Origin: Chloroflexota bacterium
GTDB lineage: Bacteria; Chloroflexota; Anaerolineae; Aggregatilineales; J027
Length of the DNA: 64,000 nucleotides
NCBI GenBank assembly: GCA_013112715.1
Contig: JABFGB010000030.1
Coordinates: 4,126-68,125, forward strand
Direction: 5' to 3'
The notes under the pieces were generated by a model, which searched no databases, was not told where the DNA came from, and saw only the letters and a list, made by a program, of their open reading frames with translations. Both the position numbers and the translations under genes were made by a program. Within the stretch, counting starts at the first letter, position 1; the number at the start of each line of letters is the position of its first letter. Positions 1 through 64,000 of the stretch are shown here, one piece after another.

Positions 1-573
1 ATCTTCAAGGTCGGCAGCGTTTTCGGTGCTGGTATAGGCATTCGTGTCAATGCCCTGCGCCTGATAATCGGCCCGACACTGCAACAGGGCATCAGCGGCG
101 GGTTGCACAGCTTCTTGCACAGGTAGGTCGCTGAGATACCCCTCAGCAATCGTCACGCCATATTCGGGGCACATCAGGGCCGGATCCGCCAATAACGTGC
201 CGCGCTGTTCCAAAATAATCACGTCACGGCTAAAACGGAACGGGGTGAATGAGTCCGTGTAATACGCGAAGATAGACGCATCTTGACCGGGGCCACCCGC
301 CAAAAAGACCACCGGATCGGGTGCGGGGGTATCGGTGAACGACGGCAGGGTATAAATGGGCAGTTGGATGGTGCGCCCTGCGGGATTGGCCCGGTTTTCC
401 AGCACTTCCAGCATCCCACAGCGCACCCCGGATTCCAATGGGATGTCCTCAGGGCAATCAATTTCGGCATACGACGGGCTAAATTGGGCGTGGGTGGCGG
501 TTGGCGTGTGGGTGGGAATGAGCCATCCGAGGGCTAACATCACGATGAGCAGGCATTTTTTGCAAGCAGACAT
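1..573 (-). CDS. Secreted alpha/beta-hydrolase (TAP-like/S33 peptidase family), 3' end runs off the window
   Basis: Manual translation (absent from the ORF track): MSACKKCLLIVMLALGW...RCGMLEVLENRANPAGRTIQLPIY...DPVVFLAGGPGQ...RDVIILEQRG. Signal peptide plus the GGPG and 'DxRG'-like motifs of TAP-like hydrolases. Confidence 0.8.
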   Translation of the reverse strand, partial: MSACKKCLLIVMLALGWLIPTHTPTATHAQFSPSYAEIDCPEDIPLESGVRCGMLEVLENRANPAGRTIQLPIYTLPSFTDTPAPDPVVFLAGGPGQDASIFAYYTDSFTPFRFSRDVIILEQRGTLLADPALMCPEYGVTIAEGYLSDLPVQEAVQPAADALLQCRADYQAQGIDTNAYTSTENAADLED

Positions 574-704
574 GGGCTATTTTTCTCTCCTCGCATCAAC
601 AAAGGGATGATTATACACCGTCGTCAGATTGGCAAGGTTCAAATTGTGGGGAAAAATGCCGTCCCCCACTCCGAACCCCGCCCCAATGCTTGAAGAAGGG
701 CTAG

Positions 705-794
705 AGGTTTGTTCGATATTGGTGGAAATCGCATGAATAAGCGCAATTGACACGGCGTCGGTGTCCATTGCGTAGGGACAAGGCAGTGCCCTAC
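705..794 (+). repeat. Truncated, diverged copy of MITE-A (left end plus GTAG-type hairpin)
   Basis: aggtttgttcgatattggtggaaatcgcatgaataagcgcaattg...gtagggacaaggcagtgccctac matches the left half of the copies at 17458 and 48175. Confidence 0.7.
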
Positions 795-836
795 TTAAAG
801 GGCATGTTGACGCTTTTGGGATGCGGTTTTCAATCC

Positions 837-1370
837 CTATGGCACAAGGAAATAGACCTTGATATTCAAATAGGCCAACCGGACTAAATCCCCGTCTTTG
901 AGCGGGTGGGCCTTAAAAGGTTCAAGGCGCTCCTCATTGACAAACGTGCCGTTCACACTGTCCATATCAATCAGGTTGACGGTGTTGTTGGCGGTGCGGC
1001 GAATTAGGGCATGGACGCGGCTGATGCCTGTCCGATAGCCAGAATAGTAGGCCAGATTGATGCGCTGCACGTTGTCCACCTCCGGCGATTCTTTGCTAAA
1101 CCGCCCCAACAGCACATCGTTTTTCAGTGCCCCAACGACAATCTTGTTGCCACCAATCCGCAGCAGCAGACTGGCGCCATCGGGGAAGAAGGTTGGCTCC
1201 ATCAAATTGGAAGATTCCGCCGGGGTGAGCTTGGCGGTATCGAGTGGCATGGTTTGTTGATGATCTTCAGCGGTAATTTTGCGGGTGGTACGTGCGCCTC
1301 CCGCCAAGAAGTTGATCAAACGCTCCACAATCTTCCGATCACGACTGGGATCGGGCAAAGTCTGGGTCAT
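837..1370 (-). CDS. FHA domain protein
   Basis: LLGR...ISRVHALI...DMDSVNGTFVN...LKDGDLVRL: conserved GR, SRxH and NGT FHA motifs. Confidence 0.9.
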   Translation of the reverse strand: MTQTLPDPSRDRKIVERLINFLAGGARTTRKITAEDHQQTMPLDTAKLTPAESSNLMEPTFFPDGASLLLRIGGNKIVVGALKNDVLLGRFSKESPEVDNVQRINLAYYSGYRTGISRVHALIRRTANNTVNLIDMDSVNGTFVNEERLEPFKAHPLKDGDLVRLAYLNIKVYFLVP

Positions 1371-1578
1371 GGAATAGTCCCCTTAATCCATATTCATCAA
1401 TGTCTAGCGTGATGTGTTGCCTATTTACAATTTTGGGGATTGTCTGGCAATAATCTTTAATCTTCTTTTTTCTTTACTTTTCCTAAACACATTATAATAA
1501 AATTCACGGCATTCTTTCCACCCCTGCCCGCCAATTTTCAGATAAAATTAGGTTTTCGTTTGAAGGGGAGCAACGTAT

Positions 1579-2163
1579 ATGATCTTGCCTTCGCCGATCC
1601 TCCACAAGACGCCACGCGGCCTGATTACCATTCGCCCCGCCCTTGAAAGCGATGATGCCCAATTGGGTGCGCTTCGTAGGGAAGCCCTGACGGACTCACC
1701 GACTGCGTTCGGGGCAGATTTATCAAATACCGCACCGTTTGAATCTGGTTATTGGGCCGATAAAATTCGTAAAGACACTGAATCAGGGAGTGGTCTGGTC
1801 ATCGTCGCAGCGCTTGCCATACCCAATTCTGACGGTGAAACCCCACCCGCCGAAACGCTGGTCGGCATGACGGGCATTTATCGCAACATGGGGGCCAAGG
1901 CACGGCATTCCGGCGGCATCTGGGGCGTGTATGTGCAGCCGGATTTTCGTGGGCAGCATTTGGCGGACGACATGCTGGCGCTGTGCCTTATTTGGGCCAA
2001 AACTTTCGGGCTACGGTTGGTCAAATTGGGCGTCGCCGCTGATAACCCGGTTGCCCTGCGGGTCTATATGCGGCATGGCTTCCGGGTCTATGGCGTCGAA
2101 CCCGCCGCCATCCATTACGACGGCGTGGATGTTGATCTGGTATTGATGGCGAAATGGATTTGA
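1579..2163 (+). CDS. GNAT family N-acetyltransferase
   Basis: IWGVYVQPDFRGQHLA (motif A), NPVALRVYMRHGF (motif B). Confidence 0.9.
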   Translation: MILPSPILHKTPRGLITIRPALESDDAQLGALRREALTDSPTAFGADLSNTAPFESGYWADKIRKDTESGSGLVIVAALAIPNSDGETPPAETLVGMTGIYRNMGAKARHSGGIWGVYVQPDFRGQHLADDMLALCLIWAKTFGLRLVKLGVAADNPVALRVYMRHGFRVYGVEPAAIHYDGVDVDLVLMAKWI

Positions 2164-2194
2164 GACCCACTGCGCCGACCTTTATGCCTATCCT

Positions 2195-3115
2195 TTATGG
2201 AATAAACCACGACGGTATTTCGTCTCGACTGGTATTGTCGGTCAACTGTCGCAGGTCGCTTCCATCGGGCCGCATTATCCAGAGTTCGGATTCTTCTTTT
2301 GAACCTTGCGAAAAGACCAGCCATTCGCCATCCGGTGACCATGTTGGGCTACCAATTCCGTCCTCCCCAACCAGCAGTCGGCGTTGATTGGTCCCATCGG
2401 CCCTCATCATCCAGATGTCGCTCCAATCGTCTTCGTTCCGACATAACATCACAATTTCCGTACCATCGGGTGAAAAAGCGGGGGAATGGCACTCGGTATC
2501 ACCGGTGGTCAACGGCACAGGCTCGCCCCCGTCTGGGCTAATTGTCCAGATCGTGGAAGTTTGGTGGGGGGCATATTCGGAACGCTCAAAAACGATCAGG
2601 TCGCCGTTGGGTGACCAATCCGGGGCATACTCGTCGGCCTCCTCGGTGGCGGTCAGTGACGTCGGGTTGCTGCCATCGGAACCAATGATCCAAAGCTCAC
2701 GTATCCCACCCTCCGCCGCGTGGCTATAGACAATCTGCTCATCGTCCGGCGACCAACTGGGCGACCAGTGCTGAACATCCGGGGTATTTGTAATCTGTGT
2801 TGGGTCGCTGCCGTCCGCTTCCATGACCCACAGATGCCACCACAGCCCGTCCCAATATTGAAACACAATTTTTTCACCGGAAAATGACCATGCCGGGTTC
2901 AAAATCTCGCGCTGCTCATCGGGCACCGTAAAAATAACCGAGATTTCGCCAGTCTCTACCTCCATGACACACAGACTTTGGGTGGTGACGCCCGCCGGAC
3001 GGCAAATATAGAGGAGTTTACCAGTCGGCTCGGAATCCGATTGGGCTGCGACCACTGTATTGCGCAAGAGGGGAGTGAAAACCAAGAGGATGACGATGAT
3101 AAGTCGGTTCTGCAT
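2195..3115 (-). CDS. Secreted TolB-like beta-propeller (PD40 repeats)
   Basis: Signal peptide MQNRLIIVILL (start 3115 preferred over 3151); repeated P.WSPDG...IVF motifs. Confidence 0.85.
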   Translation of the reverse strand: MQNRLIIVILLVFTPLLRNTVVAAQSDSEPTGKLLYICRPAGVTTQSLCVMEVETGEISVIFTVPDEQREILNPAWSFSGEKIVFQYWDGLWWHLWVMEADGSDPTQITNTPDVQHWSPSWSPDDEQIVYSHAAEGGIRELWIIGSDGSNPTSLTATEEADEYAPDWSPNGDLIVFERSEYAPHQTSTIWTISPDGGEPVPLTTGDTECHSPAFSPDGTEIVMLCRNEDDWSDIWMMRADGTNQRRLLVGEDGIGSPTWSPDGEWLVFSQGSKEESELWIMRPDGSDLRQLTDNTSRDEIPSWFIP

Positions 3116-3424
3116 AGTAATTTTCCTTTGTCTTATCGAATGGGAATTCATGTCCCCGTCAAAATAATAATCGGTAGGTTAGGCCACCTGCAAATGGAGA
3201 TACACCGCGTCGGAGGCATGATTGTCGCTAGTCCCTGTTAAGATGCATCGCGTACCAGCACGTTGACCACGATGACCAGACACCAGCAGCGTTTGGGGGG
3301 TGGGTTGTCCATCACGACTCCAGAGGGAAGGCGGTTCATGTGGTTCAGTATATGCCAGTGTGCGCTCTTGGGGAAATTCGCCGCTTGTGTGGGTGACCCA
3401 TAGAGAGTAGAGGTCGCTTGAATA

Positions 3425-3841
3425 TTATGTGATGCCAGTAAAATTCGCTATTTCTTCCACTGTGATACCCTCTCGCAATTCCAGACTCTCCCATTCACCC
3501 TCTTGAAATAAATATAAGGCGTGCTCCGATGGCACAAACGACCTATACCATGCCACGAATTCGTTCAACCCCAACCCAGCTTCCATCGTCAGTATCTGGT
3601 TCAAATGACCTCCAAATGACCCAGACACTCCCCAATTGCTGTCAGCCGTTACTTCCCATCCAGCGTCGGAGTGCGTCTTTATGTCCCAATTCACTTCTCT
3701 AATCATTTCCCCAAACTCAGTGAGCCTCTCCCTAAATTCACTGAATTTGATATGAAGATCACTTGGCGGTTCGGACGGGACATTGTTTTCATCCATCCAG
3801 AGCATTGGATTATAGGGAGTGACATGAAATCTGACGGTCAT
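3425..3841 (-). CDS. Hypothetical acidic protein, possible polymorphic-toxin immunity protein
   Basis: 138-aa ORF with RBS gagga, acidic and Trp-rich, low GC, 21 bp downstream of the SitI3-like gene. Confidence 0.55.
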   Translation of the reverse strand: MTVRFHVTPYNPMLWMDENNVPSEPPSDLHIKFSEFRERLTEFGEMIREVNWDIKTHSDAGWEVTADSNWGVSGSFGGHLNQILTMEAGLGLNEFVAWYRSFVPSEHALYLFQEGEWESLELREGITVEEIANFTGIT

Positions 3842-3862
3842 TACATTCCTCGTGTGCAGCCT

Positions 3863-4327
3863 TCAGTTCTCTTCGGGCCTAATGAAGTCGTACTCCAAAT
3901 GTCGGATCATTTCAAGACAATCTGTCTCAAGCCAGAGTCCCACTCCCGAGATGAACAGGTTGCCAGATCGTCTGAATAAGACGATGTCATCCCTATACTG
4001 TAAAATAACGTCCCCCGTATTGTTGCGCATGTATTTTAGGACATAGCCTAATAGGATAGGAAATATCTCTGTCAGTTCCGCGTCCCAAAATAAGCGAAAT
4101 GTAACCAAAATATCAGTGTTTATGTGCCAAAACTCTTCCCTGTAGTCTCCAAAGGCTCGAGACGATCTTTTTGTAAACACGGTACACCCGATGGCAGGCG
4201 CACTGAAATCTTCCTCGTCACGAAACTGGCCTATTTCTGAATCAACATCAAAATACTCTAGAATATCCCTTAGAATTGCGAGCGGGTCCAGTGGGGTAGA
4301 AATTCCCAGTTTGAAGCTAGTCGCCAT
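3863..4327 (-). CDS. SitI3-like immunity protein
   Basis: Start at 4327 behind a GGAGG RBS. N-terminal MATSFKLGISTPL and C-terminal VTFRL...GDVILQYRDDIVLFRRSGNLFIS...LW resemble the SitI3 family pattern as I recall it. Confidence 0.55.
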   Translation of the reverse strand: MATSFKLGISTPLDPLAILRDILEYFDVDSEIGQFRDEEDFSAPAIGCTVFTKRSSRAFGDYREEFWHINTDILVTFRLFWDAELTEIFPILLGYVLKYMRNNTGDVILQYRDDIVLFRRSGNLFISGVGLWLETDCLEMIRHLEYDFIRPEEN

Positions 4328-4543
4328 ATATGCCTCCGCTGTCTCCTTTGAGCCAATCGCCCGCGCTTGTGGTATTATCCCACTTTCCATTTTTGAGCGC
4401 ATGGGGTTTTCAGATTTTTCAAGAGGCGATGACAGGCCGTTCCGTTTTCAAGGTGAAATGGTCATTGCTATAGCCGTTGTGTGTCTCAAAATGTCAGGCG
4501 ATGTACAGGCCGAGACGTGTCCAAATTGTGTGGAGACTAAGTA

Positions 4544-5029
4544 TTGAATATCAAATGGTGGCTAATTAGTACATTTTTGCTCTTGATAACAACAAGTTGC
4601 CTCACTCAAGGCGATGAAGTTACATGGGAATATACTTTTCCAGATGGCTATGTTGGATGGATTGCCATCCAGCATAATTGCCCCGGAGGCCAGCCTTTAA
4701 ACCGAAGAGGTGATGTTATAAAAGTCACCTTTGGAGCGGATGGACTATTTTGTACTTCAGATACCTCTTTTGCATGGCATGGTAAGCAATTTGCTAAAAA
4801 TATGTCGGGAATGAAAATTCCTGTTTTTGGATCATCCCCACCAAGTCAAGTATATGGTGTATGTTGTGGAAGTGGGTATTCGGCTTCCTTTCCAAACTCG
4901 GGAGGAATAACGGAAGTAGACCTTATTCTGATGTGGGTTGGAATACCGCAACCAAATGCCCCTCGAACCAATATAGATGCAATTTACGAAGATATGCAGC
5001 GGGGGCGATTAAGACCTATTGATTGGTAA
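4544..5029 (+). CDS. Lipoprotein, DUF6843-like
   Basis: Lipobox LITTSC; YTFPDGYVGWIAIQHNCPGG motif; TTG start behind ggaga. Confidence 0.6.
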   Translation: MNIKWWLISTFLLLITTSCLTQGDEVTWEYTFPDGYVGWIAIQHNCPGGQPLNRRGDVIKVTFGADGLFCTSDTSFAWHGKQFAKNMSGMKIPVFGSSPPSQVYGVCCGSGYSASFPNSGGITEVDLILMWVGIPQPNAPRTNIDAIYEDMQRGRLRPIDW

Positions 5030-5116
5030 TCTGCCACAAGGTGCTCGACCAAAATGACAAAACCGATTTTTTGTAGCATCTTTTCATTCGATGCTCCACA
5101 GTTGATGCAAAATCAC

Positions 5117-5149
5117 TTAGATTTTATTATGGTCAAGAAGCAGTTTCAT
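5117..5149 (-). pseudogene. N-terminal remnant of a DUF5615 PIN-like toxin
   Basis: ATG AAA CTG CTT CTT GAC CAT AAT AAA ATC TAA = MKLLLDHNKI*. First 8 aa are identical to the toxin at 24052, with the same ATGA overlap with DUF433. Confidence 0.8.
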
Positions 5150-5370
5150 GATTTGACGATAACCGTGTGGCGTTCACGATCAGCGGCGTAACTGAGGCAG
5201 GCCAAAATATCGTCGCGGGTCAGGCTCGGAAAGTCGCTGAGGATTTTATCAATCGTCATTCCAGCGGCGAGGTGGGAGAGAACATCATAAACGGTGATTC
5301 TCAGGCCTCGAACACACGGTTTGCCAGATCGCTTGCCGGGTTCGAGGGTAATCAGGTGACTGTAGTCTAT
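5146..5370 (-). pseudogene. DUF433 antitoxin with ATA in place of the start codon
   Basis: 65/74 aa identical to 23831-24055; ATA GAC TAC here versus ATG GAT TAC there; gaagga RBS upstream. Confidence 0.7.
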
Positions 5371-5503
5371 GTTTGTGTACCATCCTTCATCGCAATCCAC
5401 TGCCCCAGTGTACCACAAGAATAGCCCCTCCATGAATCTCGACGCTGGCCTGCGATTTCGAGGGGGCAATCTCGATTACGTGGCTCTAGCAAAGTGCTTG
5501 GAT

Positions 5504-6562
5504 TTATAGTCCCGGTGTATCTTCGTCAATGTCGTCGGGAAGTTCATCTGGGTTCGGGGCTAATTCGAGTTTTGGGTTCCTGCGGATAATGAGTTTTTCG
5601 CCGCCAATTGTGATGAGCATGGTATTGTCTCCAACCTCAAGTGTCATTTTGGGGAGTTGTAATGGGGCTTCTCTCAAGAGAGTTTGTAGGGGATTGTGAA
5701 CGTAAGTATCCAGAAAGCGTGCCATTGTTTGTCCGGCTTGCGATGCTAAGTGATCCCACGCATCCTTACCTATGTACACTTCCCCACCAGCATGGATAAA
5801 CGCTTTGCTCAGTTCATGTAGCTTTGGGTTTGGAGTTGGATCGAGGACGACCAGCACAGGTGTGTAACTACTCGCTTGGCAGTCGTTTGGAAACTCTAGC
5901 TCTTCGCTCCACCGTCCTTGCCCAGAGGCAGCAATAGTCACCGGAACTTTTATTTCGTAGGCCCGTTGATCTCGGATGCAGTCTACCTGTCGCCCCTGTT
6001 GACCCACGCCACCGCGCTTAACAGGGCTTTTTTTCGCGCTGTACGGTACGCCTCCAATGGCGTAGGCAATGATTGGCTCAAATACGTAACCTGTCTCTTG
6101 CCCGGCCCGATTGTCTATATCAAATAGCCATTTTCTCCAAAAGAGGAAACCCGCCAGCGCTTTAGGACTGAGTGTTCCGTATTGCAAAAGCCCACGCGGC
6201 CCCACTTGGTCAATCGTTGGGGTAGCTTGCGTTTGTAGAATACGTTCGTATTTCAACCTTGCTTTATGGACTATCGCTAGACAGTAAAAGTAGGTGTCAA
6301 CATCTGCCCTCATGGCGAGAAGGCGCTCAAATAGGGGCAAGAACGCGACACCATCTAGGCGAAGACTGATGGGTGATTGGGAACCAAAAAAAGATGGAAT
6401 ATCCGTGTTTATTTCTGGGAGCGAATCCAATAACTCAAGGTCTCGTGCGATGACTGCCAGTAAATAGGCGCAGATGCCGTCGTCTAGAGGCACGCCTGAT
6501 TCGCTAACACTTGCGGTTCTGGCTTTGGTGATAAGCGCTAGTTGTGCTTTTGTCAGCCCCAT
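5504..6562 (-). CDS. Type II restriction endonuclease, ApaLI-like (predicted GTGCAC)
   Basis: WRKWLFDIDNRAGQETGYVFEPII, GRQVDC and YEIKVPVTIAASGQGRWSEEL match ApaLI-family motifs as I recall them; overlaps the C5 MTase by 10 bp. Confidence 0.8.
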   Translation of the reverse strand: MGLTKAQLALITKARTASVSESGVPLDDGICAYLLAVIARDLELLDSLPEINTDIPSFFGSQSPISLRLDGVAFLPLFERLLAMRADVDTYFYCLAIVHKARLKYERILQTQATPTIDQVGPRGLLQYGTLSPKALAGFLFWRKWLFDIDNRAGQETGYVFEPIIAYAIGGVPYSAKKSPVKRGGVGQQGRQVDCIRDQRAYEIKVPVTIAASGQGRWSEELEFPNDCQASSYTPVLVVLDPTPNPKLHELSKAFIHAGGEVYIGKDAWDHLASQAGQTMARFLDTYVHNPLQTLLREAPLQLPKMTLEVGDNTMLITIGGEKLIIRRNPKLELAPNPDELPDDIDEDTPGL

Positions 6563-7776
6563 AATGGAATGGTATACACCTCGGTTTTATGAAGAAAATA
6601 GCTTTTCACTCGCTCAGTTATTTGTTTAAGAGCCGGGCTGTAACCTTCCGATAAAGTGGGTACAAAACTTAAAAGTGAGCCATCTCCTGTGCTTTTTTCT
6701 GTGGAGAATTGCATCGTAAGGTCTATGAGGAGGGTTTCAGCGAAAATACGTGCAAGCAAAGGTGGGACAGCATTGCCGATGAGTTGGTGTTGTTGGGATT
6801 TGCTACCAAAGAACACAAAGTCGTCTGGAAAGGTTTGGAGACGCGCACACTCTCGAATGGTCAAGTTTCTGTCCTCATAGGGGTGTAGAAATTCATTTGC
6901 CGCACCACCTGTAATTGCCTTAGATGGCTCATCAGGGCGTAGTCTTCGGACACCAGAAGGCGGCCCTCCTCTGCGCTCTGTAGGAGTACCATCCATAACC
7001 CGCCTATTGGCTCTTCTTTTATAACTTGAGTGTTGTAGTTCGGCTGGCAAATCCCGCATAGTTTGTCCGGGGCGCAGTTTTGTAGCGCGGGCTAGGTCAA
7101 GACCTTTTAAGGGTGTGTAATAATGCCCCTGTGGAAAGCCGGGTGGTTGGGTTCGTGGTGATGGAAGATCGCTGATGCTATCTGTAACAGTAGGCGTAGG
7201 TTCGAGTATAGTGCTGGCAAGTTCAGCACCCGGAGCGCCAAAAGCCGAATGTGTGGGCTTGGGAAATGTGGGGTCCCACCCAAGTCCACCTACTGCAATT
7301 ACACGTTTGCGGTGTTGGGGGACTCCATAGTTAGCCGCGTTTATTTTGCGTAGGTGGATGTGATATCCAGCTTGAATCAATGGTACAAGTAACTCCATCA
7401 CTCGATCACCCTTTTCAGTCGTTAAGAAACCTTCCACATTCTCGAAAACAAAGGCTTTTGGCCGTAGTTCAGTGATGGTTCTGGTAAAGGATGATACGAG
7501 GCTATTCCGCTCATCTCCCGGTTTGCGAAGCCCAGCGGAGGAGAAACCCTGACATGGCGGGCCGCCTATCACAACTGAAACGGGAGAAAACTCAGCATCT
7601 TGGGATAGGTCTAGGGAAGTAACATGCGACCCAAAATTGAAACGGTATGTATCGAGGGCAGTCGGATTGTTATCAACAGCCTGAACGATGTTGAAGCCTG
7701 CTTGATGAAAGCCGAGAGAAAGGCCACCAGCGCCGCAAAAGAGGTCTAAAACGGTGAAATCTAATTGATTTCGCAT
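6553..7776 (-). CDS. DNA (cytosine-5)-methyltransferase, cognate of the restriction enzyme
   Basis: Motif I DLFCGAGG, motif IV GGPPCQGFS, motif VI ENV, motif VIII QHRKR, motif IX/X RECARLQTF...IGNAVPP. Confidence 0.97.
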   Translation of the reverse strand: MRNQLDFTVLDLFCGAGGLSLGFHQAGFNIVQAVDNNPTALDTYRFNFGSHVTSLDLSQDAEFSPVSVVIGGPPCQGFSSAGLRKPGDERNSLVSSFTRTITELRPKAFVFENVEGFLTTEKGDRVMELLVPLIQAGYHIHLRKINAANYGVPQHRKRVIAVGGLGWDPTFPKPTHSAFGAPGAELASTILEPTPTVTDSISDLPSPRTQPPGFPQGHYYTPLKGLDLARATKLRPGQTMRDLPAELQHSSYKRRANRRVMDGTPTERRGGPPSGVRRLRPDEPSKAITGGAANEFLHPYEDRNLTIRECARLQTFPDDFVFFGSKSQQHQLIGNAVPPLLARIFAETLLIDLTMQFSTEKSTGDGSLLSFVPTLSEGYSPALKQITERVKSYFLHKTEVYTIPLWG

Positions 7777-7903
7777 GGCTATTTATGATGGGTTGAGTTA
7801 CATTATACGAGATTGGCTATCTTGTGCGACCCATGTCTAACTATAGTCACAATTTGTATCTCGTCAAGGCATTAGCTATTTGTCACCCCTCTCCATAAAA
7901 TTA

Positions 7904-7912
7904 TGCTATACT
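7904..7912 (+). promoter_or_regulatory. Extended -10 promoter (TGnTATACT) giving a probable leaderless transcript
   Basis: tgctatact at 7904-7912; ATG at 7920 lies at the expected transcription start. Confidence 0.6.
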
Positions 7913-7919
7913 GCATATC

Positions 7920-7970
7920 ATGAACAACCTAACCTTCGGTGATGACGCACGCTGCCGAGGTAGCTGCTAA
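7920..7970 (+). CDS. Putative leaderless leader peptide MNNLTFGDDARCRGSC
   Basis: 16-codon uORF with no RBS, starting at the predicted transcription start, upstream of a terminator-like hairpin. Confidence 0.5.
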   Translation: MNNLTFGDDARCRGSC

Positions 7971-8010
7971 CTCACTAACACCCACTTAACCGCATATCCT
8001 TTTTACCTCA

Positions 8011-8042
8011 CCGCTGGTGCAATCGGCATCTGCGGCGTTTTT
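8011..8042 (+). terminator. Leader (attenuator) terminator upstream of the MFS gene
   Basis: Stem 8011-8020/8026-8035 (9 of 10 pairs, one G-U), 5-nt loop, then cgTTTTT. Confidence 0.55.
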
Positions 8043-8075
8043 GCTTCCCCAAACATCACAAGGAGACATAGCACG

Positions 8076-9281
8076 ATGAAACTGCGTACCACCCTGCGCC
8101 GGATGGCCCTCTTGACGCCTGTGCTGCTGCTGATTGAACTGCTGGACGAGTTCGTGTTTGGCGCACGCGAGGCGGCCCTGCCGCTGATCCGTGATGAGCT
8201 TGACCTCAGCTATCAACAAATCGGCCTGCTGCTGACCCTGCCGATTGTGATTGCCAGCGTCATCGAACCGCTGATGTTTATGCTGGCCGATGTCTGGAAA
8301 CGCAAATGGTTGGTGTTGGGCGGGGCGCTGTTGTATGGCACGGAACTGCTGGTGCTGGCCGTGACCCACGATTTTATGATTTTGCTGGCCGCGATGATTA
8401 TCCTGTTTCCGGCGTCGGGGGCGTTGGTCGGCTTGGCGCAGGCGGCCCTGATGGATAGTGACCCCAAGCGACAGGAACAGCAAATGGCCCGGTGGACGCT
8501 GGCGGGGTCGGTGGGGGTGGTCGGTGGCCCTTTGGCGTTAGGGGCGGCATTGGCATGGGCGGGCTGGCGTGAATTGTTTGTCGTGCTGGGGGGCGTCACG
8601 TTTGTGGTGATGTTCCTCATCATCCCGCACACCTTTCCGCGCCATATCACGGACGAAACGCCGACCAATTTCCGTGACAGCCTGATTGGGGCAGGGCGGG
8701 CCTTACGCCAAAAATCGGTGGTGCGCTGGCTGCTCTTGCTCCAATTTGCCGACCTGACGCTGGATGTGCTGCTGAGTTTTTTGGCCCTGTATCTGGTAGA
8801 CGTGGCGGGTGTGACCCCCTCGCAGGCGGCGGCGGGGGTGGCGGTCTGGACGGGCGTTGGTTTGTTGGGCGATGCCATGCTTATCCCGATTTTGGAGCGC
8901 GTCAAGGGCTTGACCTATTTGCGCGTGACGACGGCCATCGAATTGGCGCTGTTTCTGGCGTTTCTGCTGGTTCCCGGCTTCACGGGCAAACTGGTGATGC
9001 TGGGCCTGCTTGGATTGTTTAACAGTGGGTCGTATGCTATTTTGCAGGGGCAGTTATACGCTTCATTGCCGGGGCGGAGTGGGGCGGCGCTGGCATTGGG
9101 GTCATTGGCCGGATTAGTCGGCAGTGTCATGCCGCTGGCGATTGGCTTGGCTGCCGATGAATTTGGCCTCGGCACGGCGATTTGGGTGTTGGTCGCTGGC
9201 CCGATTGCCTTACTGATTGGCCTCACCCCCCGCCGCGATGATGAGGCGTTTGTCGAAGGGGCATTGGCGGCGGCGGATTAA
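8076..9281 (+). CDS. MFS transporter (probable efflux)
   Basis: 401 aa with about 12 hydrophobic segments; LADVWKRK motif-A-like loop; aaggag RBS. Confidence 0.9.
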   Translation: MKLRTTLRRMALLTPVLLLIELLDEFVFGAREAALPLIRDELDLSYQQIGLLLTLPIVIASVIEPLMFMLADVWKRKWLVLGGALLYGTELLVLAVTHDFMILLAAMIILFPASGALVGLAQAALMDSDPKRQEQQMARWTLAGSVGVVGGPLALGAALAWAGWRELFVVLGGVTFVVMFLIIPHTFPRHITDETPTNFRDSLIGAGRALRQKSVVRWLLLLQFADLTLDVLLSFLALYLVDVAGVTPSQAAAGVAVWTGVGLLGDAMLIPILERVKGLTYLRVTTAIELALFLAFLLVPGFTGKLVMLGLLGLFNSGSYAILQGQLYASLPGRSGAALALGSLAGLVGSVMPLAIGLAADEFGLGTAIWVLVAGPIALLIGLTPRRDDEAFVEGALAAAD

Positions 9282-9396
9282 TCGGGTAGAGGCGATACGA
9301 TCAACCCCATCCCCAACCCAAACCACTCCCCATTACATGGAGAGGGGCTTCCATACGCCGGATTCGCCTCCCCCGCTGGATGGTGAGGGGGCCGGG

Positions 9397-9554
9397 AGGC
9401 TTGTCCGACATTCGAACTTGGATGATACTCGGGTAAACCGCATGGGTAAGTAGTTTTGAGTACGGACGCAACATGTTGCGTCCCTACGATATTGATCCAG
9501 CCGCTTGACTGATGTCCCTGATTCATGCGATTTCCACCAATGTCGGACAAGCCT
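9397..9554 (-). mobile_element. MITE-A copy (158 bp) nested in a REP hairpin
   Basis: TIR aggcttgtccgacatt/aatgtcggacaagcct, flanked by ccgg(g); central gtacggacgcaacatgttgcgtccctac hairpin. Confidence 0.8.
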
Positions 9555-9600
9555 CCGGGGGTGAGGTTGGCTGCTTCTCAAATGGTCGCTGAACGCCGCT

Positions 9601-10305
9601 TTACTCGTAAAACACCGGCGCTTTTTTGAGTGTTTCCCATTGCGCCATGTCATGACCGAAAATCACCAGCCCGATATGCTCCCGTTCGACCAGATCAAGC
9701 AGTTTAATCGTACTGGCGCGGATCGCTGCGGCGTTTGGGTTGCTCCCGTCGTCCGGCGCGTCACGGGTAAAGCCTTCGCCGAAGGGTACCGCGTCAATCG
9801 TCAATAAAATCGCCCCCGTTTTGGGTAGCCGCACCAACACTGATTGATGCCCCGGCACATGCCCGCTCGTCTCAATCAGTTCTAGGCCCGGCAGCAGTTC
9901 CGTGTCTCCGTCCACCAGCCGAATGCGTTCCATTGGCTGATCCCATTGGGATCGAATATCAGCATAACGTGGGTTGCTGGCCGCATCCAAATGATGCACC
10001 CGCTGAACCACATAGTGCGCCTTTGTGAATGCCGCGTGCCTTCCGGCATGGTCGCCATCATAATGCGTCGAAATGACGGTATCAATATCGTCTGGTTGTA
10101 GGCCCATGTTCGCCAACTGCTCGATCACGTCCTGCCCATTCTCGAACTCCGATTCGCCTTCAGGCATAATCTCCGGTAGACCACTGTCAATCAGAATATT
10201 TTTGCCGTCACTCGTTTGCACCAGATAACACACAATCGGAATCTGGTATTCCGGCATGGACCCCACCTGCATCAGATAAAGACGCTGTACGGCCTTCTGG
10301 CTCAT
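9601..10305 (-). CDS. AiiA/AttM-like N-acyl-homoserine lactonase family metallo-beta-lactamase-fold hydrolase
   Basis: ILIDSG, HYDGDH (variant of HxHxDH), GHVPGHQS, LLTIDA, FGHD. Confidence 0.8.
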   Translation of the reverse strand: MSQKAVQRLYLMQVGSMPEYQIPIVCYLVQTSDGKNILIDSGLPEIMPEGESEFENGQDVIEQLANMGLQPDDIDTVISTHYDGDHAGRHAAFTKAHYVVQRVHHLDAASNPRYADIRSQWDQPMERIRLVDGDTELLPGLELIETSGHVPGHQSVLVRLPKTGAILLTIDAVPFGEGFTRDAPDDGSNPNAAAIRASTIKLLDLVEREHIGLVIFGHDMAQWETLKKAPVFYE

Positions 10306-10393
10306 AATCTCCTCCTCGGATGGTTTCGATCACATCAATCGTGTTGGTATCGTAACACAGCCCGAGGCGAGAAGTCTTGAATAATTACGCAAT

Positions 10394-11083
10394 TTACGCA
10401 GAAGTATGCAAGGCGATGATCGGGGTCGTCGGAATTTCAGCGGGTGTAAGACCAATAAAATGTTTTAGCGACCGGGTGAGATGCGGCTGGTCGCTATAGC
10501 CTGCCTCATAGACCGTATCGAAGATGGACACCCCTTGTTTGAGAAGGGCTGCTGCATAGCGAGCGCGTTCGATCTGCCGGATGGTTCTCTGCGATAGCCC
10601 TGTGGAACGCCGGGCACGATACTGAACCATGCGTAACGACAACGATGGTGAGTGTCCCTGTTGGACGGCGTTCAGAAGGGGATCATGCACGAGAACGCCT
10701 GCACGCACCAGCCGATCAACAAAGGTATCGGCGTTTTCATAATTCGGAAACTGCCATGCCGAATGACCCAATGAGAAAGAGCACCCTGAACCATCCGGGA
10801 GAAAAATATCGTCAATGAAAGCGCTAGGTGGGAGTTGCGGCACAAAAGTCCCCAGCTTAAACGCGATACCAAACCATTCTGCTTCGGCTGGAAACTCCTT
10901 GCGCGTGGCACGTGTTTCTGGACCGTGCAGACTCATCGCAATACGCCCATCACATTTGGAGATGACCATTGACCAGACGACTGTTGAGATCGAGGTAAAT
11001 GAACCAGCCCGGTCACTCTGCGTCATCCAAACCCGTTCAACAAACGGCGAATCGGATGGTCTTTCTTCAAAATGAGGGAACAT
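10394..11083 (-). CDS. AraC family regulator (DUF6597-like N-terminus)
   Basis: N-terminal SDSPFVERVW; C-terminal AGYSDQPHLTRSLKHFIGLTP HTH. Confidence 0.9.
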   Translation of the reverse strand: MFPHFEERPSDSPFVERVWMTQSDRAGSFTSISTVVWSMVISKCDGRIAMSLHGPETRATRKEFPAEAEWFGIAFKLGTFVPQLPPSAFIDDIFLPDGSGCSFSLGHSAWQFPNYENADTFVDRLVRAGVLVHDPLLNAVQQGHSPSLSLRMVQYRARRSTGLSQRTIRQIERARYAAALLKQGVSIFDTVYEAGYSDQPHLTRSLKHFIGLTPAEIPTTPIIALHTSA

Positions 11084-11123
11084 GCGTCCTAGCCTTCAGT
11101 GAGTAGTGGTTGCGCTACCTCGA

Positions 11124-11684
11124 TTAGACCCGCGTGCGATAGCGAAGATAGACCCATCCATTACCCACACGGCGCTCATCTAGCAGATCCAGCTTTACAT
11201 TTACGTTGCTGGGTAGAATCCGCTTGCCGCCGCCAAGCACAGTCGGTACGACGAGCAGTTGATACTCGTCAACGAGCTTGGCCCGGATCGCCTGTGCAGC
11301 TAGGTTCGGACCCGCCACCGAAATATCGTGAGGCAATTGAACCTTCAGGTCACGGACTGCCTGCGGGTCAAATTCACGCTCGAGGCGCGTCTTCGGTGTC
11401 GAGACAGTCGCCAGCGATTTGGAATAGACGAGCTTATCAGCCGCTTGCCAGATCCGCGCAAAGTCCATCATGGCCGGCGTCAGACTAGGCATAACATCGG
11501 GCGTTTCCCAAACCGTCATTACCTCATAATTCTTGCGCCCATAGAGATAGGTGCCGATGGGGCGAAGCCGATCGGCGATGAAAGCCATAACCTCCTCATC
11601 CGGCGCCGACCAATCGAAGTTGTCAGTCTCACCCGCGATAAAGCCATCCAGCGACGTTGGCATAAAGTAGATCAGTTTGGACAT
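11124..11684 (-). CDS. RibD C-terminal / dihydrofolate reductase family protein
   Basis: SLDGFIAG, LYGRKNY, GPNLA, LVDEYQL..VP..LGGG; ggagg RBS. Confidence 0.9.
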   Translation of the reverse strand: MSKLIYFMPTSLDGFIAGETDNFDWSAPDEEVMAFIADRLRPIGTYLYGRKNYEVMTVWETPDVMPSLTPAMMDFARIWQAADKLVYSKSLATVSTPKTRLEREFDPQAVRDLKVQLPHDISVAGPNLAAQAIRAKLVDEYQLLVVPTVLGGGKRILPSNVNVKLDLLDERRVGNGWVYLRYRTRV

Positions 11685-11763
11685 TGTGTAGCCTCCATAT
11701 TGCCTCATTAGGGTCAACTATACGACAGTAGCGGCGGGGTCGCCGCGCCCTCCCTCCTGCTCG

Positions 11764-12324
11764 TCATTTCGGCACGTAGCTCAACAACAAATTGCCAGAG
11801 GGGAACTGCTGGGTGTTTACCAAGCGAAAATCCATCTTGTTGGAAAGGCCCTCAAACAAAGGTGTCCCGCCGCCAAATACAAATGAATTGAGCATAATTT
11901 GGAGTTCATCCAGCACCCCGGCTGCCACCAAACTGGCGCACAGGTTGTTGCTGCCAAAAATGATGATGTTTTGGCCGGGTTGGGTCTTCAATTTTCGGAT
12001 GTCACCGATCACATCATCGCCGCTGATGCCTGTCACATGCTGCCATCCCGGTTCAAAGGGCTGGTGACTGACGACATATTTGGGGCGCTCGTTCATAAAG
12101 TGTGCGATTTCGGGGCTGGACGCGGCAGCTTCAGGTGTGGGCCAATACGCTTTCATCATCTCATAGGTGGTGTGACCGAGCAGGATGGCATCCACTTGGC
12201 TGCTGCCCTCCGCTGAAAACGCCTCAAAATCATCCCCGCCACTATGAAAGGCCATAATATCGCCCCCCGGCCCAGCGACATAACCATCAAGACTCATGTG
12301 TATGAACAAGACTAACTTTCCCAT
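11764..12324 (-). CDS. RibD C-terminal / dihydrofolate reductase family protein (second)
   Basis: MSLDGYVAG, LLGHTTY, GSNNL, LDELQI...FGGGTPLF. Confidence 0.9.
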   Translation of the reverse strand: MGKLVLFIHMSLDGYVAGPGGDIMAFHSGGDDFEAFSAEGSSQVDAILLGHTTYEMMKAYWPTPEAAASSPEIAHFMNERPKYVVSHQPFEPGWQHVTGISGDDVIGDIRKLKTQPGQNIIIFGSNNLCASLVAAGVLDELQIMLNSFVFGGGTPLFEGLSNKMDFRLVNTQQFPSGNLLLSYVPK

Positions 12325-12352
12325 TGGTGCTTTCCCCCATGCGCAGTGTAGA

Positions 12353-12375
12353 TTTACTTGCAAAATGCAAGTAAA
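12353..12375. promoter_or_regulatory. Inverted-repeat operator between the divergent DHFR-like and HxlR genes
   Basis: TTTACTTGCA-AAA-TGCAAGTAAA, a perfect 10-3-10 palindrome. Confidence 0.75.
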
Positions 12376-12464
12376 ATAAGTATAGGGTTTTCGAGATACA
12401 AAGTCAAGAACAAATTTTCTAATTTTGATGGGCTACAATTTGAAGTACAGGGACATTCACAGAC

Positions 12465-12932
12465 ATGCCAAAAAAATCACAGCGCCGCTCCAACTGCCCG
12501 ATCAATTTTGCGCTTCAAACTTTTGGCGATAGCTGGTCACTCTTGATTGTGCGCGACATCGTGTATTTTGGTCGGAAAACGTATCGTGAATTTTTGGAGG
12601 CGGGGGAGGGGATTGCCACCAACATTCTCGCCAGTCGCCTTGCCCAGATGGAGCAGGACGGTATCCTCACCAAGCAACCTGACAGCGCCGATAAACGCAA
12701 AGAAGTCTATTCCCTGACCGACAAAGGCCTCGATCTCATCCCGATTTTGCTGGAACTCGCGGCGTGGGGCGCTCGGCATGACCCCCAAACCGAAGCTCCG
12801 CCGGACTGGATTGCTTATGTGCAGGCGAATCGGGAAGTCGTCATCCAGTTGATTCGGGCAACCGTGCAGCGCGGCGGCTCGATTTTTGTTGGGCCAAACA
12901 GCGTGGTGAGCCAATTGGAGGAAAATCAATAA
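12465..12932 (+). CDS. HxlR family winged-helix regulator
   Basis: RSNCPI...GDSWSLLIVRD...ILASRL...YSLTDKG.DL.PIL. Confidence 0.92.
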   Translation: MPKKSQRRSNCPINFALQTFGDSWSLLIVRDIVYFGRKTYREFLEAGEGIATNILASRLAQMEQDGILTKQPDSADKRKEVYSLTDKGLDLIPILLELAAWGARHDPQTEAPPDWIAYVQANREVVIQLIRATVQRGGSIFVGPNSVVSQLEENQ

Positions 12933-12966
12933 TCGGGATGCTGAATGCTTCATCCGGCAAAAAAGA

Positions 12967-13061
12967 ACCCCATCCCAAACCCTTCCCCAAACATAGGGAA
13001 GGGCTTCAATTCGAGGCAAACTCCCCTCCCTATGCTTGGGGAGGGGACAGGGGGTGGGGTT
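12967..13061. repeat. C/G-rich REP doublet between convergent genes
   Basis: Nested hairpins ccttccc..gggaagg and ctcccctccc..ggggagggg; similar to 32652-32749. Confidence 0.75.
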
Positions 13062-13094
13062 GAACAGTTAGGAATTACCCGAATCTCGTATGAT

Positions 13095-13316
13095 TCACTT
13101 CGACGTGCGATACCGCGCCACCCAGATGATGCCCCAGATGACGGCCACCGGAATAATTACAAATAACCATAGTGCCAAAAACGCCGCTGTCAAATCCCAA
13201 ACGGCTATACCAATCAGCGTGAGAATGAGGAGTGCGCCAATGAGCACGCCCCAGCGTATCCATTTGGCTTTGTTCGGGTGCTCTTCGAGGTACAGAGTTG
13301 GATGTGTTGTTTTCAT
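13095..13316 (-). CDS. Small membrane protein (2 TM)
   Basis: Two hydrophobic helices; start at MKTTHP. Confidence 0.6.
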   Translation of the reverse strand: MKTTHPTLYLEEHPNKAKWIRWGVLIGALLILTLIGIAVWDLTAAFLALWLFVIIPVAVIWGIIWVARYRTSK

Positions 13317-13399
13317 GATAATTAAACTTTCACAGGCCATGATTAATGAATTGAGGCATGTTATACTATAAAAACGGACATGGGGAAAATGGAGTGTGT

Positions 13400-13636
13400 A
13401 TGGAAACTATTCGGATTCAAGTAGATGCTGAAACGGCGCAAGCCTATGAATTGGCATCGCAAGAGCAGCTTGAGCGTCTACAACTCATGCTGCAACTTTG
13501 GTCAAAAGAGGTGATGGGTCGCCCGCAGCGTACCCTTGAGGAAATGATGGAGGATATTGCCGACCAAGCATCCGCAAATGGCTTGACCCCAGAGGTTTTG
13601 CAATCCATTTTGGACGTTACATTTGAATTGAGTTAA
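13400..13636 (+). CDS. Orphan antitoxin-like protein
   Basis: METIRIQVDAETAQAY...A.ANGLTPEVLQSIL resembles small proteins usually found upstream of PIN toxins; no toxin follows. Confidence 0.55.
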   Translation: METIRIQVDAETAQAYELASQEQLERLQLMLQLWSKEVMGRPQRTLEEMMEDIADQASANGLTPEVLQSILDVTFELS

Positions 13637-13729
13637 CCGCGCTACTGCCTCGCCACAAAAATACCGCTCTGTACTCCTGCCGAGTCTCGTGAATTGCGCG
13701 ACTCCGGATTAATCTCTGTTTGCCAAGTT

Positions 13730-14101
13730 TCAACCTGAATGCCGCGTGCGGTGCAGCCACCGATGCAAAATATCGTACACCACCTCGGGGTCATGTTGGG
13801 CATAATAGGTAAAGTGCAGCCGCAAGCGATCATCCACCAAATCCAGATGATTGGTTCCAACCGATGTTTGCAGCAGCATTTTGGGCGTGTCCCACTGTTG
13901 CGCGACGACGGCCAGTGGCACTTTCGACCCAACCGACCATGTAGCCTTGCCGCCTTGAATCGAGGCCAGATACCCCGACTTGGCAATCAATGTGATAATA
14001 TCTTCAATGCTTAATCCATCGGGGATAATCATCGTTTGTTCATGCGGGGCATCCACATCATCACCTGCCGCCACACTGTCTCGCACCAGAAACACCAGCA
14101 T
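13730..14101 (-). CDS. Hypothetical protein
   Basis: 123-aa ORF with ggag RBS, in a run of minus-strand genes. Confidence 0.6.
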   Translation of the reverse strand: MLVFLVRDSVAAGDDVDAPHEQTMIIPDGLSIEDIITLIAKSGYLASIQGGKATWSVGSKVPLAVVAQQWDTPKMLLQTSVGTNHLDLVDDRLRLHFTYYAQHDPEVVYDILHRWLHRTRHSG

Positions 14102-14132
14102 CGCCTGAATCTCCCCTAAAAGAAAGCGTGAT

Positions 14133-14666
14133 CTAAAAGTCTAGGCGTAATGCCTCATGCGAGCCGGGTTCAATGCCCTGATTACGCCAATATTCGATAA
14201 TTTTCCAAGCGTCGGTTTCAACGGGCGCAAGATTCGGCGGACTGCCCAAATCCATCTCGCCTGTCTGATAATAGGCCGTTGCTGAAAATGCCTCGGCCAA
14301 TCGTGTAATCATCGTGAGATAAATGGTCAGGTGGTCAGGTGAATTTCTGAGAACACAGTAACTTAAACGAAATCCATCAAAAGGGCCGTGATGATGATAG
14401 ACATCTATACCGTCTACGAGCGGGAAAAGCCACACCAATACATCATCCCCAACATCAGGGTCATCAGACCGAAGCCCCCAGTAATCATCTACTTGGTCAA
14501 AGCCGAGTTCGGATAAGTCTTGGACTTCCATCTCAACTGGATGATAAGGATGATCAAACCCGCGCAGCATTTGGAATAATTGACCAAAAGTGGGTCGGAA
14601 TGTGGTACATATCAAATCCACATCCAAGCTTTCATAGATGGCCTCTTCGAATTGTTCTTCGTTCAT
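14133..14666 (-). CDS. Hypothetical acidic protein
   Basis: 177-aa ORF starting 10 bp after the DUF433 stop. Confidence 0.65.
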   Translation of the reverse strand: MNEEQFEEAIYESLDVDLICTTFRPTFGQLFQMLRGFDHPYHPVEMEVQDLSELGFDQVDDYWGLRSDDPDVGDDVLVWLFPLVDGIDVYHHHGPFDGFRLSYCVLRNSPDHLTIYLTMITRLAEAFSATAYYQTGEMDLGSPPNLAPVETDAWKIIEYWRNQGIEPGSHEALRLDF

Positions 14667-14676
14667 CTGCCCCTAC

Positions 14677-14973
14677 TTAGGTATTGTTTCGTTTCGCCTT
14701 CGCAATCAAGTCGGACAATAAGACACCATCAGCGGCATCAACGGGCGTTTCCATCTCGGCGTCCAATTCAGCCTGATGTTGATAATAATCGGCCAATGCC
14801 GCGTAAATTTTGGCATGATCTAGCACCTCATAATTTTCGAGAATCCATTCAATCGAAGAATGATTCCGTAGGTGCATCATAACCACTTCTGAAACGCGAA
14901 TCCGGGTTCCAGCGATACGCGGGATGCGCCGTCCCTGTTCTTCGGTAATTTCAATCAGATTGAGTGCCGCCAT
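14677..14973 (-). CDS. DUF433 protein
   Basis: PRIAGTRIRV...AKIYAALADYYQHQAELD. Confidence 0.85.
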   Translation of the reverse strand: MAALNLIEITEEQGRRIPRIAGTRIRVSEVVMMHLRNHSSIEWILENYEVLDHAKIYAALADYYQHQAELDAEMETPVDAADGVLLSDLIAKAKRNNT

Positions 14974-15075
14974 ATGATGATCCCACCCCAAACCTGTCCA
15001 CATCTCGTGGACATGGGTCTTGTAGCCGGGGAATTCTATTCCTCGGCTTCAAAAATAGCAAATTCAGAGACCCCC

Positions 15076-15106
15076 TTGACCCTCACGTTACGTCATGGTT
15101 TATCAT
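15076..15106 (+). promoter_or_regulatory. MerR-type promoter/operator (19-bp spacer)
   Basis: TTGACC-19 nt-TATCAT; spacer dyad CCTCACGTTACGTCATGG resembles the tipA operator. Confidence 0.85.
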
Positions 15107-15136
15107 CTTGGATGTATACGAATGAGGGAGTTCAAA

Positions 15137-15910
15137 ATGCTCACCGAGACCAAAACGGGTTACACCGTCAAGCAGTTAGCCGACCTCGCAGGCGTCAGCA
15201 TCCGCACCCTGCATTACTATGACGAAATCGGCCTCTTAAAGCCATCTTCGGTTGGCGACAATGGCTATCGCTATTACGAAGAGGAGGCGGTGTATCGCTT
15301 GCAGCAGATTCTATTTTTCCGGGAAATGGAATTGGGTCTGCTCCAAATCAAGGACATCATGGAGCAGCCGGAGTTCGACTTGATGATGACACTTGTCACG
15401 CATCGGCAGGCGCTGCAAGACAAAATCGCCCGTTTGCAGACCCTCATTCACACCATAGACCAGACGTTAGCACATCTCACAGGAGAGGTAGATATGACCA
15501 AGAAAAAACTCTTTGAGGGCTTCACCGAAGAAGAACAAGAACGGTACGCACAAGAGGCCAGCGAAAAATATGGCGCGGCAACCGTGCAAGCCTCCATGCA
15601 ATTGTGGAAGAGCTATGGCAAAGACAAGCAGGCCGCCATTATGCAGGAGGGCAAGGTCATCTATCAGGATATGCTAGCCGCGATGGGGCAGGGCGCGACG
15701 AGTGCGGGAGTTCAGGCGATTGTGGCGCGGTGGCATCAGCATTTGCGCTATTTCTATGAGCCGACCCCCGAAATTCTGCGCGGTCTGGGGCATCATTACA
15801 ACGATGATCCGGCTTTCCATGCCAATTTCGCCGACCTGCACCCCGATTTACCCGCGTTTTTGGAGCAGGCCATCATGCACTATTGTGATGTGCAGTTCCC
15901 GTCGGCGTAA
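15137..15910 (+). CDS. MerR family regulator with TipAS effector domain (TipA/Mta-like)
   Basis: YTVKQLADLAGVSIRTLHYYDEIGLL...NGYRYY; C-terminal Y.DDPAF. Confidence 0.93.
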   Translation: MLTETKTGYTVKQLADLAGVSIRTLHYYDEIGLLKPSSVGDNGYRYYEEEAVYRLQQILFFREMELGLLQIKDIMEQPEFDLMMTLVTHRQALQDKIARLQTLIHTIDQTLAHLTGEVDMTKKKLFEGFTEEEQERYAQEASEKYGAATVQASMQLWKSYGKDKQAAIMQEGKVIYQDMLAAMGQGATSAGVQAIVARWHQHLRYFYEPTPEILRGLGHHYNDDPAFHANFADLHPDLPAFLEQAIMHYCDVQFPSA

Positions 15911-15987
15911 TGGATGCGTGGGGTTTGCGGTGGGGATGGAACATAAACCCATTGTTCTGAAAAGCAACTGATTGTCCAAAGCTGGTG

Positions 15988-16953
15988 CTAGACGGTTTTC
16001 GCAATGGGGGTGCTGATCCCCTGCCACAATCGCCGCAGACCCCAAATCGTCACGAGGGCGACAAGGCTGAGTCCGCCGAACTGCTCAAAATCTTGCAGGA
16101 AGCCGAACACGATAAAAAACGCCAGCACCCCTGCGATAAAGGCCAATCTATGCCGATCATCCCACGCATAGCCATTACCCGACCAGCGCAAAATCAAGCC
16201 GAACATGAGCACGTCCAATATCACGATCCCGGCCAGCACGACGGGCCAATCGGGAAGCCATGCCGACTCGGTTTCCGGCAAGACAAACACCGCCAAAAAG
16301 ATGACGGTCATGTTGACGGCGGCCAATACGCCGTACCATAGGGGTCGGGTAGACGTGCCAGCGTGTTGGGGAAACACGGATTCCGGCCAATGTCGTGCCA
16401 AATACATCAAGCCGATGATAGCGCCACATGAAAATGCAAGGGCGGGGATAGTCGGAACAAAGGGATTCAGCAGCCATAGCGTGGGCATCCACAGCGCCAG
16501 CCCAATGAAACACCACGTCAACTGGCGATTATTGACCCACGACTCATGACGCCGACTCGGATAAATCAGATGAGCCAAGCCGATGCTGGCAAGGATGCTG
16601 ATGAGCACATGAAAATGCAACAGGACGGCGGCATATGTCCACGTCACGCCCTCCCAATACGAATAATCGCGGATTGCCCCCAGTTCGGCCCATTCCGGGT
16701 CCCACACCGAACGCGCCACGATAAATTCTTCATAGACCCCATAGGCCAGACCGAGCAAAATCAGACTGGGCCATTGCTTGCCCCAGCGAATCATGAGTTC
16801 ACGGCAGATAATCGCGCCGAAGCCATAGGGCAGAGAGGTTAAAAGAAATGCGAGGGGGTTGATGAACTCGAATAGGCTTTGATGCCCGGAGATAAGTTCG
16901 CCACAGATTGGCCCCAAAAATAACAGGGCCGTTGCTGGTGATATGCGTTTCAT
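15988..16953 (-). CDS. Multi-pass membrane protein of unknown function
   Basis: 321 aa with about 9 hydrophobic segments; ggagg RBS. Confidence 0.8.
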   Translation of the reverse strand: MKRISPATALLFLGPICGELISGHQSLFEFINPLAFLLTSLPYGFGAIICRELMIRWGKQWPSLILLGLAYGVYEEFIVARSVWDPEWAELGAIRDYSYWEGVTWTYAAVLLHFHVLISILASIGLAHLIYPSRRHESWVNNRQLTWCFIGLALWMPTLWLLNPFVPTIPALAFSCGAIIGLMYLARHWPESVFPQHAGTSTRPLWYGVLAAVNMTVIFLAVFVLPETESAWLPDWPVVLAGIVILDVLMFGLILRWSGNGYAWDDRHRLAFIAGVLAFFIVFGFLQDFEQFGGLSLVALVTIWGLRRLWQGISTPIAKTV

Positions 16954-17023
16954 AAGGTTGCCTCCCCACCCCTAACCGCTTTATATAGGATACGCAGCAA
17001 GGGTGGGGTGGTTGCGATTGGGG

Positions 17024-17341
17024 TTAGCCGGATTTGCGCCGTGCCCGCATTTCGGCGAGATGACTTTGAGCATCGGTGGCCCGTCGCTTGACATCGGCAT
17101 TCGTAGCCGCGATTTCGTCATCAATCTGGGTTTGATGCTCGTAGTAATAAGCCAGCGCCGCATGAATCTGGGCACGGGTTAGCGTGAAATTCTCCAAAAT
17201 CCAATCTATTGTCGCGTCGCCGTGCCCCACCATTTCGGCAATTTCGTGTACCGTGATTTTTGTGCCCGCTATGACCAATTTAGGTCGCCCAAACTCGTTT
17301 TCGATTTGTCCTAATAGGTTAATTGCAACGGGTCTCGCCAT
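17024..17341 (-). CDS. DUF433 protein (orphan)
   Basis: GRPKLVIAGTKITV...LTRAQIHAALAYYYEH. Confidence 0.88.
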   Translation of the reverse strand: MARPVAINLLGQIENEFGRPKLVIAGTKITVHEIAEMVGHGDATIDWILENFTLTRAQIHAALAYYYEHQTQIDDEIAATNADVKRRATDAQSHLAEMRARRKSG

Positions 17342-17457
17342 AAATCACCGTTTGTAGAATTTGCTTTCAAAACCCACCTCACCTCCAACCCCTCTGTCAC
17401 GTGAAAGGGGCTTTAATATGCCAGATTCTCCCCCTCGCCAGATGGAGAGGGGGCAGG

Positions 17458-17614
17458 AGGCTTGTCCGGCATTGGTGGAAATGGAATGAATAAGCGCAAT
17501 TGGCACGGCTTTGGTGTCCATTTCGTAGGGACGCAACCTGTTGCGTCCGTACCCAAAACCCTTTATCTATGCGGTTTCCTACCAATCACCCGAAATCGAA
17601 TACCGGACAAGCCT
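17458..17614 (+). mobile_element. MITE-A copy (157 bp) nested in a REP hairpin
   Basis: TIR aggcttgtccgg/ccggacaagcct; flanks cagg and ccgg; central GTAG hairpin. Confidence 0.8.
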
Positions 17615-17633
17615 CCGGGGGTGAGGTTGATTT

Positions 17634-18905
17634 TTACACCTCAAACGCCCATTCGCCACTGCGTAGCACGGGTTCGACACGCCCATCGGTGGTGATGCCG
17701 TCTACATCCATCTTGTCGGAGCCGATCATAAAGTCAATGTGAATCAGGCTGGTGTTGCCGCCTTCCGCCGCGAACTGCTCCTCGCTCATATCCTCGCCGC
17801 CCTCAATCGAAAACCGATAGGCCCGACCCAGCGCCAGATGATTCGAGGCGTTTTCGTCAATCAGGATGCTGTAAAACAGCCGTCCCGTTTTGGAAATCGG
17901 TGAACTGTGCGGCACAAGCGCGACCTCACCCAAGCTGCGTGCGCCCTCATCCGTGTTTAGAATCCCCGTCAGCAGTTCATTGCCCGTCTTGGCCGTCGAA
18001 TTGACCACGCGCCCATTTTCAAAATGTAGGCTGAAATTTTCGATCAGTGCCCCGCCATAATTCAGCGGTTTGGTCGCCGTGACCGTGCCGTCAATTTTGT
18101 CGCGGTGCGGCATCGAGAACACTTCTTCGGTGGGGATGTTGGCGGTAAATCGAATGCCATTCCGCGCCATCATCTGTGCCCCTTGCCAGACCTGCCCCTG
18201 TGGTAAGCCGACGCGCAAATCCGTGCCCGGTGCTTGATAATGCAGGGCCGCGTACTGCTTGCCATTTAAATAGGCCGCCCGCGCCAGCAGATTTTTGACA
18301 TGGGCCTGCCACGCCGCGATGGGGTCGGGCTGGTCAATTCGGCACAGGGCGAAGAGGGTCTCCCAGAAAGCGTCTTCACGGCGTCCCGGCTCGACATCGG
18401 GGAACAATTTATCGCTCCAACCGGGCACGGGGGCGGTCACGACACACCAATTCATATCGCCCTTCGCCACCTTATCAGAATAATCTCGGCGTGTTTGGAG
18501 GGCCGTCTTTTGCACTTTGGAGATCAATTCGGGGTCGTGGCCCTTCATCATATCGGGGTCAACCGCCGAAATGGTCAGGATGGCGTCGGCGCGATTGGCA
18601 TATTCCATCAGGGCCGTCGCCAACCAATCGTTATGCAGGTCAAACGAGTCACGCGGGGCATATTTGAAACGGGCCAAGCGCACTTCGGGGTCATCCCACA
18701 GCACATCCACAAAGACCGCCCCGGCTTGATAGGCCGCCCGCACACATTCGCGCACAAGGGGGGCTTGATAAATCGGCGCACCCACTTGGGAGATCGTCGG
18801 CGTCCCGATCAACACGCGCTGACCGGGTTGGACATTCAGGCCGATTCGGATAATCACATCGGCATATTTGGCAAGTTTCTCTTGAAAATTGGGAATCGAG
18901 GACAT
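17634..18905 (-). CDS. ampS: Aminopeptidase, M29 (AmpS/PepS) family
   Basis: NIPTEEVF, LGEVALV, DENASNHLALG, HIDFMIG. Confidence 0.95.
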   Translation of the reverse strand: MSSIPNFQEKLAKYADVIIRIGLNVQPGQRVLIGTPTISQVGAPIYQAPLVRECVRAAYQAGAVFVDVLWDDPEVRLARFKYAPRDSFDLHNDWLATALMEYANRADAILTISAVDPDMMKGHDPELISKVQKTALQTRRDYSDKVAKGDMNWCVVTAPVPGWSDKLFPDVEPGRREDAFWETLFALCRIDQPDPIAAWQAHVKNLLARAAYLNGKQYAALHYQAPGTDLRVGLPQGQVWQGAQMMARNGIRFTANIPTEEVFSMPHRDKIDGTVTATKPLNYGGALIENFSLHFENGRVVNSTAKTGNELLTGILNTDEGARSLGEVALVPHSSPISKTGRLFYSILIDENASNHLALGRAYRFSIEGGEDMSEEQFAAEGGNTSLIHIDFMIGSDKMDVDGITTDGRVEPVLRSGEWAFEV

Positions 18906-18940
18906 GGGGAATCCTTAATTTGATGCAGAATCGCGTTTTG

Positions 18941-18987
18941 GATTATACCGCAGGTGGGGCGGGGGAGGTTCAAATGAGAGGGCAGGT
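18941..18987. repeat. 47-bp direct repeat, copy 1
   Basis: gattataccgcaggtggggcgggggaggttcaaatgagagggcaggt. Confidence 0.9.
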
Positions 18988-18989
18988 AG

Positions 18990-19994
18990 TTATCCCTCAG
19001 GTGCAGAACGGGTAGGCATGAGGATAACCTGCGTCGTCAGTACAGCCCCATTAACTCCCGGATAGGTGATACTTCTTCCATCAGGCGCAATATCAATTGA
19101 AAGCGCCCTCAGTTGTGTATCGAGGAGATAGGGTGTCATTTCGAGTTCACGATTCTGAACCCACACAACGCCATCATTGGTTGATGCTGCGATGATTTCA
19201 TTGTTTAGCTCTACGTCGAACACTACAAAACTACCTGTCTCGACAGTCGTAATCTCATTGGTTAAGTAGTTCCAGAAAAGAAATTTTCCCCTAACGTCTG
19301 GAAATACTACGGTTGTGCTGTCCTCAAGCCAATTAATGTCTTTTACGTAATCTCCAACTTTTAGCGAGTTGATTTGATCGCCAGATGGATAATCCCATAT
19401 ATGGATCATATAATCAAAGCCACCACTGGCAAGTTTGCTGCCATCAGGACTCCATTCCAGAACTGAGATGGTATCGGCGTGGGCCTTTTGGAATGCATCG
19501 AAGTTATCCCAAGAGGACGTGTTCCAAAACAAAATATCTTTACCTGCCGCAGATGCCAACACAGCAAGTTCCGGGTTTGGGTTCCAGTTTAGCGGAATCT
19601 CATTTTCACCCCCTGCGGCACTTACTTGATCCTCAAGGATTTCAAAGTCGGGGATACTTAAAATCAAAACCTGCCCTCTGGTGTTATCGCTCGCTGCCAA
19701 GAACTCGCTATTCGGACTCCAAGCAATTGCGCTAACTTGGCTTCCGTCTCGATGTGTGACCTCATCCCCATCTTTGTCGTATAGCCATAGCCCATTATTA
19801 CGGCCCACCGCCAGATAATCCCCAGATGGACTCCAAGCGATTTCCAATACCATTATTGGCACTTGTTTGGATAAAAGCCCATCATGAGATTCATCTGCCG
19901 TTTCATTTGAGTAAACTTTGCCTGTTAGGGTTATTGCGGATACACAAATGGAAAACAAAATAGCAAGGTAAACTGCCTGTTGCACCGTTTTCAT
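18990..19994 (-). CDS. Secreted WD40-repeat protein
   Basis: N-terminal signal or TM; AWSPSG, AWSPNS, HADTISVLEWSPDGSKLASGGFD...IHIWD. Confidence 0.88.
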   Translation of the reverse strand: MKTVQQAVYLAILFSICVSAITLTGKVYSNETADESHDGLLSKQVPIMVLEIAWSPSGDYLAVGRNNGLWLYDKDGDEVTHRDGSQVSAIAWSPNSEFLAASDNTRGQVLILSIPDFEILEDQVSAAGGENEIPLNWNPNPELAVLASAAGKDILFWNTSSWDNFDAFQKAHADTISVLEWSPDGSKLASGGFDYMIHIWDYPSGDQINSLKVGDYVKDINWLEDSTTVVFPDVRGKFLFWNYLTNEITTVETGSFVVFDVELNNEIIAASTNDGVVWVQNRELEMTPYLLDTQLRALSIDIAPDGRSITYPGVNGAVLTTQVILMPTRSAPEG

Positions 19995-20075
19995 AACAAC
20001 CTTACTTTTTTGAGTCAGAATTGAACCAACCCATCATCAAGATATTCAAGGCAGATGACGGGATTCAATTTGTGA

Positions 20076-20122
20076 GATTATACCGCAGGTTGGGCGGGGG
20101 AGGTTCAAATGAGTGGGCAGGT
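20076..20122. repeat. 47-bp direct repeat, copy 2
   Basis: 45/47 identical to copy 1. Confidence 0.9.
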
Positions 20123-20215
20123 GGGTGTAATGGCCCTCGACATCGTAGATGAAAACGTATAGGTACAAAAAGGCGTTATCCCTCATTGTAGGGAAGTAGA
20201 TTGATGACTGGATTT

Positions 20216-20839
20216 CTATAGTACGATATGTATATCTTTGTTTGAGAAAAGAATGGCAACTCTATCGCCCGGCAAAAATTCTTTGTGAACTGACGTCACG
20301 TATCTACCCTCAATCTGTTGATCCATTGAAGGCAATATGAATTTATAGAAAATTGCCTGACTTTGCTCATTTAGCTTTTCGACTCGCGCAATTTCACCGA
20401 ATGCCAGTTTGCCCATTTTGGCAAGCGTATCGTAGGCTTCAGCCGTGCTCATCGCGTATTTTGCCAATAAGTAAATGTGCAGCATATATCTATAGCCGAC
20501 CATGATTCCGACGATTCCGGCAAATAGCAATACAACCATCATGCTGATATCTGAAATATGTTCTTTCCAATGCGGTAGTAAATCGATAATTGTGCCTAAT
20601 GACGCGACAATTGACACTCCCCCGGCAACTAATCCAAATAAACCAATTGTGAGGCCTCCTATCATCACAAAACTATTACAGCCACCGAGTGCCGAGGCGG
20701 GTACACCGAGTTTGAGGCGCAAATTGTAATAAACCTCACGCCGTCTATCCAATCCCCCCGGCTTTCGTTGTATAAAATGCTTGTTTCTTCCACTTATAAG
20801 ATTCACATGCTGAGTTTCTTTAGAACGATTGAATATCAT
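20216..20839 (-). CDS. Hypothetical membrane protein (2 TM)
   Basis: 207-aa low-GC ORF with two hydrophobic helices; ggag RBS. Confidence 0.7.
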   Translation of the reverse strand: MIFNRSKETQHVNLISGRNKHFIQRKPGGLDRRREVYYNLRLKLGVPASALGGCNSFVMIGGLTIGLFGLVAGGVSIVASLGTIIDLLPHWKEHISDISMMVVLLFAGIVGIMVGYRYMLHIYLLAKYAMSTAEAYDTLAKMGKLAFGEIARVEKLNEQSQAIFYKFILPSMDQQIEGRYVTSVHKEFLPGDRVAILFSNKDIHIVL

Positions 20840-21019
20840 ATAACCTGATCTCCAAAGAACATGCCTGATCTTTTAGGTTGTCCGCCGAGGCACGTCGTCA
20901 AAATGTGAGGTACACAGGCGACCAGATTGATCGAGAAACCTGCCCTAAAGCGCTTCCAATCGGCAGATTATCGCAGCGCGAGAGTTGGATACCCCGTGCC
21001 CTCCGAAAGAGTGTTAGAA

Positions 21020-21053
21020 ATTATATCGCAGGTGGGGCGGGGGAGGTTCAAAT
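21020..21053. repeat. Direct repeat, copy 3 (34-bp core)
   Basis: 33/34 identical to 18942-18975. Confidence 0.85.
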
Positions 21054-21107
21054 AGGGCAAATCGAGAAAGTTTTGTTCTTGTATTGTCTAGCTGTAACTT
21101 ATGGGCG

Positions 21108-21140
21108 AAAAACAAGTAGCCCAAAAGCGAGGGGCTACCA
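21108..21140 (-). terminator. Probable terminator of the DUF6941-hicAB operon
   Basis: Minus strand gtagccc-ctcgctttt-gggctac followed by ttgttttt. Confidence 0.55.
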
Positions 21141-21174
21141 TCAAGAGCCTTTACCCGATAATCTCATAACTAAC

Positions 21175-21552
21175 TTAGAGGCTTGTAGTCGCTTTGTCCT
21201 CTAATAGTTCCAAGAAAGAATGACTTGACTCATCCACAATTGAAATCATGCCTTCTGCAAAGCTAAATGTGCTTGTCTGGACATTTATGGTCATTTCTCT
21301 ATCTAATGCTTGACTAGCAGGTTCTGGGACGCTTAACCCATCCTCAAGCAGAAAATAGATATAGTCAATTCGGGCATTCGCCAAATTAGCCTTTGCTTCT
21401 TCAGGCGTCTCCCCGTCAGATTTACAACCCGGCAACTCAGGGTTATATGCAACAAATACATAGCTACCATCGCTCAATTCTTCGCGTGATGTGAGCGTTG
21501 TATATCTGCGTTGGGCCAGTTGTTCGGCCTGCTGTAGAAGTGCGTTATTCAT
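21175..21552 (-). CDS. hicB: HicB family antitoxin
   Basis: VAYNPELPGCKSDGETPEEAKANL...GLSVPEP. Confidence 0.9.
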   Translation of the reverse strand: MNNALLQQAEQLAQRRYTTLTSREELSDGSYVFVAYNPELPGCKSDGETPEEAKANLANARIDYIYFLLEDGLSVPEPASQALDREMTINVQTSTFSFAEGMISIVDESSHSFLELLEDKATTSL

Positions 21553-21814
21553 CAGAATCCTCGTTTGTTTCCAATTCTAGCAGTATTTCAATGATTTTTA
21601 GCGTCTCACTTGCATATGATTTTGGCAATTCTTTGGCGTGTCTAGGCAGAGTGTATCTGAGTTGTGGATAATCTGGATGTTTCACTATATCGTGACTTTT
21701 ACCTGCTACAACGGTAAAACCGAAACTCTCATATAACTCTTTTAGTTCTTTGGCGTGCCATCCCGCTTTGCTTCGTCGGAGTTTTTCTAATAGCTTCTCC
21801 CCCTTGGTTGGCAT
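21545..21814 (-). CDS. hicA: HicA family toxin
   Basis: LYESFGF...GKSHDIVKHP...TLPRH; 8-bp overlap with hicB. Confidence 0.85.
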   Translation of the reverse strand: MPTKGEKLLEKLRRSKAGWHAKELKELYESFGFTVVAGKSHDIVKHPDYPQLRYTLPRHAKELPKSYASETLKIIEILLELETNEDSDE

Positions 21815-21818
21815 GATT

Positions 21819-22238
21819 TCAAGCCTCGTCTCGTGGGGGAAGCTCTTTTACTTCTATTTTTGCGACTGCTTTGTAATCTTTATCAACAAAAAGCCTTAGC
21901 TCGTAACTGCCGGGCCTTTCAAATGGAAAATCTCGTAAGGCTGTTATAAAGTTCATTTCTGAAGTTTGCCCAAATTTCGGAGATGGCACATTAAATGGGC
22001 GATCAACCGACATTAGCTGCTTTCCATCGGGATCAAACAACTTGTAGACAAGATTTCTATCTTCGCCAAACTCGCCCCAATCAAAGACAACCTTTGTCAC
22101 TATATATAGTTGTGGATGGATAGCCGGAAAGGTCTTCGCAAAAATGCTATCGAAGATGCCAAGAATATTTAGTTTTCCGCTGTTATCTATATTTGCGAAA
22201 TCTGCGGTCAAGAATACCTTGATTTCCAATTTGTGCAT
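21819..22238 (-). CDS. DUF6941-like protein
   Basis: LTADFANIDNSGKLNILGIFD.I.A..FP..H, C-terminal F.RPG.Y...L. Confidence 0.75.
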   Translation of the reverse strand: MHKLEIKVFLTADFANIDNSGKLNILGIFDSIFAKTFPAIHPQLYIVTKVVFDWGEFGEDRNLVYKLFDPDGKQLMSVDRPFNVPSPKFGQTSEMNFITALRDFPFERPGSYELRLFVDKDYKAVAKIEVKELPPRDEA

Positions 22239-22484
22239 CCTGTGTATATGTTTTAACTATTAAAGTGCTTCCATATCTTACCACACAAGGTATGGAATTT
22301 ATCTTATTATAATCTATACTCGTCATCGGACTCTTTCACTTGCTCTTGTCGCCCGACTCATACGACATATGGTTAGAGAGACTGACGTCGCGTATAACTG
22401 AAACCCTGTACACTCAAAAATCGAATGTGCGATAATAACGCAGTGGAGGGAGGGGGATTATTCCATACGGAGGGGCAACGAACT

Positions 22485-23315
22485 ATGAGCTTTACGCAAG
22501 ACGACATCACGCGCAGTGGGTATAGACTGCCAACAGCGCCGCCGGATTCGTGGCGCACCTATGATGAACGGAATCCAATCCCCGGCTACTTCGAATTTGA
22601 TTGGTTGAGCAGCCGCCACCCCGATCTGTATCACCAATTCGCCTTATCCACCGTCGGTCTGATGAATAAACTGCACACGCTCTTTGACCTGACGGGGTGT
22701 GATGTCGTGGATATTGGGGCAGGCACAGGCCGATCCGCGATGGAGGCAGCAAAAAAGGCCAAGCGGGTGTTTGCCGTTGACCTCTATGAATCGGTGGTAG
22801 CGTTTGGCAGAAACGCACTCCAAAAAATCGGCGTGACCAATGTCCATTATGTAATCGGAGATCGGGAACATTTGCCATTGGCGGAAAACAGCGTGGACGT
22901 GGCGATTAACGCTTGGGCGGAGCTAAATCCACACGAGGCGTATCGCGTCATAAAACCGAATGGGTATCTCATTCAAATGGGGGCTACTCTGGAGGCGTTA
23001 TGTGGCGAAATCACCGCCGAACTCGCCCCCGATTACGAATGGATTCCCCAAGTAGTTGCGCCCGCCGAAGTCTATGCCCCAGACTATCCCGACGCGCATT
23101 GTACGGCGGACAACTCGATTTGGGGCGGTATCCCGGTGAATGGCCCAATCCATGTCCATCAGTTTACCTATGTGGCGGACTATGGCGATTACACCGAATT
23201 GGCCGCTATCACCGGACGGCTGTATGGCTCAAAAGCGAAATGTTATTTTTTGACCAAGCAGCAGGCCACCTTTGCATGGCGCTTACAGTTGATGATTGGG
23301 CAGGTCAGCAAATAG
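22485..23315 (+). CDS. Class I SAM-dependent methyltransferase
   Basis: VVDIGAGTG, AVD, GD.EHLPL.ENSVD. Confidence 0.9.
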   Translation: MSFTQDDITRSGYRLPTAPPDSWRTYDERNPIPGYFEFDWLSSRHPDLYHQFALSTVGLMNKLHTLFDLTGCDVVDIGAGTGRSAMEAAKKAKRVFAVDLYESVVAFGRNALQKIGVTNVHYVIGDREHLPLAENSVDVAINAWAELNPHEAYRVIKPNGYLIQMGATLEALCGEITAELAPDYEWIPQVVAPAEVYAPDYPDAHCTADNSIWGGIPVNGPIHVHQFTYVADYGDYTELAAITGRLYGSKAKCYFLTKQQATFAWRLQLMIGQVSK

Positions 23316-23338
23316 GCCAGCCCGATCATGGCTGCCCA

Positions 23339-23575
23339 TTAGGATTCCCACGCGGGATACCAGTCGTCACTTTCGCGTAGGGCTTCGTGGACTCTGGTCG
23401 AAGCGACCCGCACAAAACGCCATAGAGCCTTGCCGCCTGTTTGGGGATGCGAGGGGAAATTTTCGCCTGCATAAAACATCAAGACCACATCGGCCTCACT
23501 GTCACGCGGTTCAACATCATTACGATTGCCCAACAGCTGATATTGGCCCGTCTCTGGCACGAACTCGCCGGACAT
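23339..23575 (-). CDS. Small hypothetical protein (YjzC-like GE..PE.G.Y start)
   Basis: MSGEFVPETGQY...; start at 23575. Confidence 0.5.
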   Translation of the reverse strand: MSGEFVPETGQYQLLGNRNDVEPRDSEADVVLMFYAGENFPSHPQTGGKALWRFVRVASTRVHEALRESDDWYPAWES

Positions 23576-23827
23576 AAAGATGCCACCTAAGGTTTCCATT
23601 GGATGCAACCTCTCTGTCGTTGGTCATTCCCCAATAGTCTACAAAAAGGTGGGCATCAACTAGAGGGTCGGTTGGACTGGCTTGGCATGGGTCAGGTGGC
23701 GCATATTTTGGATGATTTGAAAATCGGATGGGCGATTGACCGTAGGCAGTGGGGTGGCGGGTTCGATAGATAGTATAAGGTTGTGGTAAACTGAGGGGCA
23801 GCGAATTCTGATGAGGAATAGTGCGCG

Positions 23828-24055
23828 ATGATGGATTACAGCCACCTGATTACTCTTGAACCGGGCAAGCGATCTGGCAAACCGTGTATTCGAGGTTTGC
23901 GGATTACCGTTTATGACGTGCTTTCCTACCTTGCCAGCGGAATGACGATTGATGAAGTCCTAAGCGATTTTCCTAGCCTGACCCGCGAGGATATTTTGGC
24001 CTGCCTGAGCTACGCTGCTGATCGGGAACGACATACGCTGATCGTCAGATCATGA
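23828..24055 (+). CDS. DUF433 antitoxin
   Basis: GKRSGKPCIRGLRITVYDVL..LASGM; ATGA overlap with DUF5615. Confidence 0.92.
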   Translation: MMDYSHLITLEPGKRSGKPCIRGLRITVYDVLSYLASGMTIDEVLSDFPSLTREDILACLSYAADRERHTLIVRS

Positions 24056-24384
24056 AACTGCTGCTCGACCATAATTTGTCACCGAAATTGGTGACGCGAC
24101 TGGCAGAATTGTATCCAGAATCTAACCATGTGGCGATGCTTGGATTAGATACGGCTTCTGATGTCGAAGTCTGGCGGCACGCTCTAGATCAAGGTTATTG
24201 TCTGGTCACAAAGGATTCGGACTTTAACGAACTGCTCACCGCTAAAGGGTTTCCACCAAAAGTCATTTGGATTCGTTTAGGCAACTGTACAACCAGCGCC
24301 ATCGAAAATCTGCTCCATAAACATCTCAAAACCATTCTTGAATTTGCAGAAGATACTTCAGTTGGGTTGTTGGAACTCCAGTAA
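24052..24384 (+). CDS. DUF5615 PIN-like toxin
   Basis: MKLLLDHNL...SD.EVW..A...LVTKDSDF...PPKVIWIR.GN. Confidence 0.92.
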   Translation: MKLLLDHNLSPKLVTRLAELYPESNHVAMLGLDTASDVEVWRHALDQGYCLVTKDSDFNELLTAKGFPPKVIWIRLGNCTTSAIENLLHKHLKTILEFAEDTSVGLLELQ

Positions 24385-24429
24385 TAGACTTTTTCTCAAT
24401 AATATTGCTGATGAGCGGGGAAAGTCAGC

Positions 24430-24798
24430 GTGCGCCAGCGATTTTTGATTGATACCGTCGAAGCCTTTCCGATGGGGCAGGGGGTTGCCGTCACGGTCAA
24501 TGGCAAATCGCTGCTGATTATCCATACCGCCGCCGCCGGGTTTTTTGCGGTACTCAATCACTGTCCGCATATGGGGTTACGTTTGGATAATGGGACGGTG
24601 GTCGGGAAGGTGCTGGTGTGTTTGTGGCATGGCGCACAATTTGATTTATCAACGGGGGCCTGTTTGCGCTGGGCCGCCAATGAACCACCCCCCGAAGCGA
24701 TTGGCGAAACCCGCCGCCCCTTAATCACGTTTCCCGTCATCGTCGAGGATGGGCAGGTGTTTGTGGAGATGGAGGCTGTGGCATCGGAATCGGAATAG
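24430..24798 (+). CDS. Rieske (2Fe-2S) ferredoxin
   Basis: CPH...CLWHGAQF; GTG start. Confidence 0.9.
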   Translation: MRQRFLIDTVEAFPMGQGVAVTVNGKSLLIIHTAAAGFFAVLNHCPHMGLRLDNGTVVGKVLVCLWHGAQFDLSTGACLRWAANEPPPEAIGETRRPLITFPVIVEDGQVFVEMEAVASESE

Positions 24799-24860
24799 AC
24801 AGGCCGGTCATCTGATATTGGTACATCTGAAACGCCTATAGACGTAAAGCCGGATTTTCT
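24790..24860 (-). pseudogene. Diverged duplicate of the 3' end of the GNAT gene at 25520-25999
   Basis: Reads ENPALRL*AFQMYQYQMT versus NNPARHLYEQTGFQMYQYQMS; exact 22-bp repeat at 24808-24829 and 25540-25561. Confidence 0.7.
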
Positions 24861-25254
24861 ACCAAATGATTTGCAACCCAGCGAGTCGAATTCTTCCATC
24901 ACGGCTAATGAGTGGGAGATTAAGATGAAGTGCTGTTGCGGCGATAATACGGTCTGACATATCCGGGATTTTGACCACATCTACTTTGGAGAGCGTCCGC
25001 GAAATCGCTAGGGTCAATGGAATTTCGACAAATGTTTGGACTTCGAGAATATGGGCCGTCCGACTGAGGGTTTCTGCGGGGATTCGGCCTTTTTCAATGA
25101 GGTAGACCAGTTCAACAAAGGTAATGGCAGCTAACCCAATAGATTCACCACGTTGGGCTGCTGCTGAGATAAACCTCTGAGCCGTAACAGATAGACGAGG
25201 GCTACCCGTGAGATACCAAATCAAAATATGCGTATCGGCGACTCCGGCAATCAT
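24859..25254 (-). CDS. vapC: VapC-like PIN toxin
   Basis: VADTHILIWY, ITFVEL, DMSDRIIAATA, LISRD. Confidence 0.9.
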   Translation of the reverse strand: MIAGVADTHILIWYLTGSPRLSVTAQRFISAAAQRGESIGLAAITFVELVYLIEKGRIPAETLSRTAHILEVQTFVEIPLTLAISRTLSKVDVVKIPDMSDRIIAATALHLNLPLISRDGRIRLAGLQIIW

Positions 25255-25493
25255 TCAAACATATCCTCGCGGGGGAAATTTGCCCAAACGTCGCGGCGCA
25301 CGGCATCAATATCCTCTTCGGAAATGTCGAAACCCAAATCGGCCCAACTACCATAGAGGTCGGGCAGCGGTTTTCGCGTCTGCCCCTGTAGATTCTGCCC
25401 CATTGCATTGACGATACGGCTCACCAATTTAGCTTGATCTTCCGGCGACAATTGCAGGGCTTCATGCACCAATTCCTCAAAAGTAACAGTCAT
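25251..25493 (-). CDS. Antitoxin of the PIN toxin
   Basis: 80 aa, ATGA overlap, LYGSWADL...SEEDID..R. Confidence 0.8.
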   Translation of the reverse strand: MTVTFEELVHEALQLSPEDQAKLVSRIVNAMGQNLQGQTRKPLPDLYGSWADLGFDISEEDIDAVRRDVWANFPREDMFE

Positions 25494-25519
25494 TGTGGTC
25501 TGCCTCCTTTTCTATGATT

Positions 25520-25999
25520 TTACAATATTATTGGACGGCTCATCTGATATTGGTACATCTGGAACCCCGTCTGTTCATACAGATGGCGGGCCGGGTTATT
25601 GACCAAGACATTCAATTCCGCCAGATCACAGCCATGTTCCCGTCCCCACGCTAGCGCGGATTCCATCAACTGCTGCCCAATCCCCTGACGGCGAACGCTT
25701 TCATCCACATAGATGCCATGAATGTGCAGAATCCAACGCGGCTCGAACACGCCGCCCATTTCAATAATAGACGCCTCCGTCACGCCCACGATACCATCAT
25801 CCAATGCGGCCACCTGATAACAGAAGGTGTCGCGGGCAAGGCGTTCGCGGATACGGGTCTGAAACAAATCTACCACCGTTGCGAAAGGGGCGGCACGAAA
25901 GCCTCCCATCTGTTCCATTGCCTGCACCATCGCGGCGAGGCGTTGGGCAACGGCAGGTATATCATCAGGGGTGGCAGGTCGGATGAGCAGGTCGGGCAT
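25520..25999 (-). CDS. GNAT family N-acetyltransferase
   Basis: IHGIYVDESVRRQGIG, NNPARHLYEQTGF. Confidence 0.9.
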   Translation of the reverse strand: MPDLLIRPATPDDIPAVAQRLAAMVQAMEQMGGFRAAPFATVVDLFQTRIRERLARDTFCYQVAALDDGIVGVTEASIIEMGGVFEPRWILHIHGIYVDESVRRQGIGQQLMESALAWGREHGCDLAELNVLVNNPARHLYEQTGFQMYQYQMSRPIIL

Positions 26000-26120
26000 T
26001 CATCTATCTCCATGAAATTGATGCGTCCAATTTCCGGCTGATTATAGCGTCACATTCATTTGCCCGTATCCGCCACTTTTGATAGCATGGACTCAATACT
26101 CACCTTTTCCTGCAAAGAGG

Positions 26121-26636
26121 CTGATGATGCTGGATACTGACCTCGCCCACGTATTCGGATTTGATCAAGACGACCTAACCCACAATCAGCAGGGGCGGCT
26201 CTCCCCCAAACAAAGCCGATTCCTCAAGAATGCCAGTAAGTCCTGTATGGTGTTTTCCGGCGGGTTCACCCTCGTGATGTTGGTGCTAAGTGTCATCATC
26301 GTGGGACTCGGCGCGGATGTGGAGACGGCCATGCCGCTCATCGCGTTTACGATGGTGGGGGCGGGTTTTCTAGTCTGGGCATGGAGCAGTCGCTATGAGG
26401 TCTATTTAATACAACACGCCGAGGGCACAGCCCAACTGCGCACGGATCGGATTGAAGGGGCACAAACGCGCCATGTGCTGAATGTGGATGGGTACGAGTT
26501 CACGATTAATGGGGTGCAATATCATGCGCTCAATCAAGGGGCTGCCTATAAAGTGCATTATGCCATGCTGAAAAAATATCAGCCGTACCCCAAAACCAGC
26601 CCCAAACTGATTGTGTCTATTGAGCATCACGGATAA
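26121..26636 (+). CDS. Hypothetical membrane protein (2 TM)
   Basis: N.QGRLS..Q motif, two helices; start uncertain (26079, 26121 or 26124). Confidence 0.65.
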   Translation: MMMLDTDLAHVFGFDQDDLTHNQQGRLSPKQSRFLKNASKSCMVFSGGFTLVMLVLSVIIVGLGADVETAMPLIAFTMVGAGFLVWAWSSRYEVYLIQHAEGTAQLRTDRIEGAQTRHVLNVDGYEFTINGVQYHALNQGAAYKVHYAMLKKYQPYPKTSPKLIVSIEHHG

Positions 26637-26748
26637 AGCGTCGGCAAGGCCCACCAATCATTTGGCTCTTATAGAAAATCTGTTCTTGAACATTTGCCGC
26701 CGAATGCCTATAATCAGCCTAAATCATAGCCAATTCGGAGGATGCCCC

Positions 26749-27021
26749 ATGTGCCGCAACATCAAAACCCTCTACAACTTTGAGCCACCTGTAACCGAGG
26801 ACGAAATCCACGCCGCCGCCCTGCAATATGTCCGCAAAATCACGGGCTTTAACAAACCCTCCAAAACCAACGAGGTCGCGTTTAACACTGCCGTTGCCGC
26901 GATTGCTGGCCTCTCGCGTGAACTCTTGGCCTCACTGGAAACAAACGCCCCGCCGAAAAATCGAGAAATCGAAGCCGCCAAAGCCCGCATCCGTGCCGCC
27001 GAACGTTTTGGCAGTTCCTAA
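26749..27021 (+). CDS. DUF2277 family protein
   Basis: MCRNIKTL.NFEPP.T..EI.AAALQYVRK..G. Confidence 0.9.
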   Translation: MCRNIKTLYNFEPPVTEDEIHAAALQYVRKITGFNKPSKTNEVAFNTAVAAIAGLSRELLASLETNAPPKNREIEAAKARIRAAERFGSS

Positions 27022-27087
27022 TGTCCGACAGCACTAGCAACACCATGTTGGGCAGTAATCTTGTTCATACGATGCAAGGAGGCCGCG

Positions 27088-27435
27088 ATGGAGTATAGCC
27101 TCGTCAACAAACATGAACTGCCGCATTATGGCGATACTTATGAACTGGAGGGCTATCAGTACCCAAGTACCAATGTATGCCTCATTTTGGTAGATATGCG
27201 TCCGGGTGAAGGCCCACGCCTCCATTCACATCCGTATGAAGAAGTTTTTGTGGTACAGGAAGGCGAAGCGACTTTTACCGTCGGTTCAAACACGTTAGCC
27301 GTCACCGCAGGCCAGATTGTAATTGTGCCACCACATGTCCCCCACAAATTTGTCAATTCTGGTACCACGCGCCTAAGACAACTGGACATCCATGTTAGCC
27401 CGCGCTTCATCACCGACTGGCTGGAAGACAGATAG
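27088..27435 (+). CDS. Cupin domain protein
   Basis: GPRLHSHPYEEVF.V.EG...VPPHVPHKF; aggagg RBS. Confidence 0.92.
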   Translation: MEYSLVNKHELPHYGDTYELEGYQYPSTNVCLILVDMRPGEGPRLHSHPYEEVFVVQEGEATFTVGSNTLAVTAGQIVIVPPHVPHKFVNSGTTRLRQLDIHVSPRFITDWLEDR

Positions 27436-27576
27436 GCGTTTCGTCACGGCCCAACACGCATTCATACCCAGTTGCATCTTCAATACCCTAATTGGCCCCG
27501 AACCCCCAACAATCAGGAGGTGAGTCGGGCAGTTGGCGGGTCTATAATCTTTATTGGGGAACCTTACTAAAAGCTG

Positions 27577-28153
27577 GATGATGATGAATGCAAATAATTG
27601 GCCTTTGCATGAAATGGAGCGTGAGGTATATACCGTACCTTACTCACTCGATGAATGTCAAGCACGCTTGGAACAATTGGATGAACCCGAACCGCGCCCC
27701 CGTTATTTCGTGAGGTACGAATTCACCCATTCGCGCACCAAAGTTGTCAAATTGATCGAGCATAGCCCTACTTCACAAGATGTGGTCTATTGCTTACAGC
27801 GAAGAAGGCTTTTCGAGCACTCAGGGTCTCCTCGGGATGTCTATGCTGAGATGAATGTCGCCCTAGAACCACTCTCCGCCACAACCCTAGTCATACTCTA
27901 CTCGTCGCGTCGCATGACTAAGGCTCAAAAAAGTATGCTTGCCTCCTCAACGGCGATTATACTGACTTTCCCAATCATTTTTGGACTGTCTAGCTCAGAA
28001 CGGATTGCGGCTGTGGGGGTTGGTTTCCTGTTTATTTTGCCAGTGATTGCCATCCTACTTGCAGAAGTTTCTTTTCATTTTTGGCGACAGAAAAAGAAAT
28101 TGCGTCGCCAAATCACGAAGGCGCTGACGCTCGAACCCCATATGAAGGAATGA
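27577..28153 (+). CDS. Hypothetical membrane protein
   Basis: YSLDECQARL motif, two C-terminal helices; start approximate. Confidence 0.65.
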
Positions 28154-28689
28154 CCGCTATGAACGGTAATCAGTGGTCGGCAGATAACACCCAATCGAAT
28201 ACCTATCTCTTCGCGTATTCAATGGACGAATGCCAGCGACGCCTGCAATCCATAAATGAATCCAACGGTGAGCGCACCGAGCAAATACCCTTTTGGCTGA
28301 CCGAGGCGACCACCCGTGTCATCCCAATGGCGACACCCGGCGACCACCGGGCATATCGCGTGGCGCGGACGGGTGAGGCCGAAACAACCGTGCTGATGTA
28401 TCCAGCCGATGGGTTCACCCGCGTCTACGTCGCCCCGCCAAGCCAACCCCTGCGTGGAGTGATCTGGTATTTCAGGTGGGTCGTGCGATTGGGTATCGTG
28501 TTATTATTTCCGCTGGCCTATTCCCCAACACGCACCATCTATTTGATGCAGGCCGGGATAATTTTGGGGGTGGGCGCTGCTTTCATGATTCTCAATGCCT
28601 TGCTGCGTCGCCATCAGCGTCATTACTTACTCCGGCAAATCAAGGCCGCGCTGGGCCTCGACGAATCGTATGAGGATAAATCGGCATGA
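28150..28689 (+). CDS. Hypothetical membrane protein, paralogue of the preceding gene
   Basis: YSMDECQRRL motif, same layout; ATGA overlap. Confidence 0.65.
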   Translation: MTAMNGNQWSADNTQSNTYLFAYSMDECQRRLQSINESNGERTEQIPFWLTEATTRVIPMATPGDHRAYRVARTGEAETTVLMYPADGFTRVYVAPPSQPLRGVIWYFRWVVRLGIVLLFPLAYSPTRTIYLMQAGIILGVGAAFMILNALLRRHQRHYLLRQIKAALGLDESYEDKSA

Positions 28690-28774
28690 ACGCGACAATC
28701 ATCTTGCGGTAGAATTCCGTCCCCATGCAATCAAGCCAAAATAAACAGAGATTTGGATGGGGTGTCTCGTTTTT

Positions 28775-28901
28775 GTCGCCATTGGCTCAAAGCCAACGGC
28801 TAGATGGAATCGGTAAGCTGACTGAAGCCAGCTTGGGAGCTTTTGAGCCTCGTTTACGGGGCTTTTTGCCAACAATAGCCAGATGGTTTGACCGTCTGGC
28901 G
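28775..28901. repeat. Four-hairpin repeat (same architecture as the MITE-B core)
   Basis: cgcc(a)ttggctcaaagccaacggc; aagctgactgaagccagctt; agcctcgtttacggggct; gccagatggtttgaccgtctggc. Confidence 0.7.
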
Positions 28902-28958
28902 GTACGTTATCCAAAACCCAGATGATGCTAATCACTATCGCCCTTCAAAGGAGACCTC

Positions 28959-29465
28959 GTGGACAAAATTATCTGCCAAACCCCCTTTCTGGCCCTGATG
29001 GAAAGCGAAGCAGGGGTCGGGTATGTCAGAGCCGCCGACGGAGCGCTCATCGTACCCGTCACCAACACGGGGGAGGTGCTATTTATCCGCGAATATTCAC
29101 CCGCCTATCAACGCCCATTTTTGACACTGCCCGGTGGCATCATCGAACCGGGGGAGGGGGAAGCCGAGGCCGCCAATCGAGAAATGCAAGAGGAAATCGG
29201 CCTGCGGGCGGACAACATTCACTACCTCGGTGAGGTCTATCGCAACTTTAAATATATCCACGCCAAGTCGTATGCGTTTCTGGCCCGTGATCTGTCCGAA
29301 AGCAAATTGGTGGGGGATGAGGAGGATGGCAATATCCAAGTGGTGCCGCTGCCCTTGACCGCGCTGGATCGGCTGATTCAATCGGGTGAACTGCAAGACG
29401 CCGGCATCCTCATGGCGGTCTATCTGGCACAGCGCTTTTTGGATGGGGATTGGGCGACCCAGTGA
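28959..29465 (+). CDS. NUDIX hydrolase
   Basis: Nudix box GGIIEPGE...AANREMQEEIG. Confidence 0.92.
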   Translation: MDKIICQTPFLALMESEAGVGYVRAADGALIVPVTNTGEVLFIREYSPAYQRPFLTLPGGIIEPGEGEAEAANREMQEEIGLRADNIHYLGEVYRNFKYIHAKSYAFLARDLSESKLVGDEEDGNIQVVPLPLTALDRLIQSGELQDAGILMAVYLAQRFLDGDWATQ

Positions 29466-29595
29466 GCCGACCGCCGGGTCAAGGTTGAGGCGCGACGGTT
29501 CACCCGTCTCCTGTATCAACCCACAAAAAAGCCCCTTACCAGACGATGGTAGGGGGCTTGGGGTGAAGATTCACCTCACCCCATCAAACGTGATT

Positions 29596-32403
29596 CTAAT
29601 GATTCGGCTGCCATGTGGCGGCTTGCGTGCCGGTGCCCGCTGGGAAACCGATGTACTGGAAGAAGTACACCCCCGAATTCCAGTCCAAGTCGTTGCGATA
29701 CCAGAAATACCCTTGTGTGGGTGAGACGAGACCAAAGCTGTCCGCGCCATCACTGTTCCAGTCGCCAACCACAAAGGTGGACGGGCCTGAGATGCCCGGT
29801 GGGTCGCCGATGTACTGTGCCAAATTGAAGGCCGATTCCAGAATGTAGGCCGAGGTGTTGGTGTAGGCGATGAATGGCCCACGCCGACAAGCGATGGTGT
29901 CGCGGTTGTCCACTGCCGGGTCATAGTTACCCGCGTCGAACTCGAACTGCCCACTGAAGCCTTGCGAATCCGGCAGCAGCACACTCAGCCACTGTACCGT
30001 TTTGGACGGGTTGGCCGTCACGGTGTCGCAGGTGAAATAGAGCGCGAAGGCCGCCCCATAGCCGGGGAAGAAAGCACTATCAATGACGCCGAGGCAGTCA
30101 TTGAGTAGGCCATTGTTAAAACGTCCGGCCACCGCATACACCCCAACGTAACCACCCGTTAAGCCGAACCATGTGCCGTCCCAGACCGGATTGGGGCCAA
30201 GCGTATTGGTGTGATAAAACACGCCATTGGTGCCATACATGCCGGGGGTCTCAACGCCGTCGCCGTCCCAGTCGCCCATGACCCATTGACCCTCCACCGG
30301 AGCACTCAAGGGCAGGGTGGGGTATTCCGTTGGGCCGGGTGGACTTTGCAGACTGCCATAGAAGGCGCCGTAGTCGGGCGTCACAGTGGTGTTGAACGTG
30401 ACGAGGGTGCTGCCACAGCCGATGTTGCGTGCCAGAATGGACTTGGGTTGTTGACACCAATCCAGCGCGAGGTCACGATCATAACCACGTGGCGAGCGGC
30501 CCAGAGAATAGAGGAAATCATCAGTCAGGGCTGGCGGATTGACGCCGGTGAAGTCCGTGCCAAAGCCGGGTTGCGTGGTCGAAGTACCCCAACGCACAAA
30601 GTCCACCCCGGTTCCAAAGCTGTTAAAAATAAAAGCCGCGCCCGCCGCCCCGGTAAACCAATCGGTGATGGTGGTGGTGGTATAGAGCGTGGTCGCGGTG
30701 TTCGTGCCCGTGCCTTCCAAGATTCGGACGTAACCTCCGGCATTCAGCGTAAAGGCGGGTACGGCGAAATTGATGTCCACAGCGCCACCACTGTCAATGA
30801 ACTGGACCGTCCAGTTGGTCAGGGGGTAGTTGGCGGTGGACGCATTAAAGATTTCAATGCTGTCTGGGTCGCCCTGATCCACTTCATTAATGACGACACA
30901 GGGATTGTTGGCGCGGCCCAGTGTGTTGACCTGCCCACACCAATCGCTGGTACGGTCATGATCGGCCTGTGAGCCTTGGCGGGCGATACTGCCTTGTGAG
31001 ACAGCGGGAACGGGCATTGTTTCGCCTGTAAATGTCGTGCCCGCTGGAACAGCTACCGACGAGGTTCCCCAGCGCATAAAGTCTACCGGGGCATCGGCTG
31101 TATCACGGAGGAAGACCGCCCCGCCGACGTTAACGAAAGTGGTAAAACCTGTCATATACAGCGTGGTACTGGTGTTGGTACCCGTTCCCTCAATCAGCGT
31201 TACAAACGCGCCGGGTTGCAGGGTAAAGGCCGGGAATGTATAGGTGATGTCCAAAAAGTTCGGGGCATCGTATACCAGCAAATCGTATCCCGTGAGGATG
31301 ATGGCCCGATCTGTGCCATTGTAGAGTTCGATTTGGTCGGGGTCGCCATAGAATACTTCACTGATGACCAGACAGCGCTGGTTGCGACTGCCCAGTGTAG
31401 CACATTGTGAACTCCAATCGACTGATGAATTGGTTTCATCGCTGTTTGCATTCCGCCCCAATGTATTAGCGTATTCCGGCGTGGCCGGTGTGCCACTGAA
31501 TGTGGTACCAGCGGGTGGGGCCACCGTCGCCACCCCCCACCGCACAAAATCAACTGCGGAAGGCGTGGCATTAAACAGCATAACCGCGCCGCCACCTGCC
31601 CCACCATGTACCCAATTACCAATAGATTGGGTCATGTAGAGGGTGTTGGCGGTGTTGGTGCCCGGCCCCTCGCGCAGAATGAGGTAATGACCGGGGAAGA
31701 GATAGTAGGTGGGGATGAAGAAGTTGATTTCGAGGGTGTTATTGTAGCCGTAGGTTTGCACCAGATAACCCGTCAGGTTGATCACCCCGCTGGTCGGGTT
31801 ATAGAGTTCGACGGCGTCAGCATCGCCCATATCCACTTCGTTGATAACCACATTGGTCGGGGCGGCCATAATCCCGCCTTCATCATCCGCGCCCGCCGTG
31901 CTGGTGGTCGGGGCGTCCGGGGCTTCCCATCCGGCGATAAAGGCATCTACACCAATGACACCGCCATCTTGGGCATAGACCCGCAAGGTGTGCCATTCGT
32001 CGGTCAGATAGTTGATGCGCGACGATTGTTGATACGAGGTGGTATCGGCAGTGGTAATCACTGTGCGCAATACCGTGCCGTCCACTTCCAGCGCAAGGGT
32101 TCCAAGCCCCGGCCCACTGGTATACAACACTTCAAGGCTTGCACCATAGAATTGCAGTTCGAGCACGGCATCTCCGGTGTTGTAGAGATAGCTGCCGCCG
32201 CTGGCACCCCCGGCTGCCTGCGCTGTCCAGTTCCCACTGCGTGTAACCAGCGGATCATCGGACTCGATTTTGTGGGGGGTGGGGTCTTGGGAAAAGGCTT
32301 GATCTAGGGATAGCTGGGGAATAAGACTGAGGAACAATGTCAGAATTGTGAGGACGATAAAAAGACGACGATGTAGTCGAAAAGGCATTATTCGCGCTCC
32401 CAT
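29596..32403 (-). CDS. Secreted protein with a CBM-like domain, three lamin-tail domains and GDWDGDG repeats (paralogue 1)
   Basis: Signal peptide; three V.I(N/S)EV....D.(V/I)E(L/I)YN domains; C-terminal GDWDGDG/GDWNSDG motifs. Start may be 32388. Confidence 0.85.
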   Translation of the reverse strand: MGARIMPFRLHRRLFIVLTILTLFLSLIPQLSLDQAFSQDPTPHKIESDDPLVTRSGNWTAQAAGGASGGSYLYNTGDAVLELQFYGASLEVLYTSGPGLGTLALEVDGTVLRTVITTADTTSYQQSSRINYLTDEWHTLRVYAQDGGVIGVDAFIAGWEAPDAPTTSTAGADDEGGIMAAPTNVVINEVDMGDADAVELYNPTSGVINLTGYLVQTYGYNNTLEINFFIPTYYLFPGHYLILREGPGTNTANTLYMTQSIGNWVHGGAGGGAVMLFNATPSAVDFVRWGVATVAPPAGTTFSGTPATPEYANTLGRNANSDETNSSVDWSSQCATLGSRNQRCLVISEVFYGDPDQIELYNGTDRAIILTGYDLLVYDAPNFLDITYTFPAFTLQPGAFVTLIEGTGTNTSTTLYMTGFTTFVNVGGAVFLRDTADAPVDFMRWGTSSVAVPAGTTFTGETMPVPAVSQGSIARQGSQADHDRTSDWCGQVNTLGRANNPCVVINEVDQGDPDSIEIFNASTANYPLTNWTVQFIDSGGAVDINFAVPAFTLNAGGYVRILEGTGTNTATTLYTTTTITDWFTGAAGAAFIFNSFGTGVDFVRWGTSTTQPGFGTDFTGVNPPALTDDFLYSLGRSPRGYDRDLALDWCQQPKSILARNIGCGSTLVTFNTTVTPDYGAFYGSLQSPPGPTEYPTLPLSAPVEGQWVMGDWDGDGVETPGMYGTNGVFYHTNTLGPNPVWDGTWFGLTGGYVGVYAVAGRFNNGLLNDCLGVIDSAFFPGYGAAFALYFTCDTVTANPSKTVQWLSVLLPDSQGFSGQFEFDAGNYDPAVDNRDTIACRRGPFIAYTNTSAYILESAFNLAQYIGDPPGISGPSTFVVGDWNSDGADSFGLVSPTQGYFWYRNDLDWNSGVYFFQYIGFPAGTGTQAATWQPNH

Positions 32404-32651
32404 AGCACTTGGTACGGTCTATCTTTACTCCCCAGTATACGGGAGAAAATTGTCTGGAAATCGTAAAAAATATGCGCAGTTGTAAGGATTTTAAGAGTTG
32501 CTTCGATTACTGTTGTCACACTAATAACATAAAAGTGAGTGTTATTTGCGGGGTGCAACTATCTCCCAGACAACCTATTAATATATCCGTTAATGCACAA
32601 TGGGTGACAACGTGCCCCGCACTCTGTAATACCAGATTCGACCAAATGCTA

Positions 32652-32749
32652 ACCTCATCCCCAACCCTACGCCTCCAAGCATAGGGAAGGGCTTCAATGC
32701 GGGGCAATCTCCCCTCCCTAATGCCTTGGGGAGGAGTCGAGGGTGAGGT
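32652..32749. repeat. C/G-rich REP doublet
   Basis: Similar to 12967-13061 (catagggaagggcttcaat...ctcccctcccta). Confidence 0.7.
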
Positions 32750-32924
32750 GATCCGCACTCACTTCGGTAGCTTGCGTGCCATCTGAATTTCACCTGAATT
32801 CCCACCTAACAGACACAAACCTTCCGGTTGCAAAAGCGGTAATATGCTATAATGACCTGCGTGGTTGGAATCGCTTCCACCTTATCAATCTAGTTTATAT
32901 AGAAGTGCTTTAGAGTAGCTACAC

Positions 32925-35498
32925 ATGTCTATTGATGCTGACCGTTCGTCGTCCACGCTGCTCAATCGCTATATCTTACACGAGCAGCTTTGGCAGAGCG
33001 GTGTAACGTCGGTCTATCGGGCGACCCATATTCAGCTGAAGCGCGTTGTTGCCATCAAGTTTCTGAGTGCCGCCACCTTTGAAGGGCCAGCGATTACCCG
33101 TTTTCAACTAGAGGCCCGCGCCATCGCCAGCCTACAACACCCCAATATCTTGCAGGTGTATGATTTTGACCGCAGCGAAGATGGGCGCTATTTTATGGCA
33201 ACGGAATATTTCCCACATGGGGATTTGCAGCGCCATCTTGACCGCCTCGAAAAACGTGGGGAGTGTTTTAACGTCTCGCAGGCCGCCTACATTGTCAAGT
33301 CGGTGGGGGTGGCTCTGGGGTATGCCCATGGTCGCGGCATCATTCACCGCGATATTAAACCCTCCAACATCTTTCTGGATGGCCCCACGCGGGTGGTGGT
33401 CGGCGATTTTGGTCTGGTGAAGCTGCAAGCCCGCTCGGACGCCTCCATGACGGGGGCGCTGGTGGGCACGCCGACGTATATGTCGCCGGAACAAGCGACG
33501 GGTGGCCCGATTGACCATCGCACCGATATTTATGCGCTCGGTGTGTTGTTGTTCTATCTGGCGTCAGGGGTCCGGCCCTACGCTGGCGATTCGGTGGCCG
33601 AAGTGGTCGCACAACATCTGAATAGCCCTATCCCCGACATCACCCGTATCCGCCCCGAAGTTCCGCCGTCGTTGCAAGGAATTTTGGCGCGTGCGATGGC
33701 AAAAGACCCTCAAGATCGCTATGCTACCGCTGAGGATTTGGTGCGTGATCTGGCGGTGTATGATCCCAATCTGGAAAACGGCGAAGAAACGATTCGCTTT
33801 GATGCGGGGATGACGCCAGAGCTATTCATCCCCAGAGTGCCCTCCACCACACATGGCCCGATCACCGCGACCAGTTCTTCCTCCCAGTCACTCGAAGTCA
33901 CCCTGAAGGTGCGGATCGCCTATTGGAAATTGGCGATGGGGATTGTGGCCCTCGCGGTTGCAATAGTGATTGGGTTGCTACTGTTGGGTCAGGGCGACGA
34001 GGATAAATCGTCGTCCCAGTCGAATGTGACACCCGTGACCCCAGCACAGGGCGATGAAGTCTTGATCTTGATCGCGCCGATGGTAGATGCCGCGACGAAT
34101 ATTGACGTGGGTCGGCGGATTCACGATTGGGTGTCAACGGGCGAGGTCGGTGGCCTGCTGCAAAATCGCCTGCGCGTGGAGGCGCTTCCTACCTCTATTG
34201 CCTCTGATGCAGAGGCGTTGAAAGTGGGCGAAACAACTCATGCCGAGGTGGTCATCTGGGGCCAACGTGACGGCGCGGGTTGGCATATCGTGGTGGTCGC
34301 GCCCAACCGCGCGGCCAACGAACTGCGTGAATTGCGTTTGCTGGTGCCCGATAATGCCAATCTGGAGACCCTGCTGATTGAAAAAGCGCCCGTCCTGACC
34401 GACTTGTATGTGCGGGTTTTGTTAGTCCCCCGCCTTGCCAAAGAAGGTAATCTGCTGGGTGTGTTCTTTTTGACGTTTGACATCAAGGACTTTGATCCAA
34501 TGGCGTTTGTCCTCGCCGATAGACCCCTTGACCAAAACATTACCCAAGCCATGCGCTATCTCAGTCAGGGACAGGGCCTTGAAGCGGACACGGAGACTTC
34601 GGCGGCGCTCGAACTCGTGAATGGCGACATCGCCCTCTATTACATGCGGTGGGCGGCCAATGTCATGCAGGGTAATGTTGACCTGACCCAAACCGACGCC
34701 GAACGCTTGGCGGCGCTGACCGAGGACGGCGAATTTGCCACCGGGCTGCGTCTGATTGCCCTCTATCTATTGGGTGAGATTGATACCCTGTTTGCTGAGG
34801 CGGAAAACCTCGACTATAGCACGTCTTCGGCCATTACCATCGCGTTTTCGATGATTCAGCAGGCCCGCATTGGCGAAGGGCAGTTTGCCGAAGTCGAAGC
34901 GCAAAATCAGGCCTACGTCGAGTGGCTTACCGCGCAAGGGGTGGCAAACGCGGATAACACGTTTTTGGAATCCATGCTCTACCTGCGCACGATTCAGGGC
35001 AATGCACAAGGGGTGGCCGCGTTGATGCCCCGTTACCAAGACTTCCGTGACAATCGTTTCTATCTGGCCGCCAATGTCTTTTTCCGGCGGTTGCAACCCA
35101 CCAAATTTGCCCCGATAGCCTTCGCGTTTGGCGGTTTTCGAGAGGCCACCATCGGGCAGACCAGCCAAGCGCGGCTGACCTATAATTTCGGTTTGGGTCT
35201 GCACCCGGATGATTACCTGCTGAACTGGCAGTCCGCGATGCTGGATGTCACATCGGGTGAGTATCAGCGGGCCTATGATCGCTATTCAACGGCGGTGAGC
35301 AACGCCCCCGTGCCGTTCCCGATTGCGCGATATGACCAAGCGATGTTAGTGGTTGAACATGGCGATTTGTTAGACAACCCCCGCCCGGCCTGCGAGTTAT
35401 TGACCGAAGCCACCAAATTGGCGCGGAGTGATGCGGATTTCTACGCGGCCCTGCTGGATCGCATCGCGGAACTGTCCACCGCGCAGGGCTGCCATTAG
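32925..35498 (+). CDS. Hanks-type Ser/Thr protein kinase with TM and TPR-like extracellular region
   Basis: VAIK, HPNI, HRDIKPSN, DFG, GTP.YMSPEQ, DIYALG; TM near residue 335. Confidence 0.95.
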   Translation: MSIDADRSSSTLLNRYILHEQLWQSGVTSVYRATHIQLKRVVAIKFLSAATFEGPAITRFQLEARAIASLQHPNILQVYDFDRSEDGRYFMATEYFPHGDLQRHLDRLEKRGECFNVSQAAYIVKSVGVALGYAHGRGIIHRDIKPSNIFLDGPTRVVVGDFGLVKLQARSDASMTGALVGTPTYMSPEQATGGPIDHRTDIYALGVLLFYLASGVRPYAGDSVAEVVAQHLNSPIPDITRIRPEVPPSLQGILARAMAKDPQDRYATAEDLVRDLAVYDPNLENGEETIRFDAGMTPELFIPRVPSTTHGPITATSSSSQSLEVTLKVRIAYWKLAMGIVALAVAIVIGLLLLGQGDEDKSSSQSNVTPVTPAQGDEVLILIAPMVDAATNIDVGRRIHDWVSTGEVGGLLQNRLRVEALPTSIASDAEALKVGETTHAEVVIWGQRDGAGWHIVVVAPNRAANELRELRLLVPDNANLETLLIEKAPVLTDLYVRVLLVPRLAKEGNLLGVFFLTFDIKDFDPMAFVLADRPLDQNITQAMRYLSQGQGLEADTETSAALELVNGDIALYYMRWAANVMQGNVDLTQTDAERLAALTEDGEFATGLRLIALYLLGEIDTLFAEAENLDYSTSSAITIAFSMIQQARIGEGQFAEVEAQNQAYVEWLTAQGVANADNTFLESMLYLRTIQGNAQGVAALMPRYQDFRDNRFYLAANVFFRRLQPTKFAPIAFAFGGFREATIGQTSQARLTYNFGLGLHPDDYLLNWQSAMLDVTSGEYQRAYDRYSTAVSNAPVPFPIARYDQAMLVVEHGDLLDNPRPACELLTEATKLARSDADFYAALLDRIAELSTAQGCH

Positions 35499-35690
35499 GG
35501 TTTACAACGGCACCGGGCGCTTTTCGTTTCTATACCCCCGCCTGCTCATCATGCGGAATTCGGTTCATTCATAGGTTTTTGGAACAAACCCATTGTTGGG
35601 CCGAGACAGCTACCGTTCACCCGAATTGGGTTAACCTCACCCCAATGCAGGTCAAGAACGGGGTGAGGCGAAAATCATGGATGGCGGGGC

Positions 35691-36035
35691 TTATTCCCAG
35701 ACGACAATCGGGCGCACTTCGACACAGCCCGTCGCCGCGCCGGGGATTTTGGCGGCATAGCTGATCGCTTCATCCAAATCCTTGCAGTTGAGGATATAGA
35801 AGCCGCCCAATTGCTCTTTGGTTTCCGCAAATGGGCCATCGGTGTTCAGCCGCTTGCCCTCACGCATCCGCACGGTGGTGGCGGTGCTGGTGGGGTGCAG
35901 CGCTTCCCCTGCGACCAAGATGCCTTTGGTGCGAACCTCCTCGGTAAATTGGTTGTAGCCCTGCATCTCCGCCTGAACTTCGGCTTCAGTTTGGGGACGA
36001 TTTTCATTTCCATAGATCAACAGCATGTAGTTCAT
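35691..36035 (-). CDS. YciI family (DGPF) protein
   Basis: MNYMLLIY...TDGPFAETKEQLGGFY...EVRP; ggaga RBS. Confidence 0.92.
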   Translation of the reverse strand: MNYMLLIYGNENRPQTEAEVQAEMQGYNQFTEEVRTKGILVAGEALHPTSTATTVRMREGKRLNTDGPFAETKEQLGGFYILNCKDLDEAISYAAKIPGAATGCVEVRPIVVWE

Positions 36036-36282
36036 GATCGGTTCTCCTTGGATGGATAGGTAGACATTTTGCGGATGTGGTTTTGCTTTTCCGCCCATTC
36101 TACCCATACGTCGAACGGCCCCCCGGAAAAATGACATCTGTTCGGAACAAATTTTCTATCACTCATCTATCTCTTATCTGGTGTTCTATTTTGTGTGAGA
36201 CCCAACCCTATCCCCAAACATCGGGACGGCTTCAATAGGCTAGATTCTGCCTCCCCCTCGCCAGATGGAGAGGGGGCCGGGG

Positions 36283-36440
36283 TTCTCAAGGGTAGGTTTT
36301 TCGCAGGACGCCAGAGAATAAATTCTCCGGCTACTTCCGCAAAGTCGGTTGAAACCGACTAGGGATATGATTCACTTCCCTAGTCCAATTCATTGGACTT
36401 CGCCATGATAGCCGCCGACTTCAGTCGGTGGCCCTCGTAA
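36283..36440 (+). mobile_element. MITE-B copy, right end missing
   Basis: Left TIR ttctcaagggtaggttt plus hairpin core matching 45638-45814. Confidence 0.75.
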
Positions 36441-36448
36441 AGGGCCGG

Positions 36449-36607
36449 AGGCTTGTCCGGTATTCGCTTGACGGTGATTGGTAGAAAATCGCATAGATAA
36501 AAAGGGTCTTGGGTACGGACGCAACATGTTGCGTCCCTCCGAAATGGCGAGACTTACGCTGCTGGTATCCCTAATTCATGCCATTTCCACCAATGCCGGA
36601 CAAGCCT
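36449..36607 (-). mobile_element. MITE-A copy (159 bp)
   Basis: TIR aggcttgtccgg/ccggacaagcct with ccgg on both sides. Confidence 0.8.
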
Positions 36608-36629
36608 CCGGGGGTGAGGTCAATTCTAT

Positions 36630-39413
36630 CTATGGATTCGGCGACCACGTGGCGGCTTGGGTCCCGACCCCCGCCGGGAAGCCAATATACTGCGACGTGT
36701 ACGCGCCCGAATTCCAGTCCAGATCGTTGCGATACCAGAAATACCCCTGTGTTGGTGACACCAGACCAAAGCTGTCCGTGCCATCGTTATTCCAATCCCC
36801 AACCACAAACGTCGTGGGGCCGGATACACCGGACGGCTCACCGATATACTGCGCCAAATTAAAGGCCGATTCGAGAATGTAGGCCGACGTATTGGTATAG
36901 GCGATAAATGGCCCGCGCCGACAGGCAATCGTGTCACGGTTGTCCACCGCCGGGTTATAGTTACCCGCGTCGAACTCAAACGGCCCACTGAATCCTTGTG
37001 CATCTGGCAAGAGGACACTCAGCCACTGCACCGTTTTGGATGGGTTGACCGTCACCGTGTCACACGTGAAATAGAGCGCGAAGGCTGCCCCATAGCCGGG
37101 GAAGAAGCCGCTGTCAATGACACCGAGGCAGTCATTCAACAGGGCATTATTAAAGCGCCCCGCCACCGCAAACACCCCGACATAACCGCCCCTCAGCCCA
37201 AACCATGTGCCGTCCCAGACCGGATTCGCGCCGAGCGTATTGGTGTGATAAAACACGCCGTTGGTGCCATACATGCCGGGGGTTTTGATGCCATCGCCGT
37301 CCCAGTCGCCCATCACCCACTGTCCTTCCACCGGAGCGCTCAAGGGCAGGGTGGGGTATTCGGCGGGGCCGGGTGGACTTTGCAGACTGCCATAGAACAC
37401 GCCGTAATCGGGGGTCACATCCGTATTAAACGTCACCACCGTGCTGCCACAGCCAGCATTGCGTCCCAGCATAGACTTGGGCTGTGGACACCAATCCGGG
37501 CCGATGTCACGATCCGTGCTGCGGGGGGATCGGCCTAGCGAATAGAGGTTATCATCGGTCAACGCCGAGGGAGTCGGGCCAGCAAAGTCCGTGTCAGCGC
37601 TGAGTGGGACGGCAGAACTGCCCCAGCGCACATAATCTATCGTCGTGCCCGTGCTGTCGTGTAGACTCACCGCCCCGGCTGCTCCTGTCACCCAATCGCC
37701 GATGGTCGTCGTCGTATAGAGCGTGGTCGCGGTGTTTGTTCCTGTCCCTTCCACAATCCGCACATAACTTCCCGCCGCCAGCGTAAAGGCAGGCACGGTG
37801 AAAGGGATGTCCGCATTACCACCACTGTCCATCAACCGAACTTGCCAGCCGTCAAGGGGGTAGGGGGCGGTGGACGCATTGTAGAGTTCGATGCTATCCG
37901 GTTCGCCCATATCCACTTCATTGATGACCACACACGGGTTATTGGCCCGGCCCATTGTGTTGACCTGCCCACACCAATCGCTGGTTCGGTCATAATCGGC
38001 CAGCGAACTTCGACGGGCCATACTGCCTTGCACCAGACTCGGCACGGGTATCGCCTCCCCTGCAAAACTTGTGCCTGCCGGGGCCGCAACCGTCGCCGCG
38101 CCCCACCGCATAAAATCTATCGGTACATCGGCTCCATCCCGCAGCCAGACCGCCCCGCCTGTGTTATTGAAACCTGTTGTTTGGCCCATATACAGCGTCG
38201 TGCTAGAATTGCTGCCCGCGCCCTCATTTAATGTCACAAACGCGCCGGGTTGCAGTGTAAAGGCGGGAAAGGTATAAGTGATGTCAAGCGTGTCTGGGTC
38301 ATCATACACCAGCACATCATAGCCCGTCAGCGTAATCGCGCGATCTGTGCCGTTATAGAGTTCGATCTGGCTCGGGTCGCCATAAAACACTTCACTGATG
38401 ACCAGACAGTGCTCGTTGCGACTGCCGAGTGTGCCACATTGCGCACTCCAATCGCTTCCTGAGTCGGTTTCATCGCTGTTGGCGTCGCGCCCCAATGTAT
38501 AGGGTTCTACCGGATTAGGCGGCGTGCCCACAAAACTTGTGCCTGCGGGTGCCCCAATTGTTGCCGTGCCCCACCGCACAAAATCCACCGGGCTAGGGTA
38601 GGGCGTAGACAGGACAACCGCCCCACCACTCGCGCCTACGTTCTCATGAATCCAGTTGCCGATATTCTGGTTCATGTAGAGGGTGTTGGTAGTGTTTGTC
38701 CCCGCTCCCTCGCGCAGTGTCACATATTGGCCGGGGTAAATATAGAAGGTCGGGATAACATAATTCACCTCGAGGGCGTTATTGTAGGCATATGTCTGCA
38801 CGCGATACCCTGTCAGGTTAATCACCGCGTTGGTCGGGTTATAGAGTTCAATCGCATCCGGCGTGCCCATATCCACTTCATTGATGACCACCGACGTGGG
38901 TGTGCCCTGAATCCCGCCTGCGTCATCCGCATCTATTGGGTTATTCGCGGCGACAAACGCATCCACCCCGATGACACTCCCATCTTGGGCATAGACCCGC
39001 AAGCGGTGCCATTCGTCTGTCAAATAATCAATCCGCGTGGTTTGTTGATACGAAGTGTTATCGGCAGTCGTAATCACCGTGCGCAGTACCGTGTCGTCTA
39101 CTTCCAGCACCAGCGTTCCCAAGCCCGGCCCACTCACATACAGTACCGCGATGCTGGCCCCATAAAATGGCAATTCCAGCGCCGCCTCGCCGCTGTTATA
39201 GAGATAGCTGCCACCGCTGGCATCCGGCGCGACCTGCAACGTCCAGTCGCCCACTCGTGTGACCAGCGCATCATCGGATTCGATTTTTTGCGGTTCTAGT
39301 GGGGTGGGGTCTTGGGAAAATACCCGATCAGAGGCAATTTGGGGCATCAGGCTAACTAACAAGGCAATAAGGGTGAGGATAATGAATAGACGAGGACGCG
39401 CTCGATAAGTCAT
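36630..39413 (-). CDS. Secreted lamin-tail-domain protein (paralogue 2)
   Basis: Same architecture as 29596-32403 with long identical peptide stretches. Confidence 0.88.
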   Translation of the reverse strand: MTYRARPRLFIILTLIALLVSLMPQIASDRVFSQDPTPLEPQKIESDDALVTRVGDWTLQVAPDASGGSYLYNSGEAALELPFYGASIAVLYVSGPGLGTLVLEVDDTVLRTVITTADNTSYQQTTRIDYLTDEWHRLRVYAQDGSVIGVDAFVAANNPIDADDAGGIQGTPTSVVINEVDMGTPDAIELYNPTNAVINLTGYRVQTYAYNNALEVNYVIPTFYIYPGQYVTLREGAGTNTTNTLYMNQNIGNWIHENVGASGGAVVLSTPYPSPVDFVRWGTATIGAPAGTSFVGTPPNPVEPYTLGRDANSDETDSGSDWSAQCGTLGSRNEHCLVISEVFYGDPSQIELYNGTDRAITLTGYDVLVYDDPDTLDITYTFPAFTLQPGAFVTLNEGAGSNSSTTLYMGQTTGFNNTGGAVWLRDGADVPIDFMRWGAATVAAPAGTSFAGEAIPVPSLVQGSMARRSSLADYDRTSDWCGQVNTMGRANNPCVVINEVDMGEPDSIELYNASTAPYPLDGWQVRLMDSGGNADIPFTVPAFTLAAGSYVRIVEGTGTNTATTLYTTTTIGDWVTGAAGAVSLHDSTGTTIDYVRWGSSAVPLSADTDFAGPTPSALTDDNLYSLGRSPRSTDRDIGPDWCPQPKSMLGRNAGCGSTVVTFNTDVTPDYGVFYGSLQSPPGPAEYPTLPLSAPVEGQWVMGDWDGDGIKTPGMYGTNGVFYHTNTLGANPVWDGTWFGLRGGYVGVFAVAGRFNNALLNDCLGVIDSGFFPGYGAAFALYFTCDTVTVNPSKTVQWLSVLLPDAQGFSGPFEFDAGNYNPAVDNRDTIACRRGPFIAYTNTSAYILESAFNLAQYIGEPSGVSGPTTFVVGDWNNDGTDSFGLVSPTQGYFWYRNDLDWNSGAYTSQYIGFPAGVGTQAATWSPNP

Positions 39414-39596
39414 GGTCTCATTCTCATTCCTATTCTTATTTTGATTTTCGCTCCGCCAGCGTTTTTTTGTGCGTACCCCCTAAGTATAAATGAGAAGCCT
39501 ATCCGAAAACTGTAAATAATCCCCACCAACGTTCATCAATAACACCATCCAATACTAAACTTGCCTGATTGATGCACAAAAAGCTGGAGTCATTAG

Positions 39597-39869
39597 CTAT
39601 TTCAAAGAAGCGAGAATCCGTTCATATTCGTCGTGTGAACCAATCCAGAACCAAATAATTGTGTCCTCTTCAAGGATGCCCAAGACTCGATAGTCAAGAG
39701 TTACACGAGCCGAATATATGGGTAAGCTGCGTCCCACTCTTTTGAAATGGAGACTGGGGTGATGCGGGTCATCCTTAAAGAATTGGTACGCTTGGCGGGC
39801 TTGCTTGCGAATTTGCAGGGGCAGACGCCGAAACGCCTTGCGGAATCGTACATCTAGTACGGATTTCAT
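39597..39869 (-). CDS. RelE/ParE-like toxin
   Basis: RFRKAFRRLP...DP.HPSLHFK...YSARV..DYR.LG......WFWIGSHDEY. Confidence 0.88.
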   Translation of the reverse strand: MKSVLDVRFRKAFRRLPLQIRKQARQAYQFFKDDPHHPSLHFKRVGRSLPIYSARVTLDYRVLGILEEDTIIWFWIGSHDEYERILASLK

Positions 39870-40087
39870 CTGTCTGCCCGGTCAACGGGAATCGTCTTGC
39901 CCGCTCGATGTTCAGCCAGTGCTTCTTTGGCCCATTGTTCGAGGAGGTCTTGTGAACCTGCCATTAATTCGTCCCACCGCTGCTCAGATTCGATCTCGGC
40001 AAGAATACGCTCGGCAAGGGCGTCCTGTTCCTCAGCGGGCAGTTTGGCAGCTTCGTGAAATGCTTTTTCGAGTAGTCGGGTGAGCAT
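39866..40087 (-). CDS. Antitoxin of the RelE/ParE-like toxin
   Basis: MLTRLLEKAF....LP..EQDA.A; ATGA overlap; ggaga RBS. Confidence 0.85.
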   Translation of the reverse strand: MLTRLLEKAFHEAAKLPAEEQDALAERILAEIESEQRWDELMAGSQDLLEQWAKEALAEHRAGKTIPVDRADR

Positions 40088-40112
40088 GATAATTCTCCTA
40101 TAATCCCGTCTA

Positions 40113-40391
40113 TTATTCTTCGGAATCGTGGGTGGGCGGTTTGTGTTCCAATTGTTCGCGGATGTCCGGCAGCGACTCATAAAACTGCTCGGCCCAGTGA
40201 ATTTGTTCGTCAATTTCGGCCTGATGCTCATAACAAAAGGCCCATGCTGCGTAAACTTCGGCGGGGGTCAACCCATACGCCTGACAAACGCGCTCCACAG
40301 GCCATTCGGGGTCATCTATGTAATCCACCAAAAACGCGACGCTCATGCCTTGACCCTCTAAAAACACAGTGCCTACTTTGCATAATCATAC
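40113..40391 (-). pseudogene. DUF433-like gene, probably frameshifted near the 5' end
   Basis: GLTPAEVYAAWAFCYEHQAEID; ATG starts behind the agaggg RBS are out of frame with the main ORF (GTG at 40367). Confidence 0.5.
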
Positions 40392-40545
40392 CCTCTTTCT
40401 CGCTCATTGGTAATCTGACACCATCTGTCAGGTGTTTGTCGGCTAAATTTCAGCGGATCGTTTGATTGGCATGTGATGAACACCGAGCAGAAAAATGGCG
40501 CATGGGCTACAGTCGGTCTTTCCTAGATTCAGAAAGGAAACCCCT

Positions 40546-41922
40546 ATGTGGCGTGTGGCATTGAAAATGGGTGGAATGACGTTATTGCTACTCTGCGGTT
40601 TGTTGTGGCTGGCCCGTCGAAATCAACACGAAGAATTGTGGTTAATCTACAGTCAAACAGCCATTGGAGAAGGCGGTATAGGTACAAGTATTGGGCGCGT
40701 GCGCTGGAACGATTTGGCGGGTGAACCTTTTACACCAGATGATTCGAACTACGAACAGTATAAAGGCATTGTCTTGCAGCCGGATGGTTGGTTAGTTTAC
40801 AGGGAAGATAACATACCCACACGGGCTTCACCAATCTTTCAGATGCGCCCTAATGGTGTCCAACGCAGGATATCTACTGCCTTGCCACATGATGCTACTC
40901 CAGCAGGATTTTCCCCTGATGGCGAATGGATGTATTACACCAAGCGCGACAATATTTACCATCGTCAACTGTATCGGATGCGCCTTGATGGAAGCCATGT
41001 CGAGCAATTGGCGGAGGAAATTAGCAATGCCGATGTAGCGATTGTGGATTGGTCATCAGATAATCAATGGGTCTATCTCCAATATGGCGCGGATTTGGAG
41101 AGTGTCGAAGCGTCGGAGATTGCCCGAATGCGGCCCGATGGCAGTGATTTTCAATTCATTACCGAAGGAAATATACCGTTCGACTGGGAGAACCAATCGG
41201 TAGGGTTTGCGGGCCTCTCATCAGACAATCAATGGGTTTATTACTATACCTACGCTGGCATTTATCGAATTCGCCCAGATGGCTCCGATATACGGTTCGT
41301 AATTCCGGGTCGCTGGACACGTCTAGTGGGATGGTCGGCGGACGGGCAGTGGATTATTGCGCGTCTCCAAGTTGGAGATGACTTATTCTATTTTCGAGCC
41401 AGTGTGACCCAATCAACCATAAAGCAACTTGGGAAAACCGCCCTGCGATCCAAAGGTTCTTGGTGGTTCGATGCGTGGCTGAGTCCGAGTCGAAAATTAC
41501 TAGTGTATCAATATCTTGGCCCACATAATCCTCCTACGGGTGAGTTGCTAAACAATAGTGATCCCGTTTCTTGGGATATGGATTTGATGTTAGCCCCGAC
41601 AGATGGTAGCCTGCCGACCATTTTGACGGCGGGAATGTACTCTGAATCAGTAGTAGGGTGGTCTCCTGACGAACAATGGGTCATCATCTCCGTAAGGGGC
41701 CAGCTATATCGTGTCCATCTCGACAGCACCAAATTGGAAAAATTGCCCGCCCCATACGACAGTTCTATTTTGGGCTGGTGGACGATGCCGAAGAAATCTG
41801 TTCATCTAGGCTGGTTGGCGGTCTTAGCGGTAATGCTAGTGGGTCTTGGCTACTTGCCAGTGACCCCATTTGTCTCATTTAAACAAATTTCAACGCCCTC
41901 TCTTGACAAAAATTTAGACTAG
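40546..41922 (+). CDS. Membrane-anchored TolB-like beta-propeller protein
   Basis: N- and C-terminal TM segments; repeated (W/F)S.DGEW.Y...MR.DG motifs. Confidence 0.85.
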   Translation: MWRVALKMGGMTLLLLCGLLWLARRNQHEELWLIYSQTAIGEGGIGTSIGRVRWNDLAGEPFTPDDSNYEQYKGIVLQPDGWLVYREDNIPTRASPIFQMRPNGVQRRISTALPHDATPAGFSPDGEWMYYTKRDNIYHRQLYRMRLDGSHVEQLAEEISNADVAIVDWSSDNQWVYLQYGADLESVEASEIARMRPDGSDFQFITEGNIPFDWENQSVGFAGLSSDNQWVYYYTYAGIYRIRPDGSDIRFVIPGRWTRLVGWSADGQWIIARLQVGDDLFYFRASVTQSTIKQLGKTALRSKGSWWFDAWLSPSRKLLVYQYLGPHNPPTGELLNNSDPVSWDMDLMLAPTDGSLPTILTAGMYSESVVGWSPDEQWVIISVRGQLYRVHLDSTKLEKLPAPYDSSILGWWTMPKKSVHLGWLAVLAVMLVGLGYLPVTPFVSFKQISTPSLDKNLD

Positions 41923-41954
41923 GCTAAACTATAAGTAAGGTTAGTCTGGACTTA
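41903..41954 (+). promoter_or_regulatory. feoA promoter with two tandem DtxR/IdeR-like boxes
   Basis: TTGACA at 41903, TAAACT at 41925; 19-mers TTAGACTAGGCTAAACTAT (41914) and TAAGGTTAGTCTGGACTTA (41936), each 15/19 to TWAGGTWAGSCTWACCTWA. Confidence 0.75.
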
Positions 41955-41965
41955 GGTTTGAAGGA

Positions 41966-42235
41966 TTGGATACCGTGCGATTAGATGAACTGCAAAAGGG
42001 TCAAACGGGGGTGGTCAAAGCCCTACACATTACTGGCCCCAATCGCCGCCGCCTCATGGACTTAGGCATCCTACCCGGCACGCACATCGAAGTCGAGATG
42101 AAAAGCCCACTGGGTGATCCGGTGGCCTATCGTGTACGCGGCGCGGTCATCGCCCTTCGCCAAGTTCAGGCCCGTGAAATAGAGATTACTTTGGATGTCC
42201 CCTCAACGGAGGCTGCTGAAAATGTCCACTCGTGA
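41966..42235 (+). CDS. feoA: FeoA
   Basis: RRRLMDLGILPG..I......PLGDPVAY.VRG..IALR; TTG start. Confidence 0.95.
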   Translation: MDTVRLDELQKGQTGVVKALHITGPNRRRLMDLGILPGTHIEVEMKSPLGDPVAYRVRGAVIALRQVQAREIEITLDVPSTEAAENVHS

Positions 42236-43046
42236 AACCACCGTCAATACCCACTGCCAGACCTGTCCGGCCTATCAAAATGCCAAACTGCATCGGCTGG
42301 GGATTGATGTCAGCAACTTCGATTATGCCATTGCGCTGGCGGGCAACCCCAACACGGGCAAAAGCACGCTGTTTAACGCCATGACGGGCCTGCGTCAGCA
42401 CGTCGGCAATTGGACGGGTAAAACCGTCGCCCGTGCCGAAGGAGCTTACAATTTTAACGGCAAGAATTACAAGGTGGTGGACTTGCCGGGGACATATTCG
42501 CTGCTTTCAACCAGCCAAGACGAAGAAATTGCCCGCGATTTCATCCTGTTTGGTCAGCCCAACGCGACAGTGGTGGTCGTAGATGCGACCCGCCTTGAAC
42601 GTAACTTGAATTTGACCTTGCAGATTTTGGAAATCACGGATCGTGTGGTGGTCGCGCTCAACTTGATTGATGAAGCCGAACGACACGGCCTGCAAATTGA
42701 TGTGCGTGCCCTCAGCAAGCAGTTGGGGGTGCCCGTCGTGCCGATGGTGGCGCGGAAGGGCGTCGGCCTAGAGGATTTATTGGGCAATATCGAGGCCGTC
42801 ATCACCGGGCAATATGTGACCCGCCCGCACCGTGTCAAACATTATGACCCCCGGTTAGAAAAGGCTATCAGTCAGTTGGCGACGCAGCTAGAAGACCAAT
42901 TTCCCGGCCTGCCCAATACGCGCTGGGTAGCCCTGCGCTTGCTGGATGGCGACCCCTCGATTGAACAGGCCGTGCGCGAAGGCACATTGGGTGAATTGTC
43001 GGGGGTAGGGCGCTCCGATGAGGTCTTGATGCTGCAAACGGCGTAG
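42222..43046 (+). CDS. feoB: FeoB N-terminal GTPase/GDI half (split FeoB)
   Basis: G1 GNPNTGKS, G2 NWTGKTV, G3 DLPGTY, G4 NLID; N-terminal CxxC; no membrane domain. Confidence 0.93.
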   Translation: MSTRETTVNTHCQTCPAYQNAKLHRLGIDVSNFDYAIALAGNPNTGKSTLFNAMTGLRQHVGNWTGKTVARAEGAYNFNGKNYKVVDLPGTYSLLSTSQDEEIARDFILFGQPNATVVVVDATRLERNLNLTLQILEITDRVVVALNLIDEAERHGLQIDVRALSKQLGVPVVPMVARKGVGLEDLLGNIEAVITGQYVTRPHRVKHYDPRLEKAISQLATQLEDQFPGLPNTRWVALRLLDGDPSIEQAVREGTLGELSGVGRSDEVLMLQTA

Positions 43047-43067
43047 AGAATTCATCCTCACGCCCCA

Positions 43068-43222
43068 GAACTTGTCCAGTGTTGGGGGAATCGCATGATT
43101 TGGCGGAATTGAAGGTGTACGTGTTTCATCTTCGTAGGGACGCAATATATTGCGTCCGTACTTAAAACCCTTTATCCATGCGGCTTATGAGAATGACCCA
43201 AAACCGCATGTCAGACACGCCT
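43068..43222 (+). mobile_element. Diverged MITE-A copy
   Basis: gaacttgtcc...gtagggacgcaatatattgcgtccgtac...agacacgcct. Confidence 0.7.
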
Positions 43223-43267
43223 CCCCATGCTACTCGGTAGACCGGGAGATGGGGACAAATCAAAAAA

Positions 43268-43283
43268 TTTAGGCGCATCTAAA
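43268..43283. promoter_or_regulatory. DtxR/MntR/SirR-like palindrome upstream of the multicopper oxidase
   Basis: TTTAGGCGCATCTAAA in an A-rich context, 14 bp before the ATG. Confidence 0.55.
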
Positions 43284-43297
43284 AAATAGGAACAAAC

Positions 43298-44407
43298 ATG
43301 AGCAACAACGCAGTAACACGACGACGATTCATGGCAGGTACATTAGGGACAGGGGCCGCCGCGCTCCTTGCCAGATTTGCCAACAAAGCCAGCGGACAGG
43401 ATGGGGGTCAATATAACGGCAACGGGGAGCATCGCGGTGGCGCTCATTCCGACGGCGTATCTGGCCCAATGGGGCGGGTGGATCATGCCCGCAACGGTTT
43501 TCACCCCACCGAAATCCTGACCGATTTTAACTATGGGGATCGGGTGGTCGAAGAAAATGGGCGCACCATCCGCGAATATGACTTCATTGCGATTGACCAA
43601 GAGGTCGAAATCGCCCCCGGTATCTTTTTCCCGGCGTGGACGTTTAATGGACGCATCCCCGGCCCGACCATTCGCTGCACCGAAGGCGATTTGATTCGCA
43701 TCAATTTTATTAATGCCAGCGAACACCCGCATACGATTCATTTTCATGGCATCCACCCCGCCAGTATGGACGGTGTGCCGATCATGGAAAATATGCAGCA
43801 CATGCCGCGTGATCTGACCGGCCCCGGCATGATTCCATCCGGCGAAAGTTTCACCTATGAATTCACTGCCGAGCCATTTGGGATGCACCTGTATCACTGT
43901 CATGCCATCCCGCTCAAACGGCATATTCACAAAGGCCTGTATGGCGCGTTTATCATTGACCCGCCCGAACCGCGACCCGAAGCGCACGAGATGGTGATGG
44001 TCATGAACGCCTTTGATACCAACTTCGACAATGCCAACGAGGTCTACGCCGTCAATACCATCGCCTTTGCTTATAACAACGACCCGATTCAGATTAAGGT
44101 CAATGAATTGGTGCGGATTTATCTGGTCAATTTGGTCGAATTTGATTTACTGAACTCATTCCATCTGCACGCCAACTTTTTTGATTATTACGACACGGGC
44201 ACAACGCTGGAGCCGACTTTGCGAACCGTAGACACGATTATGCAAGTGCAGGGCCAACGCGGGATTTTGGAGTTCCGCTATAGATTCCCCGGTATGTTTA
44301 TGTTCCACGCCCACGTCAGCGAATTTGCCGAATTGGGCTGGATGGGCATGTTTCATGTGGTCGAGGATGCGACCATTATCGGCATGGAGGGCATGAATCA
44401 TGACTAG
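43298..44407 (+). CDS. Tat-exported two-domain multicopper oxidase
   Basis: Tat motif TRRRFM; HTIHFHGIH, YHCH...H....L in domain 1; FHLH and FHAH in domain 2. Confidence 0.92.
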   Translation: MSNNAVTRRRFMAGTLGTGAAALLARFANKASGQDGGQYNGNGEHRGGAHSDGVSGPMGRVDHARNGFHPTEILTDFNYGDRVVEENGRTIREYDFIAIDQEVEIAPGIFFPAWTFNGRIPGPTIRCTEGDLIRINFINASEHPHTIHFHGIHPASMDGVPIMENMQHMPRDLTGPGMIPSGESFTYEFTAEPFGMHLYHCHAIPLKRHIHKGLYGAFIIDPPEPRPEAHEMVMVMNAFDTNFDNANEVYAVNTIAFAYNNDPIQIKVNELVRIYLVNLVEFDLLNSFHLHANFFDYYDTGTTLEPTLRTVDTIMQVQGQRGILEFRYRFPGMFMFHAHVSEFAELGWMGMFHVVEDATIIGMEGMNHD

Positions 44408-45593
44408 CATGAATGCAACGTCAGCATCGCCTTCCCCGATTTGGCAGCGTTGGTTAATGGCGCTTGGCCCATTGGTCGTACTGATTGCGATTGTGGCCCT
44501 GTTTCTTAGCAGCGACCCGCTGTCAGTCTTTACGGGCGAAGTACCGCCGATTGAAGAATTGCAGACCCAACGGGTGGTGCTGAATTCGGATGGCATTACC
44601 ATCCACTTGCTGAACAATGGCCCCGACCCCGTGACCATCGCGCAGGTCTTGGTAGACGACGCCTATTGGCATTTTGAGATCACCGATGGCGACCAAAAGA
44701 TCAATCGTCTCGAACGCGCCACGCTGGAAATCCCCTATCCTTGGGTCGAAGGCGAAGCGCATGAAGTGGTGATTCTCAGCAGCACGGGCGTGACGTTCCC
44801 CGTTGAAATTGCGGTCGCGTTGGAGACCCCCGAAGCGACCTCCAAGCAGTTTACCGCCTACGGCCTGTTGGGGATTTACGTCGGCATTATTCCGGTGGCG
44901 CTCGGCCTGCTGTGGTATCCATTTTTACGCACCATCGGCTCGCGCTGGATGAATTTTGTGCTGGCGCTGACCGTCGGGATGCTCGTCTTTTTAGCGGTGG
45001 ATACTATCCTAGAAGCCCTTGAAGTCGCCGTCGAAGTACCGGGCACATTTCAGGGCGGGCCGCTGGTCTATTTGGTCACGCTGCTCAGTTTCTTGGCGAT
45101 TGTCGCGGTGGGCCGCAACAGCAAACGGCCCGATTCGCGCCTGTTCCTTGCCTACATGATTGCATTGGGCATCGGCTTTCACAATTTGGGTGAAGGTCTG
45201 GCAGTCGGCACGGCCTTTGCATTGGGTGAGGCGTCATTGGGGGCATTTTTGGTGGTCGGGTTTACGCTGCACAACATCACCGAAGGCATTGGTATTGCCG
45301 CCCCGATTGCCAAAGAACGGCCCAAGCTGATTCATTTTGTGCTGCTGACCCTGTTAGCAGGCGCTCCGGCGATTATCGGGACGTGGTTGGGTGGTTTCGC
45401 CTTTGACCCGCTACTGGCCGTGATTTTCTTGAGTATTGGTGCGGGGGCGATCTTACAGGTCGTCTATGAAGTGACCCGCTTGATTTTACGCAGCGCCGAA
45501 CGTGAAAATACACCCGCCCTGTCGTGGATGAATTTGGGCGGCTTGACGGCGGGTATCGCCATCATGTATTTCACGGCGTTTCTCGTCGCGTAA
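44400..45593 (+). CDS. ZIP family metal transporter with N-terminal extracytoplasmic domain
   Basis: IGFHNLGEG, LHNITEG; N-terminal TM plus a ~100-aa beta-rich domain; 8-bp overlap with the oxidase gene. Confidence 0.92.
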   Translation: MTSMNATSASPSPIWQRWLMALGPLVVLIAIVALFLSSDPLSVFTGEVPPIEELQTQRVVLNSDGITIHLLNNGPDPVTIAQVLVDDAYWHFEITDGDQKINRLERATLEIPYPWVEGEAHEVVILSSTGVTFPVEIAVALETPEATSKQFTAYGLLGIYVGIIPVALGLLWYPFLRTIGSRWMNFVLALTVGMLVFLAVDTILEALEVAVEVPGTFQGGPLVYLVTLLSFLAIVAVGRNSKRPDSRLFLAYMIALGIGFHNLGEGLAVGTAFALGEASLGAFLVVGFTLHNITEGIGIAAPIAKERPKLIHFVLLTLLAGAPAIIGTWLGGFAFDPLLAVIFLSIGAGAILQVVYEVTRLILRSAERENTPALSWMNLGGLTAGIAIMYFTAFLVA

Positions 45594-45637
45594 TAACCTC
45601 ACCCCAAACCCCTCGCCAGATGGAGAGGGGGCCGGGG

Positions 45638-45814
45638 TTCTCAAGGGTAGGTTTTTCGCGGGTCGCCAGAGAATGAATTCTCCGGCTATCCCTGCAAAGT
45701 CGGTTTAAACCGACTAGGGAAGTCACATATATCCCTAGTCCAATTCATTGGACTTTGTCTCGATAGCCGCCGACTTCAGTCGGTGGGCACATATCAGAAA
45801 CCTACCCTTGAGAA
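45638..45814 (+). mobile_element. MITE-B, complete (177 bp, 17-bp TIR, 11-bp flanking direct repeat) inside a REP
   Basis: ttctcaagggtaggttt/aaacctacccttgagaa; gggggccgggg at 45627-45637 and 45815-45825. Confidence 0.8.
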
Positions 45815-45869
45815 GGGGGCCGGGGGGTGAGGTAAACCATTATCGTAAACCATAGGAGTATGTTTCAAC

Positions 45870-46289
45870 GTGAACCGACGTAACTTTTACTGGTTTTCTT
45901 GGCTGCTGGTGCTGTTGGCCCTTGTATTGGTGGCCTGTGGCAAAGACGCCAGCGCCGATGACCTACCCGCCCCGGATTCGGTGGGCGACCCCATCGCGGG
46001 ACAACAAATCTTTGTGACCCGCCATGACGAAGTGCCGTCCTGTAGTTTTTGCCACAATGTAGACAGCGACAAGGCCAAAACCGGGCCGTCCTTGCAGAAT
46101 ATCGCCAACGTCGCCGGAAGTCGGGTGGATGGGATGAACGCGGAGGAATATCTGCGCCAATCCATCCTTGACCCGAATGCCTATATCGCCGATGGCAAGG
46201 CCCGCAGCCGCATGTATGCCCATTTCGCCGATGTGTTAACGCCGGAAGAAATTGACAATCTCGTGGCCTATCTGCTGACCCTGCGCTAA
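45870..46289 (+). CDS. Lipoprotein monoheme cytochrome c
   Basis: Lipobox LVLVAC, CSFCH heme motif, GPSL, distal Met (SRMY); aggag RBS, GTG start. Confidence 0.92.
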   Translation: MNRRNFYWFSWLLVLLALVLVACGKDASADDLPAPDSVGDPIAGQQIFVTRHDEVPSCSFCHNVDSDKAKTGPSLQNIANVAGSRVDGMNAEEYLRQSILDPNAYIADGKARSRMYAHFADVLTPEEIDNLVAYLLTLR

Positions 46290-46307
46290 GGACATCCTCA
46301 CCCCCAG

Positions 46308-46464
46308 ACGCTTGGCCGATATTGGTGGAAATCGCATGAATAAGCAGGGCTGGGTTGACGGCAATAGTGGTTTCGTAGGGACGCAACATGTTGCGTCCGT
46401 ACTCAAAACCCCGTCACCATGCGATTTCCTAAGCATCACGGACAATCGAATATCGGACAAGCCT
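46308..46464 (+). mobile_element. MITE-A copy (157 bp)
   Basis: acgcttggccgatatt...aatatcggacaagcct; central GTAG hairpin. Confidence 0.78.
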
Positions 46465-46540
46465 CTGTCCCCCTCCATGCAATAGGGAGGGGTTGGGGTG
46501 GGGATATTTTGGAATTTGACTGAAGGAAAGCAAGTAAACC

Positions 46541-47950
46541 ATGCCCAACAATTTACTAAACAACGCGGCCCAACTGCGCCAACAGGTGGGTGATAACCTA
46601 CACGACAGCATCATGGAGGCCATTTATGCCGATGCCGCGCACATCCGCGATTCCGTCGTCACCAGCACGGAGCATCAGCCGCGCCTCAAATTTGACCAGC
46701 GCCTCGATCAACTCCTGACCAGCCGCCGTTGGGGATTTTTGGTGATGGCCCTGCTGTTTATGATGGTCTTTTGGATCACCATCGCGGGCGCGAACATCCC
46801 CTCTGCCTTCCTCGGTGATTTGCTAACCGTGCGGGTGTATGAAGGCCTGCACGATCTCGCCAATACCCTGCACGCCCCCAGTTGGTTAAGCGGCCTGCTG
46901 ATTGATGGCGTCTATCTGGCGACGGCGTGGGTGATCGCGGTCATGCTGCCCCCGATGGCGATCTTCTTCCCCCTGTTTACCCTGTTGGAAGATTTCGGCT
47001 ATCTGCCGCGTGTCGCCTTCAACCTGGATCGCCTGTTCAACAAAGCGGGGGCGCATGGCAAGCAGTCGCTCAGTATGATGATGGGTTTCGGCTGTAACGC
47101 GGCGGGCGTTGTCGCTACCCGTATTATTGATAGCCCGCGTGAACGTCTGATTGCGATACTCACCAACAACTTTAGCATCTGCAATGGACGCTGGCCCACG
47201 CTGATTCTGATGGCAACCATCTTTGTCGCTTCGACGGCCCCCATCGGCATTGCCAGTTTCGTCGCGGCCATGAGTGTCGTCACGGTAGCGGTCTTGGGCA
47301 TTCTGACAGCCCTCATCGTATCGGGATTCCTCTCGCGCACATGGCTCAAAGGCGAGGCCTCCGTGTACAGCCTTGAACTGCCGCCCTATCGCCCTCCGCA
47401 GATTTGGCGCACGCTCTACACCTCCCTCATTGACCGCACCATGATTGTCTTGTGGCGGGCAATTGTCATGGCGGCCCCGGCGGGTGCGATCATCTGGCTG
47501 ATTAGCAATGTGGATATCAGCGGCACACCCATCGCCGAGCACATGGTCAATTTACTGAACCCCCTCGGCATTTTGATGGGCCTCAACGGGGTCATTCTGG
47601 TGGCCTATCTGGTCGCCATCCCCGCCAACGAAATCATCATCCCGACGGTGTTGATGCTGACCCTTAATATCAGCCGGTCGGAGCTTGCCAAGCGCGGCGT
47701 CATGCTGGAACTGGATGATAATCTGGCGCACAAAGTCTTGGTGGAGGAGGGCGGTTGGACGGTGCTAACGGGCATTAACCTGATGCTGTTTAGCCTATTG
47801 CACAACCCATGCAGCACCACCATCATGACCATCTGGAAGGAAACCAAAAACGCCCGTTGGACAATCGCCTCGGTCGCCATCCCCTTAACGCTCGGTTTCG
47901 CCGTCACCATTCTCACCGCCACCATCGCCCGTCTGTTCGGCTGGGCCTAA
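46541..47950 (+). CDS. feoB: FeoB C-terminal membrane (Gate) half (split FeoB)
   Basis: LLEDFGYLPRVAFNLD, GFGCNAAGV..TRII, ELPPYR.P, LLHNPC. Confidence 0.95.
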   Translation: MPNNLLNNAAQLRQQVGDNLHDSIMEAIYADAAHIRDSVVTSTEHQPRLKFDQRLDQLLTSRRWGFLVMALLFMMVFWITIAGANIPSAFLGDLLTVRVYEGLHDLANTLHAPSWLSGLLIDGVYLATAWVIAVMLPPMAIFFPLFTLLEDFGYLPRVAFNLDRLFNKAGAHGKQSLSMMMGFGCNAAGVVATRIIDSPRERLIAILTNNFSICNGRWPTLILMATIFVASTAPIGIASFVAAMSVVTVAVLGILTALIVSGFLSRTWLKGEASVYSLELPPYRPPQIWRTLYTSLIDRTMIVLWRAIVMAAPAGAIIWLISNVDISGTPIAEHMVNLLNPLGILMGLNGVILVAYLVAIPANEIIIPTVLMLTLNISRSELAKRGVMLELDDNLAHKVLVEEGGWTVLTGINLMLFSLLHNPCSTTIMTIWKETKNARWTIASVAIPLTLGFAVTILTATIARLFGWA

Positions 47951-48000
47951 ATTTTCTCGACCCAGCCCTCACGTAAATCGCTCATAACCCCCTCATCACG

Positions 48001-48127
48001 GCATTTCGTAGGGGCAAGTCTCAGACTTGCCCAATTTTTAACTTTGTAACAGAGCTACGGGGTTTTGTGAGCCTCATTGATGAGGCTTTTTCCAACACAA
48101 TAGCCCGATGGTTTGACCGTCGGGCGT
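48001..48127. repeat. REP cluster: GTAG hairpin plus partial four-hairpin repeat
   Basis: gtaggggcaagtctcagacttgccc; agcctcattgatgaggct; gcccgatggtttgaccgtcgggc. Confidence 0.7.
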
Positions 48128-48174
48128 CAATACGACTTTCTTTCTCCCTCATCGTTTCCGGGGCAGGGGGCCGG

Positions 48175-48465
48175 GGGCTTGTCTGACATTGGTGGAAATC
48201 GCATGAATAAGCGGGACTTGGTTAGCCACACCATTGGTTTCGTAGGGACGCAACATGTTGCGTCCGTACCCAAGACCCTTTATCTATGCGATTTTCTACA
48301 AATCACCGTCAAGCGAATACCGGACAAGCCTCCGGGGGCTTGTCTGACATTGGTGGAAATCGCATGAATAAGCGGGACTTGGTTAGCCACACCATTGGTT
48401 TCGTAGGGACGCAACATGTTGCGCCCGTACTCAAAACCCAGTCGCCATGCGGTTTCCTAAGCCCC
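48175..48465 (+). mobile_element. Tandem MITE-A pair (48175-48331 complete, 48336 onward truncated) joined by ccgg
   Basis: Near-identical first ~100 bp of both units; junction ggacaagcct-ccgg-gggcttgtc. Confidence 0.85.
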
Positions 48466-48953
48466 TCCCTAATGCTTTGGGGAGGGGGTTGGGGTGGGGA
48501 TTCTATAGCAGTTCTCAAGTTGACTGGCCTGCATTTTCCACCAGATGCAGCACGGTGGATTGATCCGCCGTGTTTATTGTGGGTCATCCCTACCACACCT
48601 TCCACTCTCTTAACGGCCACCGCCGCGCCCTCTCATATGACGCACACCCATAAATCCGTAACAACTGTTACGAATTCCCTTCTCACTTATATAACCCCCA
48701 CTTATAGATCACATGTTCTAATATGCTTAAGCCACAATTGCGATTAAAAACCTTGCACATGCCCTTTTCGCCTCCCCCTCTCTGAAAGCCTGCGGAGAGG
48801 CCGGACGGGGGTGACTCATCGGCTGCCAAAAAGTGAGGGGATACAAAAATCCCCCTTGTGACCCAGCAACACTTCCTACTCTCAGCCCCCTTCAGACCAC
48901 CAATCGTTGACCATAATGGAGACATTCACTTTACGTTCTAGTTGGAGGGGATA

Positions 48954-49442
48954 ATGAAACTCAAATCCTTACATGATCTGCTCATCGCCGAAATGAAAGA
49001 CATCTACGATGCCGAGCAGCAGTTGACCAAAGCATTGCCTAAAATGGTGAAGGCAGCCTCAACGCCTGCCCTGAAAAAAGCCCTTGAAGACCATCTGGCT
49101 GTGACCAAAGGGCATGTGGATCGCTTGGAAGACGCCTTCAAAAAACTAGAAACGAAGGCTGCTCGCAAGACCTGTGAGGCGATGAAGGGCCTCATTGAAG
49201 AAGGCCAAAGCGTGATCGAGGAAGAGGCCGAGCCAAGCGTCAAGGATGCGGCTTTGATCGCGGCGGCGCAAAAGGTGGAGCATTATGAAATCGCCACCTA
49301 TGGGACGTTGCGCACCTTTGCCAATCAACTGGGCTATTCCGAAGTCGCCACTTTGTTTCAGACGACCCTAGACGAAGAAGCAGACGCGGACGAAACCTTG
49401 ACCCAATGTGCCGAACGTGTGAATGCGGCAGCGGCTAATTAA
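48954..49442 (+). CDS. yciF: Ferritin-like DUF892 (YciF) protein
   Basis: DIYDAEQQL.KALP, HL..T..H..RL, CEAM.GL..EG, QKVEHYEIA.YG. Confidence 0.93.
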   Translation: MKLKSLHDLLIAEMKDIYDAEQQLTKALPKMVKAASTPALKKALEDHLAVTKGHVDRLEDAFKKLETKAARKTCEAMKGLIEEGQSVIEEEAEPSVKDAALIAAAQKVEHYEIATYGTLRTFANQLGYSEVATLFQTTLDEEADADETLTQCAERVNAAAAN

Positions 49443-49629
49443 CCCCATATCCGGTTGAAAAGTCAATTTGGCTAATCCATACGAAGCCGTGTGGCAAGGC
49501 CGTTTTTGTCCCCAGCCCTTCTCTATGTTTGGGGAAGTGTTGGGGATGAGCTTTGTCAGGCTGCACAACCATCCGCCCGCCCGTCTCGCTGTATAATGAC
49601 TCCTATATCACTGCATATGGGAGTCCCAC

Positions 49630-50088
49630 TTGCCAGCCATCATCACCGCCGAACGCCCCGATACCCCCGACGCTATTGCCCTGATTACCGAACTCGAAGC
49701 GACCCTTGAACCCCTTTATCCGGCAGCCAGTCGGCATGGCCTCAGCGTTGAACGCCTCATCGCTGAGGGGGTACATTTTTTTGTGCTGCGTTCGGGTGAA
49801 ACGGCGGCGGGCTGCGGCGGCGTCAAGCTGTTCGGCACGGAATATGGCGAGATCAAGCGGATGTATGTGCGCCCCCAGTTTCGCGGCATGGGCTTTGCCA
49901 AGTTAATGCTGACCCACCTCACCGATTTTACCCAGCAGCAGGGCATCTCCATCCTGCGCCTCGAAACGGGCATTTATCAGCAGGAAGCCATTGGCCTCTA
50001 TGAAAAAATGGGCTTTCGCCGGATTCCGCCCTTTGGCAATTACACCGACGACCCCCTCAGTCTGTGTTATGAAAAATCCCTGACCTAG
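49630..50088 (+). CDS. GNAT family N-acetyltransferase
   Basis: EIKRMYVRPQFRG.G.A, LRLETG..Q.EAI.LYEK.GF. Confidence 0.93.
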   Translation: MPAIITAERPDTPDAIALITELEATLEPLYPAASRHGLSVERLIAEGVHFFVLRSGETAAGCGGVKLFGTEYGEIKRMYVRPQFRGMGFAKLMLTHLTDFTQQQGISILRLETGIYQQEAIGLYEKMGFRRIPPFGNYTDDPLSLCYEKSLT

Positions 50089-50203
50089 ATACAAGTGATC
50101 CTGCCTTTCATCATCCAAAAACCATGTCCTTTCATACTATCGTCGCTATCCGATGCAAGCCTATGCTGAAATCGAACACTCTAGCTATAGAGGAGATGTG
50201 ACC

Positions 50204-51217
50204 ATGACCGCGCATCAATGGCTCACCGATGATCTGCTCAACTGGTTATTGGAAAAAGATAATCCCACCGTCCGCTATCTCACCTTACGCGATTTGCTCG
50301 ATTGCCCCCCCGATGATAATCAACTCAGCGAGGCGTGTTCGACAGCCCACACACACGGGCCAATTGCGACCATCCTCGACCAGATGGATGAGCAAGGTTT
50401 TTGGGTCGAAGCGGGGCCGGGTTATGACCCCAAATATCGTGGCACAGTTTGGTCAATCCTGCTGCTGGCCCAACTCGGTTCGTCGGCGGCCCACGATGCA
50501 CGCATTGGCCGGGCCTGTGCCTACCTACTCGATCACGCCCTTGCTGACGGTGGACAATTCACGGTAGGGGGGTCGCCGTCCACCACCGCCGATTGTTTGC
50601 AGGGCAATCTGTGTGCGGCCCTGCTTGATCTCGGCTGCGATGACCCCCGCCTTGAAAAGGCCTTTGAATGGATGGCCCGCAGCGTCACGGGTGAAGGTGT
50701 CGCCCCCAGCACTGACCGCCAAGCCGCCGTGCGTTATTACGCGGGCAAGTGTGGGCCACGTTTTGCCTGTGGTTCAAACAATAAACTGCCCTGCGCGTGG
50801 GGTGGGGTGAAAGTGATGTTGGCTTTCAGCAAATGGCCCACCGAACACCGCACTGATTTAATTGATCATGCCATCCATGAGGGCCTAGACTTTCTATTCA
50901 GCACCGACCCCGCTCTTGCCGACTACCCATCAGGATACAGTGACAAGCCAAGCGGCAACTGGTGGAAGTTCGGCTTTCCGGTCTTTTATGTGACCGACCT
51001 GCTGCAAAATGTTGAGGCCCTCGTTGCATTGGGCTATGGCAACGACCCCCGCCTCAAGAATGCGCTGGATGCCATCCGCGTCAAACAAGATGGGCAGGGG
51101 CGCTGGGCATTGGAATATGATTACACCGGGAAAACATGGGTGGATTTTGGGGTCAAAAAACAACCCAACAAATGGGTGACGCTGCGTGCCCTACGTGTCC
51201 TCAAAGCCGTCGCCTGA
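50204..51217 (+). CDS. Prenyltransferase/squalene-oxidase-like alpha-barrel hypothetical protein
   Basis: WLLE..NP..RY..L.DLL, Y.PKY.GT.W, KQD..GRW, KWVTL.AL.VL; aggag RBS. Confidence 0.75.
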   Translation: MTAHQWLTDDLLNWLLEKDNPTVRYLTLRDLLDCPPDDNQLSEACSTAHTHGPIATILDQMDEQGFWVEAGPGYDPKYRGTVWSILLLAQLGSSAAHDARIGRACAYLLDHALADGGQFTVGGSPSTTADCLQGNLCAALLDLGCDDPRLEKAFEWMARSVTGEGVAPSTDRQAAVRYYAGKCGPRFACGSNNKLPCAWGGVKVMLAFSKWPTEHRTDLIDHAIHEGLDFLFSTDPALADYPSGYSDKPSGNWWKFGFPVFYVTDLLQNVEALVALGYGNDPRLKNALDAIRVKQDGQGRWALEYDYTGKTWVDFGVKKQPNKWVTLRALRVLKAVA

Positions 51218-51261
51218 TAATTTCGACCAGCATCCCTCGGCAGATGGGGGGTGAGGTCTTT

Positions 51262-51819
51262 TTACGGCGCGGCGAGATACAACGTCACGCCCTCCCATTT
51301 GACCCGCACCGCCTTGACCGTTCGTGCCACCGGAAATTCAAACACCTGCCACCCCGTCGAGGCCGCTCCTTCGACCGCATCCGGGAAATCTTCGTTATAT
51401 TTGGCGAGGGTCAGTTCTTCGCTCCATGCCTTACCATCATCGGCGATCACGTGCAGTGCCAGTTCGGATTGGTCGCAGTGCTGTTTTTCGCAGAACAGGT
51501 CAAATCGAATCAGGATATAGCGGCTGCCAGCGGCGATATTGGTCGCCCCCAACAGCGTTTCGTTTAATACGCGCTCGGTTGCGGCATAATCAGCCTCAGC
51601 GATGCGCACCTGCCCGTTTTTGAACTGGGCATACTCCCCAAGCGGAATTGGCTTGTCCTCCGAGCCAAAGCCATCATTATCGCGGATCGCCTGATTCGTG
51701 GCGGCGTTTTCCCCGGCGACAATCAGCAGCACCCCGATAACACACGCGGCGCACACACAAACCACCGTGCAGCCGATTGCCACTAAGGTGAACTTCCCAA
51801 ACCCAAGCAGTGTTTCCAT
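51262..51819 (-). CDS. Membrane-anchored hypothetical protein (DUF4352-like)
   Basis: Cys-containing TM helix followed by a beta-rich domain with G...GW.VF motif. Confidence 0.6.
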   Translation of the reverse strand: METLLGFGKFTLVAIGCTVVCVCAACVIGVLLIVAGENAATNQAIRDNDGFGSEDKPIPLGEYAQFKNGQVRIAEADYAATERVLNETLLGATNIAAGSRYILIRFDLFCEKQHCDQSELALHVIADDGKAWSEELTLAKYNEDFPDAVEGAASTGWQVFEFPVARTVKAVRVKWEGVTLYLAAP

Positions 51820-51941
51820 CCAATCCGCATCCTTCCATGTGTCGTTAAATCTTATTGTACGGGCAAATGTCTAATCAAGCGCAAGTCCACCCATCGGTAT
51901 ATACTGGGCATGTGCTTTTGGGGCAATAGGGGAGAAACTGG

Positions 51942-52770
51942 CATGGGCATGATACGGCGTATGACGGCGGCGATTCTGCTGCCATTTCTGTGGGTATGGA
52001 TAGCCTTCGTTGCATGGGTCAACGAGGATAGTGTTCCGGACAGTCTGCTGTTTATGTTGTACTTGATGGGCTTCTTCGCGGCAGCCCAATTATTGGCCCT
52101 TGTGCCCAATTGGATCATCTATCGCGGGGCGGTCAATCGGCGTGTAATGGATGTTTCAGCCAAGAATCGGCCTGTTACCGGACTGCCGCTGCGCTTACAC
52201 ACGCTCTTGCTGCAAATGGGCTTTCAGCGACTGGGTGAGACGGATACCGCCATACCGGGGCGACGTGAGACCGTCTCATGGGTCTATATCAACGCGGACG
52301 GCACGATCAACGCCGAATTGGTGGCGGTTATGGGGGCGGCGGTGCAGTTTAACACCGTTTTTGCCGATCACGCCGTCCTCGAAACCAGCTATCCCTTTGG
52401 CGAGAACCTGGCGGCGGAAAATTATCGCTCGGTGCGGGTGAGCAGTGGCCTCGTAAATGCGCTCCAACGGCATATCGAAATTGGGCGCGAGATGATTTTG
52501 GAGCACGGCCAACCCATCCCCATTCGTGATATGCCAACCTATCTAGCGTGGGATGTGCGCTATCGCCAACTCTATACCCAATCGGGCAAGCTGGGGGCCA
52601 GTTTTCGTCGCACCGTCCACAGTGTCATGCTGGGGGCGTATGCCGTCGGGTGGCTGCTGCTGGGCTGGCTCATGATTGAAGTACAAGGCGAGGCCACGCT
52701 TGAAGCCCTGTTGCTCATGGGCATCTTGTCCCTCGTGCCGCTGGGGTGGATGATCGTGCAAAGGAGGTAA
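51942..52770 (+). CDS. Hypothetical membrane protein
   Basis: TM pairs at both termini around a soluble domain; start approximate. Confidence 0.65.
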
Positions 52771-52845
52771 TCTTCTGTACGAGGTCATTTCGGCAATGTC
52801 GTCCGGCGGCGTATAATAGACCGAAAGCAGCAAAGGACGGGCGCG

Positions 52846-53979
52846 ATGTTGACCAAACTCCAATTCAAAAATTGGCGCAGTTTGCAGGATGTAACGATTG
52901 AAAATCTTACCCCACTGACGGTCTTTATTGGGGCGAACTCCTCCGGCAAAACGAATATTATTGACGGCCTCAAATTTCTGCGCGAGGCTACGGCGGACAG
53001 CCCCTTGCAAGCGATCCACAATCGTCGGGGGTTCAAAAATATCGTGCCGCAGTACAGACCGGGGGCCTCCTTCCAACTGGAATTTTCTTTTACCTCAAGC
53101 CAATTGGCTGCTGATATTGAGTATTCGTTGGAACTCACCGACAATGGCGAAATATTTCCGGTGGTCTCAGAAATACTGCAAGATTACGAACGCGGCATTC
53201 AAGGGAATATCGGTTATGGCGAGTCACCACCCAAAATGGAGAGCCTGTTGGGTACAGGCAAGACCCAATTGGCCGCTTTTCTAAACAATCCACTTCAGGA
53301 GACTTTTTACCATACGGCCCAGTTTGTTACCGAGCGTTGGCAAATTCTCGATGAAGGTTTTAACCCCCCTTTGTCGGTCATCGCTGGCAACTATGGCGAC
53401 ATCATGGTGATTGACCGCGACGCCGCCAATCTGCCCATTATGTTGCATTTTCTACGGGAGGCCGCGCCTGAAAAATATGCTCAATTACAAGATGACCTCC
53501 AATTGTTAATGGGGCATGTCGGGCGGCTGGTAACGTATCAGGATGACCGCGAAACCCGCTTTTATATCGAGGAAAAGCACCGCACGGGGATCGAAGCCCC
53601 CACCATCTCGGCAGGCACGGCACGCTTGGTCGCTATGCTGACAGCCTATTATGCCCTTGACATCGGCCCGCGTGCGTCCATGCCGGGGTTGGTGGTGATT
53701 GAAGAACCCGACACGGCGATCAATCCCGGGCTACTGCGCACCTTCGTGGCGATGCTGCGCCGTTATGTGCGAAGCGGTAATCGCCAGTTTATTCTGACCA
53801 CCCATAACCCAACGTTGCTCGATTTTTTTGAACCAAGCGAGGTGCGGGTCGTGGAGCGTGATATGCAGGGGATGACCCATGTTCATGAGGTCAACGAGGA
53901 AATCTGGAAGTTGTGGAAAGATGATTCGACGCTTGGCGAAGTCTGGCTCACCAACACATTTGGAGGCTTGGCCCTGTGA
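52846..53979 (+). CDS. ABC/SMC-like ATPase (AAA_21-type)
   Basis: Walker A GANSSGKT, signature ISAGT, Walker B VIEEPD, H-loop LTTHNP. Confidence 0.92.
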   Translation: MLTKLQFKNWRSLQDVTIENLTPLTVFIGANSSGKTNIIDGLKFLREATADSPLQAIHNRRGFKNIVPQYRPGASFQLEFSFTSSQLAADIEYSLELTDNGEIFPVVSEILQDYERGIQGNIGYGESPPKMESLLGTGKTQLAAFLNNPLQETFYHTAQFVTERWQILDEGFNPPLSVIAGNYGDIMVIDRDAANLPIMLHFLREAAPEKYAQLQDDLQLLMGHVGRLVTYQDDRETRFYIEEKHRTGIEAPTISAGTARLVAMLTAYYALDIGPRASMPGLVVIEEPDTAINPGLLRTFVAMLRRYVRSGNRQFILTTHNPTLLDFFEPSEVRVVERDMQGMTHVHEVNEEIWKLWKDDSTLGEVWLTNTFGGLAL

Positions 53980-54548
53980 GTGGACGTATCTTCTTAATTG
54001 TCGAGGCCGAACGGGATGGCCGTTATGCTAGGGCGATTATTCAACGTCATTATCCAAAAGTTGAGGTACGTTATATTACACCGGGGCGGAAACAGGGCAT
54101 TGGCGAACTGGCGAAGAACATTGAGCGGCTATTGATTGGTGCGTTGGAGGCCAAAGGCAAACGTGACTGTGTGGCTGTGCTGCATGATGCCGATGAAACG
54201 ACCACGCCTAATCGCAATCTGCATCAAGCTATTGCCCAAGCCTGCCGCAAACACAAAGGGACGGTGGTGCTGGTGCTTGCGAAAGATGAAATTGAAGCGT
54301 GGCTTATGGCGGACAGTGGTGTATGTGCATGGCTTGACCGCAAACCCAAAAATTGGGACGAGGCTACCCAACCCTCCGAGACCTTCAAAAGCTGGCTTGA
54401 TAAGGCGAACAAAGGCCCCTACGACGATGATACCGCTGCCCAAATTGCCCAACGCCTACAAGGTGACGGTCATCAGCACAGCCCATCATTAACAGAAGCG
54501 CTACGACATCTCAACGGGGCGGTGTGTGTGCAGACAGAGGACACATGA
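53976..54548 (+). CDS. DUF4276-like TOPRIM-related protein
   Basis: LIVEAERD, LHDAD, EIEAWLMAD; GTGA overlap with the ATPase. Confidence 0.75.
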   Translation: MSGRIFLIVEAERDGRYARAIIQRHYPKVEVRYITPGRKQGIGELAKNIERLLIGALEAKGKRDCVAVLHDADETTTPNRNLHQAIAQACRKHKGTVVLVLAKDEIEAWLMADSGVCAWLDRKPKNWDEATQPSETFKSWLDKANKGPYDDDTAAQIAQRLQGDGHQHSPSLTEALRHLNGAVCVQTEDT

Positions 54549-54631
54549 TGCAGTTGCCGAGCGAACAAAAAAGGGCCGTTCTGTTGCCAGATGACCCCTT
54601 TTGATGCGTCGTGAAGGATGCGGAATATTCG

Positions 54632-56680
54632 CTAGCCGTGCGCGTGTTCCAAATCCTCGTGGTGATGTTCGGTGGCGTGCTCAAACGTCACCTTGAAACC
54701 GGGCGGCAGCGGCAGGGCCTCGAGGTCAATTTGTTTGATGTTCAGCGCCACGTTTTCGACCTCTAGCAAGGCGTCGCGCAGGAATTTGTCGGTGTTCATG
54801 TGCAAATAGTTGAAGGGGAACTTGGCCCGCAGCGCCCCGATATAGACCTCAAAATAGAGTTCGGGGTACTGTTTCTGCATCTCTTGCAGGGTGCGCCCAA
54901 TCGCATGGTATAGGTCACGATATGGCTCTTCCACCACGCGAATCACCGCCGGGTCCCAGCCATTCAGGGCGACAATCTCCTTAGAACGTAGTTCAAAGGC
55001 CGCCCGGCGTTTGGGGTCTACGTCCACATGGATAATTTGAACAGGCAGACCGCGTCGCAAAATCGCTTGGACAACCTTGACCGCCAATTTCGACCACGTA
55101 TCACAGAAATAGACCGCCATATGGTTATGTTCAGCCGGGTCAAATACGACAGGTTTTTTGTCAAAGGTCGGGGTGGTCTCCAATTTCAGCTTGGCGGCGG
55201 TCTCCTTGTAATGGCGATGGATGCGGAAGAAGATCCACACCAGCGTCGGAATCAAGATACAAATTGCCCATGCGCCCTGCGTAAATTTGGTAATAACGAA
55301 CACGATCATGACGACAAACGTAATGACCGCCCCAATACCGGAAATCGCCAACTTAACCTGCCAGCGTGGGTCATACACAATCTTGGTTTCCAAACCCCAT
55401 GTATGTTCACCCGGCTTTAGGCGACCCGAACGATAGAAACGGCGCGTCATCCCAGCTTGGCTAATCGTGAAGCCGAGGAACACCCCGATGGCATACAAGG
55501 GGATGAGATTCGTCACAATCGCACCCGTGATGATAACGATGATAATGGAGCAGAACGACAGCCCCAAAATCCCCCACGAGAACACCAAACGCCGTCCGCG
55601 ATAGGTCAATTGGCGCGGCAGGAAGCCGTCAGCACTGGCAAGCGCGGCCAGTTGGGGGAAGTCCGCAAACGGGGTATTGGCGGCCATAAACAAGACGGCG
55701 AACGCCCCGGCAATCGTTAGCACATAACCGACTTCACCAATGCCGCCATGCCCATAAATCGTATCGGCCATTTGCGCGATGACGGTCTTTTGATGGGATG
55801 GAACGGCCTCGACCGCGTTTGCCAGCACCGTAATGCTGATAAACAGGGTAATCAAGATGACGGCCATCGCCAGCAGGGTATTCGCGGCGTTTTTGGCACG
55901 TGGTTGGCGGAACAACTGGGTATCGTTAGAGATGGCTTCAATCCCCGTCAACGCTGTACACCCAGATGAAAACGCCCGAAGGAGCAGCAGCACTGTCACC
56001 GCGCCCAGCGTATCATGATGGATTTTTTCCACCCCATGTACCGTATCCAGCGTCCCTGTCGCCATCTTGTAGTACCCAATAATGAGCGTAATGCCCATCA
56101 TGACCAAAAAGAAATAGGTCGGGATGGCAAACAGTCGGGCGCTTTCTTTGACACCGCGCAGATTGATGACGGTCATAATAAGAATCGTGCCAACCGTCAA
56201 ATGGACGCGGTACGGCTCAAGCCCGTGTTCCAAGCTGATAATGTTGGCGACGCCCGCGCTGATACTCACTGCGACGGTCAAAATATAGTCGGTCAGCAGG
56301 GCCGCGCCTGTGACTTGGGCCAATTCTTCGCCGAGGTTTTCTTTCGCCACGCGATAACCGCCACCACCCGCCGGATTGCTAAAAATGGTCTGGCGATAGC
56401 TGATCGTCACAATCCCGATGAGTAGGGAAATCGCAATCGCAATGGGAATGGAAATGGCATTTCCCGCGAATCCCAACAGCACAACTCCGCTAATCGCAGC
56501 GGTATTCAAAATGAGCAGGATTTCTTCGGTGGCATAGGCTACCGAGGACAGAGCATCGCTTGCCAGAACCGCCAGCGCAACGAAGTTCGGGGCAGTCTGA
56601 TGTGCCACTTCCTTCGTTTCAAGGCGTTCGCCAAGCAGAACTTCTTCGATTTTTTCACGCACTTCACGAGCGGCTGACAT
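54632..56680 (-). CDS. APC-superfamily permease, KimA/YdaO-like K+ transporter
   Basis: LASDALSSVAYATEEIL, AFSSGCTALTGIEAISN, LIPLYAIGVF..FT.SQ.GM; cytoplasmic C-terminal domain. Confidence 0.85.
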   Translation of the reverse strand: MSAAREVREKIEEVLLGERLETKEVAHQTAPNFVALAVLASDALSSVAYATEEILLILNTAAISGVVLLGFAGNAISIPIAIAISLLIGIVTISYRQTIFSNPAGGGGYRVAKENLGEELAQVTGAALLTDYILTVAVSISAGVANIISLEHGLEPYRVHLTVGTILIMTVINLRGVKESARLFAIPTYFFLVMMGITLIIGYYKMATGTLDTVHGVEKIHHDTLGAVTVLLLLRAFSSGCTALTGIEAISNDTQLFRQPRAKNAANTLLAMAVILITLFISITVLANAVEAVPSHQKTVIAQMADTIYGHGGIGEVGYVLTIAGAFAVLFMAANTPFADFPQLAALASADGFLPRQLTYRGRRLVFSWGILGLSFCSIIIVIITGAIVTNLIPLYAIGVFLGFTISQAGMTRRFYRSGRLKPGEHTWGLETKIVYDPRWQVKLAISGIGAVITFVVMIVFVITKFTQGAWAICILIPTLVWIFFRIHRHYKETAAKLKLETTPTFDKKPVVFDPAEHNHMAVYFCDTWSKLAVKVVQAILRRGLPVQIIHVDVDPKRRAAFELRSKEIVALNGWDPAVIRVVEEPYRDLYHAIGRTLQEMQKQYPELYFEVYIGALRAKFPFNYLHMNTDKFLRDALLEVENVALNIKQIDLEALPLPPGFKVTFEHATEHHHEDLEHAHG

Positions 56681-57349
56681 GATAGTGAATAATTCTCCAT
56701 GATTGGTTTAGGGCAACGGTGAATCACCGCAAGCTATAACAAGCGGTACAGCCTAGCACTGCGTTACACTCTGGACAAGAGAATGCAGCGTCAATTTGGC
56801 AGTTTTGCACAGATTGGCGGGGGTCTCATGCAGGCAACTGAGGGGGGTGAGGTATTTCGTCGTTGCGTTCTCATGGTGTCCATTATATATCCAAAGCGCA
56901 AGGGTAGGATACCATTCACCCCCCCAATTTCAGGGTTTTTTCACAAATGCTCACCTATATAGCCCTACGTCTGCCCGACGTTATTGAGGTAGCGCGTGTT
57001 TAGCAAATATAGCCTACAATGACGGCGGCCTGTACAGGGTGGAGTGCCAAAAAGCCAAGTACGATGGGTTACTGTAGTACCTCTTTGCACGGCTACATTT
57101 CGGCGGTAAAATTTTTGCGAATGTTGACTTGAATAATTCGTCGGGTGGAATACGGATGCCGTCCTTACCTCGAACCATTTGCCCATCCTAAGCGGGGTTT
57201 TGCTGTGCCTCGAGGTCATCCTCTCCACAAGCGAGCCAACCAACCTGATCGGTGCTGCCAGCACGCGGCGCGGTCAGATACTAACCCTGCTTCAAAAATA
57301 ACTTTGTTGCAGTCCGGCAGGGGTAATTAGAGTCTTTTTTGAGGGAAGC

Positions 57350-60175
57350 ATGACAAAGGTTATGACCGCCTTAACACCCGCTCAAGTCGAGATTTTGCAG
57401 CGGTGCAGCAAAGATTCCCAAGCCTATTATGAACTTCTGGCCTTATTTGAATCGGCGGTCACGTCACCCGACCCCTTACTCACCAGCCATGCCGCGCTTC
57501 TCCCCAATGTACTGCCCGATCCCTTTTTCCTTTATGATGTACCCCGCAACCACCTTGTTTACTTTAATCGTCCTTTTGAAACCTTGATGGGCGGGCCAGC
57601 GCAAATCGCCCTCGGTGATGCCACCTCGATTTTCAGCCTGATCCACCCAGATGACGTACCCCGGGTGCGCTTTTTGTTAAATGATCTTCAGCAGGCCGCC
57701 GATGGCACGGTGTTTTCTTACACCGCCCGCATTCGGGTCGAAAAAGGTTTTCGTGAATTGTTGTGCCGCAGCATGGTCATTTCGCGGACGGCACAGGGGG
57801 ATGTCCAGTTAATCGCCGGGTATATTGAAGAACGGGCCGATCTGCATGACATGATCCGCATTAGCCATGAAAACCAGATCCGTTTCCTACGATTGGCCGA
57901 AAGCCTGCCCGACACCGTCTTCATTTTTGATGTGCGCACGCGGCGAGTGCTGTATGAAAATCGCCCGTCCTTTCTGGGGTTTACCGTTGAAGAACTCGCC
58001 AACCGCGAAATCATGGGTCAAATGGCGCACGCCGAAGACCGCCCGCACCTGCGCGATTATTGGCAGGCCATTTATGCCGCCGAGCTACACCCCGCCGACC
58101 TCCCACCCAGTTTTGAGATTGAATTTCAACTTCTGAGCAAAAGCGGCACATGGGAATGGGTGCATCAGCGGGCCAGCATGATTACCGCCAATCCACAGGG
58201 CACGCCCGAACAATTGCTCATTACCCTTTCGGTCATTACTGAGCGCAAACAGACCGAGCAAGCGCTCATTGCGAGTGAACTACAATATCGGGAACTGCTC
58301 AACATTATCCCATTGGGCATCAGCATTGCCGACGCCCAAACACTGGAATTGTTGATTTGGAACCCCGCCTTTGACACCCTCTTGGCTCAAAATCCGTCGG
58401 CAGGGTATTCATATGAGGAGTGGCAAAAAACCGTTACCCCCGAACAGCAGGCGATTGCGGCGGCGCGGGTGGCGGCCTTGCGCAGCGGCGAACCCGTTCC
58501 ACCCTACGAATATGAAATGACCTATCCAAATGGGGAAGTCCATCATATTTATACCCAACCCATTAGCATTCAATTTGAGCGGCGGCCCGCCATCATGACC
58601 ATTACCCAAGATGTCACCCCGCAAAAAAATATGGAAGCCGCTCTGCGCGAAAGTGAACAGCGCTATCGCATTTTGTCGGAAATCACGGTGGACTATGCCT
58701 TCCAACTCAAGGTACACCCGGATGGCCGACCTGAGACAGTCTGGTTGGCGGGTCGTTTTGAGGAAATCACAGGTTTCACGCTCGACGAATCAGCGGCGCG
58801 GGGGGGGTGGATGGCCCTGGCCCACCCCGACGATTTACCGCGACTCCAAGACCAGATGCGCCGATTGATGGCCGCCCCCACCATCGTGTCCATCGAATAC
58901 CGGGTGGTGTCCAAAGATGGCAGCATTCGCCCCATCTGGGGCAACGCCATTTCCACTGCCGACCCCACCACCGGACGAGTCACGCAAATTTTTGGCATCG
59001 GCCAAGACATCACCGAGCGCACCCAGATGCAAAATGCACTGGTCGAGCGCGAACGCTTTATCCACAAGATCACCGATACCATGCCCGTCATGATTATGGT
59101 ACAGGACATCCAGAATGGTCAAAATGTCTGGGTCAATCAATATGCCAGCGATTATGTGGATCAGCCCAACGAACTCAACAGCCCGCGCCTGATGCACCTC
59201 GACCCCAGCAATTTTCACCCCGACGATGTGACCCGTGTCAGCGAATTTTTGGAAACGCTGCGTGATGGCGAAGATGGTCGGGTTTATGAAATGGAAGTGC
59301 GGCTGCGGCGTTATGATGGGGTCTATCGCTGGTTTAACAATCGGGCCGTCGTTTTTGAGCGGGATGCCACCGGTGCGGTCAAGTCCTTGATTAACGTGCT
59401 GCTTGACATCAACGACCAGAAAGAAGCCCAACAGACCCTGCTGGAAAAACAGCGTCTTGAGGTCGAATATCGCAAAGAGCACGAACTGAATCAGTTAAAA
59501 AACAAGATGATGCAGCGCATTTCCCATGAATTTCGTACCCCGCTGGCGATTATCATGTCCAGTAGTTATGTGTTGCAGCGCCCCGACACCAATATCAGCG
59601 AAGAACGCCGCCGCCGTCATTTTAATACCATCCAAGCCCAGATCACCCGCGTCGTGACCATGTTGGAGGACATCCAATTTATCATCTACGACGAATCGCA
59701 TCTGCACCAACTCACCCTCATCCCGACCTACTTGCAGCCGTTCTTAGAACAGGTAATTGAAAAAGCGCAGGTTGTTCATTCCGACCCGCGTGAGGTTCAA
59801 CTGCACCTCAGCCCAACGGCCCAACGTTTGGTGCGGGTGGATGAACACCTGCTGAAGATGATTATGAACAACCTGATCTCCAACGCCCTCAAATTCTCCG
59901 GCGATCATACCCCGGTCATGGTCGAAGGGTTTGTGGATGGTGATTGGCTGGAACTGCGGGTGCGCGACGCAGGCATTGGCGTCCCCAAGGAAGACATCCC
60001 CCATATTTTTGAGCCGTTCTACCGCGCCAACAATTTTGATGAAAAACCCGGCCTCGGTCTTGGCCTAACCATTGTAAAAAACGCCATTGAGTTGTATGGG
60101 GGCAGCATCGCCGTTGAAAATTTGGCGGACGGCGGCACCCTGTTCACCGTCCGCCTGCCCCAGTATCGTCCGTAG
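57350..60175 (+). CDS. Soluble multi-PAS (about five) histidine kinase, no adjacent response regulator
   Basis: Repeated HP(D/E)D PAS motifs; SHEFRTPL, NLISNALKFS, DAGIG, FEPFYR, GLGLGL. Confidence 0.95.
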   Translation: MTKVMTALTPAQVEILQRCSKDSQAYYELLALFESAVTSPDPLLTSHAALLPNVLPDPFFLYDVPRNHLVYFNRPFETLMGGPAQIALGDATSIFSLIHPDDVPRVRFLLNDLQQAADGTVFSYTARIRVEKGFRELLCRSMVISRTAQGDVQLIAGYIEERADLHDMIRISHENQIRFLRLAESLPDTVFIFDVRTRRVLYENRPSFLGFTVEELANREIMGQMAHAEDRPHLRDYWQAIYAAELHPADLPPSFEIEFQLLSKSGTWEWVHQRASMITANPQGTPEQLLITLSVITERKQTEQALIASELQYRELLNIIPLGISIADAQTLELLIWNPAFDTLLAQNPSAGYSYEEWQKTVTPEQQAIAAARVAALRSGEPVPPYEYEMTYPNGEVHHIYTQPISIQFERRPAIMTITQDVTPQKNMEAALRESEQRYRILSEITVDYAFQLKVHPDGRPETVWLAGRFEEITGFTLDESAARGGWMALAHPDDLPRLQDQMRRLMAAPTIVSIEYRVVSKDGSIRPIWGNAISTADPTTGRVTQIFGIGQDITERTQMQNALVERERFIHKITDTMPVMIMVQDIQNGQNVWVNQYASDYVDQPNELNSPRLMHLDPSNFHPDDVTRVSEFLETLRDGEDGRVYEMEVRLRRYDGVYRWFNNRAVVFERDATGAVKSLINVLLDINDQKEAQQTLLEKQRLEVEYRKEHELNQLKNKMMQRISHEFRTPLAIIMSSSYVLQRPDTNISEERRRRHFNTIQAQITRVVTMLEDIQFIIYDESHLHQLTLIPTYLQPFLEQVIEKAQVVHSDPREVQLHLSPTAQRLVRVDEHLLKMIMNNLISNALKFSGDHTPVMVEGFVDGDWLELRVRDAGIGVPKEDIPHIFEPFYRANNFDEKPGLGLGLTIVKNAIELYGGSIAVENLADGGTLFTVRLPQYRP

Positions 60176-60480
60176 AGGTGCGGCTAAGAGACCCAATGGA
60201 AGGCGCTTTCACAAACAGTCCTACCCGTCGTAAAACCGCCTATTGAATTGGGGGTGGGGTCGAAATCCGCCGTGCCACACGATCTCTAAGACTCCGACAT
60301 TGCGATGGGTGGATACATCATATACACGGGTCCGTTTTCCGCTGCACATGCCCACTGGCTCATTCCCCAACGCACCTGAGTGCTTGATCCCCTATTACAC
60401 AGCAACCTAGAATAGTATCGAGCCTGCACTCTGGTACGTCTCATGGCTCAAGCGAACCTCAATTTCAAGGAGGGTATACG

Positions 60481-62070
60481 ATGGAAATTCCAAATGAAGC
60501 GGTGCTCAGTCAGCCCCCCACCGATATGCAAATCCGTGAGCGGCAGAGCCTATTGGTGGCGGTCAATTGCTTGCTGATTGCCATCATTGGCAACTTTCTG
60601 TTTTATGACCAGCGCTGGGGGATCAATATGGGCATCTACACCACGCTGTTGGTGGTGGTGGGAGTTGCCATGCTGATCGCGTTTGAGGCCGCGCGCTATT
60701 GGAAACATCTTATTTTTGGTCTACCCGCCGCCGTGTTTGCCTTTTTCCTCGCTGTCCGCTCCGCCGAAACGCTGGCCCTGATGAATCTAGCCCTCGCCGT
60801 CGGGTCCCTGTTTGTGTTTATCCGGTTTGGCCGAATCAAGTGGTTTTTGGGCGGGGGCGTCGTCTATTCGATTATGGCCTCCATCGAGAGCTTTATGACG
60901 GGGTGGATCGAAGGGCCGATGATGCTGATTGGCAACAGTGTCGGCTATTTCAACCATCTCCATGTCAACAGCGCTGAGATGGTGCGGACGAAGGCGGTGC
61001 TGCGTGGCCTAATTTTGGCCCTGCCGATTCTGATTGTGTTCGGGATATTGCTTGGTTCTGCCGATGTCGTGTTTGGCGATTTGCTAGAGGGCGCGTTTGG
61101 ATGGCTCAGTCCCGACGCTGACCTTGTGGTGCAGCTACTCCTGATTGCGTTCTTGATGTGGGCCAATCTTTCCATGCTGCGTCTCTTGATCTTTGGGCCG
61201 CCCTTTCTCGAAAAAGCAGTGGCCGACCCAAAGTTCAACGTGGGACGGCTGGGCATGATTGAGACGAGTATCCTGTTGGGCAGCATCAATCTGCTGTTTC
61301 TGGTGTTTGTCATTTTGCAGGCCCGCTACTTGTTCGGCGGCGATTCCAACATCTCGGTGCAGGGGTATACCTATGCCGAATATGCCCGACGTGGCTTTTA
61401 TGAAATGCTGGCCGTCTCGATTATGACCACCGGGCTAATCGGTCTGCTGGAATGGACGACCCATCGCCAACCCAACGAGGAAAAGTTGTTTCGATTGTTG
61501 ACAACGGTACTCATCGTGCTGACGGGGGTCATTTTGGTGGCGGCGTGGCGACGGCTGGCCCTGTATGAAGATGCCTACGGTTATACCCAACTGCGCTTTG
61601 TGAGCGCCGTGTTTATGGGTTGGCTCGGTGTGTTGCTGGTTGTCCTATTGGCGGACGTGCTGCTGCATCGTCGGTTGGTGGTGTTTTTTGTCGGGGCGCT
61701 GGTGTGTCTGTTTGGTTATGTGGGCACGCTGAACGCCCTCAATATGGATCGGTTTATCGCGCGGCATAATGTCGAACGTTTCGATGAGACGGGCAAAATT
61801 GATGTACCCTATCTGCTGTCGCTGTCCGATGACGCCATCCCTGCCATTGTGCCACTGATTGATGCGCCGGATTTGGAGGAACAGGATCGCCAGACGCTGC
61901 TGACCGGGCTGGCAAATCGGCTGGAAGTGTTGGATCGTGACCACGCCGAACGCAAAGGGGCCGATTATCATTGGGGCAAGGATCAGGCATGGCAGGCCCT
62001 AGATAAGTATCGGGATGAGTTGACCCCGTATATGGGTCGGTATCCAGCGGGTGATTCGGAATTCGGGTAA
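60481..62070 (+). CDS. DUF4153/DUF4173 membrane protein
   Basis: L..AD.VF, Y..YARRGF.E(M/L), RL.LY...YG.T.LR, D..YL..LS.DA.P. Confidence 0.88.
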   Translation: MEIPNEAVLSQPPTDMQIRERQSLLVAVNCLLIAIIGNFLFYDQRWGINMGIYTTLLVVVGVAMLIAFEAARYWKHLIFGLPAAVFAFFLAVRSAETLALMNLALAVGSLFVFIRFGRIKWFLGGGVVYSIMASIESFMTGWIEGPMMLIGNSVGYFNHLHVNSAEMVRTKAVLRGLILALPILIVFGILLGSADVVFGDLLEGAFGWLSPDADLVVQLLLIAFLMWANLSMLRLLIFGPPFLEKAVADPKFNVGRLGMIETSILLGSINLLFLVFVILQARYLFGGDSNISVQGYTYAEYARRGFYEMLAVSIMTTGLIGLLEWTTHRQPNEEKLFRLLTTVLIVLTGVILVAAWRRLALYEDAYGYTQLRFVSAVFMGWLGVLLVVLLADVLLHRRLVVFFVGALVCLFGYVGTLNALNMDRFIARHNVERFDETGKIDVPYLLSLSDDAIPAIVPLIDAPDLEEQDRQTLLTGLANRLEVLDRDHAERKGADYHWGKDQAWQALDKYRDELTPYMGRYPAGDSEFG

Positions 62071-62156
62071 TTCATTCAACCCCACCCCCTTGCCCCGTAA
62101 ACGGCTGCGGGGGAAAAGGCCCTGTTGGTGGCCTTCGGGGATGGGGTGGGTCAAAA

Positions 62157-62267
62157 TCAGCCTTGTCGGTCAAATTCCTGATACAGGCGGTCGGCTTCCT
62201 CGCGCCCATCGGCCCGCGCATAGGAGATAAAGACATCATATTCAAGCGAAGGTTGGTTGGTCATCAT
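62157..62267 (-). pseudogene. N-terminal TIR-domain remnant (36 aa)
   Basis: MMTNQPSLEYDVFISYARADGREEADRLYQEFDRQG*; YDVFISY is the canonical TIR beta-A motif. Confidence 0.75.
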
Positions 62268-62448
62268 GGCATCAAATCAGGCTAGGCTCATGATGCGAGT
62301 ATAACACCGATTGAATAATCCCCACAACCGCCCCGCCGCCAACTATTTCGCCACTGATCCCCCAACGGAACACTCCCGTTTCAAAATACGTCTGAAATAT
62401 AGAGTTAAAATATTGCGCGTAAATGGTGATTTGGTTTGGAGGCCCAAA

Positions 62449-64000
62449 ATGAAGATTTTGCGTCAGTGTATACCCTTAATCCTCTTAGCAATTGCGTTGG
62501 TGGCCTGTAACGGCAACGGCAAAGATAACAAGAACGAACGCGACACTTCTAGCTCATCTTCAGATGACCCGTTGGTTAATCTCTCCCCTCAACTTCAACT
62601 GCCCACTTTCACAGCGGGCGCTGAAGCGGCGTCACTTGGACCCCCCGTCCCTATGATGGAGCCAGCTTCAATTGATAGGGGTGAACCAGCCCCGATTCAT
62701 CCCGAAGGTGCTGCTTCTGAGCCTACCGCTGTCGCCATGACCAGGGACAGTGGCGGTACAGGGTCGTCAGGTGGGGGGGTAGCCAATGTCCCCGTCAGTC
62801 CCTTGAACGCGGGCGAAATTGACGACAATTCAGCGTGGGATGCCCATCTCAGTTATCGGCAAAATTTCCTGCCTGCCTATTCCGGGTTGGTGCATGATGT
62901 GGATGTCAGCCAGCGCCAAATCATCACCGTGACCGACCCGCAAGGCCTGCCCATCATCGGGGCGCGGGTCATGGTCTACAGCGGTCAAACCCTGCTAACC
63001 GAATCTCGCACCTATGCCACTGGCGAAACCCTCTTTTTCCCATCGGCATGGCAGGGTGGGGGGCAGCAGTCCTATCGTGTCGTGGTGCAAAAAGATGACA
63101 CCGCCGTCGCATTTTCACTTGACCCGAACGCGGGTAGTGCATGGCGGGTTGAATTGGATGTCACCCATCAAGCCGACTCGATTCCGCTGGATGTGGTCTT
63201 TTTGCTGGATTCGACGGGCAGCATGGCCGACGAGATCGCCCAGTTGCAGATGAATATTCTGGCGATTTCCGAGCAGATCAATCAAATCCCCGGCAATGTA
63301 GATACCCGCTATGGATTGGTGACGTATCGAGATCGCGGCGACGCCTATGTCACGCTGAGTTATGATTTTGTCTCCAATGTAACCGAATTCCAAACATCCC
63401 TGATGAATGTACAGGCTGGTGGTGGCGGCGACACGCCCGAATCGCTGAATGAGGCCTTGCACCTCGCGGTACAGGGCTTGCAGTGGCGCGGGGATGATAC
63501 TATCAAGCTGATTTTCTTGGTGGCCGATGCGCCGCCCCATCTCGACTACGCCAACGATTTCGACTATGCCCAAGAAATGGTTGTGGCGTCATGGGAAGGC
63601 ATCAAGATTCACCCGATTGCGTCCAGCGGCCTGACCCCCGACGGCGAATACATTTTCCGTCAATTGGCCCAATACACGATGGGGCGCTTCCTTTTCCTGA
63701 CCTATCAATCCGGCACATCCGGCGCACCGGGTACGCAGCGCACCGACCTCGAAGCCTCCACCGAGAACAATAATTACAGCGTGGAGTATCTGGATGAACT
63801 GGTGCTGCGCCTGATTACCGATGAAATCGCCGCATTGGACACTGTGTCCGATACCCAAGCCGCTGCCGTCGCCGCCAAGCCGACCTCGCCCGAACCCGAT
63901 CATGCCCGCCCGTCGTATTTTGCCCTCAGCCGCGCATCAGCCACGACGTATGCCAATCAGGTCGCTCTCGAACCACAGGGCGTCCCCGCCGGGGATACTT
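62449..64000 (+). CDS. Lipoprotein with VWA domain, 3' end runs off the window
   Basis: Manual translation: MKILRQ...LVAC lipobox; LDVVFLLDSTGSM MIDAS; GGGDTPE; FLVADAPPH. No stop seen in the segments I translated. Confidence 0.88.
   Translation, partial: MKILRQCIPLILLAIALVACNGNGKDNKNERDTSSSSSDDPLVNLSPQLQLPTFTAGAEAASLGPPVPMMEPASIDRGEPAPIHPEGAASEPTAVAMTRDSGGTGSSGGGVANVPVSPLNAGEIDDNSAWDAHLSYRQNFLPAYSGLVHDVDVSQRQIITVTDPQGLPIIGARVMVYSGQTLLTESRTYATGETLFFPSAWQGGGQQSYRVVVQKDDTAVAFSLDPNAGSAWRVELDVTHQADSIPLDVVFLLDSTGSMADEIAQLQMNILAISEQINQIPGNVDTRYGLVTYRDRGDAYVTLSYDFVSNVTEFQTSLMNVQAGGGGDTPESLNEALHLAVQGLQWRGDDTIKLIFLVADAPPHLDYANDFDYAQEMVVASWEGIKIHPIASSGLTPDGEYIFRQLAQYTMGRFLFLTYQSGTSGAPGTQRTDLEASTENNNYSVEYLDELVLRLITDEIAALDTVSDTQAAAVAAKPTSPEPDHARPSYFALSRASATTYANQVALEPQGVPAGDT

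Follow-up and report, generated by a model that had tools for sequence, protein, structure and literature searches.

How can single genes come to be stacked in front of a chromosomal gene, each of them behind a copy of the same promoter-like repeat? This question is raised by a 64,000-nucleotide stretch of a Chloroflexota genome (hereafter the window), in which two low-GC open reading frames (ORFs) and three copies of a direct repeat, H, lie upstream of the aminopeptidase gene ampS. To our knowledge, among systems in which single genes are stacked at one expression site, only integrons are well understood, and the origin of small accessory "islets" in integron-less cells is largely unexplained. 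The features concerned, in window coordinates, are:

17443-17629, no strand assigned: MITE-like dispersed element of ~180 bp, arms at 17456-17473 and 17599-17616, abutting the 3' boundary of the ampS module.
17634-18905, minus strand: ampS, M29 aminopeptidase of 423 aa (Pfam PF02073, E 1e-152), GC 0.573.
18941-18987, minus strand: H copy c1, the reference copy, 36-82 nt upstream of the ampS ATG; coding strand ACCTGCCCTCTCATTTGAACCTCCCCCGCCCCACCTGCGGTATAATC.
18988-20075, minus strand: cassette 1, an 82-nt leader and the WD40 ORF, GC 0.449.
18990-19994, minus strand: WD40 beta-propeller ORF of 334 aa with an N-terminal hydrophobic signal or anchor, GC 0.455.
20076-20122, minus strand: H copy c2, 45/47 identical to c1, between the 2-TM stop codon (93 nt before it) and the WD40 ATG (82 nt after it).
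20123-21018, minus strand: cassette 2, a 179-nt leader, a 207-aa ORF and a 93-nt tail, GC 0.44.
20216-20839, minus strand: 2-TM ORF of 207 aa with two hydrophobic segments, GC 0.42.
21019-21065, minus strand: H copy c3, between hicB (about 110 nt before it) and the 2-TM ATG (179 nt after it).
21066-22430, minus strand: low-GC block upstream of c3, with DUF6941 (21819-22238), HicA (21545-21814) and HicB (21175-21552).
22485-23315, plus strand: class I SAM methyltransferase, the right-hand neighbour of the variable region.

A repeat search of the window recovered the 47-bp segment H as three direct copies spaced 1135 and 943 bp apart, which reproduces exactly the number, identities and spacing given in a preliminary description of this DNA. 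Copy c3 agrees with c1 at 33 of 34 positions in the core (the GCGATATAATT variant), at 74% over 47 nt, and at 44 of 47 positions when the alignment admits a 3-nt deletion in the distal part. H is not dispersed genome-wide: its 33-nt core pattern with at most 3 mismatches has 3 matches in the window against 0.00 expected, the 27-nt core matches the whole 5.55-Mb genome at these three places only, and blastn-short of H against the genome returned nothing beyond them. A scan of GTDB genomes for the H pattern matched the G004 contig only, and the exact pattern had 0 matches in JGI metagenome contigs. A candidate fourth copy at the right GC boundary (22430-22462; ~22/29 by eye, one gap) was rejected, as 110 of 221,854 genome windows are equally good and its Smith-Waterman score of 23, compared with 24-25 elsewhere in the window, is not significant.

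On the coding (minus) strand, all three copies terminate in TATAAT(C/T), and inspection of each bore out this part of the preliminary description. In all four units (ampS, WD40, 2-TM and a further cassette, X, from a related strain), unique sequence begins directly past this motif, and the upstream edge of H ranges from 36 to 47 nt among units. The cassette-type left part ACCTGCCC(T/A)C(T/C)C stands before c2 and c1 in the window, and the cassette-type repeat H' reads ACCTGCCCNCNCATTTGAACC... Hexamers of sigma-70 promoters lie 16-18 nt apart, with the start about 7 nt downstream. H contains a perfect TATAAT and, 20 nt away, a -35-like TTGAAC (5/6 to consensus); because this spacing is atypical, a simple sigma-70 consensus scan did not call it as a promoter. 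Both hexamers and their spacing are conserved in ampS orthologues down to 92% identity, and a 35-nt core, ATTTGAAC...TATAATC, is kept upstream of every ampS orthologue at least 92% identical. Judged by its sequence, H would be the promoter segment before ampS and presumably has promoter activity.

The absence of an attC-like dyad, noted previously, was confirmed: hairpin folds of the three copies on both strands gave minimum free energies of -1.6 to -5.6 kcal/mol (z -1.1 to 0.0 against shuffles), and the repeat search of the window found no inverted repeats at the copies. An Rfam search gave no match, and ARAGORN found no tRNA. The T-loop-like GGTTCAAAT was considered as a tRNA-like target and rejected, since it lacks a complementary stem in addition to these two negative searches.

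Each interval between the copies holds one minus-strand ORF of low GC content (0.455 and 0.42, compared with 0.573 for ampS and 0.529 for the window), as had been claimed, and the array reads H-2TM-H-WD40-H-ampS. The WD40 ORF ends with its stop codon 2 nt from c1, and its product is an ORFan whose best other match among 5.8 billion proteins searched is 25% identical. WD40, 2-TM and X are ORFans found at this locus only, and no more than four cassette types are known in all, so that movement between unrelated sites would be conjectural, a point against the cassette reading given below. PADLOC and PHROGs provided no functional hint for the cassette cargo. No homology among cassette flanks was found apart from the 11-mer GTTATCCCTCA, which both cassettes have close to the 3' end (p = 0.01, uncorrected). 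Two candidates for further cassettes, a 2-TM paralogue on contig C17 (33% aa identity) and a HicAB paralogue on C12, were discarded because flanking repeats are absent. The low-GC DUF6941-HicA-HicB block, which has no demonstrable fourth repeat as a boundary, also occurs in strain L085; the SAM methyltransferase gene is present in L084 and L085 and absent in G004 and L080.

We compared loci of strains with ampS 92-100% identical (G- and L-labelled genomes or loci, about 10 locus variants). The comparison suggested in the preliminary description came out positive: the ampS upstream regions occur with one, two or three copies and with variable cargo. A single H is present in G004, L078, L080-82, L084, L086 and L087 (seven lineages, ampS at least 92% identical), two copies in L085 (a different cassette) and L089 (the 2-TM cassette), and three in this genome and near-identical assemblies. 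At the single-copy loci, the neighbours are unrelated, the five large ones being mutually non-homologous, and no second repeat occurs. L085 is 98.7% identical to the window up to 21020, where homology stops exactly, and 98.0% identical from 18976; between the outer two copies, it carries the unrelated 704-bp cassette X with an 86-aa ORF. Its c3 has 4 differences in 36 nt, and the preceding 150 nt are identical (P about 0.001). Since H is not dispersed and relatives differ in content (X in L085, 2-TM in L089, empty in G004), neither of two objections raised beforehand, a genome-wide repeat or identical content among relatives, holds.

The locus of L089 consists of a G004-type 475-aa gene (87% to G004), H(A), the 2-TM cassette and H(B). 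This cassette is 96% identical to that of the window in DNA and 99% in protein (204/207 aa), and stands between two H copies, although the background differs from that of the window. In G004, the flank is the same but H occurs once and the cassette is missing, which makes this the empty site. Alignment of H(A) and H(B) with the single site of G004 and with c3 and c2 of the window revealed that H(A) is the resident left flank CCCTATCCTCCCC joined to cassette-type GCGATATAAT, and that H(B) is the cassette-type left part ACCTGCCCTCCC joined to resident-type GCGGTA. They are reciprocal hybrids of the attL/attR kind, as is expected from a single crossover between a cassette-borne and a resident copy. 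With no more than 87% identity between L089 and G004, the step that separates them may have been either an insertion or a deletion. The difference between L089 and the window could alternatively reflect an inherited array whose upstream region was swapped by homologous recombination.

The description of ampS as a housekeeping gene does not stand. It is absent from four of the five other species of the genus, and repeat and ampS together form a discrete module (17617-18982) present in two genomic contexts; the homology of L086/L087 to the window is confined to 18982/18975..17617. What was taken for the host gene is accessory as well, a module that moves together with H. The 13-kb neighbourhood is accessory throughout and is found within the genus only in G000 and G004. 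An ampS-based search for related loci in metagenomes gave 0 matches. The 180-bp MITE-like element has dozens of copies in G000 and G004, and repeats at window positions 46310/48177 (50435/52302 on contig C30), a candidate for another insertion duplication, proved to be copies of it.

Strains with 0, 1 and 2 inserts, together with crossover scars within the repeat, indicate what is apparently an integron-like gene-capture site. We consider it somewhat more probable than not that small cassettes in circular form enter, leave and replace one another through recombination at a site embedded in a promoter. H before ampS, with its -35-like TTGAAC, C-rich 20-nt spacer and TATAAT, would double as the cassette exchange site. 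The cassette would be, at least transiently, a circle of about 0.7-1.1 kb bearing its own H, and one reciprocal crossover in the ~25-35-nt identical core between circle and chromosomal H would insert it in Campbell style, with H on both sides; the reverse reaction would remove it. As H stops directly past TATAAT, in the gap that separates the -10 box from the predicted start site, a newcomer would lie behind a complete promoter copy, co-directional with ampS, and ampS would retain its promoter. Successive events would yield the observed order of two cassettes and three repeats.

Support for this cassette exchange comes from the repeats and their uniqueness, the one-, two- and three-copy series, the empty/occupied pair, the hybrids, the cassette in two backgrounds and the TATAAT boundary. 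The insertion reading of the preliminary description is thus upheld in part, by the strain series, the empty/occupied pair and the reciprocal hybrids, and fails in its view of ampS as a fixed host gene. Neither an excised circle nor a deletion allele was observed, and Logan contigs drop rare variants, rare junctions included. Against the mechanism, H has no inverted binding arms and its contig has no recombinase: the earlier statement for the window extends to the whole 80.9-kb contig C30, in which neither Phage_integrase (PF00589) nor Resolvase domains were found, and integrase genes or fragments are absent from the locus in about 10 strain variants. Elsewhere, the genome encodes 9 tyrosine (PF00589) and 7 serine recombinases. 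The crossover might be performed by host RecA on short homology or in trans by one of these recombinases; RecA working on some 35 identical bp is as possible as a dedicated recombinase. The variable upstream edge of H would not be required by a precise site-specific enzyme.

Similar duplications occur elsewhere in the lineage. A 251-aa ORF lies between 72-bp copies of the 3' end of a patatin-like gene in G000 and G001 (the two copies being identical in G001), and four congeners have an empty site. At the 3' end of ruvX, G000 and G005 have different toxin-antitoxin (TA) cassettes with duplicated ends, and the identities in G000 form a gradient (100, 80 and 60%). The patatin-like and ruvX loci show what appears to be the same process. 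At several other loci, single low-GC genes lie between duplicated target segments, 33 to about 100 bp long and unrelated in sequence. Cassettes at other loci have flanks of only 6-26 nt. Further local direct repeats from a genome scan (C24, C33, C37, C16) turned out to be tandem paralogues rather than insertion scars. At the C10 locus, relatives lack the left flank, and hence an empty site is undefinable. In a bolder and rather doubtful reading, H would be recognized by a dedicated recombinase, encoded in trans, which captures ORF-sized DNA without a promoter of its own right behind the -10 box, a "promoter-att" system in Chloroflexota whose machinery would also have made the gene-3'-end duplications at the patatin-like gene and ruvX. 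Such a system would differ from integrons in the absence of attC, an unlinked integrase and a separate promoter for each cassette.

An unlikely alternative, though the most probable of the rivals, is flexible-island turnover, in which double crossovers in long conserved flanks swap the region upstream of ampS, and the internal repeats are one or two old local promoter duplications or gene conversions that were inherited, marking conservation boundaries and not recombination sites. The unrelated neighbours without a second repeat in seven single-copy lineages, breakpoints that always fall at the limit of the selected promoter block, and the restriction of the accessory 13-kb neighbourhood to G000 and G004 in the genus are in line with it. 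It leaves unexplained, however, the 2-TM cassette with repeats on both sides in two backgrounds, the reciprocal hybrids, the clustering of differences within c3 between 98.7%-identical strains and the common start nucleotide after TATAAT for all units.

Less probable still is a long target-site duplication that needs no circle. Foreign DNA would enter at a double-strand break with staggered ends, or through a template switch during replication at the G/C-rich spacer of the promoter (the template strand of this spacer, GGTGGGGCGGGGGAGG, could form a G-quadruplex), fill-in would duplicate 35-100 bp, and selection would keep promoter and gene-end duplications, so that the host gene survives. Duplications of 33 to about 100 bp round single low-GC genes at several other loci, the identical 72-bp copies of G001, as in a fresh duplication, and the lack of a nearby recombinase agree with this. 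Yet the hybrids of L089 call for a copy that came with the cassette and had a distinct left part (ACCTGCCC...), a part which the WD40 cassette shares, the same cassette with both repeats occurs in two backgrounds, and the identity gradient at the orphan ruvX end suits a heterologous copy brought by a cassette better than a fresh duplication.

We regard it as very improbable that the units are decayed larger integrase-bearing islands, accreted in tandem at the same att site and reduced to one gene each as CIME-like relics. Tandem att repeats (PMC3146451) and integrase-less att-flanked relics are documented, and the genome has the 9 tyrosine and 7 serine recombinases; but four independent units each comprise a leader, an ORF and a tail of at most 100 nt with intact repeats on both sides, none of about 10 strain variants has an integrase fragment, and cassettes at other loci have the short flanks given above. 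An assembly artefact that concatenated alternative strain haplotypes via the shared short repeat, conceivable for a metagenome-assembled genome of 76 contigs and given that several Logan contigs break within H, is effectively refuted by the same order and copy-specific SNPs in five independent assemblies from at least 2 studies and different assemblers (among them GCA_016860965.1 and Logan contigs of SRR7904081, SRR10579387 and SRR7904087, with 0-1 mismatches), and the copies share exact runs of at most 27 nt, so that k=31 graphs resolve them.

Similar to integrons, the array holds co-oriented, mostly single-ORF cassettes of ~0.5-1 kb at one site by a promoter, its content varies between close strains, many cassettes are ORFans or toxin-antitoxin pairs, and circular intermediates, accepted there, would be involved. 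Different from integrons, no intI lies beside the array or on its contig (none of the 9 PF00589 matches is on C30), the intercassette sites are near-identical direct copies of the target rather than imperfect palindromes forming hairpins with extrahelical bases, each cassette has its own promoter copy instead of a shared Pc, and the anchoring gene is accessory.

Successive integrations have left repeated att copies in Dehalococcoides ssrA genomic islands (PMC3146451) and Prochlorococcus tycheposon arrays (10.1101/2020.12.28.424599). As in these tandem-accreted elements and in CIMEs of the ICESt1/St3 family, Campbell-type integrations would leave direct repeats of the target between and around elements, the flanking repeats are attB/attP-type hybrids, as with H(A) and H(B), and integrase-less CIME-like relics can persist and be moved in trans. 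These elements, however, target the 3' ends of genes for tRNA, tmRNA or proteins, whereas the target here is a putative promoter, and they span kilobases to tens of kilobases, usually with an integrase module, compared with one ORF and no integrase in any variant here.

The cassettes also resemble Acinetobacter pdif modules, small recombinase-less gene modules with short conserved bounding sites that the host enzyme XerC/XerD shuffles between replicons (PMC6449649, PMC13141974). In contrast to H, a direct repeat of 35-47 bp without a dyad, each pdif site is a 28-bp dyad of XerC and XerD arms around a 6-8-bp spacer, and the sites alternate in orientation along plasmids. We assume that TGCGGTATAA weakly resembles a XerC arm; a second Xer arm is absent in H, because the sequence past TATAAT(C/T) is unit-specific. 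The likeness to CRISPR is a formal analogy only, in that insertion at a fixed end duplicates the repeat to give repeat-insert-repeat; the inserts here are 0.7-1.1-kb, putatively expressed genes and not 30-40-bp spacers, cas genes are absent nearby, and the repeat of the genome's CRISPR array on contig C3 is unrelated to H. CRISPR arrays have regular repeats of 25-40 bp and spacers of 25-45 bp, compared with the ORF-containing intervals of 943 and 1135 bp here. Unlike transposons or MITEs, the cassettes lack terminal inverted repeats, H is locus-restricted and the duplicated stretch measures 35-47 bp. The mechanism may be undescribed, as the preliminary description suggested, or may be close to what is already known from integrase-less att-repeat-flanked elements and Xer-dependent modules.

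The locus represents a natural series that runs from an empty site to sites with one and with two cassettes, and includes a cassette shared by two backgrounds and a slot filled by different cassettes in different strains. With the promoter itself as the recombination site, acquisition and expression would be solved together and the resident gene would not be silenced. If a dedicated enzyme is responsible, this would be a new gene-capture tool, possibly useful for site-directed, promoter-supplying insertion. If RecA acting on about 35 bp suffices, short duplications of promoters or gene ends can make any locus a self-renewing cassette slot, which, if true, would help account for the many single-gene low-GC islets in Chloroflexota genomes.

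The 47-bp direct repeat upstream of ampS (hereafter H) is present in three copies (c1, c2 and c3) spaced 1135 and 943 bp apart, and its minus-strand reading is ACCTGCCCTCTCATTTGAACCTCCCCCGCCCCACCTGCGGTATAATC. With up to three mismatches allowed, the 33-nt core has three matches in the window against 0.00 expected from shuffles, and no further occurrence of the core was found anywhere in the 5.55-Mb genome.

Features of the array (all read on the minus strand)
17634-18905: ampS, M29 aminopeptidase (Pfam E 1e-152; GC 0.573)
18941-18987: c1, the reference copy, ending 36 nt before the ampS ATG
18990-19994: WD40 protein, 334 aa, with an N-terminal hydrophobic segment
20076-20122: c2 (45/47), 82 nt before the WD40 protein gene
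20216-20839: 2-TM protein, 207 aa, with two hydrophobic segments
21019-21065: c3 (core 33/34; about 44/47 with a 3-nt deletion allowed), 179 nt before the 2-TM gene

GC content is 0.449 in the WD40 cassette and 0.44 in the 2-TM cassette, and 0.529 in the window. Folding of all three copies on both strands gave nothing better than shuffled sequence, and neither a tRNA search nor an Rfam search of the repeat region gave a match. The repeat search and folding thus bear out the preliminary description of a three-copy repeat with this spacing, one ORF per interval and no dyad. H contains TTGAAC and TATAAT 20 nt apart; both hexamers and their spacing are conserved in ampS orthologues, and H is not among the promoters called by a consensus scan. 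One 11-mer, GTTATCCCTCA, recurs unchanged close to the 3′ ends of the two cassettes, at 18989-18999 (+2 after c1), where it overlaps the stop codon of WD40, and at 20175-20185 (+53 after c2); this recurrence might be due to chance (uncorrected p ~0.01). A contig from SRR7904083 (L057), which matches window 18757-20096 and terminates within c2, carries a T-to-C change in the c1 −10 box, turning TATAAT into TGTAAT on the coding strand.

It had been assumed that ampS is a housekeeping gene, which is wrong: within the genus it is present only in this genome and in G004 (Anaerolineae MAG, JAIOHL010000255.1), the nearest public record, and the 13-kb neighbourhood (14000-27000) is likewise limited to these two. 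A low-GC DUF6941-HicA-HicB block lies upstream of c3, and beyond it is a divergent methyltransferase, for which a start at 22425 was rejected in favour of ATG 22485 (276 aa); TGTACA-18-GATAAT with an upstream TG at 22407-22436 (+) is its plausible predicted promoter. A fourth, degenerate repeat copy at the GC boundary (22430-22462), repeat-like by eye, was no better than background and was dropped. A 180-bp MITE-like element (17443-17629; 18-nt inverted arms at 17456-17473 and 17599-17616) adjoins the ampS 3′ end, precisely where the ampS module described below stops on its 3′ side. The element has dozens of copies in this genome, among them those at about 46310-46460 and 48165-48460, and dozens in G004, but few in other congeners.

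Looking up ampS orthologues and their contigs yielded about ten independent locus versions, in all of which the 35-nt core ATTTGAAC...TATAATC is retained, as is one and the same leader of 35 nt before ampS. As the preliminary description had anticipated, ampS upstream regions differ among strains, with one, two or three repeat copies and differing cargo. In one-copy strains, the neighbour of H is a 476-aa lipoprotein (G004), a 494-aa WD40-like protein (L078), an 814-aa protein (L080-82), an 821-aa protein plus methyltransferase (L084) or an 811-aa protein (L079, 74% ampS), and no homology was found between any pair of these five proteins. Two Logan contigs (L086 and L087) resemble the window only from 18982/18975 to 17617, that is, over H, leader, ampS and 17 nt, and DNA on both sides differs. 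This block (17617-18982) is 93.5–93.9% identical to L086 631-1997 and L087 177-1536. Because the similarity ends at these edges, H-ampS is a discrete module rather than a fixed host gene, and so ampS with its promoter appears to behave as a transferable single-gene module. Several Logan contigs with G004-type ampS, from different samples, terminate inside or at H; either a heterogeneous population or graph breaks caused by the repeat would fit this, and it proves neither. Seven Logan ampS contigs (L092-L097, L083) begin inside the repeat or at its edge, 51–94 nt before the ATG, most of them ending at the MITE, which suggests that the assembly graphs of those samples branch at H.

Two strains with two copies of H indicate where exchange may have occurred. 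Locus L085 (SRR19543874) shares 98.7% identity with the window between 28898 and 21020, where the c3 TATAAT box ends, and 98.0% from 18976, the c1 core start, onward. Between 21020 and 18976, an unrelated 704-bp segment (X; GC 0.41, with an 86-aa ORF) replaces 2-TM, c2 and WD40. The 150 nt preceding c3 are identical in both, yet c3 itself has four differences in 36 nt (P about 0.001 at flank divergence), which points to recombination within the repeat. Swapping of islands through their flanks, with the repeats simply inherited, is an unlikely alternative reading of such replacements.

The second strain is represented by a 2.7-kb contig (L089, SRR13988011) that contains, in order, the end of an 89-aa ORF, a 475-aa gene (87% identical to that of G004), H(A), the 2-TM cassette and, at the contig end, H(B). 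Its cassette shares 96% DNA identity with window 21057-20140, and the protein is identical at 204/207 positions. G004 has the same left flank, one H and no cassette.

Left and right parts of the sites (alignment A1)
G004 single site: left CCCTATCCTCCCA, right GCGGTATAATC
L089 H(A): left CCCTATCCTCCCC (resident), right GCGATATAATC (cassette type, as window c3)
L089 H(B): left ACCTGCCCTCCC (cassette type, as window c2 and c1), right GCGGTA (resident type)

H(A) and H(B) are what would be expected of reciprocal attL/attR hybrids from a single core crossover between a resident and a cassette-borne site. In all four units (ampS, WD40, 2-TM and X), unit-specific sequence begins directly after TATAAT(C/T), past the −10 box but short of the expected start site, and the upstream repeat edge is variable (36 to 47 nt). 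Four cassette types are known, of which three are ORFans seen at this locus only.

The observations are consistent with small circles, each carrying a copy of the target segment, that integrate and excise in Campbell fashion; crossover would take place within the identical core of about 25–35 nt. Since both putative promoter hexamers lie in H, which stops short of the expected start site, every inserted unit would have a copy of H of its own to drive its transcription, and ampS would keep its own. Candidate enzymes are RecA, which is able to use homology of ~25–35 nt at low frequency, and a trans-acting recombinase, which would give a better explanation of why the boundary is always at TATAAT and why a single site is used repeatedly. 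The genome encodes nine tyrosine and seven serine recombinases; the reported lack of a recombinase in the window extends to the whole 80.9-kb contig, on which searches with PF00589 and serine recombinase profiles found none of either type. Long target duplication, through repair of a staggered break or through a template switch at the G-rich spacer, is rather improbable as a source of the repeats, and descent from decayed tandem islands that once bore integrases is quite improbable. An assembly artefact is effectively excluded, since GCA_016860965.1 and Logan contigs of SRR7904081, SRR10579387 and SRR7904087 reproduce the cassette order and copy-specific SNPs, with 0–1 mismatches over 3–13 kb.

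Scanning the genome for local direct repeats revealed more single low-GC genes flanked by copies of host sequence; such repeats are not present at every low-GC islet. The clearest case is a patatin-like gene (C12:142852-143788 of this genome; locus L020 501-1437). In G000 (this genome) and its congener G001, a 251-aa multi-TM ORF with flanks of just 26 and 14 nt follows a 72-bp piece of the gene's 3′ end, and the 72-bp segment recurs on the far side of the insert, where the original tail, now orphaned, comes next; translational coupling (TAATG) is retained. The gene is uninterrupted, with one 72-bp copy, in G002-G005 (empty site). The last ~98 nt of ruvX are a recurrent cassette site (C18:121562-122612, L060; L064 in G005). 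Here, this genome carries an 83-aa and PIN toxin-antitoxin pair with an orphan ruvX end behind it, which matches the live end at 100%, then 80%, then 60% identity. G005 carries another toxin-antitoxin pair (DUF433-like and DUF5615-like), again with an orphan end behind it, between two 98-nt copies that agree at 94/98 positions; a single copy is present in G001 and G003. At C2:199552-200421 (L021), a slot lies between copies of a promoter-type repeat, which comprises 33 nt with TATAAT at the end and a leader hairpin with a T-run. Four species (G000, G001, G004 and G005) have a 237-aa low-GC gene in the slot and G003 has different DNA, whereas in G002 it is empty, the copies being separated by 183 bp. 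The genome thus has another promoter-repeat slot, which is older than that of ampS.

Other repeats were also recorded. At C20:78102-78768, the final 68 nt of a 446-aa gene recur after a 181-aa low-GC ORF, which has a distant paralogue in the gene that follows (184 aa); two cassettes may thus be arrayed here at the 3′ end of a gene. A dispersed ~33-nt hairpin element, CACGGGGCTAAAGCCGCCGTGCTGAATCTAG, with an 8-bp stem and one bulged base (e.g., C2:199619-199651, C15:132177, C21:55227 and C23:12817), has very many copies in 6/6 genus genomes and adjoins some cassette borders. At C3:250-7200 there is a CRISPR array with some 100 units, whose repeat reads GTTTCAATTCCTCGTTCGGAATAGGGCCTCATTAAAC.

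Similar to integrons, the array stacks cassettes of ORF size, all in one orientation, at an expression site, and its content varies by strain; however, an adjacent intI and attC hairpins, which define integrons, were looked for at this array and not found. Tandem accretion of integrative elements, as in Dehalococcoides ssrA islands (PMC3146451) and tycheposons (10.1101/2020.12.28.424599), also leaves att repeats between successive inserts, whereas no cognate integrase was found for this locus. The array belongs to neither integrons nor the tandem-accretion family. Xer-dependent pdif modules likewise lack a recombinase of their own, but pdif sites are dyads in alternating orientation (PMC6449649, PMC13141974). 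The array would therefore represent the capture of cassettes through recombination at an att site that is duplicated in the process, a promoter serving here as the att.

Follow-up and report, generated by a model that had tools for sequence, protein, structure and literature searches.

The question raised by this locus is whether a split FeoB enclosing a multicopper oxidase (MCO), a ZIP transporter and a cytochrome c between its halves forms a single undescribed module for Fe or Mn uptake, as an earlier note had proposed, or whether separate systems have come to stand in one row. The gene content is indeed as that note described it, since ORF calls and Pfam and NCBIfam matches give six plus-strand open reading frames with the stated domains at 41966-47950 of the window, i.e. 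the whole 64-kb stretch of DNA analysed. The feoA gene (41966..42235; Pfam FeoA, 75 bits) is followed by feoB-N (42222..43046), which encodes a separate GTPase and helical domain protein (FeoB_N, 212 bits, and FeoB_Cyto) with the motifs GNPNTGKS, DLPG and NLID; its longest open reading frame runs from 42195, the probable start is the ATG at 42222, and the 14-bp overlap with feoA reported earlier holds provided that this start is used. The MCO gene (43298..44407) and the ZIP gene (44400..45593) overlap by exactly the 8 bp previously given. Next come a monohaem c-type cytochrome (45870..46289; Pfam Cytochrom_C, haem motif CSFCH), probably a lipoprotein as judged from its LVAC lipobox, and feoB-C (46541..47950), the membrane half of FeoB, with Gate and FeoB_C domains covering TIGR00437 positions 221-594. 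The promoter-like site 5' of feoA (41903..41930; TTGACA, 16-nt spacer, TAAACT; 10/12 matches) is the sole one on the plus strand in 41700-48900, and a hairpin 3' of feoB-C (48012..48032, plus strand; 9-bp stem, then a T run) is the strongest plus-strand terminator-like site of the region. A dispersed repeat of intergenic regions, with the core TTCGTAGGGACGCAAyATrTTGCGTCCGTAC, has 27 matches in the genome and 7 copies in the window, two of which are on the plus strand at 43053..43190 and, in the gap between cytochrome c and feoB-C, at 46293..46505, and a second dispersed repeat family with 15 genome matches occupies the ZIP/cytochrome c spacer (45594..45869). The spacer equivalent to 43053..43190 lacks the repeat in the same-genus genome G004, and the ZIP/cytochrome c spacer measures just 8-16 bp in genomes G006 and G011.

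The oxidase is a two-domain enzyme (Pfam Cu-oxidase_3 and Cu-oxidase_2) predicted to be Tat-exported by its RRRF twin-arginine signal, with the T1 cysteine in domain 1 (HCH, residues 200-202), ligand histidines that are invariant in the family alignment and PDB matches to 7rab (E 9e-126) and 3gdc (E 3e-107). It has two cupredoxin domains, the HCH in domain 1 and HxH motifs in common with the solved type-C two-domain structures (7rab/7rac, 3gdc and, more distantly, 2zwn and 3g5w), but differs from them by an additional 11-residue Met-rich loop. The transporter is N-terminally extended and falls marginally below the Pfam Zip cut-off (34.9 vs 35.1 bits), with further matches to the ZupT model (48 bits) and to BbZIP (E 3e-6); an N-terminal transmembrane anchor is followed by an extracytoplasmic Ig-like domain (about 44490-44849) and a ZIP core with HNLGEG and HNITEG. 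A fold search with the AlphaFold2 model of the N-terminal domain (pLDDT 89.6) returned generic beta-sandwiches.

The MCO gene lies immediately 5' of the ZIP gene in 79 of 80 loci, spread over Chloroflexota, Rubrobacteraceae, Acidobacteriota and Bacteroidota, and about 75 of the 80 lack Feo; elsewhere FeoB genes within 9 kb were seen only in Bellilinea and Levilinea, as unrelated, full-length genes on the opposite strand. MCO-ZIP is a pair in its own right and very widespread, and the best reading is that the oxidase belongs with the ZIP and not with Feo. The gene that follows the pair is variable, being a cytochrome c, a YceI protein, a cupredoxin or nothing, and orthologues of the present cytochrome are found 3' of ZIP only in G006 and G011 (51-52% identity). 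The cytochrome is an accessory restricted to this family, which does not support the proposal of one six-gene module.

The earlier note furthermore took the locus to be metal-repressed, and so it appears from the MntR-box-like operators that are predicted both at the feoA promoter and 15 nt before the MCO start codon. The first palindrome, TTTAGACTAGGCTAAA (41913..41928), overlaps the feoA promoter in its spacer and -10 box, and the second, TTTAGGCGCATCTAAA (43268..43283), is identical in G004. The palindrome TTTAG-N6-CTAAA occurs upstream of MCO in 50 of 72 loci, the background rate being 0.023 per 360 nt, and also upstream of feoA, in the window as well as in 6 of 11 relatives. It has the geometry of the enterobacterial MntR box AACATAGCnnnnGCTATGTT (PMC1698941), a 20-bp palindrome with a TAG-N6-CTA core, but its arms read TTTAG where the enterobacterial box has CATAG. 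When a matrix trained on the MCO-upstream sites of other genomes was scanned over the 5.55-Mb genome, the feoA site ranked first (26.1 bits) and the MCO site third (22.4 bits); what else the predicted regulon contains, namely a rhomboid protease and a MacB-type ABC transporter at contig C11, has no obvious link to metals. A gene for a DtxR-family repressor adjoins MCO-ZIP in 19 loci, and all 19 repressors have Asp at the position of DtxR Met10 and Asp or Glu at that of Cys102. They share these replacements of the Fe-type residues with MntR, ScaR and SloR-type repressors, and 5zr4, ScaR and SloR are far better matches to them than IdeR or DtxR; a point of difference is that most of the 19 carry a C-terminal FeoA/SH3-like domain. 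The genome itself has two DtxR paralogues, and the one at contig C6:93858-94589 is the Mn-type candidate for the repressor of this locus. SloR and MtsR, which are Mn-type DtxR relatives, respond to Fe as well, and the metal sensed is therefore not pinned to Mn.

Exported copper oxidases that are encoded in tight genetic coupling with a metal permease are likewise known from Fet3p/Ftr1p, EfeUOB and FtrABCD, but the permease is here a ZIP (HNxxEG motifs) and not Ftr1/EfeU, and since ZIPs carry M(II), the logic of oxidising the metal and handing over M(III) is not directly transferable. Also close by its published description is the MCO1 of ammonia-oxidising archaea, a two-domain MCO directly beside a ZIP-family permease (PMC7785015, PMC5817080 and PMC7819960, all citing Kerou et al. 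2016), which has Leu at the T1 axial position (PMC7785015) as has the window MCO, read as C201...H209...L214. The MCO-ZIP combination has in other words already been noted, in these archaea (PMC7785015, PMC5817080). This literature confines MCO1 to Thaumarchaeota and ties the pair to copper, and the sequence of oxidation and permeation is there a proposal; the present pair is by contrast bacterial, is found in at least 79 loci from several phyla and is associated with an MntR-type operator and Mn-type repressors.

The archaeal literature raises the alternative that the pair is a copper acquisition unit, in which the MCO would oxidise Cu(I) to Cu(II) or free ligand-bound Cu, the ZIP would import Cu(II), and the position within feoB would be incidental. 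Under Cu limitation the log2FC was 0.81 for MCO1 and 1.33 for the adjacent permease (PMC7785015), a response that is however modest and, according to its authors, unvalidated. The neighbours of the pair include PCuAC, MbnP and MbnH in G006 and cupredoxins in 4 loci, although copper chaperones encoded nearby may serve only to supply the MCO with its four coppers. Cu(I)-binding Met motifs are known from CueO and PcoA, and the MxxMxxM-like IMENMQHM of the Met-rich loop is similar, but the loop is confined to the window MCO and its four closest relatives, and 49 of 54 family members lack it. Copper neighbours, archaeal literature and loop all point towards copper and count against a Mn/Fe reading; the adjoining regulators are on the other hand Mn-type DtxR-family proteins and not CsoR, CueR or CopY, and the operator is common to a Feo operon, so that we regard the copper reading as rather unlikely.

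The Feo part of the locus has a history of its own. The two halves span profile positions 1 to about 230 and 221-594 and together with FeoA make up a whole Feo system of G-domain with helical domain and Gate/FeoB_C membrane domain, which differs from the usual one in that FeoB is two proteins and that the predicted operator is of MntR type instead of Fur type; Porphyromonas FeoB2 is a precedent for Mn transport by FeoB. Orthologues of feoB-N are separate open reading frames in 12 relatives, and feoB-C is 62-73% identical to separate reading frames directly 3' of feoB-N in 11. In agreement with the earlier statement that split feoB genes are usually adjacent, feoA, feoB-N and feoB-C are contiguous in these 11 same-order relatives, where the stop codon of the N half and the start codon of the C half overlap as ATGA, and only in this genus are the halves separated, by 3.5 kb. 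Indeed MCO-ZIP stands between feo genes only in the present genome and in G004, whose contig ends after ZIP and in which feoB-C was not found, while in G006 an intact split feo and MCO-ZIP-cytochrome c are on different contigs, the latter adjoining MbnP and MbnH/PCuAC. The locus holds the sole FeoB, and feoB-C the sole FeoB membrane domain, of the genome, in which no Nramp was found.

It could still be argued that the six proteins act together as a single redox-coupled Fe/Mn machine, with oxidase and cytochrome controlling, for FeoB as well as ZIP, the oxidation state of the metal at the surface. The genes all point the same way and no strong terminator lies between them, the same predicted operator is present at both promoters, transcription of feoB-C must now cross the cassette, and purifying selection acts on every gene tested (dN/dS against G004 0.14 for feoA, 0.09 for feoB-N and 0.056 for MCO, the range with ZIP being 0.06-0.14), which suggests that feoA, feoB-N, MCO and ZIP are still functional. 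The order is lineage-specific, yet it does come with evidence of co-regulation. However, its restriction to a single genus, the abundance of MCO-ZIP without Feo, the unrelatedness of the FeoB genes of Bellilinea and Levilinea, the occurrence of split Feo without MCO-ZIP in G017 and others, the replacement of the cytochrome elsewhere and the fact that an oxidase would deplete M(II), the substrate of both Feo and ZIP, make such a machine very improbable. That the insertion broke feoB and left remnants heading for loss beside a functional cassette can hardly be credited at all, for although the ATGA coupling is gone, feoB-C has no recognisable promoter and it was not found in G004, that contig simply stops after ZIP, FeoB was already two proteins in 11/11 relatives so that no reading frame was cut, neither half is truncated or has lost its motifs, feoA and feoB-N have stayed constrained since the split from G004 (dS about 0.3), and the genome has no other FeoB.

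We accordingly favour, as the probable though by no means certain explanation, that two independent units for divalent-metal uptake, answering to a common repressor, form a mosaic specific to this lineage. The first is the order-wide feoA/feoB-N/feoB-C operon with its naturally bipartite FeoB, and the second a mobile cassette of a Tat-exported type-C MCO translationally coupled to a ZIP with an Ig-like domain, which in this family also includes the lipoprotein cytochrome c. In the ancestor of the genus the 3.5-kb cassette, bringing its own operator, inserted exactly at the feoB-N/feoB-C junction. The gene anatomy, this insertion, the conserved pairing of MCO with ZIP, the enrichment of the operator and the residue pattern of the regulators come directly from the sequence comparisons, while the repressor that binds, the metal that is sensed and imported, co-transcription and the substrate of the oxidase are inferred. 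Since feoB-C has neither an operator nor a convincing promoter of its own, its expression would rely on read-through. The oxidase would act with the ZIP, and not with Feo, on the external side of the membrane, where, as our best guess, it would condition the metal pool at the mouth of the transporter by oxidising competing Fe(II)/Cu(I) or organic ligands; it counts against the proposal that there is no evident chemical reason for an oxidase ahead of an M(II) importer. The locus nonetheless appears, from its sequence and its distribution, to be two separate metal-uptake units and not one conserved six-gene system. The Mn-type DtxR-family repressor would shut off both at sufficient Mn(II), possibly Fe(II), and under metal scarcity transcription from the feoA and MCO promoters would proceed to the terminator at 48012 and provide the organism with two routes of import, through split Feo and through ZIP.

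An earlier note had described six co-oriented genes here, and this description is borne out by open reading frames and by Pfam and NCBIfam domains, which place feoA, the two halves of feoB and three further genes between those halves on the plus strand at 41966-47950. The first gene, feoA (41966-42235; PF04023, 75 bits), codes for the SH3-like protein encoded with FeoB, and is followed by feoB-N, the half of FeoB with the GTPase and the helical domain (open frame 42195-43046, plus strand; FeoB_N 212 bits, FeoB_Cyto 38 bits), in whose translation the G1-G4 motifs of the G-domain are readable as GNPNTGKS, DLPG and NLID; the 14-bp overlap of the two genes claimed in the same note is obtained when the ATG at 42222 is taken as the start of feoB-N. 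Between the halves lie, as assigned by Pfam and NCBIfam, a multicopper oxidase (MCO) of 369 residues (43298-44407, plus strand), which bears an RRRF twin-arginine signal and two cupredoxin domains, a ZIP permease of 397 residues which overlaps it by 8 bp (44400-45593, plus strand), and a monohaem cytochrome c of 139 residues with a lipobox (45870-46289, plus strand). The membrane half of FeoB, feoB-C, completes the series (46541-47950, plus strand; PF07670 91 bits in two stretches, PF07664 44 bits), and its membrane domain has FeoB_C in addition to two Gate regions. Placed on the full-length profile TIGR00437, the two pieces of FeoB adjoin, with the N half reaching to about position 230 and the C half covering 221-594, and the whole-protein cut-off of 316 bits is reached by neither of them (216 and 193 bits). 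Just upstream of the region, the minus strand at 39597-40367 carries three small overlapping open frames of 90, 121 and 84 residues, which look like a toxin-antitoxin-type cluster.

A search of 40 relatives with each FeoB half yielded orthologues (61-73% identity) in 12 genomes, which belong to several families of the order and encode the halves as separate open frames; neither in these 12 relatives nor in the window's genome do G-domain and membrane domain share one polypeptide. In all 11 split-feo loci of relatives retrieved for gene order, feoA, feoB-N and feoB-C are contiguous, and since the stop of feoB-N overlaps the start of feoB-C in relatives, mostly as ATGA, a two-protein and translationally coupled FeoB can be taken as the normal state in this order, as far as gene sequences tell. 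It should be mentioned that the 'split feo' of the one paper found under that term refers to feoA apart from feoB and not to a split feoB (PMC10353542). Material between the feoB halves is found only in the window's genome and in a genome of the same genus (G004, locus L018; 92-97% protein identity), and the notion that the six genes constitute one conserved system is therefore unsupported, the interrupted order being confined to this genus. The FeoB of the window is the sole FeoB of its genome, as judged by searches with both halves, and no reading frame is cut by the insertion. At a dS of about 0.3 between the two genomes of the genus, dN/dS is 0.14 for feoA, 0.09 for feoB-N, 0.056 for MCO and 0.061 for ZIP.

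A genome of a neighbouring genus (G006) has an intact split feo on one contig and MCO, ZIP and cytochrome c on another (locus L013, G006:C1, 4319-12518), where the three genes are flanked by an MbnP plus MbnH/PCuAC pair and by a 720-residue FG-GAP protein that ends in a cytochrome c domain. The sites occupied by the three-gene cassette thus differ between neighbouring genera, and the simplest reading is that the 3.5-kb cassette would have entered the ATGA junction in an ancestor of the window's genus. In another relative (locus L017, G040:C28, 7620-9929) MCO and ZIP each occupy two frames with in-frame stops, so the module looks pseudogenised there, and the split feo of that genome is intact.

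The spacers of the locus are also occupied by dispersed repeats. One of these, of about 156 nt and with the palindromic core GTAGGGACGCAACATGTTGCGTCCGTAC, is present in seven copies in the window (43053-43190, 46293-46505, 48177-48332 and 48338-48493, also at 9460, 17522 and 36513), gives 27 blastn matches on 10 contigs of the genome and has the look of a spacer-colonising element of the MITE or REP type. Two copies in the same orientation flank the cassette, but a role for them as the vehicle of insertion is dismissed by the fact that the insertion is shared by G004, in which the left copy is missing, which places the repeats after the insertion; repeat content at the same junction likewise differs between the two genomes. 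The spacer between ZIP and cytochrome c (45594-45869), which measures only 8-16 bp in the relatives G006 and G011, is filled by a second repeat family; this has 15 matches in the genome, one of them in the window at about 36254-36431.

The association of the oxidase with the permease, on the other hand, extends far beyond the genus. Five ZIP orthologues were aligned (alignment A1), and a scan of one genome per prokaryotic species with this alignment found at least 539 relatives, the best 80 of which are all bacterial and stem from Chloroflexota, Rubrobacteraceae, other Actinomycetota, Acidobacteriota, Bacteroidota and others. An MCO gene is found directly upstream of ZIP on the same strand in 79 of these 80 best loci, and in the lone exception the contig begins inside the ZIP region. 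The third gene is a cytochrome c only in the window's family (the copies in G006 and G011 have 51-52% identity), and elsewhere among the best 80 loci it is a YceI protein (seven loci), a cupredoxin (four) or an Nramp transporter (two), or is often missing. Besides G004, FeoB occurs within 9 kb of the pair in this set only in Bellilinea and Levilinea, and there it is full-length, unrelated and on the opposite strand. The constancy of the MCO-ZIP adjacency together with the near-absence of linked Feo argues that the oxidase goes with ZIP, and its predicted partner is the ZIP permease rather than Feo.

The closest solved structures to the MCO are the two-domain oxidases 7rab (E 9e-126) and 3gdc (E 3e-107), and a literature search found no paper on 7rab/7rac. 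The 369 residues accommodate Cu-oxidase_3 (112-224) and Cu-oxidase_2 (242-356) and no further cupredoxin domain, and the four HxH-type motifs expected for the trinuclear cluster, H148-F-H150, H200-C-H202, H289-L-H291 and H337-A-H339, are invariant in alignment A2 and align to both structures. Since there are two domains, since the type 1 (T1) cysteine is found in the HCH motif of domain 1 and since the HxH motifs are invariant, the enzyme is assigned by its sequence to the type-C two-domain multicopper oxidases. From the 65%-level similarity to solved structures we furthermore infer that it would be an active oxidase and a homotrimer with the copper cluster at subunit interfaces. A loop of 11 residues rich in methionine (IMENMQHM; VPIMENMQHMPRD) is located between the HxH and HCH motifs at residues 156-166 or so (window 43763-43795), and is limited to the window's MCO and its four closest relatives, that is five of the 54 family members scored. 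It bears a resemblance to the Met motifs through which CueO and PcoA bind Cu(I).

In the permease, the motifs HNLGEG and HNITEG are invariant in A1 and align to HNLPEG and QDVPEG of BbZIP, which form its TM4/TM5 metal site. The Pfam Zip match is confined to residues 247-392 and falls marginally short of the cut-off (34.9 versus 35.1 bits), and the ZupT model, with 48 bits, stays well below its cut-off of 252, the first 150 or so residues being an extra domain; Pfam matches in the permease are to ZIP only, with none to an FTR1-family or REXXE-type permease. Ahead of the core there are a transmembrane anchor and an additional domain of some 110 residues, which AlphaFold2 models with confidence as an Ig-like beta-sandwich (pLDDT 89.6). 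A fold search with this domain retrieves only generic beta-sandwiches, with TM scores of about 0.6 for FlaF/FlaG and about 0.4-0.5 for PCuAC, CopC and DsbD-N, and none of its invariant residues is His, Cys or Met, so that it could not be assigned to any known metal chaperone. The generic fold and the lack of a His/Cys/Met cluster lead us to read the domain, as modelled, as a probable docking surface and not as a metal site.

A candidate regulator of the pair is suggested by its surroundings. In a tally of the genes that flank the pair across loci, a DtxR-family repressor comes up most often (12 upstream and seven downstream positions). All 19 of these repressors have Asp at the position of DtxR Met10 and Asp or Glu at the Cys102 position, and a paralogue in the window's genome is acidic at both positions as well. 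Acidic residues at these positions are the pattern of Mn-selective members, and the neighbouring repressors also score 116-142 bits against 5zr4, 8pvt, ScaR and SloR versus 63-71 bits against IdeR and DtxR. The gene for the paralogue, a matching Mn-type repressor, is found on genome contig C6:93858-94589, and the genome encodes no Nramp transporter. A second DtxR-family paralogue of the genome (contig C5:53051-53725) has Gly/Ala at the positions equivalent to DtxR Glu105/His106 and may be metal-blind.

A palindrome, T[TA]AG-N6-CT[AT]A, is present upstream of MCO in 50 of 72 loci against a background of 0.023 per 360 nt; its consensus is AAATTTAG-N6-CTAAATTT, which has the TAG-N6-CTA geometry in common with the enterobacterial MntR box AACATAGCnnnnGCTATGTT (PMC1698941). 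In the window it occurs twice, upstream of feoA at 41913-41928, where it overlaps both the spacer and the -10 box of the sole plus-strand promoter-like site, and at 43268-43283, 15 nt ahead of the MCO start. A weight matrix made solely from MCO-upstream sites of other genomes ranks the feoA site first and the MCO site third in the whole 5.55-Mb genome, and the same motif is found just upstream of feoA in six of 11 relatives with an uninterrupted split feo, which argues that the Feo and MCO-ZIP units would have been members of one regulon before they were joined. This type of operator suggests that Feo is controlled by a Mn-type repressor, for which the two palindromes are candidate binding sites. 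The feoA site does agree by eye with about 16 of 19 positions of the classical DtxR/IdeR iron box, but the dyad conserved across loci, TTAG-N6-CTAA, is arranged differently from that of IdeR, and the regulators belong to the Mn type; an iron box is therefore rejected. No operator or good promoter is found ahead of cytochrome c or feoB-C, and since the only strong terminator-like site follows feoB-C, at 48012, transcription probably reads through the locus to feoB-C. As to a genome-wide regulon, the exact palindrome occurs six times against 4.6 expected, and the other high-scoring sites, which flank genes for a rhomboid protease, a MacB-type ABC transporter and MBL-fold and PIG-L proteins, are uninformative. 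The second-best site of the genome, GTATTTAGGTTAACCTAAAAAA at contig C11:19696-19717, lies between the rhomboid protease gene and the divergent MacB-type transporter gene and is a possible further regulon member.

An adjacent MCO and ZIP are already known from ammonia-oxidising archaea (PMC7785015, PMC5817080, PMC7819960), where a two-domain MCO1 adjoins a ZIP permease; gene adjacency makes the window's pair comparable to it. The sole published reading of such a pair is a proposed role in copper uptake, and a literature search found no paper on a bacterial MCO-ZIP pair or its MntR-type control, and none linking MntR, MCO and ZIP in bacteria. Copper uptake, as put forward for the archaea (PMC7785015), is a possible function here as well and fits with the Met-rich loop and with some neighbouring genes, but it is in poor agreement with the regulators and with an operator common to Feo. 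Indeed the fact that the cassette and its host Feo operon have the same operator ties the pair to Mn/Fe-type and not to copper regulation. Of the known oxidase-permease systems, Fet3/Ftr1, EfeUOB and FtrABCD employ an Ftr1/EfeU permease with REXXE, whereas the permease here is a ZIP; and while FeoA, the G-domain and the membrane domain of Feo are present, the single-polypeptide FeoB is not. The new elements of the window are the insertion between split feoB halves, the operator common to both units, the cytochrome c specific to the family and, in the closest relatives only, the Met-rich loop.

We thus favour a mosaic of two metal-uptake units under one Mn-type DtxR-family repressor. Scarcity of the sensed metal, which is most likely Mn(II) with Fe(II) also possible, would take the repressor off both operators, and two importers would then be made, namely Feo in its two-piece form and ZIP together with the partner oxidase. 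An oxidase ahead of an M(II) importer cannot simply supply it with substrate, but it might plausibly rid the mouth of a ZIP of broad specificity of competing Fe(II) or Cu(I), or act on organic ligands and thereby free the metal. Because cytochrome c and cupredoxins variably adjoin the pair, these small electron carriers suggest that the T1 site can also accept electrons from a protein donor. A bolder proposal, which we regard as rather unlikely, is that the oxidase trimer binds to the Ig-like outer domain of ZIP and that the two make up a physical complex of oxidase and permease. This would be a widespread counterpart of Fet3p-Ftr1p among prokaryotes, with ZIP as its scaffold and switched on in Mn starvation, into which cytochrome c or cupredoxins would plug and which would here be placed in one transcript with a two-piece, GTP-gated Feo.

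The two-piece FeoB tolerates a separation of its halves by 3.5 kb, which makes it useful for studying communication between the GTPase and membrane domains of FeoB. The locus is furthermore a natural experiment, in which a cassette with its own operator resides inside the operon of another divalent-metal importer with the same operator. Among the gene pairs of aerobic Chloroflexota, Actinomycetota and ammonia-oxidising archaea that lack an explanation, MCO-ZIP is one of the commoner, and if the proposed complex were true, one repressor would govern a complete redox-conditioned M(II) uptake station.
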